From an uncultured delta proteobacterium (GTDB taxonomy: Bacteria; Desulfobacterota; Desulfobacteria; Desulfobacterales; JAFDCJ01): a stretch of 64,000 nt of DNA. The position numbers were made by a program, and so were the translations under genes. This document shows positions 1 to 64,000 of this stretch, piece after piece (position 1 is the first letter of the stretch; each line of letters begins with the position of its first letter). Under the pieces are notes generated by a model. That model saw nothing but the letters and a program-made list of their open reading frames with translations, had not been told where the DNA came from and searched no databases. Location: the NCBI GenBank assembly GCA_963769935.1, contig CAVYNY010000013.1:256001-320000 (forward strand), in the 5' to 3' direction.

Positions 1-924
1 CATCCGGTTATCCTGCGCGCCGCCCACCAGGTGGTCCATGAAGGAATTGCACGCCCCTTGCTGCTCGGCAATGAGGCGGAAATCCGCGCTCTGGCCGATA
101 GCCTCAAGATCCCCACCGAAGGCATCGAAATCCTGGACAACCTGAAAAGTCCGCTTTATGGCGAATTTGTGGATAAACTCTATCAAATGAGGGCCCGCAA
201 AGGTTGGTCTTTGGCCGAAACCAACCGGCAGCTTCGCAGCCGCTATATCTTTGGCGCCATGATGGTCCGTGAAGGTTTGGTCGACGGCCAAGTCCACGGC
301 ATCACACGCTCTTATCCCGATGCCATTCGGCCGGTCTTGCAGGTCATCGCGCGGCGCCCCGGCGTTTCAAAGGTCTGCGGAGTCTATCTTATGATTTTTA
401 AGGACCGCAGTCTGCTTTTCGCCGACGCTACCGTAAATATCGACCCGAGTTCGGAAGACCTGGCCCAAATTGCATTACTGGCTTCAGAAATGGCCGAATT
501 CTTCGACTTGCCGCCGAGGGTGGCCATGCTTTCATTTTCAAACTTCGGCAACACACGCCATCCGGACGCCAAACGGGTGGAAGCCGCGGTAAGGATCGTC
601 CGTGAGCGCAAACCGGAGCTGATCGTCGACGGCGAGATGCAGGCCGACACGGCCGTCAGCGAAGACATCCTGAATGGGCTCTTCCCGTTCAATCGCCTCG
701 GCGGACCCGCCAATGTACTGATCTTTCCGAATTTGGCCGCCGGCAATGTCTCCTATAAGCTCCTGGAGCGGTTGGGGGGCGCCAAGGCGGTCGGCCCCCT
801 GTTGATGGGCATCAGCCGGCCTTTCAACGTCCTGCAGCGGGCAACCTATATGGAAAACGTGGTCAATGTGATTGCCATTACCGTCGCCCAGGCTCACGAC
901 CTGGCGCGAAAACAGAAAGCATAG
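1..924 (+). CDS. maeB: NADP-dependent malic enzyme, C-terminal phosphotransacetylase-like domain (5' part outside window)
   Basis: Frame open from base 1; motifs ADATVNIDP, VAMLSFSNFG, DGEMQADTA, ANVLIFPNLAAGN, VGPLLMG typical of the MaeB PTA domain. Confidence 0.85.
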   Translation, partial: HPVILRAAHQVVHEGIARPLLLGNEAEIRALADSLKIPTEGIEILDNLKSPLYGEFVDKLYQMRARKGWSLAETNRQLRSRYIFGAMMVREGLVDGQVHGITRSYPDAIRPVLQVIARRPGVSKVCGVYLMIFKDRSLLFADATVNIDPSSEDLAQIALLASEMAEFFDLPPRVAMLSFSNFGNTRHPDAKRVEAAVRIVRERKPELIVDGEMQADTAVSEDILNGLFPFNRLGGPANVLIFPNLAAGNVSYKLLERLGGAKAVGPLLMGISRPFNVLQRATYMENVVNVIAITVAQAHDLARKQKA

Positions 925-957
925 AGTCTTATTTGTTATTTCTTTACATTTTATGAA

Positions 958-1090
958 ATCCGTCTCAGGCGGATCATCACGAAAACACGAAATATAGAAA
1001 GCACGAAATTTTTCTTTTCTCTTTTTCGTGCTTTCGTCCCTTCGTGCTTTCGTGATTAATTTCCTTCTTGGTTCTCCGCCTGCGGTGGAT
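958..1090. repeat. Nested imperfect palindrome
   Basis: atcacgaaaacacgaaa...gaaagcacgaaa paired with tttcgtgctttcg...ttcgtgctttcgtgat; outer arms atccgtctcaggcggat / ctccgcctgcggtggat. Confidence 0.75.
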
Positions 1091-1375
1091 CCGGGTTAGG
1101 TTTATTCTATGCTACAATCAGAGGTCTTCTATGGAAAATCACTCCACGGAAAATGAGCCCCATCTGTTCGACAGACTGCTGCGCAATGAGACGGCCTTTG
1201 CGATTCAGCGGCGACTTCAGTTGAAGGGCATCACCGCCGTGATTTTACCCATTCATATCGCAGTGTGACAGCCGAAGGTAGTTATGTGGAGACCAAAAGT
1301 AAGCAACCCGAATCCTGTGGCAGCGATGATCCGATCATCGAAGCTCAAGTTGTGGATTAAAAGAAGGGGGAGACG

Positions 1376-1621
1376 TTGGGAAAAATTGCGAATTTAGTCG
1401 TCGACCTCGATACCGGAAAAATTGTGTGCGCCGTGCTTGAATCCGGTGGTTTTTTGGGCATCGGTGAAAAGCTCTTTCCCGTTCCCTGGGGGTCCCTTGC
1501 AGCGCTTCCATCAGAAGGTAGATTCTTCCTCAACCAATCGAAAGAACAAATGGCAAAAGCACCTGCTTTTGATAAAAAATATTTGACTCTAAAACAGTTA
1601 AAACCATCTCAGGACAAGTGA
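1376..1621 (+). pseudogene. PRC-barrel domain protein fragment
   Basis: LGKIANLVVDLDTGKIVCAVLESGGFLGIGEKLFPVPW is a PRC-barrel signature; an in-frame TAA just upstream removes the N-terminus. Confidence 0.65.
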
Positions 1622-1917
1622 TAAAAATAGACCAACCCCCAGAATCTGGATTTGGTTTGCAAATGCGATTGACTGTTTTTATCGACAAAAAAGAGATTCT
1701 GCCGGTTTACCTGGGTCCCGCCTACTACCTTGTAGGCCCCTGGCAGGCAAAACATATCAAATTAGGCGCTGAAGTCACCGTGAGCGGCTCCCTGGTCAAA
1801 GTTAAAGATGAGCCTTTAATGATCGCCGTAACCGTGAAGCAAGGAAATGCAGTCTTGCGTTTGAGAGACCAGGCGGGAATCCCAGCTTGGATTGGATGGA
1901 AAAAAACGAGCGATTGA
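1618..1917 (+). pseudogene. OB-fold-like domain fragment (VYLGP..Y..VTVSGS..LRLRD..G.P.W), probably the C-terminal part of the same gene as 1376-1621
   Basis: Motif pattern of small OB-fold proteins; no good start or RBS; abuts the PRC fragment in another frame. Confidence 0.45.
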
Positions 1918-2086
1918 TCGCGTGACCGCGAAACAGGGGTGGAAGCGCACCACATAAGCACAGGCGCCTGGTGCTGGATAACGCATTAACTGGATATGGG
2001 TGATGATTTCCACGGATGGGAAGTCGTGGCGTTGTGGGATGACGCTCGCTTTGGGCTTGCGCACAGAAACGATAAGGACGTTTATC

Positions 2087-4498
2087 ATGAAATCAAAATC
2101 ATCAATTGTCTTATTTGCCTTTCTAATAATAGCGTTCCTGGTGCTGCTCTCCCTTTTTGTGGGATATTACGGCGACTGGCTGTGGTTTCGGAATATGGGT
2201 TTTGGCGCAGTATTTACCACGATCCTGTGGGCAAAGATCCTGTTGTTTTTTGTTTTTTTCATAATATTTGGCATTTTCGCCGGGGGGAACATTGTCATTG
2301 CAAGGGGACGGGGAATCCATACCCGCTCCTTGAAAGAGGTTTCCCCTGAACAACGCCTGACGCGTTTTGATATCGTTTTCAGCAATAAATACGCCAAATA
2401 TTCATGGGCTGCGATTATTCTGTTTTTTTCATTCATCATGGGTTCACAGGCATCCGGCTCATGGGAAACATTTTTGAAATTTCTGCATGCCTCCAAATTC
2501 GGGGTTGCCGACCCGATTTTTTCAAAGGATGCGGGCTTCTATGTTTTTCGCCTGCCGCTCTATAATTTTTTTGAGGGATGGTACTTTTTTTGTTTAATCA
2601 TTGCTTCCATCGGGGTCTATTTTGTGGTTCTCATAGGTTTTTCCTGGATTTATCCCGCCCTGATTGAACAATATGCGGTTAAGCCCACCGAGCTGACAAA
2701 GGAAACACCCTATATCCTCCATAACATAAAATTCACCCGTCTGGCCTTTGGGTTAGACAAGGTCGAAGAAAAACCTTTCGCGGTGCGGCAATCCATGACC
2801 TACGATGACATAAAGGAGAATGACGCCACCATCCATAACATCAGGCTCTGGGATACCCGGCCGTTGATCGAGACTTACAGACAATTGCAGGAAATCCGGC
2901 TTTATTATAATTTCAAAAATGTGGATGTGGATCGGTATCATTTCAAGGAGAGCTATACGCAGGTCGCCCTTGCAGCCAGAGAATTGCCTGCTTCGCAGCT
3001 TCCTGCCCGCGCCAGCACCTGGCTCAACATACATCTGAAATACACGCACGGTTACGGCTTGGTCATGAGCCCTGTAAACGAGGTCACAAAAGACGGTATG
3101 CCCGATCTCATTGTACAAAACATCCCTCCCAGCTCAAACGTCTTATCTATTACCCGTCCGGAAATCTACTATGGTGAGCAAACTGATCAGTATGCCCTTG
3201 TCAACACCAAAACCAAAGAGTTCGATTACCCAAGCGGCAATCAAAATGTGTATACCTCCTATCAGGGAAAGGGCGGCGTCCGGCTTTCCAGCCTTTTTCG
3301 AAGGCTGGTTTACACCTGGAACTTTTCGGACATAAAAATCCTCCTGACCAACTACCTGACAAACGAGAGCCGGATCATGTTCCATCGAGACATCGCGGAC
3401 CGTGATAATACGATTGCACCTTTTCTGGGGTATGATTCTGATCCCTATCTGGTAGTGGGCAAGGATGGCAACTTGTACTGGATACATGACGCATATACCA
3501 CCTCGAACATGTTTCCTTACTCACAGCCTTTTTCTCAGTCACTAAACAGCAGCGGACTCAATTACATTCGCAATTCCGTAAAGGTAGTCATTGATGCCTA
3601 TAACGGAGACGTTTCCTATTACGTCATTGATCCTTCAGATCCGCTGGTCCAGACCTATGAGAAAATCTTTCCCACCCTGTTTAAACCCATCAGCGAGATG
3701 TCTGCCTTTCTAAAGAGGCATATACGTTACCCCACGGATCTATTCCTGATCCAGGGACAAATGTACAATACATTCCACATGACAAACCCCCAGGTTTTCT
3801 ATAACCAGGAAGATTTGTGGAGTTTAGCAACGGAGGTTTACGATAAGAATGAGCAGCCAATGCTGCCTTATTATATCATCATGAGGTTACCGGACACCAA
3901 ATCGGAGGAGTTTATCTTGATGGTCCCTTTCACACCATCGAAGAAGAACAATATGGTGGCCTGGCTGTGCGCGCGCTGTGACGGCGATAATTACGGCCAA
4001 TTACTGGAATACAGCCTCTCCAAGGAAAAGTTGATTTACGGGCCATTGCAAATTGACGCCCGGATAAACCAGAAACCCGATATCTCTTCCAGTTTGACTC
4101 TCTGGGGACAAATGGGATCCAGCGTGATTCGAGGGAATTTGCTTGTGATCCCGATTGAGCATTCTTTCCTGTATGTAGAGCCTGTTTACCTCCAGGCGGA
4201 ACAAAGCAAGATGCCGGAATTAAAGCGTGTCATCGTTTCCCTTGGAAATCAATTGCAAATGCGCGATAATCTGGATGATGCCCTGCGAGCCGTCTTTTCT
4301 TTAGAGGCCGCTCCTCCCGCGCAAATACAAGAAGCCCTCACCGGATTACCAACCGGGCCCCTGTCCGACATGGCACAAGAGGCCCTGAACCATTACAATA
4401 AGGCCCTGGATTATCTAAAAAATGCTGACTGGACAAAATATGGTCAGGAATTAGATAAGATCAGGGATATTTTACAACGTATGGCCAAAAATAAATGA
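2087..4498 (+). CDS. UPF0182 family membrane protein, apparently with an in-frame internal deletion
   Basis: DWLWF, DPIFSKDAGFYVFRLP, NIRLWD, QEIRLYY, YTHGYG, PEIYYGE, NYIRNSVKVVIDAYNG, GNLLVIP, LYVEPVYLQA motifs; ATG at 2087 after aagga. Confidence 0.9.
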   Translation: MKSKSSIVLFAFLIIAFLVLLSLFVGYYGDWLWFRNMGFGAVFTTILWAKILLFFVFFIIFGIFAGGNIVIARGRGIHTRSLKEVSPEQRLTRFDIVFSNKYAKYSWAAIILFFSFIMGSQASGSWETFLKFLHASKFGVADPIFSKDAGFYVFRLPLYNFFEGWYFFCLIIASIGVYFVVLIGFSWIYPALIEQYAVKPTELTKETPYILHNIKFTRLAFGLDKVEEKPFAVRQSMTYDDIKENDATIHNIRLWDTRPLIETYRQLQEIRLYYNFKNVDVDRYHFKESYTQVALAARELPASQLPARASTWLNIHLKYTHGYGLVMSPVNEVTKDGMPDLIVQNIPPSSNVLSITRPEIYYGEQTDQYALVNTKTKEFDYPSGNQNVYTSYQGKGGVRLSSLFRRLVYTWNFSDIKILLTNYLTNESRIMFHRDIADRDNTIAPFLGYDSDPYLVVGKDGNLYWIHDAYTTSNMFPYSQPFSQSLNSSGLNYIRNSVKVVIDAYNGDVSYYVIDPSDPLVQTYEKIFPTLFKPISEMSAFLKRHIRYPTDLFLIQGQMYNTFHMTNPQVFYNQEDLWSLATEVYDKNEQPMLPYYIIMRLPDTKSEEFILMVPFTPSKKNNMVAWLCARCDGDNYGQLLEYSLSKEKLIYGPLQIDARINQKPDISSSLTLWGQMGSSVIRGNLLVIPIEHSFLYVEPVYLQAEQSKMPELKRVIVSLGNQLQMRDNLDDALRAVFSLEAAPPAQIQEALTGLPTGPLSDMAQEALNHYNKALDYLKNADWTKYGQELDKIRDILQRMAKNK

Positions 4499-4631
4499 TG
4501 CGGCGTCAGAACTCCAAAAAGCGGGCCATAGGGCCGCCAGGCACCTGATTCAGAGGACTGAGGAGGCAAAACCGAAAACGATTGAGATTAAAGCGGAATG
4601 AAATGACATATGCTCTAAGGCGGAAAGTGAT

Positions 4632-5648
4632 GTGATGAAAGGCAGATACCTCGGCCACCTCTCCCGCAGCGATCCCCTGAACGGTTATATCCAGGGGCAT
4701 ATCGCCCCCCAACTGGGGTTTTACGCCCCCGATGCGGTCTACAGGGTCTTCAAGTTCACCTGCTCCCGGTCCGTCTACCTCTATGAAGAGCAGCAGAGCA
4801 AGGTCCGCATCGTGGCGAAATTCCACCAAAATCATCTTCCGGGCGCGTCCTTTTTCCCCCGGAAAACCGGCGAAAAGGAGTTCAATGACCTTTTGTATAT
4901 ACGCAGCCTTGGCTTTACCTCCACCCCGCACTACGTGGTCAGGCCCCTGGGGTACAACCCGGGCATCGGCAACGCCCTGCTGGTGGAGTATCTGGAGGGC
5001 GATCAGTTGTCTTCGGTGATCAACAACGCTATTTTCCAGGGCAACTGTGGTCGTCTCTACCAAAAGCTGGCCGCTTTGGCCCATTTTCTGGTTTCTCTGC
5101 ATAACCGCACCGCCGGGGATTGGCGCGTTAACCATGAAGAAACCCACGACTATGCCGGCAAGCTCATCCATTCCCTGGTGACCAAATGGGGAATGGACGC
5201 GGCGGATTCGGGGGAACTCTACTTTCTGCGCGACCAGTGGCGATCCAAAAGCTGCATGTGGGAGGACCGGGCCGTGCTGGTCCACGGCGACGCCACGCCG
5301 TCGAACTTCCTGTTCGGTCACGGCCGCCACACTATGGCCATCGATTTCGAGCGCATGAAATGGGCTGACCGCGTCTTCGATCTGGGTAGGCTGTGCGGCG
5401 AACTTAAGCATTTTTTCTTCCAGGCCACGGGCGATGCCTACGCGGCCGAGCCCTTCATCGGTCATTTCCTCTGGGAATACTGCTGCCACTTTCCCGACCG
5501 CATGAGCGCCTTTAGGTCCATCACCCGGCGTACGCCTTTCCATATGGGGATCACCCTGCTGCGCATCGCCCGAAATTCCTGGATCGACTGGGAATACCGG
5601 TGGCGGCTGATCCGCGAGGCCAAGGCCATCCTGAGAGTATTGCCATGA
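4632..5648 (+). CDS. Aminoglycoside phosphotransferase/choline kinase-like protein
   Basis: VLVHGDATPSNF and IDFE catalytic motifs of the APH fold. Confidence 0.8.
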   Translation: MMKGRYLGHLSRSDPLNGYIQGHIAPQLGFYAPDAVYRVFKFTCSRSVYLYEEQQSKVRIVAKFHQNHLPGASFFPRKTGEKEFNDLLYIRSLGFTSTPHYVVRPLGYNPGIGNALLVEYLEGDQLSSVINNAIFQGNCGRLYQKLAALAHFLVSLHNRTAGDWRVNHEETHDYAGKLIHSLVTKWGMDAADSGELYFLRDQWRSKSCMWEDRAVLVHGDATPSNFLFGHGRHTMAIDFERMKWADRVFDLGRLCGELKHFFFQATGDAYAAEPFIGHFLWEYCCHFPDRMSAFRSITRRTPFHMGITLLRIARNSWIDWEYRWRLIREAKAILRVLP

Positions 5649-5720
5649 TCATCAAGGCTATCCTTTTCGACATCAACACCGACGAAGCCAACGAGGAAAT
5701 CTACCGGGGGATAAGTGACC
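5645..5720 (+). pseudogene. HAD-family hydrolase N-terminal remnant
   Basis: MIIKAILFDINTDEANEEIYRGIS overlapping the APH stop (ATGA); motif I lacks the GTL part and the gene is truncated. Confidence 0.55.
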
Positions 5721-5778
5721 CTGAGATCCCAGTAAGTTACGAAACCTGCAGCATGGAATAAACAGGAGAATGCTCATT

Positions 5779-6410
5779 ATGAAACCCAATACCAATCAAC
5801 CCAAGGCGCCTGAATCGAAGCCGGGATCGAAGGCCAAGGCGAAGGACGATCTAAAATCCCTTTCCCTGCCGGAACTGCAGGCAAAGCGGTGATGATCGTG
5901 ATGCCGGCGCTGCTCAACGACGGGGCGATTCTGTCCATTGCCTATGACAACGTTCATTACAAGGACAAGCCCGAGGCCTGGAACATGCGCATGGTGCTGG
6001 GGATCGCCACGGTGCTGGGCGTCATCGGACCCGCGGCGGCGTTTGGTCTGTTTTACCTCGGCGAGCGCGTCTCTCACCTGGACCGTGCGCACATCCAAAC
6101 GCCGATGTACCTGATGCTGTCCGTGGCCGGACATCTGACGATTTTTCTGATGCGCACGCGCGGCCCGTTCTGGTCCATCCGTCCCGCGCCGATTTTATGG
6201 GCGGCCGTGCTCGGCACACAAGCCGTGGCGACGTTGATCGCGGTTTATGGGCTGTTTATGACGCCCCTCGGCTGGGGTTGGGCGGGGTTCGTTTGGGGAT
6301 ACGCGCTGATATGGGCGCTTTTGAGTGACCGCGTGAAGCTGCTGGCGTATCGGGTGTTCGATCCAACTGCCGCGCCCCTATTATATAAAAAATCGTATGT
6401 AACACCATAG
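5779..6410 (+). pseudogene. Plasma-membrane proton-efflux P-type ATPase with most of the gene deleted
   Basis: N-terminal ...DDLKSLSLPELQAK joined out of frame at ~5886 to the C-terminal membrane part LLNDGAILSIAYD..PEAWNM..SVAGHLTIF..RTRGPFW; no DKTGT. Confidence 0.85.
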
Positions 6411-6528
6411 CCCGTATGGAACCAAATCTAGCTATACCGGATTCAAGGGATGATGACATATCTTCCCAAGGCAGCCGGTAAAATCAGATCGTATTTAATC
6501 AACCTACAAATGTTAAAGGGAGGACCTA

Positions 6529-6977
6529 TGATTTCAAACATTCTTGTGCCGACAGACGGATCAGAGGCAGCTCAAAAGGCTGCCAGGTATGCCATTGACC
6601 TCGCAACCCAATTAAAATGCTCGATAATTGTTCTGAGCATCATTGATAATCGATCTCTTGTGGCCCAGGCAATGCCCGCCCAGGAGAACGCCCGGCATAT
6701 TATAGAGCCGATCGAGGATTATCTGAGAGAGGCTGCCGAGGAGTATGCAAAAGAAATAAAGAAAATCTGCGATGAAAATGGTGTCCAATCAAAGATTTTG
6801 GTGACGTCGGGACATCCGGCTGAAGAAATTACAAAAGAAGCTGAGAGTTCCAATGTAGATCTCATTGTTATGGGTTCTCATGGGAGAAGCGCTTTAGCGG
6901 CTGCGTTCCTCGGCAGCGTTACCTACAGCATAATCCACAAAGAGTCAAAAATTCCTGTTCTCGTGGTCAGGCGATGA
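6529..6977 (+). CDS. Universal stress protein (UspA family)
   Basis: ILVPTDGS, DLIVMGSHGRS, LGSVT, PVLVVR; RBS ggagga. Confidence 0.92.
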
Positions 6978-7149
6978 AGGACTAAATTATAAGGGGCACC
7001 GGAAAAGTGAACAGGTTAGTTGAATGTTGTCCATACTTTTCTTGGCATCCAAACCGCCGGCGGAAGATAGGGCACATCAAAATTTAAAATACGGTCTCTT
7101 TTTTCATAATATACGACATTCACCGTATTTAAGGATTACCGCTAGAAAT

Positions 7150-7193
7150 GTAAAGAATCCTGGCCCAGAGGAGCAGGTTTTCAATGTTGGAAT
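7150..7193 (+). repeat. 44-bp dispersed repeat, copy 1 (copy 2 at 50853-50896)
   Basis: gtaaagaatcctggccca-N10-ttttcaatgttggaat; 41/44 identical to copy 2. Confidence 0.85.
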
Positions 7194-7243
7194 AAAGCTG
7201 CTGAGCCTGCTAGCGACGGCACGCCATTTGAGGAGGGAAAGCC

Positions 7244-8093
7244 ATGAAAGTGAGTTCTTTTGCAGGAAAACCGGCCGAAGCATCGATGCTGGTGAACGTA
7301 CCTAAACTGATCACGGCCTGTTATACCGAGGTGCCTGACCCTTCGATGCCGGAGCAACGGGTTTCCTTCGGCACCTCGGGGCATCGCGGTTCCGCCTTCG
7401 AGAAGTCCTTCAACGAATGGCATGTCCTCGCCATCAGCCAGGCCATTTGCCTGTACCGCAGGCAGCACAAACTCGATGGACCCCTGTTTCTCGGCATGGA
7501 CACGCATGCGCTCTCCGTGCCGGCTCTTGCCGGCTCTTGCCGGCACGCTGGAGGTGCTGGGGGCAAACGGGGTGGACGTCAAGATTGCAGAGACGGATGA
7601 ATATACCCCGACCCCTGCGGTTTCCCACGCGATTCTCACGCACAACCGCGAGCGCAGGACTGCTGCCGCCTAACCACTACCTTGCGGTCGCCATCTTCTA
7701 TCTCTTCCAACACCGGCCGAAGTGGCGCACGGAAACGGCGGTCGGCAAGACGGTGGTGAGCAGCCGGATGATCGATCGCGTCACTGCGAAGCTGGAGCGG
7801 ATGCTCTACGAGGTGCCGGTCGGCTTCAAGTGGTTTGTCGAAGGTCTATTGGACGGCTCGCTTGGCTTCGGCGGGGAAGAGCGTGCGGGCGTGTCGTTTG
7901 TCCGTCGGGATGGTGCGCGGCGCGTCCGTCAGGGACGGAAGACATCTACAAGATCTATGCGGAGAGCTTCCGCGCAGCGGATCATCTGCGCCGCATCCTG
8001 GAGGAAGCGCAGGCAATCGTCACCGATGCTCTGGCCGCTTCCGTGCACCCCCCGGGGACTGCGGTCAAGACAAATTCGAAGGAAAAGCCATGA
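7244..8093 (+). pseudogene. pgm: Phosphoglucomutase with a 10-bp duplication and two internal deletions
   Basis: [54 protein letters not shown] segments in different frames; catalytic SHNP segment absent. Confidence 0.88.
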
Positions 8094-8227
8094 GCCAACA
8101 AACACGTGCCGGCCACCCGATATACAAGCTTCTGCCTAGGGAAGTTGCCGGATTCGACCCCTTGGCCGAGTTGGCCCTGGCCAGGCGCTGGTCATGGAAT
8201 CATGCCGCCGACGAAGTAATGGTTTAG
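8090..8227 (+). pseudogene. glgP: Alpha-glucan phosphorylase N-terminal remnant
   Basis: LAELALARRWSWNHAADEV matches the GlgP N-terminus; overlaps pgm stop (ATGA); ends after ~45 codons. Confidence 0.7.
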
Positions 8228-8272
8228 GTTGTTGGGTATAAAGCCGCAGCACTTTAAAAAAGGGACATCAAA

Positions 8273-10885
8273 ATGACAAAATCGATTCGCCGCAAATTTA
8301 TTATTCTGGCCGTTTTGACGTTGTTCGCGATCTTGGTCTCATTGCCTTCGTTTATGAAAAACCTGCCGGCCGGACTGCAAAAGATTCTGTCGTCCGATGG
8401 AATGCGGCTGGGCCTGGACCTGCAAGGGGGCATGAACCTTATCTTGAAGGTCAACCTGAACCAGGCCGTGCAAAGCCAGCTGGAACAAACCCTCACGGAT
8501 TTGAAGGCCGCTCTGATGGAAAAGAATATAGCGGCCGGCCCGGTCGAAACGGTCGGGTCAAACCATGTGCGCCTGCAGCTTCCCAATCCCGCGGACATGG
8601 CTTCGCTTCGCGAAATTCTCACCCGGGACTTTCCGAATCTCACACTGCTGTCCTTCTCGCAAAACGCCGGCCAGGCCAATGTGGATTTGGCGCTCAGCGC
8701 CAAGGAAGTCAACTACATCGATGATAATTCCGTGGCCCAGAGCCTTGAGATCATTCGCAACCGCATCGACCAGTTCGGTGTTTCAGAGCCCATGCTGGTC
8801 AAACAGGGCAAAGACGAGATCGTGGTGCAGCTTCCCGGAATCAAGGACCCCGAACGGGCTCTTGAACTTGTCGGTCGGACAGCCCAGCTTCAATTTAAGC
8901 TGGTCGACTCCGGGGCCGATGTCGATCTGTCCGCCTTGATCGATCAAGCGCTCGCCGCCGGCCGCCTGAAGAAAAACTTTTCGCATCATGATCTGAACCT
9001 GGCCCTCAAAGACCAGATTCCCCCCGACGATGAAGTCTATTACGAAAGAAAGGTGGACCGCGACACGGGTCAAGTCACGATGGTGCCGCTGCTTTTGAAA
9101 AAAAGGACCCTGATGACCGGATCCATGCTGAAAACTGCCGTCGTTGAAATCGCAGGCGCTTATAACGAACCCGCGGTTGCGCTGACCCTCAATTCCAGGG
9201 GAGCCCGGATTTTTGACGAAATCACCCAGGAAAATGTCGGCCGCCAGCTGGCAATCATCCTGGACGACATCGTCCAATCCGCCCCGGTCATCCGCGAGCG
9301 CATCTCAGGCGGTAGGGCCCAGATCAGCGGATCGTTTACAACGGAAGAAGCGCACGATCTGGCGATTGTACTGCGCGCCGGGGCCCTGCCGGCGCCGGTG
9401 GATATCGTCCAAAACCTCACGGTGGGTCCGTCCCTGGGGCGGGACTCCATCCACGCCGGGGTTTCCGCGGCGGTCCTGGGCATGATTCTGGTGGTCGTGT
9501 TTATGGTAATTTATTACCGGCTTTCCGGGCTGATTGCCGACCTGGCGCTTATTTTGAATCTGATTCTCATGATGGCCGCCCTTTCCCTGTTTCGGGCCAC
9601 CCTGACGCTGCCGGGGATTGCCGGAATCGTCCTGTCCATCGGGATGGCGGTGGATTCAAATGTGCTGATTTTCGAGCGGATGCGCGAAGAGTTTGCCCTC
9701 AAAAAACCGTTCCGCTCCGCCGTGGAAGGCGGCTATGACAAGGCCCTGTGGACCATCGTCGATTCCCATATAACGACCCTGATTACGGCCTTTGCCCTGT
9801 TCCTATTCGGCACGGGACCCATCAAGGGTTTTGCCGTAACCTTGAGTATCGGTGTGATCTTCAACCTCTTTACGGCGCTGTATGGAACCCGGGCGGTCTA
9901 TGATTACCTCCACTTCAGCCGCCGGATTAAAGCGCTTCACTTTCTGCAGATCATAAAAAATTCCCGGATCGATTTTATCGGGCTCAGGAAAGCGGCCTTC
10001 CTGCTGTCAAGCCTGCTGGTTATTTTGGGTCTTTTGGCCTTCGTGCAGATTCAACGGGGCAAAGCCAATCTGGGGGTGGATTTTGCAGGCGGGACCATGG
10101 TGCAATTCAAAGCGCAAAAGCATTTTGATCTGGCGGAAATCCGCCAAGCTTTGAACCGTCGCAATTTGACGGATTATGAATTGCAAAACGTTCCCGGGCA
10201 AAACATTTTAATCGTGCGCATTAAACAATCGCAGCCGTCCATCGGTGCCGCCGCGGATCAGGTGACCGCCGCCCTCGTCCAGGAATTGCCCGACAAGGGC
10301 TTCGTCGTGCAGAGCAAGGCAGAAATCGGCGCCTCCGTCAGCCAGGATTTAAAACACGCCGCCCTGATCGCCATCGCGATTTCCATGGCCGGAATTATCA
10401 TCTATCTTGGCTGGCGTTTTGATCTGCGATTCGGAATTGCGGCCGCCGTCGCCACTTTCCACGACGTTTTGACCGTGCTGGGTATCTTCTATCTTTTGAA
10501 CAAGGAAATCACCCTGCTGGTGGTTACGGCCCTGCTTACCCTGGCGGGGTATTCCCTGACCGATACCGTGGTTGTTTTCGACCGTATTCGCGAAAACCTC
10601 AAAAAAAAGGGCAAATCGGATCTCGGGCAGGTGATCAATCAAAGCATCAACGAAGTTCTCAGCCGGACCCTGATAACCTCCGGCACCGTGCTGATGGTGT
10701 TGATCGCCCTGCTGTTGACGGGTGGGGTTTTGCTGCGTGATTTTGCACTGGCGCTGACCATCGGGGTCGTGGTGGGAACCTATTCATCGGTCTTTGTGGC
10801 CAGCCCCCTGGTCTACATCTGGCCGGCGCGCAAGCGCCCGGCGGCCGTGGCTGCGGCCAAGCCCCGCAAAAGCACTGCGCGATGA
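8273..10885 (+). CDS. secDF: Fused protein translocase subunit SecDF
   Basis: LGLDLQGG, RIDQFGVSEP, GMAVDSNVLIFER, LGVDFAGG, GYSLTDTVVVFDRIRE. Confidence 0.95.
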   Translation: MTKSIRRKFIILAVLTLFAILVSLPSFMKNLPAGLQKILSSDGMRLGLDLQGGMNLILKVNLNQAVQSQLEQTLTDLKAALMEKNIAAGPVETVGSNHVRLQLPNPADMASLREILTRDFPNLTLLSFSQNAGQANVDLALSAKEVNYIDDNSVAQSLEIIRNRIDQFGVSEPMLVKQGKDEIVVQLPGIKDPERALELVGRTAQLQFKLVDSGADVDLSALIDQALAAGRLKKNFSHHDLNLALKDQIPPDDEVYYERKVDRDTGQVTMVPLLLKKRTLMTGSMLKTAVVEIAGAYNEPAVALTLNSRGARIFDEITQENVGRQLAIILDDIVQSAPVIRERISGGRAQISGSFTTEEAHDLAIVLRAGALPAPVDIVQNLTVGPSLGRDSIHAGVSAAVLGMILVVVFMVIYYRLSGLIADLALILNLILMMAALSLFRATLTLPGIAGIVLSIGMAVDSNVLIFERMREEFALKKPFRSAVEGGYDKALWTIVDSHITTLITAFALFLFGTGPIKGFAVTLSIGVIFNLFTALYGTRAVYDYLHFSRRIKALHFLQIIKNSRIDFIGLRKAAFLLSSLLVILGLLAFVQIQRGKANLGVDFAGGTMVQFKAQKHFDLAEIRQALNRRNLTDYELQNVPGQNILIVRIKQSQPSIGAAADQVTAALVQELPDKGFVVQSKAEIGASVSQDLKHAALIAIAISMAGIIIYLGWRFDLRFGIAAAVATFHDVLTVLGIFYLLNKEITLLVVTALLTLAGYSLTDTVVVFDRIRENLKKKGKSDLGQVINQSINEVLSRTLITSGTVLMVLIALLLTGGVLLRDFALALTIGVVVGTYSSVFVASPLVYIWPARKRPAAVAAAKPRKSTAR

Positions 10886-10948
10886 GACAAACGACTTTGA
10901 AATGCATTAATGATTACGGACATATCTTGTTGAATTTCCGAGGCTGCG

Positions 10949-12415
10949 ATGATATCGACTGGTGACAGAGCCCAGCAACTAAGTGACGAGGCGGCCAACC
11001 CGTCGGTCCCTTTGGCAATTGACTTGGACGGCACCTTGATCAAGACCGATTCCCTGATCGAGTCCCTGCTGCTCCTGTTCAAGCGCAATCCCTTATTTGT
11101 TTTCCGCCTTTCGGCCTGGCTGCCGAAGGGCATAGCTCACCTGAAACGCAGGGTGGCGTGTCGGGTGACATTGGATGTGAGCAGTTTGCCCTATCATATG
11201 GGTCTTTTGACTTATCTGCGGGATGCGCACCACGAAAACAGATCGCTGGTTCTGGCCACAGGCGCTGACGAGCACATTGCCCGGCAGATTGCCGATTACC
11301 TGCAGATCTTCGATCGGGTCATGGCCAGCGACGGGCGGACCAACCTGTCCGGCGTCGCCAAAAGGGACCGTCTGGTGGCGGAATTCGGAACTGCAGGATT
11401 TGATTACGTCGGCAACAGTCGAAAAGACCAGGTCATCTGGCAGGCGGCCCGGCGCGCCCTGGTGGTCGGTTCACAGCTAAGCATCGACAAGGCCCGGGCC
11501 CGCTTAACAAATGTGGGCCAGGTATTTGAAGTGGACGCTGCCGGCTGGCGAATGCGTCTGCGGCCGCTGCGTCTTTACCAGTGGCTGAAAAACGTATTGG
11601 TATTTGTGCCGCTGCTGGCCGCCCATCAATTTCATGAGATCGGCCTGCTGGCATCGGCCTGCCTGGCGTTTGTATCCTTCGGACTTTGTGCCTCCAGCGT
11701 CTACATACTCAATGATCTGCTGGATTTGGCGGATGATCGCCGGCATCCGCGCAAGCGGCGACGAGTCTTTGCATCGGGCAGACTGCCGTTGACGGCCGGT
11801 CAGTGGATGATTCCTGTCTTGCTCGGGCTCAGCATCGGGGTAGCGCTGGCCTTGCCCGGCTCGTTTCTGATCGTGCTGGGAATTTATTATGGGCTGACGC
11901 TGGCCTATTCGCTGCGCTTGAAGAAAATCGTGATTCTGGATGCAATCTTGCTGGCGGCGCTGTTCACCGTGCGCATGTTGGCCGGTTCGGCGGCCGTTGC
12001 GATCTGGCCGTCCTCCTGGCTGCTGGCCCTATCCATGTTTCTGTTCATCAGCCTGGCATTGGTCAAACGCTATGCCGAACTGGTGACCATGCGCATCGAG
12101 CACGGTCTAAGCGCCCGGGCGCGCAGCTACGTGGTGAGCGATGCGGAGCTTCTGGCCGCCATGGGCGTTGCCAGCGCGTTCGTGGCGGTGCTGGTGTTGG
12201 TGCTGTATATTACCAGCGGACCGGCTCACCTTCACTACGGCCGCCATCAGGCAATCTGGCTGGCTTGCCCGATGCTGCTTTTTTGGATCTGCTACCTTTG
12301 GCTGGTTGCCCACCGGGGCGGCATGCACGACGATCCGCTGGTCTTTGCCCTCAAGGATCGGGGCAGCCGTTTCGCTCTGGGCGTACTGGCCATCATTATG
12401 ATACTGGCGATATAA
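10949..12415 (+). CDS. UbiA-family prenyl-phosphate phosphoribosyltransferase with N-terminal HAD-like domain
   Basis: DLDGTL HAD motif; QWLKNVLVF, YILNDLLDLADDRRHP.KR.R, KRYAEL, MHDDP..FA.KD. Confidence 0.88.
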   Translation: MISTGDRAQQLSDEAANPSVPLAIDLDGTLIKTDSLIESLLLLFKRNPLFVFRLSAWLPKGIAHLKRRVACRVTLDVSSLPYHMGLLTYLRDAHHENRSLVLATGADEHIARQIADYLQIFDRVMASDGRTNLSGVAKRDRLVAEFGTAGFDYVGNSRKDQVIWQAARRALVVGSQLSIDKARARLTNVGQVFEVDAAGWRMRLRPLRLYQWLKNVLVFVPLLAAHQFHEIGLLASACLAFVSFGLCASSVYILNDLLDLADDRRHPRKRRRVFASGRLPLTAGQWMIPVLLGLSIGVALALPGSFLIVLGIYYGLTLAYSLRLKKIVILDAILLAALFTVRMLAGSAAVAIWPSSWLLALSMFLFISLALVKRYAELVTMRIEHGLSARARSYVVSDAELLAAMGVASAFVAVLVLVLYITSGPAHLHYGRHQAIWLACPMLLFWICYLWLVAHRGGMHDDPLVFALKDRGSRFALGVLAIIMILAI

Positions 12416-12418
12416 TCC

Positions 12419-13732
12419 ATGCACCCGCGCTATCATTCCTGGGGACGTTATCCGCAGTTCGACCAGTCGGCCGTGCGCCTGCGCTGGCGTTCGCTGCCGC
12501 TGCCGATCCCGCCTGACGCGCAGGCGACCTGCCTGCCGTTTGGCAACGGCCGCTCCTACGGCGACAGCTGCCTCAATGCTGGAGGATTTTTGCTGGATGC
12601 CCGCGGCCTGGATCGCTTTATCGCATTTGACCCGCTCGAAGGCATCTTAAGATGTGAAAGCGGCGTGCTGCTGTCTGAGATTCTGGCGCTGACCGTGCCC
12701 CGCGGGTGGTTTCCGCCGGTCGTGCCGGGAACCAAGTTCGTAACCGTCGGCGGGGCCATTGCCAACGACGTCCACGGCAAAAACCATCACAGCGCAGGGA
12801 CATTCGGATGTCACATCCGCAGCCTGGAGTTGCTGCGCTCCGACGGCCGGCGGCTGGTGTGTTCACCGTCTGAAAATGCGGAATGGTTCCGGGCCACGAT
12901 CGGAGGGCTGGGATTGACCGGCCTGATCCTCTGGGCCGAGATCGCCTTGAAACGAATCGACAACGCGACCATGGATGTGGAGACCATTCGATTTGCGCGG
13001 CTGGATGATTTTTTCGACCTGTCCGCGGAGTCCGATCGTCAATACGAATACACGGTGGCCTGGATCGACTGCATGGCTCTGGGCGGCCACCTCGGAAGGG
13101 GTCTTTTCATTCGCGGGAATCACGCCGCCCCGGATGCTGCGCCGGTTGATGCCCCCCGGCGCCGGGTGAGCATACCGGTGAATCTGCCGGTTAATCTGAT
13201 TACCCGCATGACCGCCCGCTTGTTCAACAATCTTCACTACCGGATGCAATTGAGAACCCGCAGCATCGGGTTCGAGCACTACGAGCACTTCTTTTTCCCG
13301 CTGGACGGAATTGGGCATTGGAACCGACTTTACGGCCCACGGGGGTTTTTGCAGTACCAGTGCGTGGTGCCGGTCGTCGAAGGCCGAAGTGCCCTGCGGG
13401 AGATCATCGACCGGGGGGCGCACGGCGGGATCGACTCGTTTTTCGGAGTGCTCAAAATCTTCGGGGACCGTCGATCGCCCGGCCTGCTGTCCTTCCCGAG
13501 GCCCGGGGTAACGGTTGCCCTGGATTTTTATCATCACGGCGAAACGACGCTGCGGCTGCTCGATTCCCTGGACGAAATCGTGCTGTCGGTGGGGGGCGCG
13601 GTGAGTCCATACAAGGACGCACGCATGTCCGGGGACAGCTTTAGGCGCTATTTTCCCCGGTGGCAGGAGTTGGAAAGTTTTCGGGACCCCAAGTTCAGCT
13701 CCAGCCTGTGGAGACGTGTCACGGGAGTGTGA
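12419..13732 (+). CDS. FAD-binding oxidoreductase, DprE1-like
   Basis: GNGRSYGDS, PGTKFVTVGGAIANDVHGKNHH, GGLGLTG, WNRLYGPRGFLQYQ, KDARM. Confidence 0.88.
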   Translation: MHPRYHSWGRYPQFDQSAVRLRWRSLPLPIPPDAQATCLPFGNGRSYGDSCLNAGGFLLDARGLDRFIAFDPLEGILRCESGVLLSEILALTVPRGWFPPVVPGTKFVTVGGAIANDVHGKNHHSAGTFGCHIRSLELLRSDGRRLVCSPSENAEWFRATIGGLGLTGLILWAEIALKRIDNATMDVETIRFARLDDFFDLSAESDRQYEYTVAWIDCMALGGHLGRGLFIRGNHAAPDAAPVDAPRRRVSIPVNLPVNLITRMTARLFNNLHYRMQLRTRSIGFEHYEHFFFPLDGIGHWNRLYGPRGFLQYQCVVPVVEGRSALREIIDRGAHGGIDSFFGVLKIFGDRRSPGLLSFPRPGVTVALDFYHHGETTLRLLDSLDEIVLSVGGAVSPYKDARMSGDSFRRYFPRWQELESFRDPKFSSSLWRRVTGV

Positions 13733-13734
13733 CG

Positions 13735-14472
13735 ATGCGACGGATTCTGATATTTGGAGCGACCTCCGCCCTGGCCGAAGCCACGGCGCGCCTGTTTGCA
13801 GCGGGCGGCAACAGTTTTTTCCTGGTGGCGCGGGATCCGGCTAAACTGGCGGCGGTGGCCGATGACCTGCGTGTGCGCGGGACGGCGCAAGTGGCTGCGG
13901 CTGCAGCCGATGCCCTGGAATTCGATCGGCACCAGGCTCTGGTGGACGAGGCGTTTGAAGCCCTGAACGGATTGGACACGGTTCTGATCGCCCACGGCAC
14001 CCTGCCGGATCAAAAATCCTGCGAGCAGTCTTTTGAAACCGCCCGGCGGGAATTCGAAGTCAACGCCCTGAGTGTAATGTCTGTGCTAACGCATGTAGCG
14101 AATCGATTCGAGCGCCAGGGATTCGGCACCATCTCCGTAATTAGTTCAGCGGCCGGCGATCGCGGCCGGCAGTCCAACTATGTGTACGGAGCGGCCAAGG
14201 GCGCGGTGTCGCTTTTCATGCAGGGACTTCGCAACCGCCTGCATTCGAGCGGCGTTCGCGTGCTGACCATCAAGCCCGGCTTCGTGGATACCCCCATGAC
14301 GGCAGCCTTTGCCAAGGGCATCCTGTGGACCCGCCCGCAACAGGTGGCCCGGGGCATTTACGAAGCCATTGAAAAGAAAAAAGATATCGTCTATCTCCCG
14401 TGGTTCTGGTCACCGATCATGCGGGTTATCCGGGGAGTGCCGGAGGCAATATTCAAACGGATGCGGCTTTGA
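13735..14472 (+). CDS. SDR oxidoreductase, DprE2-like
   Basis: IFGATSALA, AGDRGRQSNYVYGAAK, IKPGFVDTPMT; follows the DprE1-like gene. Confidence 0.85.
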   Translation: MRRILIFGATSALAEATARLFAAGGNSFFLVARDPAKLAAVADDLRVRGTAQVAAAAADALEFDRHQALVDEAFEALNGLDTVLIAHGTLPDQKSCEQSFETARREFEVNALSVMSVLTHVANRFERQGFGTISVISSAAGDRGRQSNYVYGAAKGAVSLFMQGLRNRLHSSGVRVLTIKPGFVDTPMTAAFAKGILWTRPQQVARGIYEAIEKKKDIVYLPWFWSPIMRVIRGVPEAIFKRMRL

Positions 14473-14532
14473 AAGGTTTCAGGTTTCAGGCCAACCGGTG
14501 GCCAAGAGAACAGCGGTAGAAGTTTGTGCCGG

Positions 14533-14605
14533 GTGGGAGTGGTTTTCAACCACGATTTTCGATGGCAGCCCGACCGCGCTTATCGCGGTTGCAAACCGCT
14601 CCCAC
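14533..14605. repeat. REPIN-like inverted pair of 24-bp REP units
   Basis: gtgggagtggttttcaaccacgat ... atcgcggttgcaaaccgctcccac (3 mismatches in 24). Confidence 0.7.
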
Positions 14606-14752
14606 AACATCTTGAAACCGTGAGCAGGTAACATAAAATTTTCGTCTTTGATTAAACTGGCCGCTCCGCGTCCAGCGGTCCGCGGAGGCGGAACACCTGC
14701 AACCTTAACCTATTCAAATGAGGTCTCGGTAGACACTCTTCTCTTTAACACA

Positions 14753-16622
14753 ATGAATTTTAAGCGATTTCATATCAACAGTATGGCCTGGCCCACGGGC
14801 AAATGCCGTGCCCCATCCGGCCGGCGCGCCCTGATTTGCACGATGCCGGTGGTTGCGGCCCTCCTGATTTTCGGCGGCGCGGGCCGCAGCTGGTCCGATA
14901 TGCCCGTTGTCGAGAGCCAGGTCAAGCCTACGAGGCGGAACAGCCGAAAACCGTAGTTGAGCTGCAACAGTTTCGAACCACGAATTCGATTCGGGTCGAC
15001 CTGCCGGACGGCACGCAGGCTGGCGTGACGCTGATCAATTTGAATCCGCAAATCAACCGCTGGTATTTGCTGCGGATCAGCCCAAACGGCAGTACTACGC
15101 AGGAGGATTATCACCTGGAAAACCCGTTCCCGGACCACCAGCAGGTTGTGATAGATGAAAAGTCGCCGGACGGCCTGATTCTTACGGAAGATAACGCTGC
15201 GCACCATTGCCCGCTTTGGAAGTCGTTTCCGAGCGGTGCTCTGGATGCCGCCAGACGCTCGCAGCAGGTATACGCGCCGCTGTGTGACGGAAAACTGTAT
15301 CTGCGCAATCCGGCCAAGGGCCACCGCACAGCCATTGAGGCCGTAACCGACTTTCTGCGGGACAAGCTGCCCGGCGGCGAGGCCATCGTCGGATTTGTGC
15401 GGGACACCTTTTTCAAGGATGCGTACCGGGAACAGGCGCGGACGATGTCCGGCTCGGCCCCTAAGGCGGAGACCCCACCTCCGGATTCTCCGTCAGCGGC
15501 CATGATCGATCCGGGCTACACCGACCGGCTGATGGAACCGGTGGACTGGGTATTCAACTGGAAGGAGCGGCCTCAGGCATGCTTGCCGGCCGATGGTATG
15601 CCGTCAAGGACAACCCGGGCATCTTTGTGAGTCTGATTCAACCCCAGGCGGTTGCCCCCGAGATTCTCAGGAGCTATCCCAAGATCGTCAAGCAGCTGGA
15701 CAGTGTTGAAGCCGGTGCGCTGGTATACCTGACGGCCTTTGATCTCGGGCGCTTCGACCTGGGATTTGCGCTCGGCACCGAGCATCCCCGGGTGGATTGG
15801 TCCGAACGCATTTTGCCTCAGATGAAGATTGCGGACCTGCCGGGACCCGACGGCATCGGCACCATTGCACCCCTGGTGGCCAACGGCATGGTCAGTCCGA
15901 TCGAAGCCGCCCGGACGGTGGCCACATTCACCGGCGGGTTCAAACGCATTCACGGCGCCTTCAGATACGGCGAACTGGCCTATCGCAATCACGGTTCCCA
16001 CTACGGGTTCATGGAAAGCGGAGCGGTACTCAGCAAGCTTCAGCCCGGATTGGCGACCCTGCTGGTCCTGGATGACGGCAGTCTGGAGATGAAAACGTGG
16101 ACCGAGCAGGATAACTCTAAACTTGAACGGATCATCCATGCCCGCCAAAACGGTGTGCCGATCATTGAATTCGATCCGGTTTCCCAGAAACCGGTCCCGG
16201 GTCGCCTGGTCGGCCAGTGGCTGGCGGGCAACTGGGCCGGATCCGACGACAAGAAACTGCGCACGCTGCGCGCCGGAGCTGCAGTGCAGCAAACCGGCGG
16301 CAGACGATTTTTAATCTACGGTTATTTTTCCACGGCCACGCCGTCGGCGATGGCCCGGGTTTTTCAGGCCTACGGCTGTCGCTACGCCATGCACCTGGAC
16401 ATGAATGCCCTGGAACACACCTACCTGGCGCTCTACCGCCGGGAGGGCGACCATATGGCGGTCGAGCATCTGATTCAGGGCATGAGCGTGTTGGACAAGT
16501 CCGACAAAGGGCAATACGTTCCGCGATTTATCGGATACCCGGACAACCGGGATTTTTTCTACGTAATGCGGCGCGAGGGGCAAGGCGTAATTTCCAAATT
16601 CCAAGCACCAAATAACAAATAA
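14753..16622 (+). CDS. Exported protein with phosphodiester-glycosidase (NAGPA)-like C-terminus; two apparent frameshifts (~14920, ~15545)
   Basis: ORFs 14648-14956, 14803-15630 and 15579-16622 join into one ~620-aa frame; hydrophobic N-terminal segment; TFTGGFK, RQNGVPII, LRAG, AMHLDMN motifs. Confidence 0.55.
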
Positions 16623-16829
16623 ATTCCAAATCACAATAATCAATGACCGATAACGGCCGAGCCTTTAAAAGTCAGGCTGTTTTAACTAGTCGTGTTTTAG
16701 AAATTTATTGGTTTGGTCCTAAAAGGATCTCGTATTTATCTGAAGGGATGGCCCAAACAGATGCAGTCCGGTTTGAAATTTGGAATTTTGGTAATTGTGA
16801 TTTGTTTGATATTTGATATTTGGAATTTG
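16589..16829. repeat. Large imperfect inverted repeat built of ~7-bp units (aaattcc/caaat)
   Basis: aaattccaagcaccaaataacaaat... versus ...tttgatatttgatatttggaattt; left arm overlaps the 3' end of the preceding CDS. Confidence 0.8.
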
Positions 16830-16851
16830 TAGTTTTGAGAGTGGAGGCGAT

Positions 16852-17862
16852 ATGAATCGATTCTGGTGCATTTCGATCATTGTTGTCATAGTGTTTTGCT
16901 GCTATGCCGGGACCGGCGCGGAATCGCTGAAGGAACAAAATGAAGCCCTGCTCGCCGAACTGCAGCGCATCCATGGGCTGTCCGACTCGCAAATTACCGG
17001 TGTGCGTGCGATATTTGCCGCATCGCCTTACATCGGGCAGGGCAACCCCGCGGTCACGCAGCATCCGGCCACCCGCCGGGAATGCAAGGCCAAACTTCAG
17101 CAGTTGTCGATTAACTACGAAAATCCGCGATTCGAGCGGATATGCGGGGCTAAATACATGGCGCCGCTCTACGACCCCACGCAGGCAGCAGCCGAGGACG
17201 CCAAGGTCTGCATCGATCAGTTCGAATTTCCGGATATCCCTTGCGAATACCCGGTGGTGTGGGTGCGGGCCCGGGAAGCGGCGGAAATCTGCACCGCGAT
17301 GGGCAAGCGAATCTGCGATGCCCATGAATGGGAAGGCGCCTGTGCCGGACGATTAATGCCCCCGGACTACCGCTTTGATCTGGCGCGGGGCGTCAGCCCG
17401 GAGGAAGCCATCCACCGCATGCGAATTGCCCACAACAATGCCCACAGCGGCGATAAAACCTGGAGCTATGGCCCGGAATATCGCAAGGGCGTTTGCGCGG
17501 CCGGCAGCTTCAAGACCGCGGGCTGCACCGGCGGCAGCTGGACCCAGTGCGGGTCCAACACCTATCCGGACGGCTTTTTTCCGGAGTGCCGCAGCCCCCT
17601 GGATGTCTACGACATCAACGGCAACGCGGCCGAGCACATGAACCTGCCTCTCAATGAGGGCCAGATGGCCAGCCGCGGCAGCACGGAGCTGGGCTATACG
17701 GAGATGAAAGGCAGCTGGTTTATTTTCGATACATACCGGGCCCATGAAGACTGGTGCCGCTGGCGCGCACCGTTCTGGCACGGCAGCCGGGTGATGTCAC
17801 CCGACAGCCACCGCAATTACCACTTGGGGTTTCGGTGCTGCAAGACGCTGAAGCAGGATTAA
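16852..17862 (+). CDS. Exported Cys-rich SUMF1/FGE-sulfatase-fold protein
   Basis: Signal peptide; CIDQFEFP, GKRICDAHEWEGAC, VYDINGNAAE, KGSW, HLGFRCC. Confidence 0.8.
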   Translation: MNRFWCISIIVVIVFCCYAGTGAESLKEQNEALLAELQRIHGLSDSQITGVRAIFAASPYIGQGNPAVTQHPATRRECKAKLQQLSINYENPRFERICGAKYMAPLYDPTQAAAEDAKVCIDQFEFPDIPCEYPVVWVRAREAAEICTAMGKRICDAHEWEGACAGRLMPPDYRFDLARGVSPEEAIHRMRIAHNNAHSGDKTWSYGPEYRKGVCAAGSFKTAGCTGGSWTQCGSNTYPDGFFPECRSPLDVYDINGNAAEHMNLPLNEGQMASRGSTELGYTEMKGSWFIFDTYRAHEDWCRWRAPFWHGSRVMSPDSHRNYHLGFRCCKTLKQD

Positions 17863-17908
17863 GCCCAACGTCTCGGGAATTCTTCAACCTAACGAAATCA
17901 TATCGGTG

Positions 17909-18157
17909 TTCAGCCCAGCCGCCGGCCTGAGAGGCGGCCAGTTTGATCGATAAAAGAAACTTTTGGGAACTCGGACACAGTTGGATTTAATATCACGCCC
18001 ACTTTCAGGCTTCGCTCTTCGAGCTACGACCCGACAAGCCGTTAGAGCTCACGAAGACCGCAAAGAACAATTTTCTTTCGCCGCAGGCGCCTGTAAACCC
18101 CGACCACTGCGATCTCTGAGCGCTCTGAGTGAGATGTAGTTATGGTTTCATATAAGG
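17909..18157 (+). repeat. Non-coding palindromic MITE-like element (family with 50093-50352 and 14640-14665)
   Basis: Starts gccgccggcc..gcggccagtttgatcga.aaaagaaac and ends gtttcatataag, the same termini as at 50.1-50.35 kb. Confidence 0.65.
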
Positions 18158-18163
18158 CGGAAA

Positions 18164-19090
18164 TCAGTGGCGGGCCGACACCCGGCTCAGCCTCGCCGAC
18201 CAGGCCGGAATTTCCATAATTTTCTGGAGCTGAGATATCGGGCCTTCGTCGGTCAATACGGATGCCAGCTGCTGATCCTGCAGGACGTCGTAAACCGAGC
18301 GGATCTTGCCGTCGATAAGTGCCACGTCGCTGACCAGTCGGATCCCATGGCTATAGTCGGCGTAGCCGGCGCCGTGCACGGTGCTGAGCGGCTGGATGGG
18401 AGTGCCGTCGGGTTGGTGCCAGCCATAGATGGCGATTCGTCCCGGCATATGGGTGAGGCGATTGGTGATGACCACGTCTTTCTTATGTCCAGCAACCAGC
18501 TCTCCCAAAGGAATATGGTGTGAGACGCGCTGCTGAGCGATTTTGCGGTTGTGCTGTTGATAATAGCGGGTGGAACGCATTTGGGGTCCGGGCGTCATGG
18601 GCTGGGGCGTGAAGTGGTAGGCAGACTGCTCATAAATGGCATCCACCATTTTGCGGGTGGGTAGAATAAAACCGAATTGATTGGCCACTGTGCTGGCGGT
18701 GTGGTAATTCATCGGGATGCGGATGAAATCCGACCGCGACCCGATGGCCAGATAGTCCGGAGTGACGAATATCGTTGCGTTTACAAGTCTTCCGTTGCCG
18801 AGCCGGTGTTGCAGTTCGACCGGTTTCAACTCTCTCAGAAAATCGGGCAGATTGCCTTTCAGTAACTGCTCCAGGATACACTGCTCGCGCTGGTGCTCAT
18901 CCATTTTCGAAACCAGGTCGACAAACTGCGAGCCGGTCAGCGCGAAGCGGGCCCTTTTGGGAATGCGTTTGATCAGTTTCGACAGCCTGGCATTGGCGTC
19001 ATGGGCGCTTGCCGGGGTCCAGCAAAGGCATATCATCAGTATAATCATAAAATTGAAGACAGCACTGCCGGCCGCAAACCGTCTCATCAA
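18164..19090 (-). CDS. Exported hypothetical protein
   Basis: Signal peptide (ASA-H); conserved-looking motifs PDYLAIGS, LPTRKMVDAI, AGHKKDVV, IYGWH, YADYSHGIRLV; RBS ggagg. Confidence 0.75.
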   Translation of the reverse strand: MMRRFAAGSAVFNFMIILMICLCWTPASAHDANARLSKLIKRIPKRARFALTGSQFVDLVSKMDEHQREQCILEQLLKGNLPDFLRELKPVELQHRLGNGRLVNATIFVTPDYLAIGSRSDFIRIPMNYHTASTVANQFGFILPTRKMVDAIYEQSAYHFTPQPMTPGPQMRSTRYYQQHNRKIAQQRVSHHIPLGELVAGHKKDVVITNRLTHMPGRIAIYGWHQPDGTPIQPLSTVHGAGYADYSHGIRLVSDVALIDGKIRSVYDVLQDQQLASVLTDEGPISQLQKIMEIPAWSARLSRVSARH

Positions 19091-19461
19091 CCGCTTTCCT
19101 CCTGCAAAATTCGAATCATTTTACTAAGTAGGCTACTATGCCGCCGGCAGGGCTGTCAATAAATATTCCTGAAATCGAGCTTTCTGGATTTTCAAATGCC
19201 CAGGATATCGGCGGCACGACCCTAACATTATAAGGTTGGAGTTGCAACCAGGTACTCGATTTCATCTCTCGACCCCGCTGCGGATTTTTTCACTTAAATC
19301 CATTATCCTGTAGTTGTCCATTCCGATCAGCATATTGATTTCGAAATTTTGCGAAAGCCGAATTCGAAATTTTTCAACAATTATACAATTTAAGATTCAA
19401 TGCCTGAATTGAAACTTCATAATTTATTTAAATTATTCATAATATTGAAATCAAATTTTCC

Positions 19462-19477
19462 TGGCACGGTTTATGCT
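19462..19477 (+). promoter_or_regulatory. Putative sigma54 (-24/-12) promoter
   Basis: TGGCACGGTTTATGCT with exact GG-N10-GC spacing after an AT-rich tract. Confidence 0.7.
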
Positions 19478-19553
19478 TAATTGTTTTTAAGCAGAGAAAA
19501 GAAGTCATTGGCAAAGAAGGAGAATCCGCATAAATCATCAGGCAATGCGACAG

Positions 19554-19766
19554 ATGAAATGCAACATCGGCAAAACAGAGCGACTGATTCGAGTTGCGGC
19601 GGGACTGCTGCTGGCAGTTGCCGGTATGCTCAGTTACGGAATATTGGCCTTTCTGGGTATCGCCCTTATGGTGTCGGCATTCATCGGCTGGTGTCCGGTC
19701 AGGGCGGCGCTCGGTCTATCGAGCTGCCGGGAAAGAGGAAAAGCTGCCCGTCGACACTTCCGGTGA
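19554..19766 (+). CDS. DUF2892 (YgaP-like) small membrane protein
   Basis: MKCNIGKTERLIR..G..GWCP..ALG.SSC. Confidence 0.8.
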   Translation: MKCNIGKTERLIRVAAGLLLAVAGMLSYGILAFLGIALMVSAFIGWCPVRAALGLSSCRERGKAARRHFR

Positions 19767-19834
19767 GCATACCGAACGAAGACCTCAAAACCACCTGTTT
19801 AAAGAGGGTGTTCTTTATAAGAGGTCGAGATAGA

Positions 19835-20164
19835 ATGAAGCTGAAAACTGAAAAAAGATCATCCGAACGTCTTCCCTACAGGAGCGCCATCACCTTCTCC
19901 ATTTTCAACCGGCAGGACTGCCTTGAGGCTCAATCGCTGGATTTCTCAGGGAACGGCCTCAAATTCAAATCAACCAGCATCCTGCGCCCCGGCACCACCA
20001 TCTGCATCCGGGTAAAACCCGGCCAGCGCGGCTCTCGCCCTGACCGCTTCTCTGAAAGCTTGCCGTCGGTTGGGCTGGCGGAAGTAAAATGGTGTCGACC
20101 GATTGAAGGTACCGATACGACTTTTTATGAGGTGGGCGTCCGCTACTACCCGCCCAAATATTGA
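19835..20164 (+). CDS. PilZ domain protein
   Basis: RSSER (RxxxR) and DFSGNG (DxSxxG), EVKWC, YEVGVRY. Confidence 0.8.
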   Translation: MKLKTEKRSSERLPYRSAITFSIFNRQDCLEAQSLDFSGNGLKFKSTSILRPGTTICIRVKPGQRGSRPDRFSESLPSVGLAEVKWCRPIEGTDTTFYEVGVRYYPPKY

Positions 20165-20299
20165 AGCATCCTGAGGAGGATTAGGAAGGATTGCAAGCAA
20201 ATACCGCAAAATCCTTGTACCGCGCGATCGCTCGAAAAGAGCTGATCAGATTGCGCTCAGGGGAGTAAACCCAAGAAATATTCTTGAAGGGAGGTGCCT

Positions 20300-20767
20300 A
20301 TGTATCAAACCATCCTTGTTCCCGTGGACGGCTCCAGGCGGGCGGAGGCCATATTAAGCCATGTCGAGCACCTGGCTAAACGGGACAACGCCAGAGTGGT
20401 GTTCCTCAAAGTCGAGGAGGAGCCCATTATGCTGGATCGCGATGAAGTCATCGATATCGATAAGTACCATGGGGACTTTGAAAAGCAGAGGGGCCGATCC
20501 CAGACTTATTTGACCGGTCTTAAAACCGAGTTCAGCAAGCACGGTATTCAGGCCGAAACACGTCTGGCCTATGGGTCGGTGGTCAAGGCCATCTTGAAAA
20601 CCGCGGCAGATACCGGCACCAATCTGATTGCAATGGCCACCCATGGCATCAGCGGACTGGCGCGGGTGTCCTATGGAAGCGTGGCGGCCGGGGTGCTGCA
20701 GGCGGCCGAACTCCCGATTTTGCTGATTCGATCCTGTAATGACCAAAAAGGGGAAAGCTCTGGGTGA
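20300..20767 (+). CDS. Universal stress protein
   Basis: ILVPVDGS, LIAMATHG, YGSVA, PILLIR. Confidence 0.9.
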   Translation: MYQTILVPVDGSRRAEAILSHVEHLAKRDNARVVFLKVEEEPIMLDRDEVIDIDKYHGDFEKQRGRSQTYLTGLKTEFSKHGIQAETRLAYGSVVKAILKTAADTGTNLIAMATHGISGLARVSYGSVAAGVLQAAELPILLIRSCNDQKGESSG

Positions 20768-20775
20768 AGAAAGAA

Positions 20776-20987
20776 GGTTTCAGGTGTCAGCGCAGAAGAC
20801 AGAGGGCAGAGGCTGGGAAGCTGGGAAGGAAAGAAGATAAGAAGGTGAGACGGTGGGAGGGTAAGAAGCGGTGAAGCTGGGAGGGTGAGAAGGAAAGAAG
20901 AGAAGAAGCTTGAGAAGAGCAGAAGATAAGAAGGTGAGAGGATGGGAGGAAAAGAAGGGGGTAGACTGACACCTGGCACCTGAAACC
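20776..20987. repeat. Purine-rich ~8-bp degenerate tandem repeats between inverted arms
   Basis: ggtttcaggtgtcag ... (gaagctgg/gaaggtga/gaagataa)n ... ctgacacctggcacctgaaacc. Confidence 0.75.
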
Positions 20988-21106
20988 AATATTCAGTATC
21001 CAGCTTCCAGCATCTCCGCTGCGCTGGATCTCCGCTGCTCTGCGGCTGGCTTGTCAGGATTATTGGAAAATTTATGCAACTGGATAACTTGTGGAAGGAG
21101 CTGCAT

Positions 21107-23854
21107 ATGTCGGACCAGTGGGTATATCAATTTGGCGAATTGGATCAGGCCGATAAATACGTCGGGGGAAAATGGGACGACGTAAAGGGTCTGCTGGGCG
21201 GCAAGGGGGCCAATCTGGCCGAAATGACACGCATCGGGGTGTCCGTGCCGCCGGGTTTTATCATTACCACCGAAGCGTGCAATGCGTATCTGGCTTCCGG
21301 GGAAACCTTTCCGCCGGGAATGTGGCAGCAGGCTCTGCAGGCGCTCGAAAGCATCGAGAAGCAAACCGGAAAATTGTTCGGCCAGCCGCAGAACCCCTTG
21401 CTGGTTTCATGCCGATCCGGCGCCAAGTTTTCAATGCCCGGCATGATGGACACCATTTTAAACCTCGGCCTCAATGACCGAACCGCTGCCGGCCTGATTG
21501 AACTGACCGGAAATGAACGGTTTGTCTATGATTCCTACCGGCGGCTCGTTCAAATGTTCGGCACCGTTGTGATGGGAATCCCCGATAACGCCTTTGAAGA
21601 AAAAATGAGCGCCTGCCGCTCCCGGGCGGGGGTAAAAATCGATGCCGAACTCAAGGCAGCCGACCTGCAGCAATTGACGCAGGAATTCAAACAGATCTAT
21701 CAGCGCCATACCGGGCATCCGTTCCCGGATGAACCTCAGGAACAGCTCAAAAGAGCCATCAATGCCGTTTTCAAGAGCTGGAACGGGAAAAGAGCGGTCG
21801 ACTATCGCAACGCATCAGGAATTGCCCATGATCTGGGCACCGCCGTCAATATCGTCACCATGGTTTTCGGTAATTTAGGCGAGGATAGCCTGACCGGAGT
21901 TGCTATGAGCCGCAACGCTACGACCGGCGAAAATAAGATTGAAGGCGATTATCTCGAAAACGCCCAGGGGGAGGATGTCGTGGCGGGGATTCGCCAGACC
22001 AATGAAATTTCACAATTAAAGGACGACAAGCCGGAAATTTATGCCGAGTTTGAACAGACGGTTAAAAAGCTTGAGATGCATTATCGGGACATGCAGGATA
22101 TCGAATTCACCGTCGAAAGGGGCAGGCTTTGGATTCTGCAGACCCGCGACGGCAAACGCACCGCCCAGGCCGCCGTTCGCATAGCAGTTGAAATGGCGGA
22201 AGAAGGGTTGATCAGCCGTCGGCAGGCCGTGCTGCGGGTAACGCCGGAACAGGTGGATTTTTTTCTGCATCCCCAGTTCGACCGGCAAGCCAAAACAACC
22301 GCTCAATCCCAAGGGAGCCTGCTGGCAACCGGCCTGAACGTTTCGCCCGGTGCCGCCGTCGGGATCGTCGCCTTCGATGCCGATATAGCGGAAACCTGGG
22401 CCAAAACCGAAAACAAGCAAGTCATCATGGTGCGCCCTGAAACCAAACCGGATGATGTCCACGGCATGCTGGCCGCCGAGGGCATCCTGACCAGCCGGGG
22501 CGGCCGGACCAGCCACGCCGCGCTGGTGGCGCGTCAATTCGGCAAACCGGCGGTTGTGGGCGTATCTGCGCTGAAAATCGATGTCAACAAACGCCAGATG
22601 ACAATCGACGATGACGTCATCAAAGAAGGCGACTGGATCTCCATCGACGGCACCTCAGGCAAAGTCTACAAGGGTCAGCTCGCAACCGTCATACCCGACA
22701 TTATGGACCCCTGGCTGATCAAGCTGTTGGCGTGGGCGGATACCTTTCGCCGACTCCGTGTCAGGTGCAATGCCGATAACCCCGCGGACGCTGAACGGGC
22801 CCGCGCTTACGGCGCTGAAGGCATCGGCCTATGCCGCACCGAACACATGTTCTTTGAGCCTCGCAGGCTGCCCTACCTGCACAAAATGATCATGACCGAT
22901 CTTCCGATCAAACGACGCGAAGCACTGGAGGCCCTGCTGCCGTTTCAAAGAGAGGATTTCATCGGCCTTTTCAGGGCCATGGACGGACTGCCGGTCATCA
23001 CCCGCCTGATTGACCCGCCGCTGCACGAGTTTTTGCCAAACTACATGGAGTTAACCCATGATCTTACAGATCTTAAAATCCGGCTCAAACATGCCGACAC
23101 CCTTGAGAAAGTCAATACCCTTTTGCAGCAGATCAACGAAAAAACGCTGGTCTTAAAAAGAGTGGAAAGTTTGCAGGAAAGCAATCCCATGCTGGGCCTG
23201 CGGGGCGTGCGTCTGGGAATCCATATTCCGGAACTGACAACCATGCAGGTGCGGGCGATTTTTGAAGCCGCCTGCACAGTCGCCAAGGAAGGTGTCGGCG
23301 TGCATCCTGAAATTATGATCCCGCTGACCAGCCACGTCAATGAGCTGAAAGCCCAGCGGGATATTCTGGAAGTCGAGGCCAAAAAAGTAATGGAAGAGCA
23401 GGGGATAACCATCGACTACAAATTCGGTACCATGATCGAGATTCCGCGCGCTGCTCTGACCGCCGATCAGATGGCCGAACACGCTGATTTTTTTTCTTTC
23501 GGCACCAATGATTTGACCCAGATGACCTTCGGCATGTCGCGCGATGACGCGGAAACAGGCTTTTTAATCAGGTATATGCGAGCCGGCATTTTGCCCGAAA
23601 ACCCATTTGCCGTCATCGACCGCGAAGGTGTCGGGCAGCTTATGGCGATGGCCGTTAAAAAGGCTCGGTCCGTCAAGCCGGAGTTGGAATGCGGGATCTG
23701 CGGCGAACATGCGGGAGAACCCGGTTCCATCGCATTTTGCCACGAGATCGGTTTGACCTACGTTTCATGTTCACAGTATCGAATACCGGTCGCACGACTT
23801 GCGGCGGCGCATGCCGCGCTGCGCGATGGAAACCATTCGGAATCGAAGGATTAA
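21107..23854 (+). CDS. ppdK: Pyruvate, phosphate dikinase
   Basis: LLGGKGANLAEM, SMPGMMDT, NAQGEDVVAG, TSHAA, GIGLCRTEHMF, FSFGTNDLTQ, GICGEH. Confidence 0.96.
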   Translation: MSDQWVYQFGELDQADKYVGGKWDDVKGLLGGKGANLAEMTRIGVSVPPGFIITTEACNAYLASGETFPPGMWQQALQALESIEKQTGKLFGQPQNPLLVSCRSGAKFSMPGMMDTILNLGLNDRTAAGLIELTGNERFVYDSYRRLVQMFGTVVMGIPDNAFEEKMSACRSRAGVKIDAELKAADLQQLTQEFKQIYQRHTGHPFPDEPQEQLKRAINAVFKSWNGKRAVDYRNASGIAHDLGTAVNIVTMVFGNLGEDSLTGVAMSRNATTGENKIEGDYLENAQGEDVVAGIRQTNEISQLKDDKPEIYAEFEQTVKKLEMHYRDMQDIEFTVERGRLWILQTRDGKRTAQAAVRIAVEMAEEGLISRRQAVLRVTPEQVDFFLHPQFDRQAKTTAQSQGSLLATGLNVSPGAAVGIVAFDADIAETWAKTENKQVIMVRPETKPDDVHGMLAAEGILTSRGGRTSHAALVARQFGKPAVVGVSALKIDVNKRQMTIDDDVIKEGDWISIDGTSGKVYKGQLATVIPDIMDPWLIKLLAWADTFRRLRVRCNADNPADAERARAYGAEGIGLCRTEHMFFEPRRLPYLHKMIMTDLPIKRREALEALLPFQREDFIGLFRAMDGLPVITRLIDPPLHEFLPNYMELTHDLTDLKIRLKHADTLEKVNTLLQQINEKTLVLKRVESLQESNPMLGLRGVRLGIHIPELTTMQVRAIFEAACTVAKEGVGVHPEIMIPLTSHVNELKAQRDILEVEAKKVMEEQGITIDYKFGTMIEIPRAALTADQMAEHADFFSFGTNDLTQMTFGMSRDDAETGFLIRYMRAGILPENPFAVIDREGVGQLMAMAVKKARSVKPELECGICGEHAGEPGSIAFCHEIGLTYVSCSQYRIPVARLAAAHAALRDGNHSESKD

Positions 23855-23879
23855 GGTCTTTAATAAAGGAGAACGTATC

Positions 23880-24140
23880 ATGGACGAAACACATGATCAA
23901 AGTTTATGGATATGCACCGAATGTGGCTATACATCTTCGGAAAGATTTGTCGAAGATATCTGTCCGAGGTGCAACAAGACTTACTGGATGTGCGATGAAT
24001 GCGGCTTTACTACCATCACCGGGTTCCCACCCGATTTCTGTCCGGAATGCGGCGTCCAGGGCAACTTCACAAATAGAACCTGCTATGTGCCGGAGATGGG
24101 TACACCCGACCCACATAAAGTGAAAATGTACCATAGTTAA
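23880..24140 (+). CDS. Rubredoxin-like double zinc/iron-ribbon protein
   Basis: Four CxxC pairs (CTEC, CPRC, CDEC, CPEC); RBS aaagga. Confidence 0.75.
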   Translation: MDETHDQSLWICTECGYTSSERFVEDICPRCNKTYWMCDECGFTTITGFPPDFCPECGVQGNFTNRTCYVPEMGTPDPHKVKMYHS

Positions 24141-24198
24141 TGTGAAAAAACAGAACTGGTTGGAAAATCCTGGGCAAACGGGATACTTAGGAACCGCG

Positions 24199-24585
24199 AT
24201 GGATGTATTCAGCAAATTAAGAGATATGAAGATTTTGCTCATCGACGACGACGAGTGGATTAGAGATTCCCTCAGCATATTCTTTGAGGCCGAAGGATGC
24301 CGCATCGTATCCGTTGAGACCGCTGAAGAAGGCCTGGAAGTACTCCGTTCGCAAAACTATGATATCATCATCACCGATTACAAACTGCCGGGAATGGATG
24401 GTATTGAGTTTCTGAGACAAATCCGGACGTCTCAACGCAACGCCAAAAAAATTCTGATTACGGCATATAAAAGCGAACTGGTTGTGAAAGAGGCCAAAAA
24501 GGCCGGCGTGCAGCACTTAATTGCCAAGCCTTTTACTTCTGAAACGATTGAAGCTTCTTTGACTTTTCTGACTGCCGATCGCTGA
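24199..24585 (+). CDS. Single-domain response regulator (receiver)
   Basis: ILLIDDD, ITDYKLPGMDG, ITAY, KPF. Confidence 0.9.
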   Translation: MDVFSKLRDMKILLIDDDEWIRDSLSIFFEAEGCRIVSVETAEEGLEVLRSQNYDIIITDYKLPGMDGIEFLRQIRTSQRNAKKILITAYKSELVVKEAKKAGVQHLIAKPFTSETIEASLTFLTADR

Positions 24586-24721
24586 ATGACAACCTGGCAG
24601 ACGCCGCCGCTGAGGAATTGAATAGTCAATTCAATTTAGGGGCTTCGTCCCAACCGGACCAATCAAGGTTGGGTTGAGGGTATAATCCGGGTCGACGATA
24701 TCATAAAGAATGGATTGAAAA

Positions 24722-25399
24722 ATGCTGGTCAAAGATTGGATGAGCAAACCGGCGGTTACCGTCGATGCAGATGCATCCGTCGCAAAAGCCGTCAAGCTGC
24801 TGAAACGACGTGAAATAAATATGCTGCCGGTTATGGCGGGCAATCGGCTGGCCGGAGTGATTGCGAACGCCGATATTCAAAAGGCATCCGCTGCGGGGAT
24901 TGATCCCTTAAAACAGGATGAGTTTTTTGAGTTGCTTTCACAGGTTAGCGTCAGGTCCGTAATGACCCGCAATCCTTTCACGGTCTCGCCTGAACACACC
25001 GTTGAAGAAACGGCCGAGATTCTTTTGGTTAATCGGATTTCAGGGCTTCCCGTGGTTGACGGCAGGGATGAAGTGATCGGGGTCATAACCAAATCAGACA
25101 TTTTGCAGTTGATCCTGATCCTGGCCGGAAAAGGTAAACGGGGCATCCAGTTGGCCCTGGAAATGGAAAATCAACCGGACCGCATCAAGCAAATTACGGA
25201 CCTGATACTTGACTACGGCGGCCGTATTTCAAGTCTCATATCAACCCGGGAGCGCGCCGGCCGAGGCAATCAGCGACTATATATTCGCATCTACGATATC
25301 GATCAACCCAGCTTTCTGAGACTGGCTGAGGTAATCCAGGAAAAAGCTGATATGCTTTACATCATAAACCACGATGAAAGAACAAGGCAACTTTTTTAG
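24722..25399 (+). CDS. CBS-pair plus ACT domain protein (AcuB-like)
   Basis: MLVKDWMS, VMTRNP, ISGLPVV, GVITKSD; C-terminal ACT-like region. Confidence 0.85.
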   Translation: MLVKDWMSKPAVTVDADASVAKAVKLLKRREINMLPVMAGNRLAGVIANADIQKASAAGIDPLKQDEFFELLSQVSVRSVMTRNPFTVSPEHTVEETAEILLVNRISGLPVVDGRDEVIGVITKSDILQLILILAGKGKRGIQLALEMENQPDRIKQITDLILDYGGRISSLISTRERAGRGNQRLYIRIYDIDQPSFLRLAEVIQEKADMLYIINHDERTRQLF

Positions 25400-25424
25400 A
25401 AATGCAATGACAGGAGGACTTGAC

Positions 25425-25877
25425 ATGAAAGAATTTAACAGAGTTCTATTTCCGGTTGACCTCTCAGAATCAGCAGGCAAAATTGTGCCGTATGTGCATA
25501 CGGTAGCCAAACGATTCGGATCCCAGATTCACATCCTCTTCGCCGCGCGGGTATTCGATCATTTCGCCAGCCTTTATGTGCCGCACCCGTCGATCAACAA
25601 GTTTGAGAAAGAACTGCTCGAGGGTGCCGAAAAGCGCTTGTATGAGTTCGTGGATGAGAACTTCAGTGAATTTCCCCATACCAAAACCGCCGTCGTGGCA
25701 GGTGACCCCTCAGAAGAAATAATCAACTACATTCAGGAGCATAAAATCGATCTGGTCATCATGGGCACCCACGGCCGCAAGGGTATGGATAAAATAATTT
25801 TCGGCTCGGTTGCGGAGCGGGTCGTCAAAACCGCCCCCGTACCGGTTTTGGTGGTGAACCCATATAAGGTGGACTAG
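25425..25877 (+). CDS. Universal stress protein
   Basis: VLFPVDLS, DLVIMGTHGRKG, FGSVAERVV, PVLVVNP. Confidence 0.92.
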   Translation: MKEFNRVLFPVDLSESAGKIVPYVHTVAKRFGSQIHILFAARVFDHFASLYVPHPSINKFEKELLEGAEKRLYEFVDENFSEFPHTKTAVVAGDPSEEIINYIQEHKIDLVIMGTHGRKGMDKIIFGSVAERVVKTAPVPVLVVNPYKVD

Positions 25878-25898
25878 ATTACCTAAGGATAAAGAAGG

Positions 25899-28589
25899 AT
25901 GAGCATCGAAAACCTGGATAAGATATTTCGACCAAAATCAATAGCGATTGTCGGGGCAAGTGAAAGAAAGCCAAGCATCGGATCGACCCTGATGCGCAAC
26001 CTGATCGAAGGCGGCTTTCCGGGCGCCATCCACCCCATCAACCCCAATCATAATACAGTATGGCAGCGGCCGGCCTTTCCCTCGATCAAGGACCTGAAGA
26101 CCCCGGTGGATCTGGCGGTCATTTCAATACCCATAACGGCAGCCGTCCAAGTCGTCAAAGACTGCGCGGAGACCGGCGTCGGCGGTGTGGTAATCATTTC
26201 GGCCGGCGGCAAGGAAGTCGGAGAAAAGGGTATAAATTTGGAGGCCGCCATCCGGCAGGAAGCACTACGGGCAGGCATTCGTATTATCGGCCCCAATTGT
26301 GCCGGCATTATGAGCAGCCGCTCCAAATTGAACGCCAGCTTCACAGACCGGATTCCGCGGCCCGGCAAAATGGCCTTTATTTCACAAAGCGGTGCTCTTT
26401 GCACGGCAATTCTGGATCTTTCCGTCACCGAAAACATCGGGTTCAGCCATTTTGTGAGTCTTGGCGGCATGCTGGATGTCGATTTCGGCGATATGATCGA
26501 TTATCTCGGCAGCGAACCGGAAGTTGCCAGCATCGTGATGTACGTGGAAGGCTTGACCCGGTTCAGAAAATTCATGAGTGCGGCCCGGGCGGTATCCAGG
26601 GTTAAACCGATTATTGCTTTAAAGGCCGGCCGATCGCAGGCAGGGGCGCTGGCGGCGGTTTCGCACACGGGCGCGCTGGCCGGTGAAGATGCGATATATG
26701 ATGCAGCTTTGCAGCGCGCAGGTATTCTGCGGGTGAAAACTTTTGAAGAACTGTTTGACTGCGCGGAGCTTCTTGCCAAACAACCGAAGCCTGCCGGTCA
26801 CGGCCTGGTGATCGTCAGCAATGCGGGCGGCCCGGCGGTAATGGCTGCCGATGCATTGTCCGACTATGGATGCGATCCGGTGACGTTGAGCGCAGAAACC
26901 GTTAAAAATTTAACTGAAATTATGCCGCCATACTGGAGCAGGCGCAATCCCATCGACATGCTGGGCGAAGCCACCCCGGAGCTTTATCGCCGGGTATGTG
27001 AAATTTGCCTGCAAACAAAGGAGGTCAACGGGATTTTGATTATGTCGGCACCCCAGGCGGTGATTGATCCGACCGAGATCGCGGCGTCCCTGGTGGATAC
27101 CATTAGCGGACGGTCAATTCCGATAGTCACATCCTGGGTCGGCGGATTGACAATGCAGAAAGGCCGGGATATTTTTAATCGGGCCGGAATCCCGACTTTC
27201 GACACCCCCGAACGCGCTGTGCGCGCTTTCATGGATATATATCGCTATTCAAAAAATATCGAAATGCTTCAGCAAATTCCTTCCCGGCTTCCCCGCCGGC
27301 TGGAGTTTGACCGGCAAAAAGCAACAACCCTGATTCATACGGGACTCGAAGCCCAAAATTATCTGCTCACCGAAATAGAGTCCAAGGCGTTGTTGTCGGC
27401 TTACGGAATACCCGTCAACCGGACGGCAACGGCGTCCAGCAGCGCGGAGGCCGTCCAAGCGGCAGCCGCTATGGGCTACCCCGTGGTATTGAAGATCAAC
27501 TCCCGCGATATCACCCATAAATCAAATGCCGGCGGGGTCATGCTTAATCTGCAAAATGGAAACGAGGTAGGGGACGCCTATGACCGGATTGTTCGGGAGG
27601 CCCGGACACTTTGTCCGGATGCCCGGCTCGAAGGTGTAACGGTACAGCCGATGCACCATCGCCCGGATTTTGAACTTTTGCTGGGGGCTAAAATGGACCG
27701 GGATTTCGGGCCGGTGATATTGTTCGGTATGGGGGGAACCCTAACCGAGGTAATCCAGGATCGGGCGATCGCACTGCCGCCGCTTAACCGCCTGCTGGCC
27801 AGAAGGCTGATGGAACAAACCCGGATTTACCGATCGCTGCAGGGGTATCGGAACATTCCGGCCGCCGATCCGGCAATGCTCGAAGAAATTTTAATCCGGC
27901 TGGCGCAGCTGGTCACGGATTTTGCCGAAATTGAAGAGCTCGACATCAATCCCTTATTCGTAACCGGCAACAATGCGTGTGCCATCGATGCCCGGGTCGT
28001 ATTACGGCCTTCTCAAACCAAAGCGCCGCTTCACCTGGTAATCAGCCCTTATCCGGATCAGTATGAGCAGCACGTGCGAACCGCTGCAAACGTCGATATA
28101 TTCATCCGTCCGATCCGTCCCGAAGATGCACCGCTGCTGGCAGAGCTGTTTGAGTCCCTTTCTCCGCGCAGTGTTTACATGCGATTTTTCACACCGCTGA
28201 AACGTCTGCCCCACAGCATGCTGGCAAGGTTTACTCAAATCGACTATGATCGTGAAATCGCCCTGGTTGCGCTCGCTGAAGGTAAAACTGCCGAAAGAAT
28301 GCTGGGAGTGGCGCGGATCATAACGGAAAACAATCAGAAGAAAGCTGAATTTTCGGTTGCGGTGGGTGATGCCTGGCAGGGCAAAGGCATCGGCGCGGAG
28401 CTGCTCAGGCGCTGCCTGGCCATTGCCGGGAAAGGCGATATAGAAGAGGTCTGGGGGGTCATTCTATCCGAGAATATCCAGATGCTGGCTCTGGCGAAAA
28501 AATTGGGTTTCAAATTCAAAAATGCCCCGGGCACCGGAGAGTACGAGTTGAGCATCGATTTGCGAAAACAAAACCGGCTCGCATATTAA
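25899..28589 (+). CDS. Acetate-CoA ligase (ADP-forming) family / GNAT acetyltransferase fusion (Pat-like)
   Basis: IAIVGAS, IIGPNC, SQSGAL, SHTGALAG, ATP-grasp HKS..GGV, ELDINPL; C-terminal IRPIRPED...WQGKGIG GNAT. Confidence 0.92.
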   Translation: MSIENLDKIFRPKSIAIVGASERKPSIGSTLMRNLIEGGFPGAIHPINPNHNTVWQRPAFPSIKDLKTPVDLAVISIPITAAVQVVKDCAETGVGGVVIISAGGKEVGEKGINLEAAIRQEALRAGIRIIGPNCAGIMSSRSKLNASFTDRIPRPGKMAFISQSGALCTAILDLSVTENIGFSHFVSLGGMLDVDFGDMIDYLGSEPEVASIVMYVEGLTRFRKFMSAARAVSRVKPIIALKAGRSQAGALAAVSHTGALAGEDAIYDAALQRAGILRVKTFEELFDCAELLAKQPKPAGHGLVIVSNAGGPAVMAADALSDYGCDPVTLSAETVKNLTEIMPPYWSRRNPIDMLGEATPELYRRVCEICLQTKEVNGILIMSAPQAVIDPTEIAASLVDTISGRSIPIVTSWVGGLTMQKGRDIFNRAGIPTFDTPERAVRAFMDIYRYSKNIEMLQQIPSRLPRRLEFDRQKATTLIHTGLEAQNYLLTEIESKALLSAYGIPVNRTATASSSAEAVQAAAAMGYPVVLKINSRDITHKSNAGGVMLNLQNGNEVGDAYDRIVREARTLCPDARLEGVTVQPMHHRPDFELLLGAKMDRDFGPVILFGMGGTLTEVIQDRAIALPPLNRLLARRLMEQTRIYRSLQGYRNIPAADPAMLEEILIRLAQLVTDFAEIEELDINPLFVTGNNACAIDARVVLRPSQTKAPLHLVISPYPDQYEQHVRTAANVDIFIRPIRPEDAPLLAELFESLSPRSVYMRFFTPLKRLPHSMLARFTQIDYDREIALVALAEGKTAERMLGVARIITENNQKKAEFSVAVGDAWQGKGIGAELLRRCLAIAGKGDIEEVWGVILSENIQMLALAKKLGFKFKNAPGTGEYELSIDLRKQNRLAY

Positions 28590-28654
28590 AACGCAACAAT
28601 GAACAATAAAAAGGCAATCGAAGCGTACCAGAAGGTCTTTGAAAGTCTCGGTCC

Positions 28655-28780
28655 TGGAGTAATGGAGTGATGGAGTATTGGAGTATTAAAAAAAAAGATA
28701 TCAAACCTTCAGCCATTTCTCCGATACTCCAGTACTCTTACCTGTCCCGTCGAAGCTTTAGCGAAGACGGACACTCCGAG
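28655..28780. repeat. 8-bp-unit (ggagtaat/ggagtatt) inverted repeat with a nested small palindrome
   Basis: ggagtaatggagtgatggagtattggagtatt ... atactccagtactct; embedded cctgtcccgtcgaagctttagcgaagacgga. Confidence 0.7.
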
Positions 28781-29325
28781 GTTCAAGGAGAACCATTTAT
28801 CGCTGCCATTTACGGTGGATCGACCCGTGGGGGTTGCTTTGTCTTACCGGGCGTCGCGTTGATCATTCGGATATGGAAAATTTTTGAAAAGAAAAGAGAA
28901 AAATTTATCCGCCCGGATTCTAAGCGCCTAAAAATCTTTCCGCACAGCGGGTATCTTGGATTTTACCGCCAAAGGCGCTAAAAGACAGGAGAGCGAAGTG
29001 CCCTAGTCGTTGCGGGTGAAACCGGGTGCGAAACACCCGGTTTGGAAAACCCAATCATAAGCGGCCCCCTTCACTGATCAATCAGTTAGGGTCCTGTCAA
29101 AAAAAATTGTTGTAACGGGTGCCGGGCGATGGGTGAACATAAAAAATATGGCTCCAAATAACTTGATTTTGTCATAAAATTAATCTAAGACTTCCTTGTT
29201 TTGGTAGGTGATGAATCTGCCTCTTTGAAGGCGCCTTGGTTTCGCTCTGAAGGAATGATCCATTTGAAAAAATGGCATCCTGAAGCTTGGAACCGTAAAA
29301 TTTTTCAGCATGGAGGATGCTCGCG

Positions 29326-29526
29326 ATGGCGACTGGAATTGTCAAATGGTTTAATGATAAGAAAGGCTACGGTTTTATCGAACAGGAAGACGGTCCGGAT
29401 GTGTTTGTCCATCATTCCGGAATCAACGCCGCCGGTTTCAAGACCCTGAAGGAAGGTGATCGGGTTGAATTTGAAATTGAGCAGGGGAAAAAAGGGCCGT
29501 CGGCCGTAAATGTCACGGTGGTCTAA
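29326..29526 (+). CDS. Cold-shock protein (CspA family)
   Basis: [30 protein letters not shown]. Confidence 0.95.
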
Positions 29527-29545
29527 GGCACCATTTTTTTAATTC

Positions 29546-29590
29546 AAACTGGGCGTTTCAGAAGTTACGGAGAAACGCCCAGTTTATTTT
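29546..29590 (+). terminator. Intrinsic terminator after csp
   Basis: aaactgggcgtttc / gaaacgcccagttt perfect 14-bp stem followed by a T-rich tract. Confidence 0.8.
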
Positions 29591-29906
29591 ATGCAGCTTG
29601 ACGGGTAAAAAGTGGATTCTACAACTCCTCGTCGTTCGGAAACTTCATGCCGAGACATTCCACCGGCCTTGCATCCGTCATGAACTCCTCTTCAAAGAGC
29701 CTTCCGGAACCCGGTTTGCCGGGGACAAACTTTATATGGTCGCCACGGGATTGAGACGAATTCGGGTGATAATCTATCCTTGCAACCGATTGCATTTAAA
29801 GTGCGGCGATATCAGCAATGCGGATGTTTTAAAGACGAGGCTGAATAATTACCAAACTATACTTATTTTGTAATTGATTTTAAACACAAAATTCCGTTTC
29901 GGGACA

Positions 29907-30932
29907 TCAAGTCAGCTTATATTTTTGGCGCAGCCTGGTGGAAAGATCCTGAACCACCTTGAAGGCCTTTTCAACCGTTTTCTCGCCGTCCGGATTCACC
30001 AGGCAGCAGGTGGCGGGGGAAAGCAAGCTTTGGGCCAGCAGCCAATCCCTGTCGATTCCTTTGCTGCTGAGAATCGACCAGATCTCTAAAAGCCTTCCCG
30101 TCAGCGATTGCGCATTTTCGGCTTCAAATGGTTCAAAATTGGTTGGGACCAGCCCCCAGACAATCACACCGCCTCTGTCCAGGAAGCGTTTAATCGAATG
30201 GGCATAATTGGCAAATATAGCGCCGTTCAGATAAACGTCCAACGAAAGAATATCCAGGTCCAGGTTCAGCAGAAAATCCCAGTCGGGGTTGCCGCAGAGA
30301 TGAATCCCGCGCGGCCGCTCAACCATGGCCAGAAATGTTTCCATGTCGCTGCGGGCGGCCGAGCTGTCGTAACCCGATAGGGCGCTGAACAGAAACTGCA
30401 GTCCCGGCTCGTCGATAAACATAAACGCATTGGAATTTATTTTTTTTAGACGCGCCAGTTGGACGTTGATGCGCCGGGCCATAAATTCATACAAAAAGGG
30501 CCGCACCGTGTCGTCGAAGATAATCGGCCGTTTGTCCTGATCCAGCACATTCAGTCCGAAGCTGATCGGCCCTTCGAGCTGCCCCCTGATAGCGGGCCGT
30601 TCCGAGAGTTCCAGGTCGAGAAACCGGTGGTAGACATCCGAATATTGCGCGCTGATATCAAAGTAGGCCGGTTCCTCGAAACGGGCCAGGGTATCTCCAA
30701 GTTCAACGATAAACTTGTCCATGGAAAATGCCAGGGTATGCTTTTCCATATCCAGCACAATTCCCGGAAAGTGCTCCGAGGCCTGCACGTACATGTCCTC
30801 ATAATAACTCAAACGCGGCAGCTGCGGCCAGAACGGAATATCCATCGAAAGCGCAGCCTTGAGGGCCCGCTCAGGATCGGTATGCGGCATAACTGCCATG
30901 GCGGTGGTAAGCAAGTTTCCGGGAATAGGCAA
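29907..30932 (-). CDS. Core (catalytic-domain-only) methionine synthase-like protein
   Basis: PFWPQLP, GQLEGPIS, FIDEP, GIHLC (HxC), LLSPATCCL; TTG start with aggag RBS. Confidence 0.6.
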   Translation of the reverse strand: MPIPGNLLTTAMAVMPHTDPERALKAALSMDIPFWPQLPRLSYYEDMYVQASEHFPGIVLDMEKHTLAFSMDKFIVELGDTLARFEEPAYFDISAQYSDVYHRFLDLELSERPAIRGQLEGPISFGLNVLDQDKRPIIFDDTVRPFLYEFMARRINVQLARLKKINSNAFMFIDEPGLQFLFSALSGYDSSAARSDMETFLAMVERPRGIHLCGNPDWDFLLNLDLDILSLDVYLNGAIFANYAHSIKRFLDRGGVIVWGLVPTNFEPFEAENAQSLTGRLLEIWSILSSKGIDRDWLLAQSLLSPATCCLVNPDGEKTVEKAFKVVQDLSTRLRQKYKLT

Positions 30933-31126
30933 TGTTAAAACTCCTTAAAACTCCTTTAACTGGTTGCCGGGTACGGCGGTCTGCCCGGCGGAGTAAAATC
31001 GTGTCAATCTTACTATATTTAATCAGGAAGTAAATATGGATAAGATAAAATCAAATATTAATTGATTGATAAAATTAGACTATGTTGTTAATTATTTTTT
31101 AAATAATACAAATATTTTCTGCTGCG

Positions 31127-32350
31127 CTATTTCGCCCGGCGGCTTTGTTCGTATGCTTCCAAAGTTTGACGGGCGATACTTTGCCAGCTGAAGCGCTCTT
31201 CCACTCTCCGGCGTGCGGCCACACCCATCTCGATGCGTCTTTCCGGCGACCGCATCAATGTGTCGATAGCAGCGGCCAGATCCCGTGCAAATTGCTCGGG
31301 ATATTTCGGTTCGGCATCTTGCGGGCCGGAAGGTTCGAAGGGCACCAGCAAGCCGGTCTTGTCGTGTACCACCACCTCGGGAATCCCACCTACCGAAGCG
31401 GCAACTACCGGCGTACCGCAGGCCATCGCCTCCAGGTTGATGATCCCGAATGGTTCATACACGGATGGGCAAATAAATACGGCCGCCAGGCTGTACAGAG
31501 GGATCAGGAATTCTGCGGGGACCATCTCCCGGATCCAGATTACCTTTTTGTCGGTTTTTGCGCGGACTTTTGATATTTCGGTTTCTACTTCTTTGGCAAT
31601 TTCCGGCGTATCTGCTGCATCAGCGCAGAGTATTGTCTGACAGTCTGTCTCCACGTGGTGCAAGGCTCTGAGCAGGTGCACGATCCCTTTCTGCCGTGTC
31701 ACCCGACCGACAAACAGCATGAAAGGTTTGTCCGGTTCGATGCCGTATCGATTGAGAGCTGCGGGATGTCGGATTTGCCGGTACGTGTCCGTGTCGATGC
31801 CGTTGTGGATTACCTGCACTTTGGCCGCGCTCACGTCATAAAGATCCAGAATATCGTTCTTCATGGCCCGCGAGACGGCAATGATTCGATCAGCGTTGCC
31901 CAGTGCCGTTTTTTCCAACCAGCCGGCGACGTAATAGCCGTTGCCAAGCTGTTCCTTTTTCCAGGGTCGATGCGGCTCGAGGGAATGCGTGGTCACCACC
32001 AGCGGAATCTGCAGCAGTTGTTTTATCAGGCAGCCGGCCAGGTGGGTGTACCAGGTATGGCAATGAACCACGTCGGCGTATTCGACCGCACCGGCCATGA
32101 TGATGTTGCGATAGAGGGTATCTGCAATCTTCGGTTGCTTGAGATCCATTGCCGCCATGGCTTTCGATGCGCCGAAGCCGGTTACCATTCTATTGGGCCG
32201 CACCTCCCGCTGTTCGCCAAAGCACAGGACCTGTATGCGGTGGCGACCACCGTCGCAGCGTTCCATTTCGCGGACCAGATGATCGACATGTACACCGGCG
32301 CCTCCGTAAATATGGGGCGGATATTCATTGGTAAGGATAAGGATATTCAT
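31127..32350 (-). CDS. glgA: GT4 glycogen synthase / maltose-1-phosphate synthase (GlgM-type GlgA)
   Basis: TNEYPPHIYGGAGVHV, HCHTWY, HSLEPHRPWK.EQLG.GY, GRVTRQKG, YEPFGIINLEAMAC. Confidence 0.88.
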   Translation of the reverse strand: MNILILTNEYPPHIYGGAGVHVDHLVREMERCDGGRHRIQVLCFGEQREVRPNRMVTGFGASKAMAAMDLKQPKIADTLYRNIIMAGAVEYADVVHCHTWYTHLAGCLIKQLLQIPLVVTTHSLEPHRPWKKEQLGNGYYVAGWLEKTALGNADRIIAVSRAMKNDILDLYDVSAAKVQVIHNGIDTDTYRQIRHPAALNRYGIEPDKPFMLFVGRVTRQKGIVHLLRALHHVETDCQTILCADAADTPEIAKEVETEISKVRAKTDKKVIWIREMVPAEFLIPLYSLAAVFICPSVYEPFGIINLEAMACGTPVVAASVGGIPEVVVHDKTGLLVPFEPSGPQDAEPKYPEQFARDLAAAIDTLMRSPERRIEMGVAARRRVEERFSWQSIARQTLEAYEQSRRAK

Positions 32351-32526
32351 AGATAACAGAAAAAAGCCGCCGCTATTTGTTATTGGCTATTGGTTTGAGG
32401 TTTCCCGTTTTGCCTTTCCCTTCTTCTGAGCTCTCTTGCACTCTGCTCTATGCGCTTTGCCCTATACCCATCCCCCGCAACCCGCAACTCGTACCCCGCC
32501 CCCGCAACTCGCAACCCGCAACTCGT

Positions 32527-33885
32527 CTATATATCCTTAAGCAGTCTATTTGCCGGCGAAGCTTCCATCTCATCTCGGAATTCTTCAATTGCATTGGAAA
32601 GGGCTTTAAATTCCTCAGTTCTTGCGATGGGGATGCTGTCGGTGCCGTTCTGCTCGACGGCATCAACCACATATTTTATGGTGAGCGCGCTGATGTCGCG
32701 CGCCGGCTGGTAGCCGTATTTTTGATCCTCGCTGGTCCTGGTTTCGCTGATCACCCGGCTTTGAACGAGATCATATAAAATACTGTGCACCAGGCGAATC
32801 GGCATTTTAAGCCGGCCGGAAATCTCGGCGTCGGTCAGCGGCCGCTCCCCTCCGGCAAAATTTTTAACCAGCAGGTGCGCGATTTGCAAGGTGAGCAATT
32901 TTTTAAAGGCCGGGCTGACATTTTTGGCATCAGGCTCATATTCATACGTGTTGACGTTCTGGTTGGCAAAAGACAGTTCCGCACCAAAAAGAACCACCCA
33001 CCAGCTGATCTGGACCCACATCAAAAACAGCGGCAGGGCGGCAAAACTGCCATAGATGGCATTATATTTGGCAGCGCCGATCTGAAAACTGATATAGGCC
33101 CATTGGACAACCTGGAAAATGGTTCCGGCAATAATGCCGCCTATCAAACCGGCTTTCAGATTCACCTGGGTATTGGGCATCAGGATGTAGATAATCGTAA
33201 AAAGGATCCAGATGAGCACATAGGGGATGAGCTTAATGCTCAGGAAAATGAGCGGACTGATGATTCCCAGCAGTGCAATTTTGTTGGTCAACAGGGTTAA
33301 TTGGGTGGTCACAAACACCGTCGTGCTGCTGGACACTATGAAAAGCAAAGGGCTTAAAAGCATTAATGCGAGATAATCGCTGAATTTTCGGCCCCAGGAT
33401 CGGTGCGTCTTGATTTCCCAGATGTCATTCAATGAAACTTCGATATGGCTGAGAACATTGATCACCGACCATAAGAGGATGATCACGCCGATGCCGGCGA
33501 TGACCCCGCCTTTGGCGGTTTCAAGCATCGATTGGGCAAAGTCGAACACTTTCGTCAGTACTTCCTGCTGCGCCTGGCCGGGAAATTTTTCAAGAATCTG
33601 TTGCCGCAGCACCGCTTCAAACCCGAAGCCTTTGGCAACGCCGAACAGGATCGCCACCACGGGAACAATGGAAAGCAGGGTATTGAACGTCAGCGAGGAC
33701 GCCCGGAAAAAACACTTGTCTTCACTAAAACCGCGCAGCGTTAAAAGAATGATTCTGGCCTGCCTTATTAGAAATGATTTGCCGAAGGGCAGATCTTCCA
33801 GTCGAAGGCGCCAGATATCGACGGTGACAAAATCGATCATCTTATTCAGCCACGCGTCAAAATCCTTCAATGAGAATTTTCTCAC
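32527..33885 (-). CDS. YihY/BrkB family membrane protein with C-terminal HTH-like extension
   Basis: ASSLTFNTLLSIVP, YNAIYGSFAALPLFLMW..SW. Confidence 0.88.
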   Translation of the reverse strand: MRKFSLKDFDAWLNKMIDFVTVDIWRLRLEDLPFGKSFLIRQARIILLTLRGFSEDKCFFRASSLTFNTLLSIVPVVAILFGVAKGFGFEAVLRQQILEKFPGQAQQEVLTKVFDFAQSMLETAKGGVIAGIGVIILLWSVINVLSHIEVSLNDIWEIKTHRSWGRKFSDYLALMLLSPLLFIVSSSTTVFVTTQLTLLTNKIALLGIISPLIFLSIKLIPYVLIWILFTIIYILMPNTQVNLKAGLIGGIIAGTIFQVVQWAYISFQIGAAKYNAIYGSFAALPLFLMWVQISWWVVLFGAELSFANQNVNTYEYEPDAKNVSPAFKKLLTLQIAHLLVKNFAGGERPLTDAEISGRLKMPIRLVHSILYDLVQSRVISETRTSEDQKYGYQPARDISALTIKYVVDAVEQNGTDSIPIARTEEFKALSNAIEEFRDEMEASPANRLLKDI

Positions 33886-33900
33886 TTTGCTCTCCGGTGA

Positions 33901-34052
33901 TTAGTTGATTGGGTTGATTGAGTTGACTGGTTTAGTCGGATAAAGTCAATTCAGCCTTATCAACCACCCGATCTATCAACTCCATTCTTCTACCAACCAG
34001 CCTATTCATCCATTCAACCTAATCAACTAATCAACCATTTAACCTAATCAAC
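33901..34052. repeat. Short-unit inverted repeat (ttagttga / tcaactaa)
   Basis: ttagttgattgggttgattgagttgactgg ... caacctaatcaactaatcaacc. Confidence 0.7.
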
Positions 34053-34355
34053 CATATTATCCAGTACGGCGTAGGCCTTCATAAACACCGGAAAGCCGGC
34101 GGTTGATATCAACAGCAGCAGGGCATGCTTGATTTCCTCAACGGCGACGCCGGCATCCCTGGCCCTTTGGATATGGGTCGCCAGAGCGCGTTTGTGATTG
34201 CAGGCCGCCGATATGGCAATTTTAATCAACCAGCGGGATTTATCATCCAGCGGCCCGGCATTTTCATGGATTTCCTTGCCCAGAGCTTCGTGCCTGGCGT
34301 ACACCTCGGGAAACTCTAGTTTGAACCGGGTAAAGCTTTCATGCATATCTTTCAT
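34044..34355 (-). CDS. Carboxymuconolactone decarboxylase (CMD/AhpD-like) family protein
   Basis: GPLDDKSRWLIKIAISAA..HIQRA..G...EEI...AGFP. Confidence 0.8.
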   Translation of the reverse strand: MKDMHESFTRFKLEFPEVYARHEALGKEIHENAGPLDDKSRWLIKIAISAACNHKRALATHIQRARDAGVAVEEIKHALLLLISTAGFPVFMKAYAVLDNMVD

Positions 34356-34384
34356 GGTATTGTTCTCCTGAAAAATTTTAAGGA

Positions 34385-35221
34385 CTATTCATCCTTTATG
34401 GTGCCGGCATTTTCGTCGACAGTGCCTCTCTCCCCGGGTGCTTCATTATTTACTTCATCCTTGTGAGCGCCCTTGGGCCCTGCGGCAAACAGATTGGTTC
34501 GCGGTGTCAGGTAGAACTCGGCCATCATGGCAGCAGCATCTTCCCGGGAAACACTCTCTACCGTGTTTGAAGCCAATTTTTCCCCGATCACCGTCCGTTG
34601 AAAATCGGACAGAAGGAGGGCCTCCTCCGGCGCCGCCCTACCGGTCACTTCCAGCCGGCTTTTATCAAAGGCGATGATTTCGGTTGCCTGCGGGTTTGCC
34701 TTGACAACAAAGTCGGCATTATTTGTCACCGCAGTGGCCGTTTGCGTCTGGACCTTGAATTCATAGGAAGACAAATCAGACGGTCGCATCAATTTAAAGC
34801 GGGCGATGCCCTGAATTAAATGCAAAAACGATGTGCTGGTTTTACGGGCGGAATTATAGTTGCTTTGCAGGATCGCAAGGGTTGATTGCGACATCAGTCC
34901 GATCCGGCTGCCGTCCATGAGCCGGCATAATATCCAGCCGGTTGCCCCGGTGCGGATGATATCGCCCTGATAGAGCGGCAGTCCGGTCCGGGTCTGGTAT
35001 CCCACAGCGGGATCGCGATGAAAAACAATCGCTTCGCCCCGCACGGCGAGAATCTTGCCTACCGGCAAACCGCTGCCGGGTTGATACATCTCCTTGATAA
35101 CGGTATCGGAGGACAGCGTTTTCTCCGAAATTGAGGTTTCAGAAAAAGATGAGCGACCCAAAAGCATAAATGAGGCTATTAAGCAAAACAAAAAGATTGA
35201 TTGTTTTCTCAATACTGACAT
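34385..35221 (-). CDS. Exported FecR-domain protein
   Basis: Signal peptide; PLYQGDIIRTG..L.DGS.I, G.ARF, FKVQT.TA. Confidence 0.7.
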   Translation of the reverse strand: MSVLRKQSIFLFCLIASFMLLGRSSFSETSISEKTLSSDTVIKEMYQPGSGLPVGKILAVRGEAIVFHRDPAVGYQTRTGLPLYQGDIIRTGATGWILCRLMDGSRIGLMSQSTLAILQSNYNSARKTSTSFLHLIQGIARFKLMRPSDLSSYEFKVQTQTATAVTNNADFVVKANPQATEIIAFDKSRLEVTGRAAPEEALLLSDFQRTVIGEKLASNTVESVSREDAAAMMAEFYLTPRTNLFAAGPKGAHKDEVNNEAPGERGTVDENAGTIKDE

Positions 35222-35312
35222 CGGGAACTCCTGTTGAAAGTGGTTGCATCGGCCGGAGATGGATCCCAAAAAAGTCGCGTAGTATAGATACCGCAGTTTA
35301 TCAATCAAATTT

Positions 35313-36167
35313 TTATTCTTCAAGAAATTTTCGGATTGCCTGATCCCTGGCCGCATGCGGCTTCATTAAAATGCCATAGTGATTGGTATCCACCACATCG
35401 AACCTTCTGACATGCGGGATTTCATCGGTCATTTTCTGGATGACATTTTCCGGCAGCAGAAGATCGTCCTGACTCAACAGGCCGTTGGGTGCCCGCAATA
35501 CCAGTACTTTGCATTGCACGCGGGGGTAAAAGGATGCGCAATTAACTTTTCGGATGTTGGCAGCCTCTTCCTGGATATGGGCCGGATCGATATTGGTGCG
35601 GACGCCCCCTTCTACCGCTTCAATTTCATAGCGGCAGTAGGTCTCCACCGCCGGCGTCCAGGGATGCAGATAAGGCGCCTGCTTCATTTTATCCAGGTAG
35701 GCATCGGCGGAGGGAAAGATCTGGCCCAGTCGATCCAGTGCCGGTTTGATGCCGACAAAGACTTTGTCCATCTGTTCGGCCGAAAGATCACCGCCCCCAT
35801 CGACCAGAATGAGCCGATCGGTTCGATCCGGATACTGGGCTGCAAATGCCAGACCGATGAAGGCGCCCAGGGAATGTCCCATAATGACGGCCCGCTCAAG
35901 CTGCAGATCATCCAGCAGGCAGTTGATATCGCGCAGATGATGGTCCAGCGAATAGCCGGCGGCAGGCTTTGCGGATTGTCCTCTGCCGCGCAGATCCATG
36001 GCCATGACACGAAAATCCGGCGCCAGCGTCGCGGCCAGCACGTCCCAGCAGCGGCAGTTGGCGGTTATACCGTGAACACATAAAATGGGTCCTGCCTTGC
36101 CCTCCCACATCGCCAGATTGATTTCCACCCCGTCGCCCTTTGCCTTTTTCATAATCGGTTCGGTCAT
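35313..36167 (-). CDS. Alpha/beta hydrolase
   Basis: CVHGIT, DLRGRGQS, GHSLG nucleophile elbow, TNHY. Confidence 0.88.
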   Translation of the reverse strand: MTEPIMKKAKGDGVEINLAMWEGKAGPILCVHGITANCRCWDVLAATLAPDFRVMAMDLRGRGQSAKPAAGYSLDHHLRDINCLLDDLQLERAVIMGHSLGAFIGLAFAAQYPDRTDRLILVDGGGDLSAEQMDKVFVGIKPALDRLGQIFPSADAYLDKMKQAPYLHPWTPAVETYCRYEIEAVEGGVRTNIDPAHIQEEAANIRKVNCASFYPRVQCKVLVLRAPNGLLSQDDLLLPENVIQKMTDEIPHVRRFDVVDTNHYGILMKPHAARDQAIRKFLEE

Positions 36168-36351
36168 GATCCCTCCTTTGTAATTTAACCTCTCGATGTG
36201 CCTTTAAAACTAATAATATTATTATTTAAACTTGGATTCACCGCCCGCTGCGCTCGAGCCGCAAAGACCGCAGAGGAACATTGCGACTCGGCGGTGAATA
36301 TTAAATCTCAACAAATCGTGCTGAAGGCCGGATGATTGAACCCGGCTAAGT

Positions 36352-37445
36352 TCATGCTGCTTTTCTGCGCGAAAGGTAATCCTGCATGGACCCGATGACT
36401 CCCTTGGGGAAAAAGATGACGACCAGGATGAACAGCACGCCAAAAAGCAGCAACCATCTTTCAAGCAGATTATGCAGCAGGATTGCCCGGGGCAGCAGAT
36501 CTCCGGCCAAGTGCTGCAGGTCAGGCAAAAATGTCTGGGTGATCAGCAAAAAGGCAGCGCCCACAATTCCGCCATAAAGCGTGCCCATGCCGCCGATGAT
36601 GACCATTAGAAGCACATTGAGCATAATCGCCATAACTTCCAGGCTCGACTCCGGATTCACGAATCCCACCCACCTGGCATAAAGTCCTCCGATCAGAGCT
36701 GCCAGTATGCAGCCGAAGGTAATGGAAAGGGTCTGGAAAATAAAGGTCCTGTAGCCGAGCGCCTCGGCCCGCTGCGCATTGTCTCGTATGGCCTGCAGTG
36801 CCCGCCCCAGCGGCGAACGGGTGAAGCGGAGCATCATTAGAAAAAGCGCCAGACAGCTAAATAGAATGAGGTAATAGGTCAACACTCTGCCCGATATATC
36901 GGTGCCCATAAATTTCCCCAGATTAAATGCCAGCTGAAAAAATGCCGGGCATACTGATGCTGATTCCGTCTTCACCACCCGTGAAATTGCTGAGTTTGTT
37001 CGCTAAAACAAACGCCAACTCGGCCAGCGCCAGGGTAACCATCGCGAAGTAAATGGCTTTGACGCGCAGGGAAATAAAACTGATGATCAGTGCCAGAACG
37101 GTGGCGACAACCGTGGCCAGAAGCAGCCCCAGAATCAGGTTGAGGTAGGTGGGGCTGCCGTATTTTTCCAGCAAAAAAGCCACACAATAGGCGCCGATGC
37201 CGAAAAACATGCCGTGCCCGAATGACAGAATTCCGGTATACCCCAGCAAAATGTCGAAACTGGCGACCAGCGACGCAAAAATGACAATCTTCATCGCCAG
37301 ATCAACTGTTTTAAACGATGGGAATAATAAACGGAACCAGCAGGAAAAGGATCAAAATCCCGATCTGCAGAAAAAAACTGCCGCGGGTATACCGTTGCCT
37401 TTTTTCCTGATAGCGAAAAATCTGAACCGGGGTTTGTGCCGCCAT
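36352..37445 (-). CDS. LIV-type ABC permease (LivM-like), frameshifted (~36925, ~37330)
   Basis: LLGYTGILSFGHG, YFAMVTLA, TGGEDG, SPLGRALQAIRDN, IIGGMGTLYG across adjacent ORFs. Confidence 0.8.
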
Positions 37446-37664
37446 AGCTCAGTCCTTAGAAGCTGAAGTCAAAAAATTGAAGATTGTAAGATTCCTATTT
37501 CTGAATATCAGATGACAGAGTCCATCAACTTTACTAATTTAATCCATGGAAAGGCATCGTCACCTGTGCCCCGCAACCCGTAACCCGCACCATCAGCCCT
37601 GCACCGTGCGCCTAATGCCTTATACCTTATACCTTTCACCTTTTGCCTTTCACCTTATTTTCAT

Positions 37665-38654
37665 TCATTTCCCCGCCGCAAACAATCCTGTCGGTCGAAT
37701 GAGAAGGATTACTACCATAATTAGGATATTGACGCCGGCGGCGGCCCAGGGGACCAGATAGGCCACGTAGTTATAGGAGAGCCCCACGATAAGCGCACCT
37801 ACCAGGGAGCCCGTAACACTTCCCAGACCGCCGATGATAACCACGATAAATGCAAATAGCAGATAGGTCGAGCCCATGTCGGGATAGACCTCCAGGCTGA
37901 ATATACTCATTGACAGTCCGCCCAGCGCTGCCAAAGCGGCGCCGACTGCAAACACGCCGGTAAACAGCAGGAAAATATTATGGCCCATGGCCTGGACCAT
38001 CTCGCGGTTTTCGACACCCGCCCTTACAATTGTGCCGATTTTGGTTTTTTTGAGAATAAGCTGGATCACACCGTACACGAGAATTCCGATTAAAATGCAG
38101 ACTATCCGGTATTTGGCTATGATGATATCGAAGACATCCCAATTTCCCCTGAAGGTCATGGGTACCGCCATGACTTCATCATTCGGCCCCCAGAAGACGC
38201 GAATCAACTCCACCAGGACGATCGTTGCGCCGAAGGTGATCAGGATCTGAAACAAATGATTGCCGTACACCCGACGTACGATGAATCTTTCCAGCATGAT
38301 ACCCAGCAGGGCTACTGCCGCCATCGCCGTAAAAATGGCTGCCAGAAACACGCCGAAATTCAGACCGACCGAATCGGCCTCGACCCAATTGCTCAAAAAA
38401 TTAAAAACACTGAAACCAAAATACGCGCCCCAGGCAAACAAGGCGCCGTGGGCAAAGTTCAGGACATCCATCAGCCCGAATATAATGCTGAGACCGGAGG
38501 CAATCAGAAAAAGCAGCATGCCCATGGCCAGCCCCGCGATGGTCAGGGTCAGATAAGTTTTCGCAGGTATGCCCACCAGCGGGAGCATGAATAGCAAAAG
38601 AACTCCCGCAATCGTGAATTGATTATGCCGGCGTACTGATACGGTCAGGGACAT
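37665..38654 (-). CDS. LIV-type ABC permease (LivH-like)
   Basis: ASGLSIIFGLMDVLNFAHG, VVIIGGLGSV.G, IRPTGLF. Confidence 0.9.
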   Translation of the reverse strand: MSLTVSVRRHNQFTIAGVLLLFMLPLVGIPAKTYLTLTIAGLAMGMLLFLIASGLSIIFGLMDVLNFAHGALFAWGAYFGFSVFNFLSNWVEADSVGLNFGVFLAAIFTAMAAVALLGIMLERFIVRRVYGNHLFQILITFGATIVLVELIRVFWGPNDEVMAVPMTFRGNWDVFDIIIAKYRIVCILIGILVYGVIQLILKKTKIGTIVRAGVENREMVQAMGHNIFLLFTGVFAVGAALAALGGLSMSIFSLEVYPDMGSTYLLFAFIVVIIGGLGSVTGSLVGALIVGLSYNYVAYLVPWAAAGVNILIMVVILLIRPTGLFAAGK

Positions 38655-38748
38655 ATTAAAGATGCTTTCTCATGGAATGTGCTTGGCATCATCAACAAAA
38701 ATTGTCGACACCGCGCCGCCAAACGCGCAGTTATTATGCTCCTAACTT

Positions 38749-39472
38749 CTATTGCTTCGCCCTGGAAATACCCAGATACCTGCTCTTCAACTCATCATTG
38801 TCGATAAGGTCGGCCATTTTGCCGCTTTGGACGGCCTTGCCGTCATCCATAATATAGAAGCGGTCGCCTACACGGCTGGCCATATAAAAATTTTGCTCCA
38901 CCAGGACGACAACGCTGTGTTCCTTGATTTGATTGATGGCTTCGATGAGGGCCTCCACGATAATCGGTGCCAGTCCTTTGGAGGGTTCATCAATAAGAAG
39001 CAGTGAAGTTTCATTGACAATCGCCCGCGCGATGGCAAGCATCTGTTTCTGCCCGCCGCTCAGAATTCCGGCCTGGGCCCTCCAGAAGTTCTTAAGATCC
39101 CGGAACATTTCCAGGGTCCATTCCAGCCGGCGGCCCGTCGCTTCGTCTTCCGCCAGCATGGCCACCCGCATGTTTTCCTCCACGGTCAGGTTGGCAAAAA
39201 TGCCCATGTCCTCCGGAACAAAGCCGATCCCCAGTCGGGCGATTTCATAGGGTTTCTTTTTCTGAATTTCCTGCCCGTTGTATTTGACTATACCCTGCGA
39301 CGGCGGCCAGAAGGCCCATCACCGTCCGCAGGGTCGTGCTCTTGCCGGCGCCGTTGCGGCCGATAAGCACGGTGACTGCGTCGGCCCGGGCTTCAAACGA
39401 CAGACCCTGCAGAATATGGTGGTGGCCGATAAAGGTATGGACGTCTTCAACGTTTAAAATCGTTTCATTCAA
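38749..39472 (-). CDS. LIV-type ABC ATPase (LivF-like), frameshift ~39290
   Basis: GRNGAGKST, LSGGQKQM, IDEPSKGLAP, LVEQN. Confidence 0.85.
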
Positions 39473-40243
39473 GTTTGGCTCCTCCGCCGAGATAGGCTTC
39501 CTGGACCTCCTTGCTGCGATAAATGGCATCCGGATCGCCGTCGGCGATCAGCCTGCCGTTCTGAAGCACGCAGATGGAATCCGAAAGGGCCATGATCATG
39601 TCCATCTTGTGTTCGACCAGCAGAAGGGTCCGGTCCCGTGATGATTTGATTTGCTCAAGTATCGCCAGAATTGCCGGCACTTCTTCCTGCGACATTCCGG
39701 CCGTCGGTTCATCCAGAAAGAGAATCTTCGGCTTCAATGCCATCAATATGGCCAACTCAAGCTTGCGCTGTTCGCCATGGGTCAGGGAACTGGCCGGCGC
39801 GGACCACCTGTCCTCCAACAGCAGATCTTTGAGAATAGCATAGGCTTCATCTTCGGTTTCTGAGAAGTGAAGGTAGTTGCGCCAGAAATTCAAACCGAAT
39901 CCCCGGCGTGACTGTATCGCAATCCTGACATTCTCCAGAACACTCAACAGAGGAAAAATATTGGTCAGCTGGAAGGATCGGCCGATCCCCAGACGTGTCC
40001 GCAGGGCGGGCCCCAGCTCGGTGATATCCTGTCCTTTGAAGAATAACTTGGCCCCCGGTCGGCTTTATACTGGCCGGTCAGCAGGTTGAAGAATGTGGTT
40101 TTACCGGCACCGTTGGGACCGATAATGGATTTCAAGGTAAATGCTTCTACCTGCAGATTCACATGGTCAACCGCCACATGTCCGCCAAAGCGGATGGTCA
40201 GGTCCTTGGTCTCAATTATCGGTTCTGCCTTGTTGGTGCTCAT
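39465..40243 (-). CDS. LIV-type ABC ATPase (LivG-like), frameshift ~40050
   Basis: GPNGAGKTT, LDEPTAGM, VEHKM, VQEAYLG. Confidence 0.85.
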
Positions 40244-41439
40244 CTCTTATTCATAATCGGTGGTGCCGTCTCCTCCATGGTCAAGGTCTTGATGAGAACC
40301 GGAATGGCCCACTCGACATCGGGTTTTACTTCAAGCTTGAAGGCAAACATGGCCTGCAGCGCCTGATGGTCTTCCTTTCTAAACTTCATCATTCCCTTGG
40401 GTGTCATGAACTCCATGCCCTCCATGGTTGCGATAAGCTTTTCGGTGTCCGTGCCGCCCGCTTTGGTTATGGCTTCCACCACGGCACTGGCGGCTGCAAA
40501 ACCTCCGCAGGTGAAGAAATCCGGCGGTTCGTTAAACCGTTTGAGGTGTTCTTTCACCAGCCAGTCATTGACCGGGTTTTTAGGATTCTCGTAGTAGTAG
40601 TAAGTGGCACCAATCATTCCTTTGAGGGGTTTCATCGTCTTGAGGACAGCAAATACATTACCACCGGTGGTGATCTCGATACCGTACTTGTCAAGGCCGG
40701 CATCGATCAGCTGGGTTATAGGACTATTTTTTCCGGCCCAGATGACCCAGACATACTTGGGTGAAGGTTTGTCCTTAAGGGCCTCGATAATCCTTTGGAT
40801 CGGAGCCGTAAAATCCGTACCTTTAGGATCACAATATTCCTCGTGCACCACCTTGGCGCCGAGTTTTTCGGCGGCCTGCTTGTAGGCCGCGATGCCGTCC
40901 CGGCCGAAGGCATAGTCCTGGCCGATGCACGCGATGCTGACCCCCGGCTTGGCCACGGCAACGGCGTTGGAAATGGCATCCTGGCTGGAGTTGCGGCCGG
41001 TCCGGAAAATATAACGATTCCAGTTTGCGCCGGTAATGGAATCGGCCACGGCGGGTTCGACAATCAGGATCTTCTTGAATTCCTCGGCCACCGGCAGCAC
41101 CGCCAGCGCCACCCCGCTGCTGGTCGGTCCGATGGCAAGATCCACCTTGTCGTCGCTGTAAAGCTTGGTAAGGAGCATCTTGGCTCTTGCCGCTTTAAGC
41201 TGGGTATCTTCGACGTAAAGCTTTACATCCCGCCCGAGGATCTTATTGGTTCCCTTGGTAAAGTACTCCAGCCCCATTTTAAAACCGGTGACCTCCGCTT
41301 TGCCGTATATCTCGTAGGCTCCGCTGATTCCCTGGATAATTCCAATTTTAATCGGTTCAGCCGCCAAAGCCTGTGAGGAGATCAAAAAAATGGCCAGACA
41401 GAAAAAAAGAAAATAGTTTGCAACCTGCTTTGCTTTCAT
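40240..41439 (-). CDS. LIV-family periplasmic substrate-binding protein
   Basis: Signal peptide; PIKIG, GPTSSGVA, RYIFRTG, DYAFG, TPKG..FR..DHQA. Confidence 0.9.
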   Translation of the reverse strand: MKAKQVANYFLFFCLAIFLISSQALAAEPIKIGIIQGISGAYEIYGKAEVTGFKMGLEYFTKGTNKILGRDVKLYVEDTQLKAARAKMLLTKLYSDDKVDLAIGPTSSGVALAVLPVAEEFKKILIVEPAVADSITGANWNRYIFRTGRNSSQDAISNAVAVAKPGVSIACIGQDYAFGRDGIAAYKQAAEKLGAKVVHEEYCDPKGTDFTAPIQRIIEALKDKPSPKYVWVIWAGKNSPITQLIDAGLDKYGIEITTGGNVFAVLKTMKPLKGMIGATYYYYENPKNPVNDWLVKEHLKRFNEPPDFFTCGGFAAASAVVEAITKAGGTDTEKLIATMEGMEFMTPKGMMKFRKEDHQALQAMFAFKLEVKPDVEWAIPVLIKTLTMEETAPPIMNKR

Positions 41440-41957
41440 GGGCTTACCTCCTTTTTCGGTTCTTCTTTGACTCTATTCAGCTCTTCTTCAAACTTTTTGA
41501 AAAAGTCATCTTTTTCTTTCCAGTCGGCCCCAAATTGCCGTTCAAAGTACTCGCTTAATTTATCGAGCTGGTTTTTCCAGACCATTTTTTTACTTCGGGT
41601 AATAACATCGACCAGATAAGTATCAAGTTCGGCCATCATTTCCTTGGGCAAAAACGACACCGCACCTAATTTAATGGATTCTTTCAAAGCTTTCGGCGTC
41701 AGGGCATGCGCGGTTAGCATTACGGTAGGAAACCCTTTTGAAACTGATTTTTTCAGCAGTTCGAATCCCCTGACGCCCATAATGTCCAGGATGACGATGT
41801 CAAACTTAAAGCCGGCCAGCAACTGCATCGCAATTTCATAATCCTTGGCCCGGTAGATCCGGCACATATCGAGTTGCTCGGCAATGGCATCCAGAATATC
41901 AGGCTCGTCATCGACCACGAGGATGACTTTATTTTTCAAAAGGCGATCCGAAGTCAT
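41436..41957 (-). CDS. Response regulator receiver with C-terminal helical extension
   Basis: ILVVDDE, ILDIMGV, MLTAHA, LPK. Confidence 0.85.
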   Translation of the reverse strand: MTSDRLLKNKVILVVDDEPDILDAIAEQLDMCRIYRAKDYEIAMQLLAGFKFDIVILDIMGVRGFELLKKSVSKGFPTVMLTAHALTPKALKESIKLGAVSFLPKEMMAELDTYLVDVITRSKKMVWKNQLDKLSEYFERQFGADWKEKDDFFKKFEEELNRVKEEPKKEVSP

Positions 41958-42092
41958 TTCACGTTTGTCTCCTTTTTCGAATCATATTTGTTTGAATTGT
42001 TACCCTAACTGCAGCAACAGGAATTTCGAGCGCCGAAAGTTTCGCGCCGACCTGACCTTATCGTTGCATTAATATGTATACCTAATTTAGGA

Positions 42093-42800
42093 TTATATCA
42101 TCAGGTACTTTTCCCTGACCTCCTGATTGGTGCGCAGCTCCTCTATACTGCCCTGATATCGAATTCTCCCCTTGTCGATCACATACGCCCGTTTTGCAGT
42201 CATGGTGGCAAACTTGACATTTTGCTCGGAAAAAAGAATCGTTTGCCCCAGCTCCTTCAACTTCAAGATCTGTTGGCCCAGATCTTTCACTACCAGAGGC
42301 GCCAAACCCTCAACCGGCTCATCCAGTAAAAGCAGTTCGGGATTTCCCATCAGCGTTCTTCCCAATGTGAGCATCTGCTGCTCACCGCCGCTTAAGGTTC
42401 CGCCATGCTGCCTCTGTCTATCAGCGAGAATGGGAAACAGTTGATAGATCCGGTCAAGCGTCCAGGGATCGCCGGCGAAATCTTTAGGCACCTTATAGGC
42501 AAGTTCCAGATTTTCGCGCACGGTCAGATCGGGGAAGATCAACCGATTATCCGGCACATATCCCATCCCTTTGCGGGCGATGTAGTGCGGCGGCCGGGAG
42601 CGCAGATCCTCACCGTGAAATCGAACGCTTCCCGATTTGGCCGGGGTCAGGCCCATAATGCTTCGCATCGTAGTGGTCTTGCCGGCTCCGTTCCGACCCA
42701 GCAGGCAAACGACCTCGCCGCGGTCCACCGTCAGGGAAACATCGAACAGGATATGGCTCGTCCCGTAAAACGTATTGATCTCCTTGACCTCAAGTATCAT
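42093..42800 (-). CDS. LIV-type ABC ATPase (LivF-like)
   Basis: GRNGAGKTT, LSGGEQQM, LDEPVEGLAP. Confidence 0.92.
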   Translation of the reverse strand: MILEVKEINTFYGTSHILFDVSLTVDRGEVVCLLGRNGAGKTTTMRSIMGLTPAKSGSVRFHGEDLRSRPPHYIARKGMGYVPDNRLIFPDLTVRENLELAYKVPKDFAGDPWTLDRIYQLFPILADRQRQHGGTLSGGEQQMLTLGRTLMGNPELLLLDEPVEGLAPLVVKDLGQQILKLKELGQTILFSEQNVKFATMTAKRAYVIDKGRIRYQGSIEELRTNQEVREKYLMI

Positions 42801-43540
42801 TCTTCCTCTCCGAGGTATATTTTTTGCGCCATCTCGTTGGCCCGGACCTCTTCCGGGCGGCCTTCCGCAATAATTGACCCCTGGTGCAAAACCGTGAGCC
42901 GCCTTGCATAGCCGAAGACAACCGACATGTCATGCTCGGTAAAAAGAATTGTCAGCTCCATCTCCTGATTCAGGCGTTTTACCAGTTTCATCGTTTCCTG
43001 GGTTTCTTCGCTGGACATCCCGGCCGTCGGCTCATCGAGGAAGAGCAATTCCGGCCTGCTTCCCAGCGCAATGGCCAGTTCCAAACGCTTTTTATCTCCC
43101 TGGGAAAGATTGCCGGCGATACGGTCGGCATGCTGCGCCAGCCCGGTAACCTCCAGCAGTTCCAGGGTTTCCGGTTTGGCCAGTCGATGCGCCGGTGTAA
43201 AAAAATTGAGCGTTTTCCTTTGCTGGGCCAGAATTGCCTGCCGAACATTCTCATAGGTTGTCAGGGCCAGATAAATATTGCTGACCTGGAAGGCCCGCGC
43301 AATGCCTAACCGGGCAATTCGATGGGGGGGCTGGTTGGTAATATCTTGGCCCTGAAAGAACACCCGGCCGGAATCCGCTTTATGGTAGCCGGTCAGCAGG
43401 TTAAAAAAGGTACTTTTGCCGGCCCCGTTGGGACCGATGATAGCGGAAATCTCCCCGGTCTGCATCTCGTAGTTCACATCGCACGTTGCCTGCAGACCGC
43501 CGAAGGCTTTGTTGAGATGTTCCACTTTCAAAATTACCAT
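42797..43540 (-). CDS. LIV-type ABC ATPase (LivG-like)
   Basis: GPNGAGKST, LDEPTAGM, TEHDM, YLG. Confidence 0.92.
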   Translation of the reverse strand: MVILKVEHLNKAFGGLQATCDVNYEMQTGEISAIIGPNGAGKSTFFNLLTGYHKADSGRVFFQGQDITNQPPHRIARLGIARAFQVSNIYLALTTYENVRQAILAQQRKTLNFFTPAHRLAKPETLELLEVTGLAQHADRIAGNLSQGDKKRLELAIALGSRPELLFLDEPTAGMSSEETQETMKLVKRLNQEMELTILFTEHDMSVVFGYARRLTVLHQGSIIAEGRPEEVRANEMAQKIYLGEEE

Positions 43541-43565
43541 AGCACGATGTCTCCCTATCCAGCGA

Positions 43566-44507
43566 TTATTTCGCCTCGACGATATGATCCTTGCTCTCCA
43601 TGGTTTTAAACTTTGCCTTGGCCAGCCCCAGGACACCGCCCGGCAGGTATAGAACAACGAAGATAATCACCAATCCGATGGTCAGCGGCCAGTATTGGGT
43701 AAAACCCGTAACGAAGGCAAACAGAAAGGTGTAAATCAGGGAGCCGATGATGGGGCCCAAAAAGCCCATCGGCCCGCCGATGACGGTCATGAAAACCGGG
43801 ATGCCCGACTGTTGCCAGTTGCACAGGTCCGGGGCAATGCTGCGGTTGAACGGTCCCAACAGGCCGCCCGCCAATCCGGCGAACATACCCGCCAACGCAA
43901 AGTTGATGAGCATGTATTTGCGAACATTGATACCGATAAACCGGGTGCGGTCGGCATTCTCCCGAATCGTTCGCATGGTAAATCCAAAAGGCGATTCACT
44001 GATAAACCACATAACAATCAGGCCCGCAATAACTATAAAAAGGGTGAAGTAGTAATAGGCCGTCGCACTGTCGAGCCAGTCCGGGGGGACGATTCCCTGC
44101 AAACCATTGTCCCCGCCGGTAAATGCGTACCACTGAAATATGATATAATACAGCAGCTGCCCGAATGCCATGGTCAGAATGGCAAAATAGATCCCGGTCA
44201 GGCGCACACAAAAATAACCGATTACCAGCGCCAGCAACCCTGCCGTGACCATCGAAACCGCCAGGCAAATAGGAAGCGGAACCGACGCCTTGACCATCAG
44301 CAGGCCGGTGGCATAGGCGCCCGCTCCGAAATAGGCGGCATGGCCGAAGCTAAGCTGGCCCATGTAGCCGAAAATCATATTGAAGCTGACCGCAAACAAC
44401 CCTAAAATCAGGATCTCGATCGCGACGTGGACCCAGAACTCCCCGATAAACAAAGGCAATATAAGACTTACAACGAAGATTACCCCCAGCCACCAGTATC
44501 TAATCAT
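43566..44507 (-). CDS. LIV-type ABC permease (LivM-like)
   Basis: GQLSFGHAAYFG, YFAILT, TGGDNG, SPFG. Confidence 0.9.
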   Translation of the reverse strand: MIRYWWLGVIFVVSLILPLFIGEFWVHVAIEILILGLFAVSFNMIFGYMGQLSFGHAAYFGAGAYATGLLMVKASVPLPICLAVSMVTAGLLALVIGYFCVRLTGIYFAILTMAFGQLLYYIIFQWYAFTGGDNGLQGIVPPDWLDSATAYYYFTLFIVIAGLIVMWFISESPFGFTMRTIRENADRTRFIGINVRKYMLINFALAGMFAGLAGGLLGPFNRSIAPDLCNWQQSGIPVFMTVIGGPMGFLGPIIGSLIYTFLFAFVTGFTQYWPLTIGLVIIFVVLYLPGGVLGLAKAKFKTMESKDHIVEAK

Positions 44508-44538
44508 GGGATTACACCCTTTTTTTGCACTTTTTGCT

Positions 44539-45423
44539 TTACGCCCTGGCAGGCGTCCCAAACAATCCCCACGGCCGAATGATCAATATAAAGGCGGTGA
44601 TGACAAATATCAGTACAAGGGCACCCTGGGGCCAGAAGAGGATCGAAAACGCGTACACTTCGCCGACAATGATCGCTGCCACAAAGGTTCCCAGCAGGCT
44701 CCCGAAACCGCCGATGACCACCACGCAAAACGCCTGGATAACGACCGCCATATCCATTCCCAGCGTAATCGATCCCACCGGCGCTTGGACCGCCCCGGCC
44801 AGCCCGGCAATGAAGATCCCCAGCGCAAAGACCCCGGTATAAATCCGGGGAATAGGGATGCCTAAAGCGCCCACCATCTCCCGGCTGAAGACCGCCGCCC
44901 TGACGATATGGCCGTAGCGGGTCTTCTTCAGGAACCACCACAGGCCGAAGGCCACGGCAAAACCGATACATATGACGAAGATAAAATAGGAGTCGAAAGG
45001 CACCCCGAAAATAAAAACAGGACCCGCCACCAGCGGCGGCCGGACAATCAATTTGTCTTCCACCCCCCAGAAAATTTTAATCAAATCGCCTAGAACCAGG
45101 ACCAGCGCATAGGTGAGCAGAAGCTGCTCGGGAAGCTCCCTTTTGTAAACGCGGCGGATTAACACCACCTCGATAACCCCGCCGATAGCGGCCAGGGCCA
45201 GGGCTGCCAGGATAATACTGAGCCACAGCCCAAAACCGTAGTCCTGCAGCAGATACCAGAAAGAGTAGCAGAGGTAGGCCCCCATCAGCCAAAAGGTCGC
45301 ATGGGCAAAATTCAGAATGTTCATCACGCCGAAAATAAGCGACAGTCCCGAGGCGATGAGGAACAGCATCATGCCCCGGGAAAGTCCGCTCATAAACTGC
45401 GCAAATATCATAGATGTATCCAT
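44539..45423 (-). CDS. LIV-type ABC permease (LivH-like)
   Basis: ASGLSLIFGVMNILNFAH, VVVIGGFGS, IRPWGLFG. Confidence 0.9.
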   Translation of the reverse strand: MDTSMIFAQFMSGLSRGMMLFLIASGLSLIFGVMNILNFAHATFWLMGAYLCYSFWYLLQDYGFGLWLSIILAALALAAIGGVIEVVLIRRVYKRELPEQLLLTYALVLVLGDLIKIFWGVEDKLIVRPPLVAGPVFIFGVPFDSYFIFVICIGFAVAFGLWWFLKKTRYGHIVRAAVFSREMVGALGIPIPRIYTGVFALGIFIAGLAGAVQAPVGSITLGMDMAVVIQAFCVVVIGGFGSLLGTFVAAIIVGEVYAFSILFWPQGALVLIFVITAFILIIRPWGLFGTPARA

Positions 45424-45436
45424 GAGTCCGCCTCAA

Positions 45437-46673
45437 TTATTCAGACTTCCCGGCTCTGGCCGCCTCAATCTCCGCTTCGGGACGCCAGGAATCCGGGCCT
45501 TTGACCTCGACCAGATCATGGTAGATGGGGAAAGGATACCTGGGGTCATCGGCCACCACACCGAGGTAGGAAGAGCAGCTCAGCTGGTTGTCAATCTCAC
45601 GAAAATAGAGCCGGCCGCGGGTCGTATCGACGGTTGCCCCCTTGAGCGCATCCTTGACTTTATCGCTGTCGATGCTGCCTGCCTTTTCAATGCCCTGTTT
45701 CAGGACATACACCGCGTCATATTCCATTACGGCCCAGTCACTCGGATAGCGGTTGTAAACCTTTCTGAAGTTCGCTACAAAATTCGCCATCATGGGTACA
45801 TCCAGGTGGGCAAAAAAGGGCGCCCGGCACAATCCGACCAGACCGCGGGTAAGCGTTTTGGCTTCAATGATCAGCTCGGAGACACTGATCAACGATCCGG
45901 GATAAGGTATTTTGTCGAAGAATCCGTAGGCCGTCGCCTGCTGATTGAAGGCCACGTTGTCTTTTGAAGCCAGGGAACCGATTACAAAATCCGGCTTCTG
46001 GCTCATGATCGCCGTAATATAAGAGGTAAACTGCGTCTCGCCCAGGGCCGGCCAGTACTCTTTTTGCAGTGTCAATTCGGGTGCGTATTGTTTCAAGAGG
46101 GCCACCGTATTATTTTGGGTCGATCGGCCCCACTCATAATCCGAGGCAATGGTTATGTAATTTTTCCAGCCTTTCTTTTTGGCCAGCTGCAGCAACGCCT
46201 AAAACGACGGCCTTGGCCTGCATATAGCTGTTGGGAACCACCGAGTAGGTGTAAGGGCTGAAATTGACTTTGGTGATATTCTCCGAATTGCTGATGGCCG
46301 GAATATGAAGCACCTTGTGCTCCTGGGCCACCGGTTTTATGGCCACGGCACAGGCGCTGGAATAGGTCCCCAGAATGGTACGAACTTTATCCCGCAGGAT
46401 CAGGTCCCTGGCCTCGCGTACCGCAATGTCCGGTTTCGTATGGGTGTCGCGGATAAAGAGCTTGATGGGGTACTTGCCCAGGAATCCGCCCTGGGCGTTA
46501 ATCTCCTTCACGGCGAGTGAGATGGCGTCGATGCCGTCCTTGCAGTATAAAGCGCCGGTGCCGGTAATCGCCAGGTCGACTCCCAGATTATAAGTCTCCG
46601 CAGCCGGCGCCATGGCGGCGACCGCAATCACCATAAAAACACCAAGAAAAATTATAAAGCATTTACTTTTCAT
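45437..46673 (-). CDS. LIV-family substrate-binding protein, frameshift ~46190
   Basis: ORFs 46134-46673 (signal peptide, INAQGG, GTYSS) and 45437-46195 (DYEWG, YDAV, FRE.DNQ) join with one extra base. Confidence 0.85.
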
Positions 46674-46832
46674 TTCCTCCTCCTTGATTTGAATGTTGGC
46701 GGTTGGTTGGTTTAAGTTCCCATAATTTATAGGACTAATAGGACTAGATTATAGGGCCTATAGGACTTATAGGACCTATAGAAAATAAGTAATTTGTCTA
46801 ACTGTTGTTGTCTATGGGCTCTGCTCTATGCC

Positions 46833-48371
46833 CTATAGCTTTGTTTGCCGGCCTTTCCAGTAGACTTCCCGCATCACCCGTTTGAGGGTTTTGCCCGCCA
46901 CGTTCCGGGGGAATTCATCCATGAAGACCACATCATGCACGCGCTGGAATTTGGCCGCCACCCGCTCATTGATCCAACAGCGCAGTTCGTCCGGCGAAAT
47001 CTCGCCGGGGCTGCGCAGCACAACCGCCGCCAGCGGAGTTTCCCCCCATTTATCATGGGGAATGCCGAAGACGGCGGCTTCCTGCACGGCCGGATGCTGC
47101 ACGACAATTTCCTCGATGTCTCTGGGATACACATTCACTCCGCCGGAGATGATCATGTCTTTAATGCGGTCCACCAGATACAGAAAGCCGTCTTCATCGA
47201 CATACCCCATATCCCCCGAGTGCAGCCAGCCGTCTTTGACGGCCGCGGTCGTCAAATCAGGCCGTTTGTAATATCCGGACATCAGAAGCGGCCCGCGGCC
47301 GCAGATTTCGCCGACGCCGCCGGCCGGGACCTCATTGCCGCTTTCATCCAAAATTTTCATATCGGAAAACGGCGTCGGCACGCCCACCGAGTCCGGCTTG
47401 GCGGCATAATCGAATTTATCCAAAACAGTTATGAAGCCCTCGGTTAACCCGTAGAGTTCGTAAAACCTTCCGGGCAATCGTTTATTGAGCGCTTCTTTAT
47501 GCTCCTTATGCAGGGGTGCTCCTAAAGAGAGTATCATCTCCAGGGATTTCAAGGCATCGAAGGAGAAATTGGGCGCATTCAAGATTGCAATAATCTGGGC
47601 CGGCACCAAAATGACATGGGTGACCTGTTCTCTTTGAATGGTTTCGATATAGGAGACCGGTTCAAACCCGCTCAGCAATATATAGGCTGCGCCCACATAC
47701 ACGGTGGGCATCAGATCGACAAAAGCGCCGTTAAATACGATGGCACCGGCGTGCATCGTAATGCTTTCCGGCGTCATTCGATACAAAGCAGCAAAGGTGG
47801 CTGCATACATTGCCCGAATGTAGTGGGTGTGGATAATTCCTTTGGGCAGGCCGGTGGTGCCACTGCTGTACATGATGTTAAAAGGGTCGGCATCCGTGAT
47901 GGTGCTGCCTTCCGGCTCCTGATCGCCGGCGGCGGCCTTGAGGGCATGATAGTCCTGAAAGCCGGTAATGCCGGAGGCATCCGTGAGAAGGTAGCGATCT
48001 TCGGCAATGGCCGGCAGTCCGGAGCGGATAGGGTTTATCTTTTCGACAAAACCGGCATTTGTAACCAGCAGCACCGAATCTGAATCCTGCAGCAGGGTTT
48101 GCATGGCTTTTTCAAGCAGCAGCGTGCTGAGCGGCACCACTACAGCGCCGGTTTTGGCAGCCGCCCAGTATACTTCAAGCAGTTCCAGGCAATTCGGCAA
48201 AATGGTCGCGACCTTGTCGCCTTTGCGAATACCAAGGCTTGACAGCGCATTGGCCAGCCGGTTGATGCTCCGGTTAAATTCAAGCCAGGTCAACCGCTGA
48301 TCGCCGAAAACGACGGCTAATTGGTTGGATCGATAGCGCGCATGCCGCGCAAAAAGCGAACCAATGTTCAT
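46833..48371 (-). CDS. Acyl-CoA synthetase (AMP-forming ligase)
   Basis: YSSGTTGLPKG, YGLTE, GDMG..DE.G, DRIKDMIISGG.N, PRNVAGK. Confidence 0.93.
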   Translation of the reverse strand: MNIGSLFARHARYRSNQLAVVFGDQRLTWLEFNRSINRLANALSSLGIRKGDKVATILPNCLELLEVYWAAAKTGAVVVPLSTLLLEKAMQTLLQDSDSVLLVTNAGFVEKINPIRSGLPAIAEDRYLLTDASGITGFQDYHALKAAAGDQEPEGSTITDADPFNIMYSSGTTGLPKGIIHTHYIRAMYAATFAALYRMTPESITMHAGAIVFNGAFVDLMPTVYVGAAYILLSGFEPVSYIETIQREQVTHVILVPAQIIAILNAPNFSFDALKSLEMILSLGAPLHKEHKEALNKRLPGRFYELYGLTEGFITVLDKFDYAAKPDSVGVPTPFSDMKILDESGNEVPAGGVGEICGRGPLLMSGYYKRPDLTTAAVKDGWLHSGDMGYVDEDGFLYLVDRIKDMIISGGVNVYPRDIEEIVVQHPAVQEAAVFGIPHDKWGETPLAAVVLRSPGEISPDELRCWINERVAAKFQRVHDVVFMDEFPRNVAGKTLKRVMREVYWKGRQTKL

Positions 48372-48680
48372 TGTTTCCTCCGACGAAATTTCTCAAGCCG
48401 CACACATAAGGTGATCTAATACGGATGGCATCTTGCCGATCTAAATGCCTAAATTGCCTAAAATGCTCTAAAATGCCTAAAATTTAGGCATCCTATCATT
48501 CTCAATCCAACGACAATAACTACAGTTTTTTTCTTTATTTGATGTTTGTCCCCGTTTTGTCTCACCTTCTCAGCTTCTGACCTTCTCACCTTCTTTCTGC
48601 CCCCTGTCTTTACGATAGGCCCTATGCTCTATGCCCTCTGTCTTCTGACTTCTGTCTTCTGTCTTCTGTCCTTCCTGACT

Positions 48681-49538
48681 TCAATACGTCAACACAACCC
48701 CGCCATCAAACAGCAAATCGCCGCCGACCAGATACCTGGCGTGTTTCGAAAAGCCGAAAATAAAAAGATTGGCCGCTTCGATCGGCGACATCATTTCCTT
48801 GATGCGCGAGGGGCCCATCATGACATCCCGCACGACGGCCTCCTGGGTAATTCCGCGCTGCTCGGCCTGGGCCGGGATCTGGTTCAGCGCCAGAGGGGTT
48901 TTGACAAATCCAGTGCTGATCGTAAAAGAGCGGATCCGGCCTTCTCCTTCCGCCGATATGGATTGGCTCAGGGCCCTTAAACCGAATTTGGTAATGTTGT
49001 AAACCGGTTTGTTTTTGGTACATATGTGGGCGTGGATGGAAGCCATATGGCCGATAACCCCGATACCATCGCTGCTTTGCTTCATGTGGCCGATGGCTAA
49101 TTTGGAAAGATAAAACGGTGCCCGCAGCATCAGGCGCTGCATCAGGTCGTATTTTTCCATGGGGAAATTTTCCACCGAATCAATGTGCTGGATGCCGGCG
49201 ATGTTGGCCACGTACCTGATGGATCCCAGTTTGGCGGCCTCGGATACGGCGCTTTCAATATCCGCATCCTGGGTCAGGTCGGTTTGGATAAAAATCATCT
49301 GTCCGCCCAGTTCACGGGCCAGATTCCGGGTCTTTTTACCCTCCTCTTTATTGATGTCCAGGCCCACGGTCATCAGGTTATTGGCGGCGGCGGCAATGGC
49401 CGTGGCCCTGCCGATTCCGGTGCCCGCACCGGTCACTACGCACACGTTGTCATGATTAAAACTTTGGTCTTCGAGAAAAAGAATTTCTTCCCGCTGAATA
49501 TGCGGTTCTCTTGTATCTGCAGGCTTTTGGGTCGGCAT
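48681..49538 (-). CDS. 3-hydroxybutyrate dehydrogenase-like SDR
   Basis: TGAGTGIG, AGIQH, ASIH, K..Y...K, GFVKTPL..QIP, characteristic of BdhA-type SDRs; lies next to the PHA genes. Confidence 0.75.
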   Translation of the reverse strand: MPTQKPADTREPHIQREEILFLEDQSFNHDNVCVVTGAGTGIGRATAIAAAANNLMTVGLDINKEEGKKTRNLARELGGQMIFIQTDLTQDADIESAVSEAAKLGSIRYVANIAGIQHIDSVENFPMEKYDLMQRLMLRAPFYLSKLAIGHMKQSSDGIGVIGHMASIHAHICTKNKPVYNITKFGLRALSQSISAEGEGRIRSFTISTGFVKTPLALNQIPAQAEQRGITQEAVVRDVMMGPSRIKEMMSPIEAANLFIFGFSKHARYLVGGDLLFDGGVVLTY

Positions 49539-49629
49539 GGCAGAACCCCTTAAAAATGGCTTAAGTTTTTAGACGATGACAGGAATTTTTTTGGATTTGC
49601 GGAGATAGAAACAGTCTGGTGCAAACTTG

Positions 49630-49645
49630 TGCAAATATCAGACCA
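49630..49645 (-). promoter_or_regulatory. Putative sigma54 promoter for the SDR/ligase/ABC run
   Basis: Minus strand TGGTCTGATATTTGCA with GG-N10-GC spacing, ~90 bp upstream of the ATG. Confidence 0.5.
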
Positions 49646-49813
49646 TGACCTATGGAATGATTGGATTTACCCGATCGTCATAGGCGAAGTGCAGGTAACT
49701 AATGAATACAATTCATAATTTTATTTGTTTTATAAATTTTAATTTGATTTTACTTGGCAGTAAAAACAAAAAATTGTATAAAAAATCGTCTCAAAAGAGA
49801 TACATGTCACTTA

Positions 49814-50015
49814 ATGGAGACAGATAATGCCAATTTCGGACCGGCCCGTCACGGCACGATGTTGCTGGATGAAGTGGGTGATCTGCTGCTCGAAATGCAG
49901 CTCAAGCTGCTGCGGGTTATCGAAGAGAAAGAACTTGAGCGGATCGGCGATAGCCGGTCGATCCGCTCGGATTTTCGGCTGATTCCCGCCGGCAACCGGA
50001 ATCTTGAAAAAACAG
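49814..50015 (+). pseudogene. Sigma54-dependent activator AAA+ fragment
   Basis: GTMLLDEVGDL..EMQLKLLRVIEEKE.ERIG...RSDFRLI.A.NRNLE; no Walker A, GAFTGA or HTH. Confidence 0.8.
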
Positions 50016-50092
50016 CGCGGCCTAAAATCGGCCTGGAACCGGAATCCTTCCCCCCCTCTGAGAAAGTAGAAATTTTGATACACTTTGTAGGT

Positions 50093-50352
50093 ATCCGCCC
50101 CGCCGCCGGCCAGAAAAGCGGCCAATCTGATCGAAAAAGAAACATAATAGTTCACCGCAGAGCCCGCCGCCTCTGGCCCATAGGGCCTACGCCCCGGTGG
50201 GAGACCGCCGAGAAAGAAAATTTTTATTAATCTCCGCGCTCTCTGCGCTCTCAGCGGTGAGACACTTCGTAAAAATGGCATCAAATTTAAGGAAGTTTCA
50301 TATGAGCACCGCCTCTGGCCGCCAGCGTCCAGTCTGATCGGGAAAGAAACTA
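50093..50352 (+). repeat. Non-coding palindromic MITE-like element (family with 17909-18157)
   Basis: gccgccggcc..gcggccaatctgatcgaaaaagaaac; internal tcaccgcagag / ctcagcggtga stem; gtttcatatgag; second terminus ccagtctgatcgggaaagaaact. Confidence 0.65.
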
Positions 50353-50381
50353 TTATAGTGTCGTTTAATATAAGGCTGGAC

Positions 50382-50819
50382 TCATTTCGACTGCTTCTTT
50401 GGTGCCCGGGGCGGGCTCACCAGGGCTTCACCATCCACCACGGTGATATTCTCCTGATTGATGCAGTAAGTTTTGAGACGAACTTGTTTCTTGTCGGCTA
50501 TGATTTCAGCCACCTCGACGATGGCGGTGACGGTATCCCCGAATTTGACCGGTGCCCGGAAACTGACCTCCTGGCGCATGTAGACCGTTCCGGGCCCCGG
50601 CAGCATCGTACCGATGACGGTGGATATGAAGCTGGCCGACAGCATTCCGTGAACGATGCGGGTTTTAAAAAAAGTATCTTTGGCATACGCCTCATTGACA
50701 TGCGCCGGATTGAGGTCGCCGGTTACCCCGGCAAATAAATAGACATCGGACTCGGAAACCGTTTTGGAAAATTTGGCCGTGTCGCCCACCTGCAGTTCTT
50801 CAATTGTTTTTCCATTCAT
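50382..50819 (-). CDS. MaoC-family (R)-specific enoyl-CoA hydratase (PhaJ-like)
   Basis: FAGVTGDLNPAH, RIVHGML, LPGPG..Y..Q..F.APV..GD. Confidence 0.85.
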   Translation of the reverse strand: MNGKTIEELQVGDTAKFSKTVSESDVYLFAGVTGDLNPAHVNEAYAKDTFFKTRIVHGMLSASFISTVIGTMLPGPGTVYMRQEVSFRAPVKFGDTVTAIVEVAEIIADKKQVRLKTYCINQENITVVDGEALVSPPRAPKKQSK

Positions 50820-50852
50820 CATCGATCCTCCTTGTCGAAAACCATAGCTTGA

Positions 50853-50896
50853 GTAAAGAATCCTGGCCCACAGAACCAGGTTTTCAATGTTGGAAT
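50853..50896 (+). repeat. 44-bp dispersed repeat, copy 2
   Basis: 41/44 identical to 7150-7193. Confidence 0.85.
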
Positions 50897-51072
50897 GAAA
50901 TTGCGTTTTAAATGCCCACCGCGGCTGAGAACCTTCACCGTCAAAAATTCATACAGTCTTTTGCCGTCCTTTGTCAAATACCTGAATCGGGTCGGTTGAT
51001 TATTTCCGCGGCATTTAATTTTTTGATTTGATTTCATAACGTTAAATTAGTCATCCCTTATTTAATGCGGCA

Positions 51073-51088
51073 TGGCATCTTTCTTGCT
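51073..51088 (+). promoter_or_regulatory. Putative sigma54 promoter of phaZ
   Basis: TGGCATCTTTCTTGCT, near-consensus -24/-12. Confidence 0.7.
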
Positions 51089-51198
51089 ATTTCTTACCGT
51101 CCAATGGAGATGCTTTTTTCGGCCGGATAGTTGACAGGCCGACTTTTCGTTTCATTGAACTTAACCATTCAATAAAGCAAGGAGTATGAATTAAAGAC

Positions 51199-52641
51199 AT
51201 GCCGGATTCCTTAATGACATTGTTTCCCTTTGTGCTCAACAGTCTTGAAGCCATGAAGATGCCGCTTCAGGCCTCCCTGGCATTCAATCAGGCCCAAATG
51301 CAATCGCTGGCCGCAAGCGTCGACATGTATAAAAACACCCAGGACCTGACTCTGAACTGGGCGCGCCGATATTCGCGCCTTTTGCCCACCGGATACCTTC
51401 AAAACGGCGACAAACTGCTGAAGCTTTATCAGGAGGGGGAGGCATCGCTGCTGGATTTGTGTAAAGAAAATATATTAAACCACCTGAGCCGATTTCAACA
51501 AAAACGTGCGGGCGAGCTGGAGTTTCTCAAGTTGTTCACCGATCAATGCAGCCGTCAGGAATGGCACGTCGAATACGACCCTTCGAAAATTCTGCTCGAC
51601 TTGCCCGGTCTGCGGGTGATCGACATTTCGGCGGATGTGCGGCATCGCATCTTAAACTATGGGGTTGTTTTTGCCCCGCGCGCCGGCCACCACTCCAACA
51701 TAGCCGAGCGGGTCGCTCTTTTCCTGCGTGATCAGGGACTGACCCGCATGGTGGTGGTGGAACAAAAATGCGCCGCCGACATCCCGCTTTATGTCGATGG
51801 TCAACGCCATCGGGAGGATTTTGAGGGTCAGGTCGACCAGTATCGGCAGGTGCTGGAACTCCTGAAACAGCGCACCGGACATTCACCCCATTTGATCGCC
51901 ATCTGTCAACCCGGACCCCTGCTGCTGAGCACCCTGATTTTATATCCGGAACTGGGCCGCACCTTCGGATCGGCCGGCTCCCCCATGCATACCGAAGCCG
52001 AAAAAGGATTCTTGACAGAATTTGCCCGTGCGGCCGGTGAAGCCTATATTGACCGGATGATTGCCCTTTTCGGCCACACCATCGGCGAGGATTATCCCGG
52101 TGCCGGACGGTTGACATACGATGGCCGGCTGCAGGTGCTGGGTTTTTATTTGATGGGCTGGGATCAACATTTCAAGAACTTCAAAGATCTTCTGAATGAC
52201 ATGAAAAAGGGAGACAGGGAAGCCGCCCGGCGTCAAAAAGCATTTTATCAGTGGTACAACACGGTGCATCACTTTCCGGCGGGCTTTATCCGCGACACTT
52301 ACAAAAAAATATTTGTCCAAAACGCCCTGATCCGCGGTCACCTCGAAATCGGCGGCCAAAAAGTGGATATTGCCGATTATCCGGTTCAGACTCCCATCTG
52401 GGCCTTGGGCGGCACGACGGACCCTATTGCTCCGCCCCTGCAGGCGGTCGGCCACATGGATTTGATGCCGGCCATGGCTCAGCAAAACCGCCTGCGTCTT
52501 TTATGCGACGCCGGCCACATGGGACTCTTCCGCTCCCAACGCATTTTAAAACAGTACTACCGCCGGATAGCAGATTTTCTCATTGACTCACAGCGACTAT
52601 GCCAACCGGGAGTTTATGTACTAAAAGGCACGAAGCATTGA
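51199..52641 (+). CDS. phaZ: Intracellular PHB depolymerase-like protein
   Basis: APRAGH, HLIAICQPG (Cys nucleophile as in intracellular PhaZ), AGSPM, Y.G.LQ..GF, GHMGLF. Confidence 0.7.
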   Translation: MPDSLMTLFPFVLNSLEAMKMPLQASLAFNQAQMQSLAASVDMYKNTQDLTLNWARRYSRLLPTGYLQNGDKLLKLYQEGEASLLDLCKENILNHLSRFQQKRAGELEFLKLFTDQCSRQEWHVEYDPSKILLDLPGLRVIDISADVRHRILNYGVVFAPRAGHHSNIAERVALFLRDQGLTRMVVVEQKCAADIPLYVDGQRHREDFEGQVDQYRQVLELLKQRTGHSPHLIAICQPGPLLLSTLILYPELGRTFGSAGSPMHTEAEKGFLTEFARAAGEAYIDRMIALFGHTIGEDYPGAGRLTYDGRLQVLGFYLMGWDQHFKNFKDLLNDMKKGDREAARRQKAFYQWYNTVHHFPAGFIRDTYKKIFVQNALIRGHLEIGGQKVDIADYPVQTPIWALGGTTDPIAPPLQAVGHMDLMPAMAQQNRLRLLCDAGHMGLFRSQRILKQYYRRIADFLIDSQRLCQPGVYVLKGTKH

Positions 52642-52817
52642 ATATTGAAAATTGAAGATTGAATATTTATGGATTTCAGTCGGTTTAAATTTGAATATTC
52701 TAAATTCTTATCCGCCCTCCTTATTGGTGCATTAGGATTTATTACTCTGGTTTTTTTTGCTTAGCATGCAAAATTAAATCGATAGGATACCGCAAATATT
52801 CAATTTCAATATTCAAT
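52637..52817. repeat. 7-bp-unit (attgaat/attgaag) inverted repeat between convergent phaZ and phaR
   Basis: attgaatattgaaaattgaagattgaatattt ... aaatattcaatttcaatattcaat. Confidence 0.75.
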
Positions 52818-53280
52818 CTTCATTCTCCTTAGTTGGCGGTTTCGATTCGCCGAATTGATCGAAAAACGCCTGAAAGGGATTGAGTCGGGTCAATGACTGC
52901 TGCGCCATTCCCGAAAGATCCATCCCCACTTCCAGCCATTTTTTAAATTGCTCATCAGCCTTGCTTTTATACGACACGTAGGATTTGATGGTCTGTTCGA
53001 GGTAATTCTCAAAAAATTCATGCAGCACATTCTCGCCGTATCAAATAATCATGTGCAGTAGGGGCACTGGCAACAAGGCATTATTATTTTTAGCCTCTTC
53101 CAAAATGATCTGCGTCAGGACAAAGGCCGTCACATCCTCTTTGGTCTTGGCGTCAATCGCTTGGATCGTTTTACCCTGCCGGATGATGTCGGCCACTTCG
53201 CTCAGGGTCACATAGGCGCTTTTTTGGGTGTCATACAGGCGCCGGTTGGCATATTTTTTCAGCACGATCCTGTCATTCAT
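52813..53280 (-). CDS. phaR: PHA synthesis repressor PhaR with in-frame TGA at 53041-53043
   Basis: LKKYANRRLYDT..S.YVTL, D.KT.EDVT...L.QII; frame continues LHMII*YGENVLHEFF. Confidence 0.85.
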
Positions 53281-53446
53281 ATCAATCCCCGGAATCCTTT
53301 CATTTTATGGTCCAACTGCAACAAAAACAATATTTTCAAATTATCAAATAAAAATTTTCGGATTGCTATATATAAAATTTATATTAATTATAGTGTATTA
53401 TAACTATCCTCTATTTGAAAAGCAACACATAACCATGAAAATATTA

Positions 53447-53497
53447 TTTTGTGCAATGCAAAAATTTTATTGACAAGGTTTAAAAACCGTTTATATT
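53447..53497 (+). promoter_or_regulatory. Sigma70-like promoter with adjacent TGC-rich near-palindrome (candidate PhaR site)
   Basis: ttttgtgcaatgcaaaaa upstream of TTGACA (53470) and TATATT (53492). Confidence 0.5.
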
Positions 53498-53592
53498 AAT
53501 CGCAAGGTCGGATGCAACAAAATTCGATTGGGAGGAAGTACTCATAACATGTTCGCAGAAACAATTGCAAAACAAATGATGGGAGGTAAAAA

Positions 53593-53865
53593 ATGATGGA
53601 ACCGAATGTATTGCTAAAACAAATGTTGGATTTTAACAAAACCGCCTTCGACAACAGCTTTAGTGCGATGTTGATGATTCAGGAGCAAAATGCCAAAATG
53701 GTAAACACCTTTCTGGAGCAGGCCGCCTGGATGCCCGAAGAAGGCAAAAAACTCATCCGGAACTGGGTTGATGTTTACAAAAAGGGATGTGAAGACTTCA
53801 AGAAAGCCGCCAATGAAAATTATAAAAAGGTGGATGAATTTTTCGCAGGCCAAAAGTCCGAATAA
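53593..53865 (+). CDS. Phasin-like small helical protein
   Basis: 90 aa, amphipathic helical pattern; divergent from phaR; RBS ggaggt. Confidence 0.6.
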   Translation: MMEPNVLLKQMLDFNKTAFDNSFSAMLMIQEQNAKMVNTFLEQAAWMPEEGKKLIRNWVDVYKKGCEDFKKAANENYKKVDEFFAGQKSE

Positions 53866-53906
53866 TCCATGATGACGGCACACGGGATGACGAAAGGGAA
53901 TGGGAT

Positions 53907-55525
53907 ATGAATGCACATATTGACGATACGACCGGTAAAATTTTGGCGCGATCTTCCGGAATACCAGCGCCAGATGCTTCAACTCGCCGCAGCACAAATG
54001 CGAACCGGTGTGGTCATACGGCAGCGCTCTTGTCAAGTATCACCATGAATTCATGCAGCCCTTCTGGATCGCACTGGACGCGTTCTTAACCACGGAAAAA
54101 GAAAAACTCCTGCGTCATCCTCCTGCCGATAGTATGCGGGACTATTTTGAGCTTTTGCAGTTCAACCTTCAGGTGGCCGAGAAGGGATTCCATAGCGGTC
54201 TGAACGCCATGCTGGACTACCACGGCGCCAGGACCAATAAAGCCATGCAGGCATGGCTGAATACCATCTTCAAGCGTGAAGGAGAGACGATTGTCGATTT
54301 TACCGAAAATGAGGCCCGGTTGCTGGAGACCCTCCTTTACGACTATCCTGAAAGCCATTCGCGCCATAAAACCCGAATACGGCTTCCACTTCGATAACGG
54401 CGGCTACGTCAAAGCCGGCGAAACGGACCGCTTTCTGGTATATCAGGTGTTGCCGACCAACCACGAGGGTGTCAGAGAGAACGGCAAACCGGTTCTCATC
54501 GTGCCGCCTTATGTTCTGGGGGCCAACATCCTGGCATTTTTACCCGGGGAAAACAAAAGCTATGTGCATGCCTATGCCAATCAGGGGATCCCCACCTACA
54601 TTCGCATTCTCAAAGATATCGCTGCGACGCCGGCCGTGCAAACCCTCACCGGAGAACAGGATGCGCTGGATACCCGCACATTTTGTGAGATCATTAAAAA
54701 AAGGCACGGGCAACCCGTCACCCTGAACGGCTTCTGCCAGGGGGGATTTGTAGCTATGACCGGCCTGCTGTCCGGCGAACTGGACGACCTGGTGGATGCC
54801 TTGATTACCTGCGTGGCGCCCATGGACGGCACCCGCAGCAAAGCCCTGGTGGAGTACATGCAGCACCTTCCGCCGCGTTTCAAAGACCTGGGCTATGCCG
54901 TCAAACCATTGCCCAACGGCAACCGCGTCGTGGACGGCAAGGTTATGAGCTGGGTTTACAAGCTGAAAAGCATGGAAAATGAAGCGCCGTTGTATACCCT
55001 GTATCGAGACTTGAAAATGTTTCGACAACGCGGTACCGCGGACCGGCCAAAATCAGCAAAACGGCGGCCGCCATCAACAATTGGTTAATTTATGACCGCA
55101 ATGACCTGCCCGAAGCGATAACCAAAATGAGTTTCGATTCCTATACCATCCCGGTGGATCGCCAAGGCAACCTGCCCTTCAAGCTGTTCGACCGCAGCCT
55201 GAATTTCAAGCGTCTGCAGGAAAAAAACATCCCGTTTCTCATTTGCTATGGTGAAAAAGACGACCTGGTGGATAAGGAAGCCGCCTTGGCGCCGCTGGAT
55301 TACATCCCGGCCGAAGTTACCTGTTTTCCCAAAGGCCACGGCGCAATTGCCACCTCCTGGTCGCAGCCTGATTCCGCCTGTGCCCTGCACACCCGATTCG
55401 GCGACAACTACCGCGGTCCGGTCCGCTTTCATTTGGACCTTGAGAACGGTATCAGCGCGAAACCGATCCAGGATGACATATCTTTGATTTCACACCAAAG
55501 TGAGTGGTGTTTGCCGATCGGATAG
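53907..55525 (+). CDS. PhaC-like alpha/beta-fold protein (second synthase-like gene), several frameshifts
   Basis: Joined ORFs 54008-54397, 54276-55088 and 55127-55525 give PVLIVPPYV, LNGFCQGG (Cys), YGEKDDLV (Asp), KGHGAI (His). Confidence 0.6.
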
Positions 55526-55563
55526 ACCCCATGGAATAATGGAATGTTGGGAATCAAAAGCCG

Positions 55564-56040
55564 ATGGACAGACAATTCTTAGAATTCTGGGGCAATTACC
55601 TGCTGGCGGCTGCCAGAGGACAAAAGCAGCTGGAGGATCTGAATCAATGGATTCGGCCAGGGATTCAGCGGATTTGAAGAATTGACCGCCATGTTCAAAA
55701 AGTTTTACGGCCTCGAGCAGCCCCGCACTGAAGACTCGGATACAACGCAAGGCGTGGCAGAATGCGGCGGCCGACTTTCGCAACTCCTTCAATGCCTATT
55801 TGAATCTGATGGGTCTGGTCCCAAAAGACAAATACCGGGCGCTGGAACAAAAGTGTACCACGCTGCAAAAAAAAGTCGCTGAACAGGAGGATACCATCAA
55901 GGTCGCTGAGAAAACTGCTGGCCGAGGAGGGCACCTATCAGGGCGAGACCGTCAAGGTTTTTCAGGATCTGGTGAAAAAGCAGGCGGACGCATTTGAGGC
56001 GTTAATGAAAAGTATAGCGCCAGCGGCTAAAGAAGAATAG
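55564..56040 (+). CDS. Small coiled-coil hypothetical protein (~155-160 aa), frameshifted
   Basis: MDRQFLEFWGNYLL... to ...LNLMGLVPKDKYRALEQKCTTLQKKV...KVFQDLVKKQADAFEALMKS* reconstructed across frames. Confidence 0.55.
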
Positions 56041-56062
56041 TGAACTTTTCTCCCCCGTCCAA

Positions 56063-57109
56063 TCAAAACCACGAGCGATGGCTCCAGATATCGTCTTTTA
56101 GCTCTTTCATGTCATCCTGCAGCGCCAGATACATTGAAGCATTCTGGATCGCCAGGCCGCCGGTTTGGGCCAAGGCGTTGACCAGCAGGATGATATCTTC
56201 AGGATAGCTGCGTTTGACGGCACTGCAAAGCCGCATGATTCCGATGACCTCCTCCTTGACCTTGATGGGAACCACCAGCATGGAAGCAATACCCTCCCGC
56301 ATGACCTCATCCCGGTATTGGATTCGCTCATCATTGGCGACATCATCGATGATGACCGTCTCGCCTTGCATGGCCTTGGTGACGGACTTTTCGGCCGACA
56401 GCGGGCCCTTGTTTAAAAATTCTTCGCTCAAGCCGTGGCTGGCCACCAGCTGCAGATTGCCGGTCTCCTTATTCAGGAGACGGATGACGACCCCTTGCAT
56501 GCCCAAGGCTTCGCTGAGGTCCACTGTCAGGTTGTGAAAGATCTTCTTAACATCCAGGGAAGAGTTGATGTTGGAGGCCAGGTCCAAAAAGAGCATGGAG
56601 TTTTTCTGAATACGCTCCAGCAGACGGGCCCTTTGGATGGCCATACCGCCTTGTTCGGCCAGGGCGGTTAAAAATTCGATTTCATCGGTGGAAAAATCTC
56701 GTACGTCGGCAGTGTATAACGCCAGCACGCCGATCACCTTGTCTCTGACCATCACCGGCACATCCAATATGGAGGCAATGCCATCGGCTTTCTTGGCTGC
56801 ATGGTTTTCAACGCGCGGATCAGAGGTTGCATCACGAATGGCAAGATAGCCGCCTTTTAAGACGGCCAGTACGATGGCTTTGGCCCGCAGGGGTTTGGCG
56901 TGCAGGTAGTCGTCCGAAAGTCCCTTTTGCGCCGTCGGAACGAAAACATCTCGTTTTTCATCAGCCAGAAACAGGCAGGCTGCTTTGGCATTCATCGTTT
57001 CAATGGCGCTTTCTACAATCAGATCCAGAATCTTTTCCTTGGAAAGTGTTGATCCGAAGGCTTTGCTCACCTTGCAGAATGTTCTGAAATAATCCTTCTC
57101 TTTTGTCAT
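56063..57109 (-). CDS. Tandem GAF-domain protein without output domain
   Basis: Two repeats of GLS..(Y/F)L..D...D.R...GIAS.L.VP..IG.L.L. Confidence 0.85.
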   Translation of the reverse strand: MTKEKDYFRTFCKVSKAFGSTLSKEKILDLIVESAIETMNAKAACLFLADEKRDVFVPTAQKGLSDDYLHAKPLRAKAIVLAVLKGGYLAIRDATSDPRVENHAAKKADGIASILDVPVMVRDKVIGVLALYTADVRDFSTDEIEFLTALAEQGGMAIQRARLLERIQKNSMLFLDLASNINSSLDVKKIFHNLTVDLSEALGMQGVVIRLLNKETGNLQLVASHGLSEEFLNKGPLSAEKSVTKAMQGETVIIDDVANDERIQYRDEVMREGIASMLVVPIKVKEEVIGIMRLCSAVKRSYPEDIILLVNALAQTGGLAIQNASMYLALQDDMKELKDDIWSHRSWF

Positions 57110-58318
57110 ACAATATCTCCTCGCAGTTGGGATCGTGAGCTGCTCTTTCTTGGCCGGGTTGAAGGCTTATTTTTTGCTGCAGCCTTGCGGGAATCTCCTT
57201 TGGCAGAGGCTGGTTTCTTTTTCCGGCGCCCGTCATCTTCCGTATCCCGATCCATAAGCCATGCGGCTATCTTCGGTGCAAATTCCTTCTGGCACTTCGA
57301 ACTCACATAGATGCCGATGTGACCGGTATCCAGGCACACATCTTCGGTATCGCGGCTGCCGACTTTGCGAGGTCAGCAGCTCGCAGGCCGCGGGTGGCAC
57401 CAGATGATCAAACTTGCCGTAGAAATTCAACAGCGGCATCGTGATATTTTTCAAGTCGACCCGGCGTCCCCCGACCTCCATCTGGTTTTGAATCAACAGG
57501 TTCTTTTGATAGCAATCTTTGACAAACTGGCGAAATGTTTCGCCGGGTACGTCCGGACTGTCAAATATCCATTTTTCCATGCGAATGAAATTTTCGACAA
57601 ATGTTTTGTCGTCCATGCCCTCCAAAAAGCCGACGTATTTATCGATCATCAATCGCGCCGGGTTCAGCAGCAAAAACCCGAAGTTTAAAAAGTCGCCCGG
57701 CATATTGCCGAAGGTATCCACCATCCGGTCCGCATCCACATTTTTCATCCAGATGTGCAGCAATCCCTGATCGGTGTCAAAATTGGTGGGGGTGACGGTG
57801 GTCACCAGATTTTTTAATTTTTCGGGATGCAGCGCAGCATAAATGACGCTGAAGGTGCCGCCCATACAGATTCCCATCAGGTTGATTTTGTCCACCTTAT
57901 GCCGGGCACGAATGAAATCAACCATATTGTCCATATAGCCGTTGACGTGGTCGTCAATGGTCAGAAACTTATCTTTGCGGGTCGGATAGCCCCAATCAAC
58001 CATATACAGATCGATGCCGAAATCCTGAAAGATTTTCACGACGCTGCGCCCCGGCTGCAGATCGAGCATGGTTTCCCGGTTGATCAGGGCGTAAACCACC
58101 AGCAGCGGCCGCCTTAGTTTTGGCGCCTGATTTGGCTGATAATATTTCAGTTTGACACGATCTTCTTCATAGACAATATCGTAGGGCGTCTTAGCGATGC
58201 CGGTGTCCAACTCCTGGAGTAAAACATCGGAAGCTTTCTGAACACGGGTGCGGGCCTTCTCGGCGTCTTCGGCCAGTCTGGTGAGAATTAAGTCAACGGG
58301 GATTTTGGGTTTTTCCAT
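57106..58318 (-). CDS. phaC: Class III PHA synthase subunit PhaC; frameshift ~57370
   Basis: PLLVVYALIN, DLQP.RS, DWGYP, GICMGG, MEKWIFDSPD.PGE, DHLVPP; GHIG in the shifted frame; basic C-terminal tail. Confidence 0.92.
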
Positions 58319-58347
58319 TATATTCCCCCCTTGCCTGTCAACCTGTT

Positions 58348-59268
58348 TTAGGCTGTGGGTAACTGCTGTTTCTGAGAATCTGATTGCAACGTATATTTTT
58401 CTTTTTCCAGGATTTTAATCCTTTTTTTCAGCTGATACATTTCTTTGTAAAGTTCATCGAGTTCATTTTGAGTCGGCACCGCCATGGCCTTTAAAATATC
58501 CTGGCCAATGGCATTGCGCGCTTCAACAAAATCTTCAAGGGCACCCAGGGTGTTTCCCATGATCTTTACATAGTCGGGGGATTTGAACAGGGACATGTAA
58601 TGTCCTTCCAGAATTTTTATATATACCTTATAAAAGTCGTTCGAATTTTCGGGCAATTTCCCTTCCCGCGCCATGTCGGATAGTTGCTCCTGAAAAACCT
58701 TGAAAGATTTTTCGACCGGCAGCAGGATCAGATGCATAAACTCCGCATACTGGGACTGAAAGCGGTTGTGTTTGTCCAGCGTCGCGTTGATTTTTTCCTG
58801 ATAGAATCGGGTGAGCCCAAGCTGGGGGATATGAAAAAATTGCCGGAACTCCTTTTCGTAAATTTCCGTCCAGGCCTTGAAGACCTCTTCATCGAGATTG
58901 TCAAAGTTAAAGGCGCGGGTCGATTCACCGATTCGGCCGGCCTTTTCCAGCCACTGCTGCTGAAGATAAAAATAGCTTCTCCACCCGGCCTCGACGATTT
59001 GCAGCAAAAATTGCGGCATCGCCCGGCCCAGATTGGAAAACGCTTCCATGGCGCCGGAATCCCCGGCGACCGATGAAAGCGTCTGCCAGGAGCTAAACAC
59101 CGTTTCAAAGGATTCCTGTGTACGGCTTTTCTCACCCTTTGCGGAATCGTCACCGGCCGCATCCTTTTTCGCCCAGTTCTGAAGCATGGAACCCCAGAAA
59201 TCCGCCGCGGATTTGATCCAGGCCGACAGCAAGGTATCGGCGGCTTGATTACCTTTTTGATTATCCAT
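58348..59268 (-). CDS. phaE: Class III PHA synthase subunit PhaE
   Basis: PQLGLTRFYQE, VPTQNELDELYKEMYQLKKRI; directly upstream of phaC. Confidence 0.88.
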   Translation of the reverse strand: MDNQKGNQAADTLLSAWIKSAADFWGSMLQNWAKKDAAGDDSAKGEKSRTQESFETVFSSWQTLSSVAGDSGAMEAFSNLGRAMPQFLLQIVEAGWRSYFYLQQQWLEKAGRIGESTRAFNFDNLDEEVFKAWTEIYEKEFRQFFHIPQLGLTRFYQEKINATLDKHNRFQSQYAEFMHLILLPVEKSFKVFQEQLSDMAREGKLPENSNDFYKVYIKILEGHYMSLFKSPDYVKIMGNTLGALEDFVEARNAIGQDILKAMAVPTQNELDELYKEMYQLKKRIKILEKEKYTLQSDSQKQQLPTA

Positions 59269-59628
59269 GAGATATAGCCTTAGTGCAAAGCGGTTGATAA
59301 TTTTGCCCGGGTGTCGCGGCGGTGGGTCGCTGAAAGGCGCCGCAACATTTCCCAATGGAACTCAGACGCCTGCCACGCAGCAATTGGCCAGAATTAGCCA
59401 AAATAAGGACCGGATAAATTGAAATGTTGAATTGGATTCCGATATCAATTACCCCCCGCTATCAGGACCCAATTTGAAAATATAAGATAATATAGAAGTT
59501 AACAAAGTCTACGGGATTGTCAACTGTGATTTTTAGTGCAGGTTCTGAAGTTTTTAGTAGCATCTCGATCCAATGAATGATAATTTTCATTAGATCAGGT
59601 GAAGTTTTATCGCTTCGAGGTTCGATAA

Positions 59629-61185
59629 ATGAAAACAGCCAGTATATTCAATGATGTCATCGGCCCGGTGATGCGAGGGCCGTCGAGTTCCCACAGCGCC
59701 GCCGCGGTCAGAATCGGCCTCATCGCCCGGGCATTGATGGACGGCATGATCGAGGACGTGCTGGCCGAATTTGATGAGACCGGCTCTTTGGCCACCACCC
59801 ACGAATCCCAGGGTTCCGATATGGGCCTTGGCGGCGGCCTTCTCGGCTGCGAGACTTCCGATCCAAGGCTGTTGGATTATCAGAACGAGTTGGACAAAGC
59901 CGGCATTAAGATCCGGTACGTGTACGGATCCTATGGCGACTCCCATCCCAATACCTACCGGCTGACCCTTAAAAGTTTCAGCGAAACGCACTGTCTGATA
60001 GCCGTCTCCACCGGCGGGGGCATGATCGAGGTGCAGGAAATCGACGGCCACCCGGTTTCAATCGGCGGCGACCTGCACGAAACCCTGGTTTATTATAAAA
60101 ACAAAGGGCAGCCCGTCATCGCGCAGCTTCAAAATTTAATGCCGCATGCCGTTCTGAGCTTAAAAAAGGGCGGCGTCCAAAATTTCATCCACTGCCGGGC
60201 GCATGCGCCGATAAGCGCCGACGCGCTGGCGGCGGTTCAGGCCGAGCAGAATGTTATCGCCGTAAAACGCATTGCGCCGGTCCTGCCGGTTCCCTCTCCC
60301 GGCAAGCCGATCATTCCGTTTTCAACCTGCCGGGAGATGCTGTCATACAACCGGCACCGAAAAATGAGCCTGGCCGACCTGGCCGTTCAATATGAATGCG
60401 GCCGAGGGGCCATGAACCGGGATGATGTTACCGGCAAGATGACCGAGATTGTCGCAATTATCAGCGCGTCGATTCAGCAGGGCTTAAAGGGCACCATTTA
60501 TCCGGACCGCATCCTGGGCTGCCAATCCGGCCGGTTCAGGCAGAGTCTTGAATCGAATCGCTTGTTGGAGGCCGGCATTCTGAACCGTGCCATCCTGTAT
60601 GTGACCTGCCTGATGGAAGTTAAAAGTTCGCTGGGGGTCATCGTTGCAGCGCCCACCGCGGGTTCCTGCGGCGCACTGCCCGGAACTATTCTGGCGGCAG
60701 CCGAAGCTATGAATTGCAGTGCAAAGGACACGGCCGCGGCTTTGCTGGCGGCCGGGTTGATCGGAATCTTCATAACCGGCGCGGCGACCTTCGCTGCCGA
60801 GGTGGGCGGCTGCCAGGCCGAATGCGGCGCCGGTTCAGGCATGGCTGCGGCCGCTCTGGTTCAGCTTATGGGCGGATCCGTGGAAACAGCCGTCGCGGCG
60901 GCTTCCATGGCGCTGCAGAATATTTTCGGCATGGTTTGCGATCCGGTTGCCAATCGGGTCGAAGTCCCCTGCCTGGGTAAAAACGTAATGGCGGCCGGCA
61001 ATGCCATTGCGTGCGCCAATATGGCAATGGCGGGATTTGATCCGGTCATACCGCTGGACGAAGTCATTGCCGCCATGAATACTGTCGGTCGAAGCATCCC
61101 CTCTGAACTCAGATGCACCGGTCGCGGCGGGTTGTCCGTCACCCGAACCTCCATAGCAATAAAAAAACGGTTTGCGGAAAACTGA
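59629..61185 (+). CDS. Fe-S L-serine ammonia-lyase, fused beta/alpha form
   Basis: IGPVMRGPSSSH, STGGG, AAPTAGSCG, GGCQAECG, GMVCDPVA..VEVPC, ELRCTG.GGL. Confidence 0.9.
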   Translation: MKTASIFNDVIGPVMRGPSSSHSAAAVRIGLIARALMDGMIEDVLAEFDETGSLATTHESQGSDMGLGGGLLGCETSDPRLLDYQNELDKAGIKIRYVYGSYGDSHPNTYRLTLKSFSETHCLIAVSTGGGMIEVQEIDGHPVSIGGDLHETLVYYKNKGQPVIAQLQNLMPHAVLSLKKGGVQNFIHCRAHAPISADALAAVQAEQNVIAVKRIAPVLPVPSPGKPIIPFSTCREMLSYNRHRKMSLADLAVQYECGRGAMNRDDVTGKMTEIVAIISASIQQGLKGTIYPDRILGCQSGRFRQSLESNRLLEAGILNRAILYVTCLMEVKSSLGVIVAAPTAGSCGALPGTILAAAEAMNCSAKDTAAALLAAGLIGIFITGAATFAAEVGGCQAECGAGSGMAAAALVQLMGGSVETAVAAASMALQNIFGMVCDPVANRVEVPCLGKNVMAAGNAIACANMAMAGFDPVIPLDEVIAAMNTVGRSIPSELRCTGRGGLSVTRTSIAIKKRFAEN

Positions 61186-61530
61186 TCCCGACCAGGTCAG
61201 GACAGGCGGTGATATCTTCCTTCAGGCCGGCCGGAACAGTTCACTCACCCGGCCGGAGAAGATTCATTTGACAATGCCGCCTGCTTTTGCCACTATAAAG
61301 ACGCCAGGCACGCTGAATCCTGCCTGCAGGGGTCCTGAAATTTCTGCGCGACTCGATCTCTCTGCTGCACCGCTTCCCGTCGATTGACCGACTGCTGTTT
61401 AAGCTGGATCTCATTTCCAATTATTTTATTGGACTAATCACCAATTGACCCATCAGTTTATTGGTTTTATTTTAATGGAAGCGAATTCGATTCCTGAAAT
61501 ACGTCAAACCGGTAAAACAAGGAGGATGAA

Positions 61531-62082
61531 ATGAGAAATTTACAGCTCAATTATGAGACGCTCATCAAGATAACCAAATCCCTGTCCAAATCGAAAAACC
61601 CGGAAGAAATCATCAAAATGACGGTTGAAAGCATTAAATCATCTTTAGGCATCAAAGGTTGCGCACTGTTTTTGATCAATGGTCAGACAAAGGATCTGGA
61701 AATAGCGGCATCCGCAGGACTCAGCGAGGAGTATTTGAACAAGGGCACGGTCAGCGCCCTGCGATCCATTGCCGATTCGCTGAAAGAAGGACCCGTTGCG
61801 GTCTATGACGTCAGCGATGATCCCCGCATCCAATATCCCGAAGCCGCCAAAAAGGAAGGCATTGCTTCCATTCTTTCCGTACCGATTCTGCTGGGCGATG
61901 ATGCCATCGGGGCCATCCGGGCCTATACGGCCGATAAATGGGAATTTACCCTGGATGATGTGAATTTCGTGCAAGCCTTAGCCCAGATCGCCGGCATCCT
62001 GATCGAGATGACCCGGCTCCACCAAGGCCAGAATGAACACATTGAAGCCTTGGCGACGATGTGTTCATCGCCGAATCTGTAG
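61531..62082 (+). CDS. Single GAF-domain protein
   Basis: GLSEEYLNKG, DDPRIQYP, EGIASILSVP; similar to the second GAF of 56063-57109. Confidence 0.85.
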   Translation: MRNLQLNYETLIKITKSLSKSKNPEEIIKMTVESIKSSLGIKGCALFLINGQTKDLEIAASAGLSEEYLNKGTVSALRSIADSLKEGPVAVYDVSDDPRIQYPEAAKKEGIASILSVPILLGDDAIGAIRAYTADKWEFTLDDVNFVQALAQIAGILIEMTRLHQGQNEHIEALATMCSSPNL

Positions 62083-62150
62083 CCAAAAGCGATGCAGCGC
62101 TTCTAACGTTCATTCGTCCCTCGGAAGGACTGAATCCAACCCTAAGTATA

Positions 62151-62301
62151 CGGAGTAATGGAGTGTTGGAGTGCTGCTGACCCTGGTTTTTGATCGAATT
62201 TCCAGGTATAACGATAGCCGCATCGAATCGGCCGATCACAACCTATAGTTGGAATAAAGGATCTCTGCCAATACTCCAAGACTCCGATACTCCAAGACTC
62301 C
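62151..62301. repeat. 8-bp-unit inverted repeat (ggagtaat / atactcc), same family as 28655-28780
   Basis: ggagtaatggagtgttggagtgct ... caatactccaagactccgatactccaagactcc. Confidence 0.75.
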
Positions 62302-62340
62302 ATACAATTTTTATAGGTTCAACCAATCCAGGAGGCCGCT

Positions 62341-64000
62341 ACGGATAAAATATCTCCTACCAATTGGCAGTCGGCGGTCGTTAAACCGGAAACGGTGATC
62401 GAGAAAATCAAGCCCGGCATGAGTATTTTTCTGGGCACGGCGGTGGCCGAACCGCGCACCATGGTCCGGCATCTGATGACGTCGGCCGCCGGAAACCTGG
62501 AAGATCTCGAATTGATCCAACTGGTCAGCGTCGGCGAGGCCGTTTCACTGCAGAGCCTCCAATCCCAGAATTTTCGCCTGAAAACATTCTTTGCCGGTTG
62601 GGTGGCCGATGAAGCCATCGAACAGGGGCGGGTGGATCTGATCCCCAGTCGATTTGTAAAAATCCGCCAGTTGTTTGAATCGCTCTTGAGGCCGGTTGAC
62701 GTAGCCGTCGTTCAGATTACTCCGCCGAATGAGGCCGGGTTCTGCAGTTTTGGGATAGCGGTCGATGTCGCCCGGGAAGCCTTGGAGCAGGCCGCCATCC
62801 GGGTCGGTGAAATCAACACCCAAATCCCCAGAACGCTGGGCGACACGTTTGTGAAGGCCAGCGTATTTGATTTTCTGGTGCAGTCCACCGAGCCGCCGAT
62901 TTATTTCGAACGCTGGGAAGTGGACGAAGTCTGGGATCAGGTCGCGGGGCATGTGGCCTCGCTGATAGAGGACGGAAGCTGCTTGGCATTTTCAATCGGC
63001 CCGCTCTACGAAGCCCTCGCCCGCCGCCTGACGGACAAGCGCCATCTTGGCATCCACTCGCCCATTTTCACCGACTCTTTAATGGATTTGATGGAAATCG
63101 GTGCGGTCACCAACCGCCGCAAGGAAAACTTTCGCGGCAAAGCGTTGACTTCCTATGCCTTTGGAACCGAAAAACTGATGCAGTGGTTGGACAACAATCC
63201 CCTGGTTGAATTTCAGCGGGTCAGCCGCGTGTTCAACCCGGTCATCATCGGCAGCAATCCGCGCTTTGTCACGGTGGTGGCAGCCCGAAAAGTGGATTTG
63301 CGCGGCCGCATCGGACTTTACACCGGCAAGGGCAACGTGGCCTCCGGACCGGCTGAAGTAATGGATTTCCTAAACGGGGCCGAACTTTCGGAAGGCGGAC
63401 GTTCCATCTTTGCCCTGACCAGCCGGGACCCCGCCGGAAACCCTAATATTCTGCTGTCGATCGCCGATTGGCCCAACCAGTTCGGTGCTTTCGAATCCGT
63501 GGGGGCGGTCGTTACCGAATACGGCATCGCTTATCTTGAAGGACGTACACTCCGCGAACGGGCCCAGGCCCTCATCGACATCGCCCATCCGGAGGACCGG
63601 GCCGCTCTGGTTCAGGCCGCCAAAGACAAAAAGATTTTGTACCACGATCAAATCTTTATCGCCGCAAGCGCCAGCCTTTACCCGGCCGACATCAAAGCGA
63701 CCCAAACCGTCAAAGAAGATCTCAACATCAGGTACAGAGCCATCCGCCCCTCGGATGAAGAGGGCATGCGCACCCTCTTTTATCGGCTGCCGGATGAAGC
63801 CGTTTACTCCCGCTATCTCCAGTCCATCAGAAGCATGCCGCATCTAAAAACGCAGCAATACGTCAATGTGGACTGGAACCAGATCGTGTCCATTGTCGGC
63901 CTGGTCGGCGAAGAAGGCCGGGGCCGCATTATTGCCGAGGCGCGCTTTATCCGGATACCGGGCCACCCGCTGGCCGAGGTGGGTTTCGTAGTCGACGAGC
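62341..64000 (+). CDS. Acetyl-CoA hydrolase/transferase-like domain fused to GNAT; runs off the window end
   Basis: Frame read by hand (absent from the ORF track): IKPGMSIFLG..VAEP, DVAVVQ, EIN.QIPRT.GD, VVTEYGIAYL.G.TLRERAQALI.IAHP, then RAIRPSDE..FY..YSRY..AEVGFVV; ACG at the expected start after ggagg. Confidence 0.85.

Follow-up and report, generated by a model that had tools for sequence, protein, structure and literature searches.

PHA synthases are divided into a few classes. One of them, the class III PhaC-PhaE type (TIGR01836/TIGR01834), was reportedly found in Desulfococcus multivorans by Hai et al. in 2004, and class I PhaC (TIGR01838) is represented by structures from Aeromonas caviae (9knj/9knk), Cupriavidus necator (5t6o/5hz2) and Chromobacterium (5xav). 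The window analysed here, a stretch of 64,000 nucleotides from an uncultured delta proteobacterium, holds a canonical class III pair together with a further enzyme, X, which is a PhaC-superfamily Cys-Asp-His enzyme without a curated family.

The locus, its reading frames and its control

Leftmost in the locus lies a minus-strand gene for a MaoC/PhaJ-like (R)-enoyl-CoA hydratase (50382..50822; PF01575, E 3.7e-24), likely the monomer supplier, with a homologue in 40 of 80 related loci. A plus-strand gene for a PhaZ-like Cys hydrolase with a C-Q-P-G motif follows (51199..52641; PF06850, E 9e-27); it reaches 120.7 bits against TIGR01849, under the cut-off of 300.75, falls with PhaZ in the tree (SH-aLRT 98), and is likely the conventional depolymerase of the locus. 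The phaR repressor gene (52813..53280, minus strand; PF07879, E 1.8e-27) is divergent from a gene for a 90-aa phasin-like protein (53593..53865, plus strand), which was found in 74 of the 80 loci, most loci having one to four such paralogues upstream of X. The phasin label rests on size and position because the Pfam matches are weak: against PF09361, PF05597, PF09602 and PF09650, 3 of 24 members match (E 0.009-0.04), all below the cut-offs.

X, of about 525 aa, is encoded on the plus strand at 53907..55525, with its 3' end somewhere from about 55460 to 55525. The start coordinate given in the original prediction, 53593, is that of the phasin-like gene. Behind X lies the plus-strand gene for a 157-aa all-helical protein (55564..56040; orthologue L002:463-936), and X is converged upon from the opposite strand by class III phaE (ORF limits 58348..59355; PF09712, E 1.2e-26; orthologues of about 299 aa) and canonical phaC (57136..58318, the 3' end being estimated from a 393-aa orthologue; TIGR01836, 388.8 bits, above the cut-off of 365.3). 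A 348-aa GAF-GAF protein (PF13185 twice), conserved downstream of phaC, is encoded at 56063..57109 on the minus strand, and a GAF match occurs in 49 of the 80 loci.

In the window X is spread over several frames, with ORFs of 129, 270 and 132 aa and no single ORF. Relative to three related loci (L021-L023), extra single bases fall at about 53931-53940, 54014-54016, 54349-54354 and 55019-55034 in X, at about 55652-55655, 55747-55752 and 55905 in the small gene, and at about 57370 in phaC. Among the matches listed, contigs of DNA run X1 and RNA runs X2, X4 and X5 lack bases 53931, 54016, 54349, 55019 and 55749, and base 55655 is absent from RNA-run contigs only. Because the frames of relatives are open (X was matched in 7 of 22 same-genus genomes, at 507-547 aa) and the run contigs lack these extra bases, the frame breaks are most likely assembly errors; from the same contigs and loci, a real pseudogene was judged an unlikely source of the frameshifts. 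Our reference throughout is therefore the closest intact orthologue, L002/L021 (528 aa for X and 158 aa for the small protein), to which X is 94% identical across query residues 26-254. The phaR gene is also broken: an in-frame TGA at 53041-53043 replaces an Arg codon of the orthologues and leaves ORFs at 53041-53280 and 52813-53028; orthologues are intact at 146-160 aa, alignment to L021 revealed no indel, and phaR may here be a genuine pseudogene.

Contigs of three metatranscriptome runs from one study span both the phasin-X-small-gene stretch and phaEC. In these runs, which were selected with this very stretch, contig depth is greater over phasin-X (a contig comparison with no silent control stretch), and contigs begin at 53518-53522 in two of the runs. 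A predicted sigma70-like promoter of the phasin-X-small-protein unit, TTGACA-16-TATATT, matches 11 of 12 consensus positions at 53470..53497 (plus strand) in a region whose five promoter-like sites equal chance expectation (mean 5.2), and a terminator scan yielded nothing beyond chance. Directly upstream of the -35 element lies a TGC-N3-GCA palindrome (TGCAATGCA, 53452..53460), a predicted PhaR operator, which recurs in 72 of 74 spacers between phaR and phasin genes (5.1 on average and 11 at most after shuffling). Since X usually lies behind phasin-like genes and this box, the operon shared with the phasin-like gene under PhaR, as originally predicted, is likely.

Fold, active site, relatives and spread of X

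The structural model of X (pLDDT 88.6) comprises an N-terminal three-helix domain at residues ~18-155 (helices 18-67, 72-120 and 128-155), followed by an alpha/beta-hydrolase domain. The catalytic Cys (C276 in the orthologue; plus-strand codon 54735..54737, within G-F-C-Q-G-G from 54729) sits on a strand-turn-helix elbow; CQGG is kept in 77/77 core members, and N273-G274-x-C276-Q277-G278-G279 is invariant (A1, A3). The predicted catalytic Asp, D450 (55259..55261, plus strand, within EKDDLV from 55253), placed by hhalign against the PhaC Asp, and the predicted catalytic His, H476 (55337..55339, plus strand; K-G-H, with KGHG from 55331), are likewise invariant and align with the Asp and His of class I and III PhaC. 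W391, also invariant, aligns with the PhaC Trp, the conserved cap-helix residue (Trp392/Trp425) whose role is given in PMC5509742. The peptides quoted in the original prediction, including those from the small protein and PhaE, were all located in the window, and the ~530-aa protein with a PhaC-type triad that it described is intact in relatives, its triad unvarying in the core family.

Around the triad X departs from PhaC. D450 is followed by a second Asp (D451), with D-D-L in 76 of 77 core members, at a position occupied by His in class I and III PhaC (46/46 class III and 4/5 class I references, the fifth being unparsed by the pattern); L203-G204 occupies the position of the beta4-loop Asn-Lys/Arg, and the S-W/D-W motif of PhaC is absent. 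The first loop of the active site, P-P-Y-V-L-G-A-N-I-L-A-F-L-P, can be aligned with that of PhaC, and X does not have the P-x-[SA]-G-H seen in representative PhaZ, PhaZ-like, DUF3141 and 364-aa hydrolase sequences. By VIA-align the closest structure is class I PhaC 9knj (Z 28.5, rmsd 3.4, 315 aligned), ahead of 5t6o (Z 26.6), the best lipase (Z 23.4) and Bacillus PhaZ 8ynv (Z 18.4), and the Foldseek matches listed down to rank 13 are all PhaC, class I enzymes at the top; the PDB comparison showed no Cys-type PhaZ chain and no DUF3141 chain, so this fold rank cannot part a synthase from those families.

Neither X nor A1 had a match when compared by sequence with the PDB. The best NCBIfam model is TIGR01836, at 26.5-35.7 bits against a cut-off of 365.3, with no match to TIGR01838 or TIGR01839, nor to the PhaZ models TIGR01849 (NCBIfam, E 0.1) and PF06850 (Pfam, E 1); PF11339 (DUF3141) is unmatched by core members and weakly matched by 2 of 40 distant ones. 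In profile-profile comparison X is closest to the 364-aa hydrolase (E 6.4e-14) and class III PhaC (9.6e-14), then DUF3141 (1.8e-8), class I (2.9e-8), PhaZ-like (5.9e-6) and PhaZ (0.019), and its N-domain compared with phasins, PhaE and the class I and PhaZ-like N-domains gives a probability of at most 14% throughout (class I, E 0.37). The NCBI label 'metal transporter' is at odds with the hydrolase fold, and scans of Pfam and NCBIfam gave no transporter family.

In trees X forms its own long-branched clade, and AU tests (30 rows, quick trees without a mixture model) reject none of four placements: with PhaZ (p 0.22), class III (0.27), DUF3141 (0.28) or class I (0.35). The 51-row tree omits 11 sampled rows and the Sinorhizobium class III row (its motif missed by the pattern), and neither profiles nor trees contain a class IV (Bacillus) sequence. 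Phylogeny cannot choose between synthase and Cys-depolymerase, and the original prediction was right to keep both; X reaches the cut-off of no PhaC, PhaZ or DUF3141 model. Judging from titles and abstract openings, we found no description of the family in the literature searched, and no mention of PHA was found in PMC5109826.

The family comprises 2,074 proteins among 7,998 candidates scored, and 488 stretches in the species-representative genome collection. X was found in 55 of 151 genomes sampled within the order, 51 of which also have class III PhaC above cut-off; the assemblies of the other four are fragmented, and a contig ends in a piece of phaC in one of them and of phaE in another. The predicted proximity to pha genes is borne out, X being conserved in pha loci. 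Behind X, and in its orientation, lies a reductase of FabG/PhaB type (not BdhA type) in L039, L046, L140-L143, L205, L233 and L251, and a subgroup of ~490 aa adjoins phaE-phaC-thiolase-OB-fold-reductase (L227, L233, L266). Records under the names Ca. Parcubacteria, Ca. Lloydbacteria and Ca. Woesearchaeota contain distant homologues. No relative was detected in the viral contigs searched, and the plasmids searched gave a single weak match, at E 0.04, with a protein of DUF3141 type.

Possible roles of X and of the small protein

We tentatively favour, at somewhat short of even probability, the reading of X as a separate unnamed branch of the PHA-synthase superfamily that probably serves the granule as an accessory polyester synthase beside class III PhaEC, the small protein being likely dispensable; that X is a synthase in one form or another we consider somewhat more probable than not. 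The fold, the active-site loop and the FabG and thiolase neighbours lean towards a synthase. The course that we infer is as follows. PhaEC would start the granule, and the polymer would draw PhaR off the TGC-N3-GCA box, upon which the phasin-X-small-protein unit would be switched on. X would attach to the granule by its own helical domain at the N-terminus, which occupies the place of the N-domain in class I enzymes, and C276 would take the (R)-3-hydroxyacyl group from CoA, for which the MaoC/PhaJ or FabG-like reductase encoded nearby would provide the (R)-3-hydroxyacyl-CoA. D450 and H476 would drive ester formation, so that X would add polymerising or chain-transfer capacity, possibly with another monomer range, and the PHA machinery would share the small protein as a coiled-coil factor of the granule surface or of assembly.

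The D-D motif and the dependence on PhaEC lean the other way, towards an intracellular Cys-type PHA depolymerase, possibly thiolytic and loaded on the granule with phasins, a role that we regard as conceivable but doubtful. A thiolytic X would return monomers to CoA, a fitting trait for sulfate reducers and syntrophs that are short of energy. X nearly always accompanies a separate synthase, and by the PhaR logic given in PMC7204398 co-regulation with phasins means that it is likely made once polymer exists. A TIGR01849 match is missing in 37 of the 55 X genomes, nine of which have neither TIGR01849 nor DUF3141, and one 7.9-kb contig among the distant records (L191) carries thiolase, an OB-fold protein and X and has no phaEC. 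FabG-like and thiolase enzymes, as neighbours, are reversible. The C-Q and D-D of X match PhaZ, but C-Q is also present in 11 of 46 class III PhaC, and X resembles PhaZ least of all in profile and has neither the PhaZ family matches nor C-Q-P or P-x-S-G-H. A PhaZ-like gene is already present in the window and in 21 of the 80 loci, a 364-aa hydrolase in 10 others, and 46 of the 55 X genomes contain another Cys-hydrolase candidate (PhaZ-type in 18, DUF3141 in 28 of the other 37).

The original proposal paired X with the 157-aa protein in a dedicated synthase of two subunits, in which the latter takes the part of PhaE or of Bacillus PhaR; we now consider this unlikely. The loose likeness to the PhaE C-terminus on which the proposal drew is real though weak, and it is not more specific than the likeness to PhaF/PhaI or BMFP. 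It was noted between segment LNLMGLVPKDKYRALEQKCTTLQKKV, starting at 55800, and a PhaE segment on the minus strand at 58494, and the top profile-profile match of the small protein is indeed the PhaE C-terminal half (E 2.9e-4, probability 41%, 118 columns; reversed control E 0.18), with other helical families at E of at least 0.02. A 115-aa PhaE-domain cluster in the ESM Atlas (0.83) is a lead in the same direction. The protein occurs in 67 of the 80 closest loci, mostly straight behind X, and every one of its 45 strong matches comes from a genome with X. However, in 15 of those 45 it lies apart from X (adjacent in 30), 10 of the 55 X genomes have no strong match, and weaker homologues are found in seven phaC genomes without X. 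It precedes phaE-phaC in three loci (L149, L150, L151), stands behind phasins in others (L155-L159, L167, L168), and was not matched near X in loci of the ~490-aa subgroup. Among 44 members, weak matches to BMFP (20) and TIGR01837 (16) outnumber those to TIGR01834 (PhaE; 6), and PF09712 is weakly matched by four (best E 7.9e-5). X, moreover, has a 155-residue helical N-domain of its own, unlike class III PhaC.

The model of the small protein is all-helical, with a long coiled coil (helices 3-16, 22-31, 38-47, 58-81, 87-120 and 126-156), for which Foldseek returned no match at E<=0.001, and its family numbers 604 proteins of 150-200 aa with an N-terminal M-D-x-x-F-L-E-F-W-G. Complex prediction of X (A3, 5-518) with it (A2, 1-152) scored 0.00 twice, in a setting where the controls were not folded and the partner fold was uncertain, and carries no weight for or against a pairing. 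On its distribution and matches, the small protein is more likely a granule-associated surface protein than an obligate subunit of X.

We give little credence to the idea that X serves PhaE as an alternative catalytic subunit or modifies the PhaEC complex. Either role would account for its near-constant phaEC company and agree with the loci where X and phaE-phaC run unbroken in one direction (Syntrophales-type loci, L233); in the window phaEC converges on X from the opposite strand, and class III PhaC does not have the large N-domain. Least credible is a non-PHA acyltransferase or thioesterase merely sited in pha loci: many copies do stand alone amid unrelated genes (L144, L145, L165, L169, L170, L172, L173, L175, L176, L179, L181-L185, L187), and the box precedes only 3 of 20 such orphans (shuffled mean 1.8), but X is present in only 4 of 89 genomes without class III PhaC above cut-off, the distant ~490-aa subgroup again has PHA genes around it, and the fold is nearest PhaC.

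It is possible, though we hold it with reserve, that X constitutes a new PHA-metabolising class, either a further synthase class, distinguished by an N-domain of its own and a changed active-site gate, or a depolymerase by which anaerobes conserve CoA, present in the order, a second lineage and CPR/DPANN. If so, it would be found in about a third of genomes of the order and in a second lineage with phaE-phaC-thiolase operons, and thiolase with X would let CPR and DPANN symbionts make or scavenge polyester without phaEC. X is central in the PHA locus of sediment Desulfobacterota, and its family, without a Pfam or NCBIfam model, is misnamed in databases. A synthase would be of a new type, with a new monomer range and bioplastic use; a depolymerase would be a missing enzyme of anaerobes, relevant to sediment carbon storage and anaerobic PHA turnover, and in the literature searched we found no description of a route of PHA re-use by sulfate-reducing and syntrophic bacteria. 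The conserved operator box and the two unnamed families of predicted small granule proteins are also of interest.

Comparison with known systems

The small protein resembles PhaF/PhaI (PF05597, TIGR01837) and BMFP (PF04380) in being helical and short, with a 'G-[VL]-V-P/S-R' turn before the coiled coil, and differs in length, in its own N-terminal motif and in matches far under the cut-offs. With PhaZ (TIGR01849, PF06850), X shares Gln after the Cys, D-D-[IL] at the acid site (D-D-I in 3/3 PhaZ parsed) and a phaR/phasin locus; it differs in the HMM, profile and loop features given above, and its start is preceded, at a distance of 1.3 kb, by a distinct PhaZ-like gene. The D-D-[LI] of X is common to PhaZ and the 364-aa hydrolase. 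DUF3141 (PF11339), an uncharacterised Cys hydrolase of the same superfamily with C-Q at the elbow, is present in 42 of the 55 X genomes, but has other loop and acid motifs and forms a separate clade, a sister relation giving p 0.28.

Class I PhaC is the best fold match (Z 26.6-28.5) and shares the G-x-C-x-G-G elbow, the Asp and His sites, the Trp, an N-terminal helical domain and size; X is nevertheless only ~15% identical to it, its N-domain has no detectable relation to that of class I, and it lacks the Asn-Lys pair and S-W and has Asp, not His, next to the catalytic Asp. Class III PhaC gives the best HMM and, jointly, the best profile match, has the W..D..D-[LV]-P segment in common with X and shares its locus and genomes, while the small protein is faintly like the C-terminal half of PhaE. 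X, at ~528 aa against ~350-400 for class III PhaC and far under the TIGR01836 cut-off, is a clade of its own, which coexists with PhaEC and does not replace it.

Family identity of X

The ~525-aa gene product termed X here (53907..55525, + strand; residues numbered as in the 528-aa orthologue) is, judged by its sequence and predicted structure, a PhaC-superfamily enzyme. It exceeds no curated cut-off in NCBIfam or Pfam scans; NCBIfam gives a single match, to class III PhaC, at 26.5 bits where the cut-off is 365.3, and the Pfam matches are weak ones to alpha/beta-hydrolase families. The AlphaFold model (pLDDT 88.6) has three long helices at its N-terminus, followed by a hydrolase domain whose strand-turn-helix elbow bears C276. 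Class I PhaC structures match the model best (Z 28.5 and 26.6), lipases scoring lower (Z 23.4), among competitors that included no Cys-type PhaZ or DUF3141 chain. Profile-profile E-values are 6.4e-14 for a 364-aa hydrolase occupying the PhaZ slot in some loci, 9.6e-14 for class III PhaC, 2.9e-10 for a ~600-aa Syntrophales PhaC-like protein, 1.8e-8 for DUF3141, 2.9e-8 for class I, 5.9e-6 for PhaZ-like and 0.019 for PhaZ. In a 51-row tree, the X sequences all group together (SH-aLRT 100), their long branch lying between the synthases (SH-aLRT 80) and the PhaZ/DUF3141 group (93); AU tests rejected none of its placements. The HMM and structure comparison that the original prediction suggested leaves X closest to the PhaC fold, in a clade of its own and, by the tests run, outside the families compared (classes I–III, PhaZ and DUF3141).

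X has 2,074 homologues among 7,998 candidates scored, and those listed with an NCBI name read 'metal transporter'; searches of the open-access literature turned up no paper that describes X. Because the X profile returned only 339 clusters at E<=0.001 from 1.84 billion representatives, we regard the family as compact and unmerged with PhaC. The 364-aa C-Q-G-G hydrolase (locus L056:7163-8254 and 9 similar loci) lies beside phaR in Desulfomonilia-type loci and forms a further unnamed branch with weak DUF3141, PHB_depo_C and TIGR01836 matches. The ~600-aa PhaC-like protein (loci L093, L076, L157 and related) carries C-M-A-G and D-P-I motifs and branches close to the synthases as a separate, long lineage.

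The locus, its integrity and its predicted control

From left to right the locus reads MaoC-like (-), PhaZ-like (+), phaR (-), phasin-like/X/small gene (+; phasin-like at 53593..53865, small gene at 55564-56040) and GAF-GAF/phaC/phaE (-), the last two groups converging. Among the best 80 of 488 related genome loci, many of them ended by contig edges and, by record title, mostly from Desulfobacterales, Desulfobacteraceae, Syntrophales and Desulfomonilia MAGs, we found the phasin-like gene (74 loci), the small gene (67), phaR (59), any PhaC-like gene (54), phaE (51), a GAF protein (49, a few of these hits being to GAF proteins of other kinds), MaoC (40) and PhaZ-like (21). The 348-aa GAF-GAF protein (56063-57109), which has no output domain and is kept directly behind class III phaC, is possibly a metabolite sensor of the PHA locus; a related single-GAF gene lies at 61531-62082. 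An SDR near the PhaZ-like gene would fit a mobilisation arm: this protein (48681-49538) scores highest against 3-hydroxybutyrate dehydrogenase models, at 176 bits, which is under the cut-off.

The motifs quoted in the original prediction lie where it placed them, but the assembly interrupts the reading frames of both X and the small gene. Set against three orthologous loci, the region has extra single bases in X (~53931-40, 54014-16, 54349-54, 55019-34), the small gene (~55652-55, 55747-52, 55905) and canonical phaC (~57370). Since most of these are missing from public DNA and RNA contigs covering the region, and X orthologues of 507-547 aa are open in 7 of 22 same-genus genomes, we took the breaks for assembly errors, with the intact orthologue L002/L021 (X 528 aa, small protein 158 aa) as reference. 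An assembly indel is again likely in a branched-chain-type ABC binding-protein gene (45437-46673), which reads as a pair of overlapping ORFs of 179 and 252 aa. The phaR gene carries an in-frame TGA at 53041-53043, a stop codon without an indel where orthologues have Arg, representing either a sequencing error or genuine repressor loss in this strain.

TGC-N3-GCA occurs in 72/74 phaR-phasin spacers (block-shuffled mean 5.1, maximum 11), slightly above chance upstream of PhaZ-like (8/20; shuffled maximum 6), and at chance level upstream of phaE, phaC, GAF, within-operon X and the small gene. The window's box (53452-53460) stands nine bases 5' of a TTGACA-16-TATATT promoter match. As PhaR represses phasin genes in other systems until polymer relieves repression (PMC7204398), this conserved predicted operator makes PhaR control of the phasin-X-small-gene unit, as originally proposed, a reasonable inference; co-transcription is predicted.

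Proposed role of X and the alternatives

Members of this group are known to accumulate PHA: PMC9957297 has an entry for Desulfonema and cites Hai et al. 2004. Building on fold, triad, family, gene context and conserved box, we propose that PhaEC (class III PhaC-PhaE) would nucleate polymer, which would titrate PhaR; phasins, X and the small protein would then be produced and would coat the granule, where X would transfer 3-hydroxyacyl groups via C276. We tentatively favour X as an accessory synthase that has no small protein as its fixed subunit. A possible, less probable reading is a depolymerase, hydrolytic or thiolytic: at the catalytic acid X reads D-D-L (76/77), resembling D-D-I of PhaZ, whereas PhaC has His after the acid (D-H in 46/46 class III). 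That X is an alternative partner of PhaE is very unlikely, and a non-PHA role is the least likely reading of all.

Of 151 genomes sampled from the order (the window's own and 150 others that are ≥90% complete), 55 carry X and 62 carry class III PhaC above cut-off; 51 have both and 85 have neither. All four genomes that carry X but no such PhaC are fragmented assemblies. PhaR accompanies X in 54/55 and a TIGR01849 (PhaZ) match in 18/55, the other 37 dividing into 28 with DUF3141 and 9 with neither. Because the genomes are kin, these counts are descriptive. DUF3141 is itself common (52/151, 49 with class III PhaC), so that up to four Cys-hydrolase branches stand beside PhaEC in these bacteria. 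Phylum-wide, X was found in 11/201 genomes.

The small protein, with 604 homologues, is modelled as all-helical with one 34-residue coiled-coil-like helix, and its model found no structural match. Leucine-zipper motifs are common in phasins (PMC5658603). The resemblance to the PhaE C-terminus noted in the original prediction is weak: the C-terminal half of PhaE is the best profile match (E 2.9e-4, probability 41%; reversed control E 0.18), and individual members match BMFP (20/44) and PhaF/PhaI-type TIGR01837 (16/44) more often than PhaE (6/44). All 45 strong genome matches fall in X genomes, so the link is real. A two-subunit synthase of X and small protein, the original proposal, is nevertheless improbable, and an obligate subunit is poorly supported: the small gene is non-adjacent to X in 15/45 genomes, a strong match is missing from 10 of the 55 X genomes, and 7 phaC genomes that lack X contain weak homologues. 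It also lies 5' of phaE-phaC in loci L149-L151 and 3' of phasins in L155-L159, L167 and L168. It behaves more like a granule-system component than a fixed half of X, and may yet activate X in trans.

On metagenome contigs, a ~490-aa X subgroup has phaE, class III phaC, thiolase, an OB-fold protein and a reductase as neighbours; matches to the phasin-like and small genes are absent there. L227, L233, L266 and related metagenome loci hold class III phaE-phaC operons and an archaeal-type thiolase with a ChsH2/DUF35 OB-fold partner, X and a FabG-like reductase being close by. The reductase lies 3' of X in nine loci; the seven scanned match FabG/PhaB-type above 3-hydroxybutyrate dehydrogenase models, all below cut-offs. 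Distant members occur in records labelled Ca. Parcubacteria, Ca. Lloydbacteria and Ca. Woesearchaeota; in L191, whose X belongs to a Ca. Lloydbacteria-labelled cluster, thiolase, an OB-fold-like ORF and X are consecutive at 2019-5747, with no phaEC within its 7.9 kb.

Many X copies are solitary amid unrelated genes. One homologue, P0134 (938 aa), combines TIR and NB-ARC domains with an entire X catalytic domain, C-Q-G-G included, possibly a defence-type effector use of the fold or a chimeric assembly. In four others (P0121, P0123, P0125, P0126) the protein ends in a Lys/Ala-rich or low-complexity tail, 120-140 aa long, that resembles histone-like tails such as those of PhaF and PhaM.

Active site compared with known enzymes

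X is a widespread, mislabelled enzyme family, probably central to anaerobic PHA metabolism. In alignments, the PhaC Cys, Asp, His and Trp whose roles are described in PMC5509742 correspond to C276, D450, H476 and W391 of X. C-Q is non-diagnostic because 11/46 class III PhaC carry it. The first active-site loop has the PhaC layout and, unlike PhaZ, DUF3141 and their kin, no P-x-[SA]-G-H; X differs from PhaC in having Leu-Gly in place of Asn-Lys and in missing S-W/D-W. In sequence, X is a mosaic, synthase-like in architecture and PhaZ-like at one gate residue.
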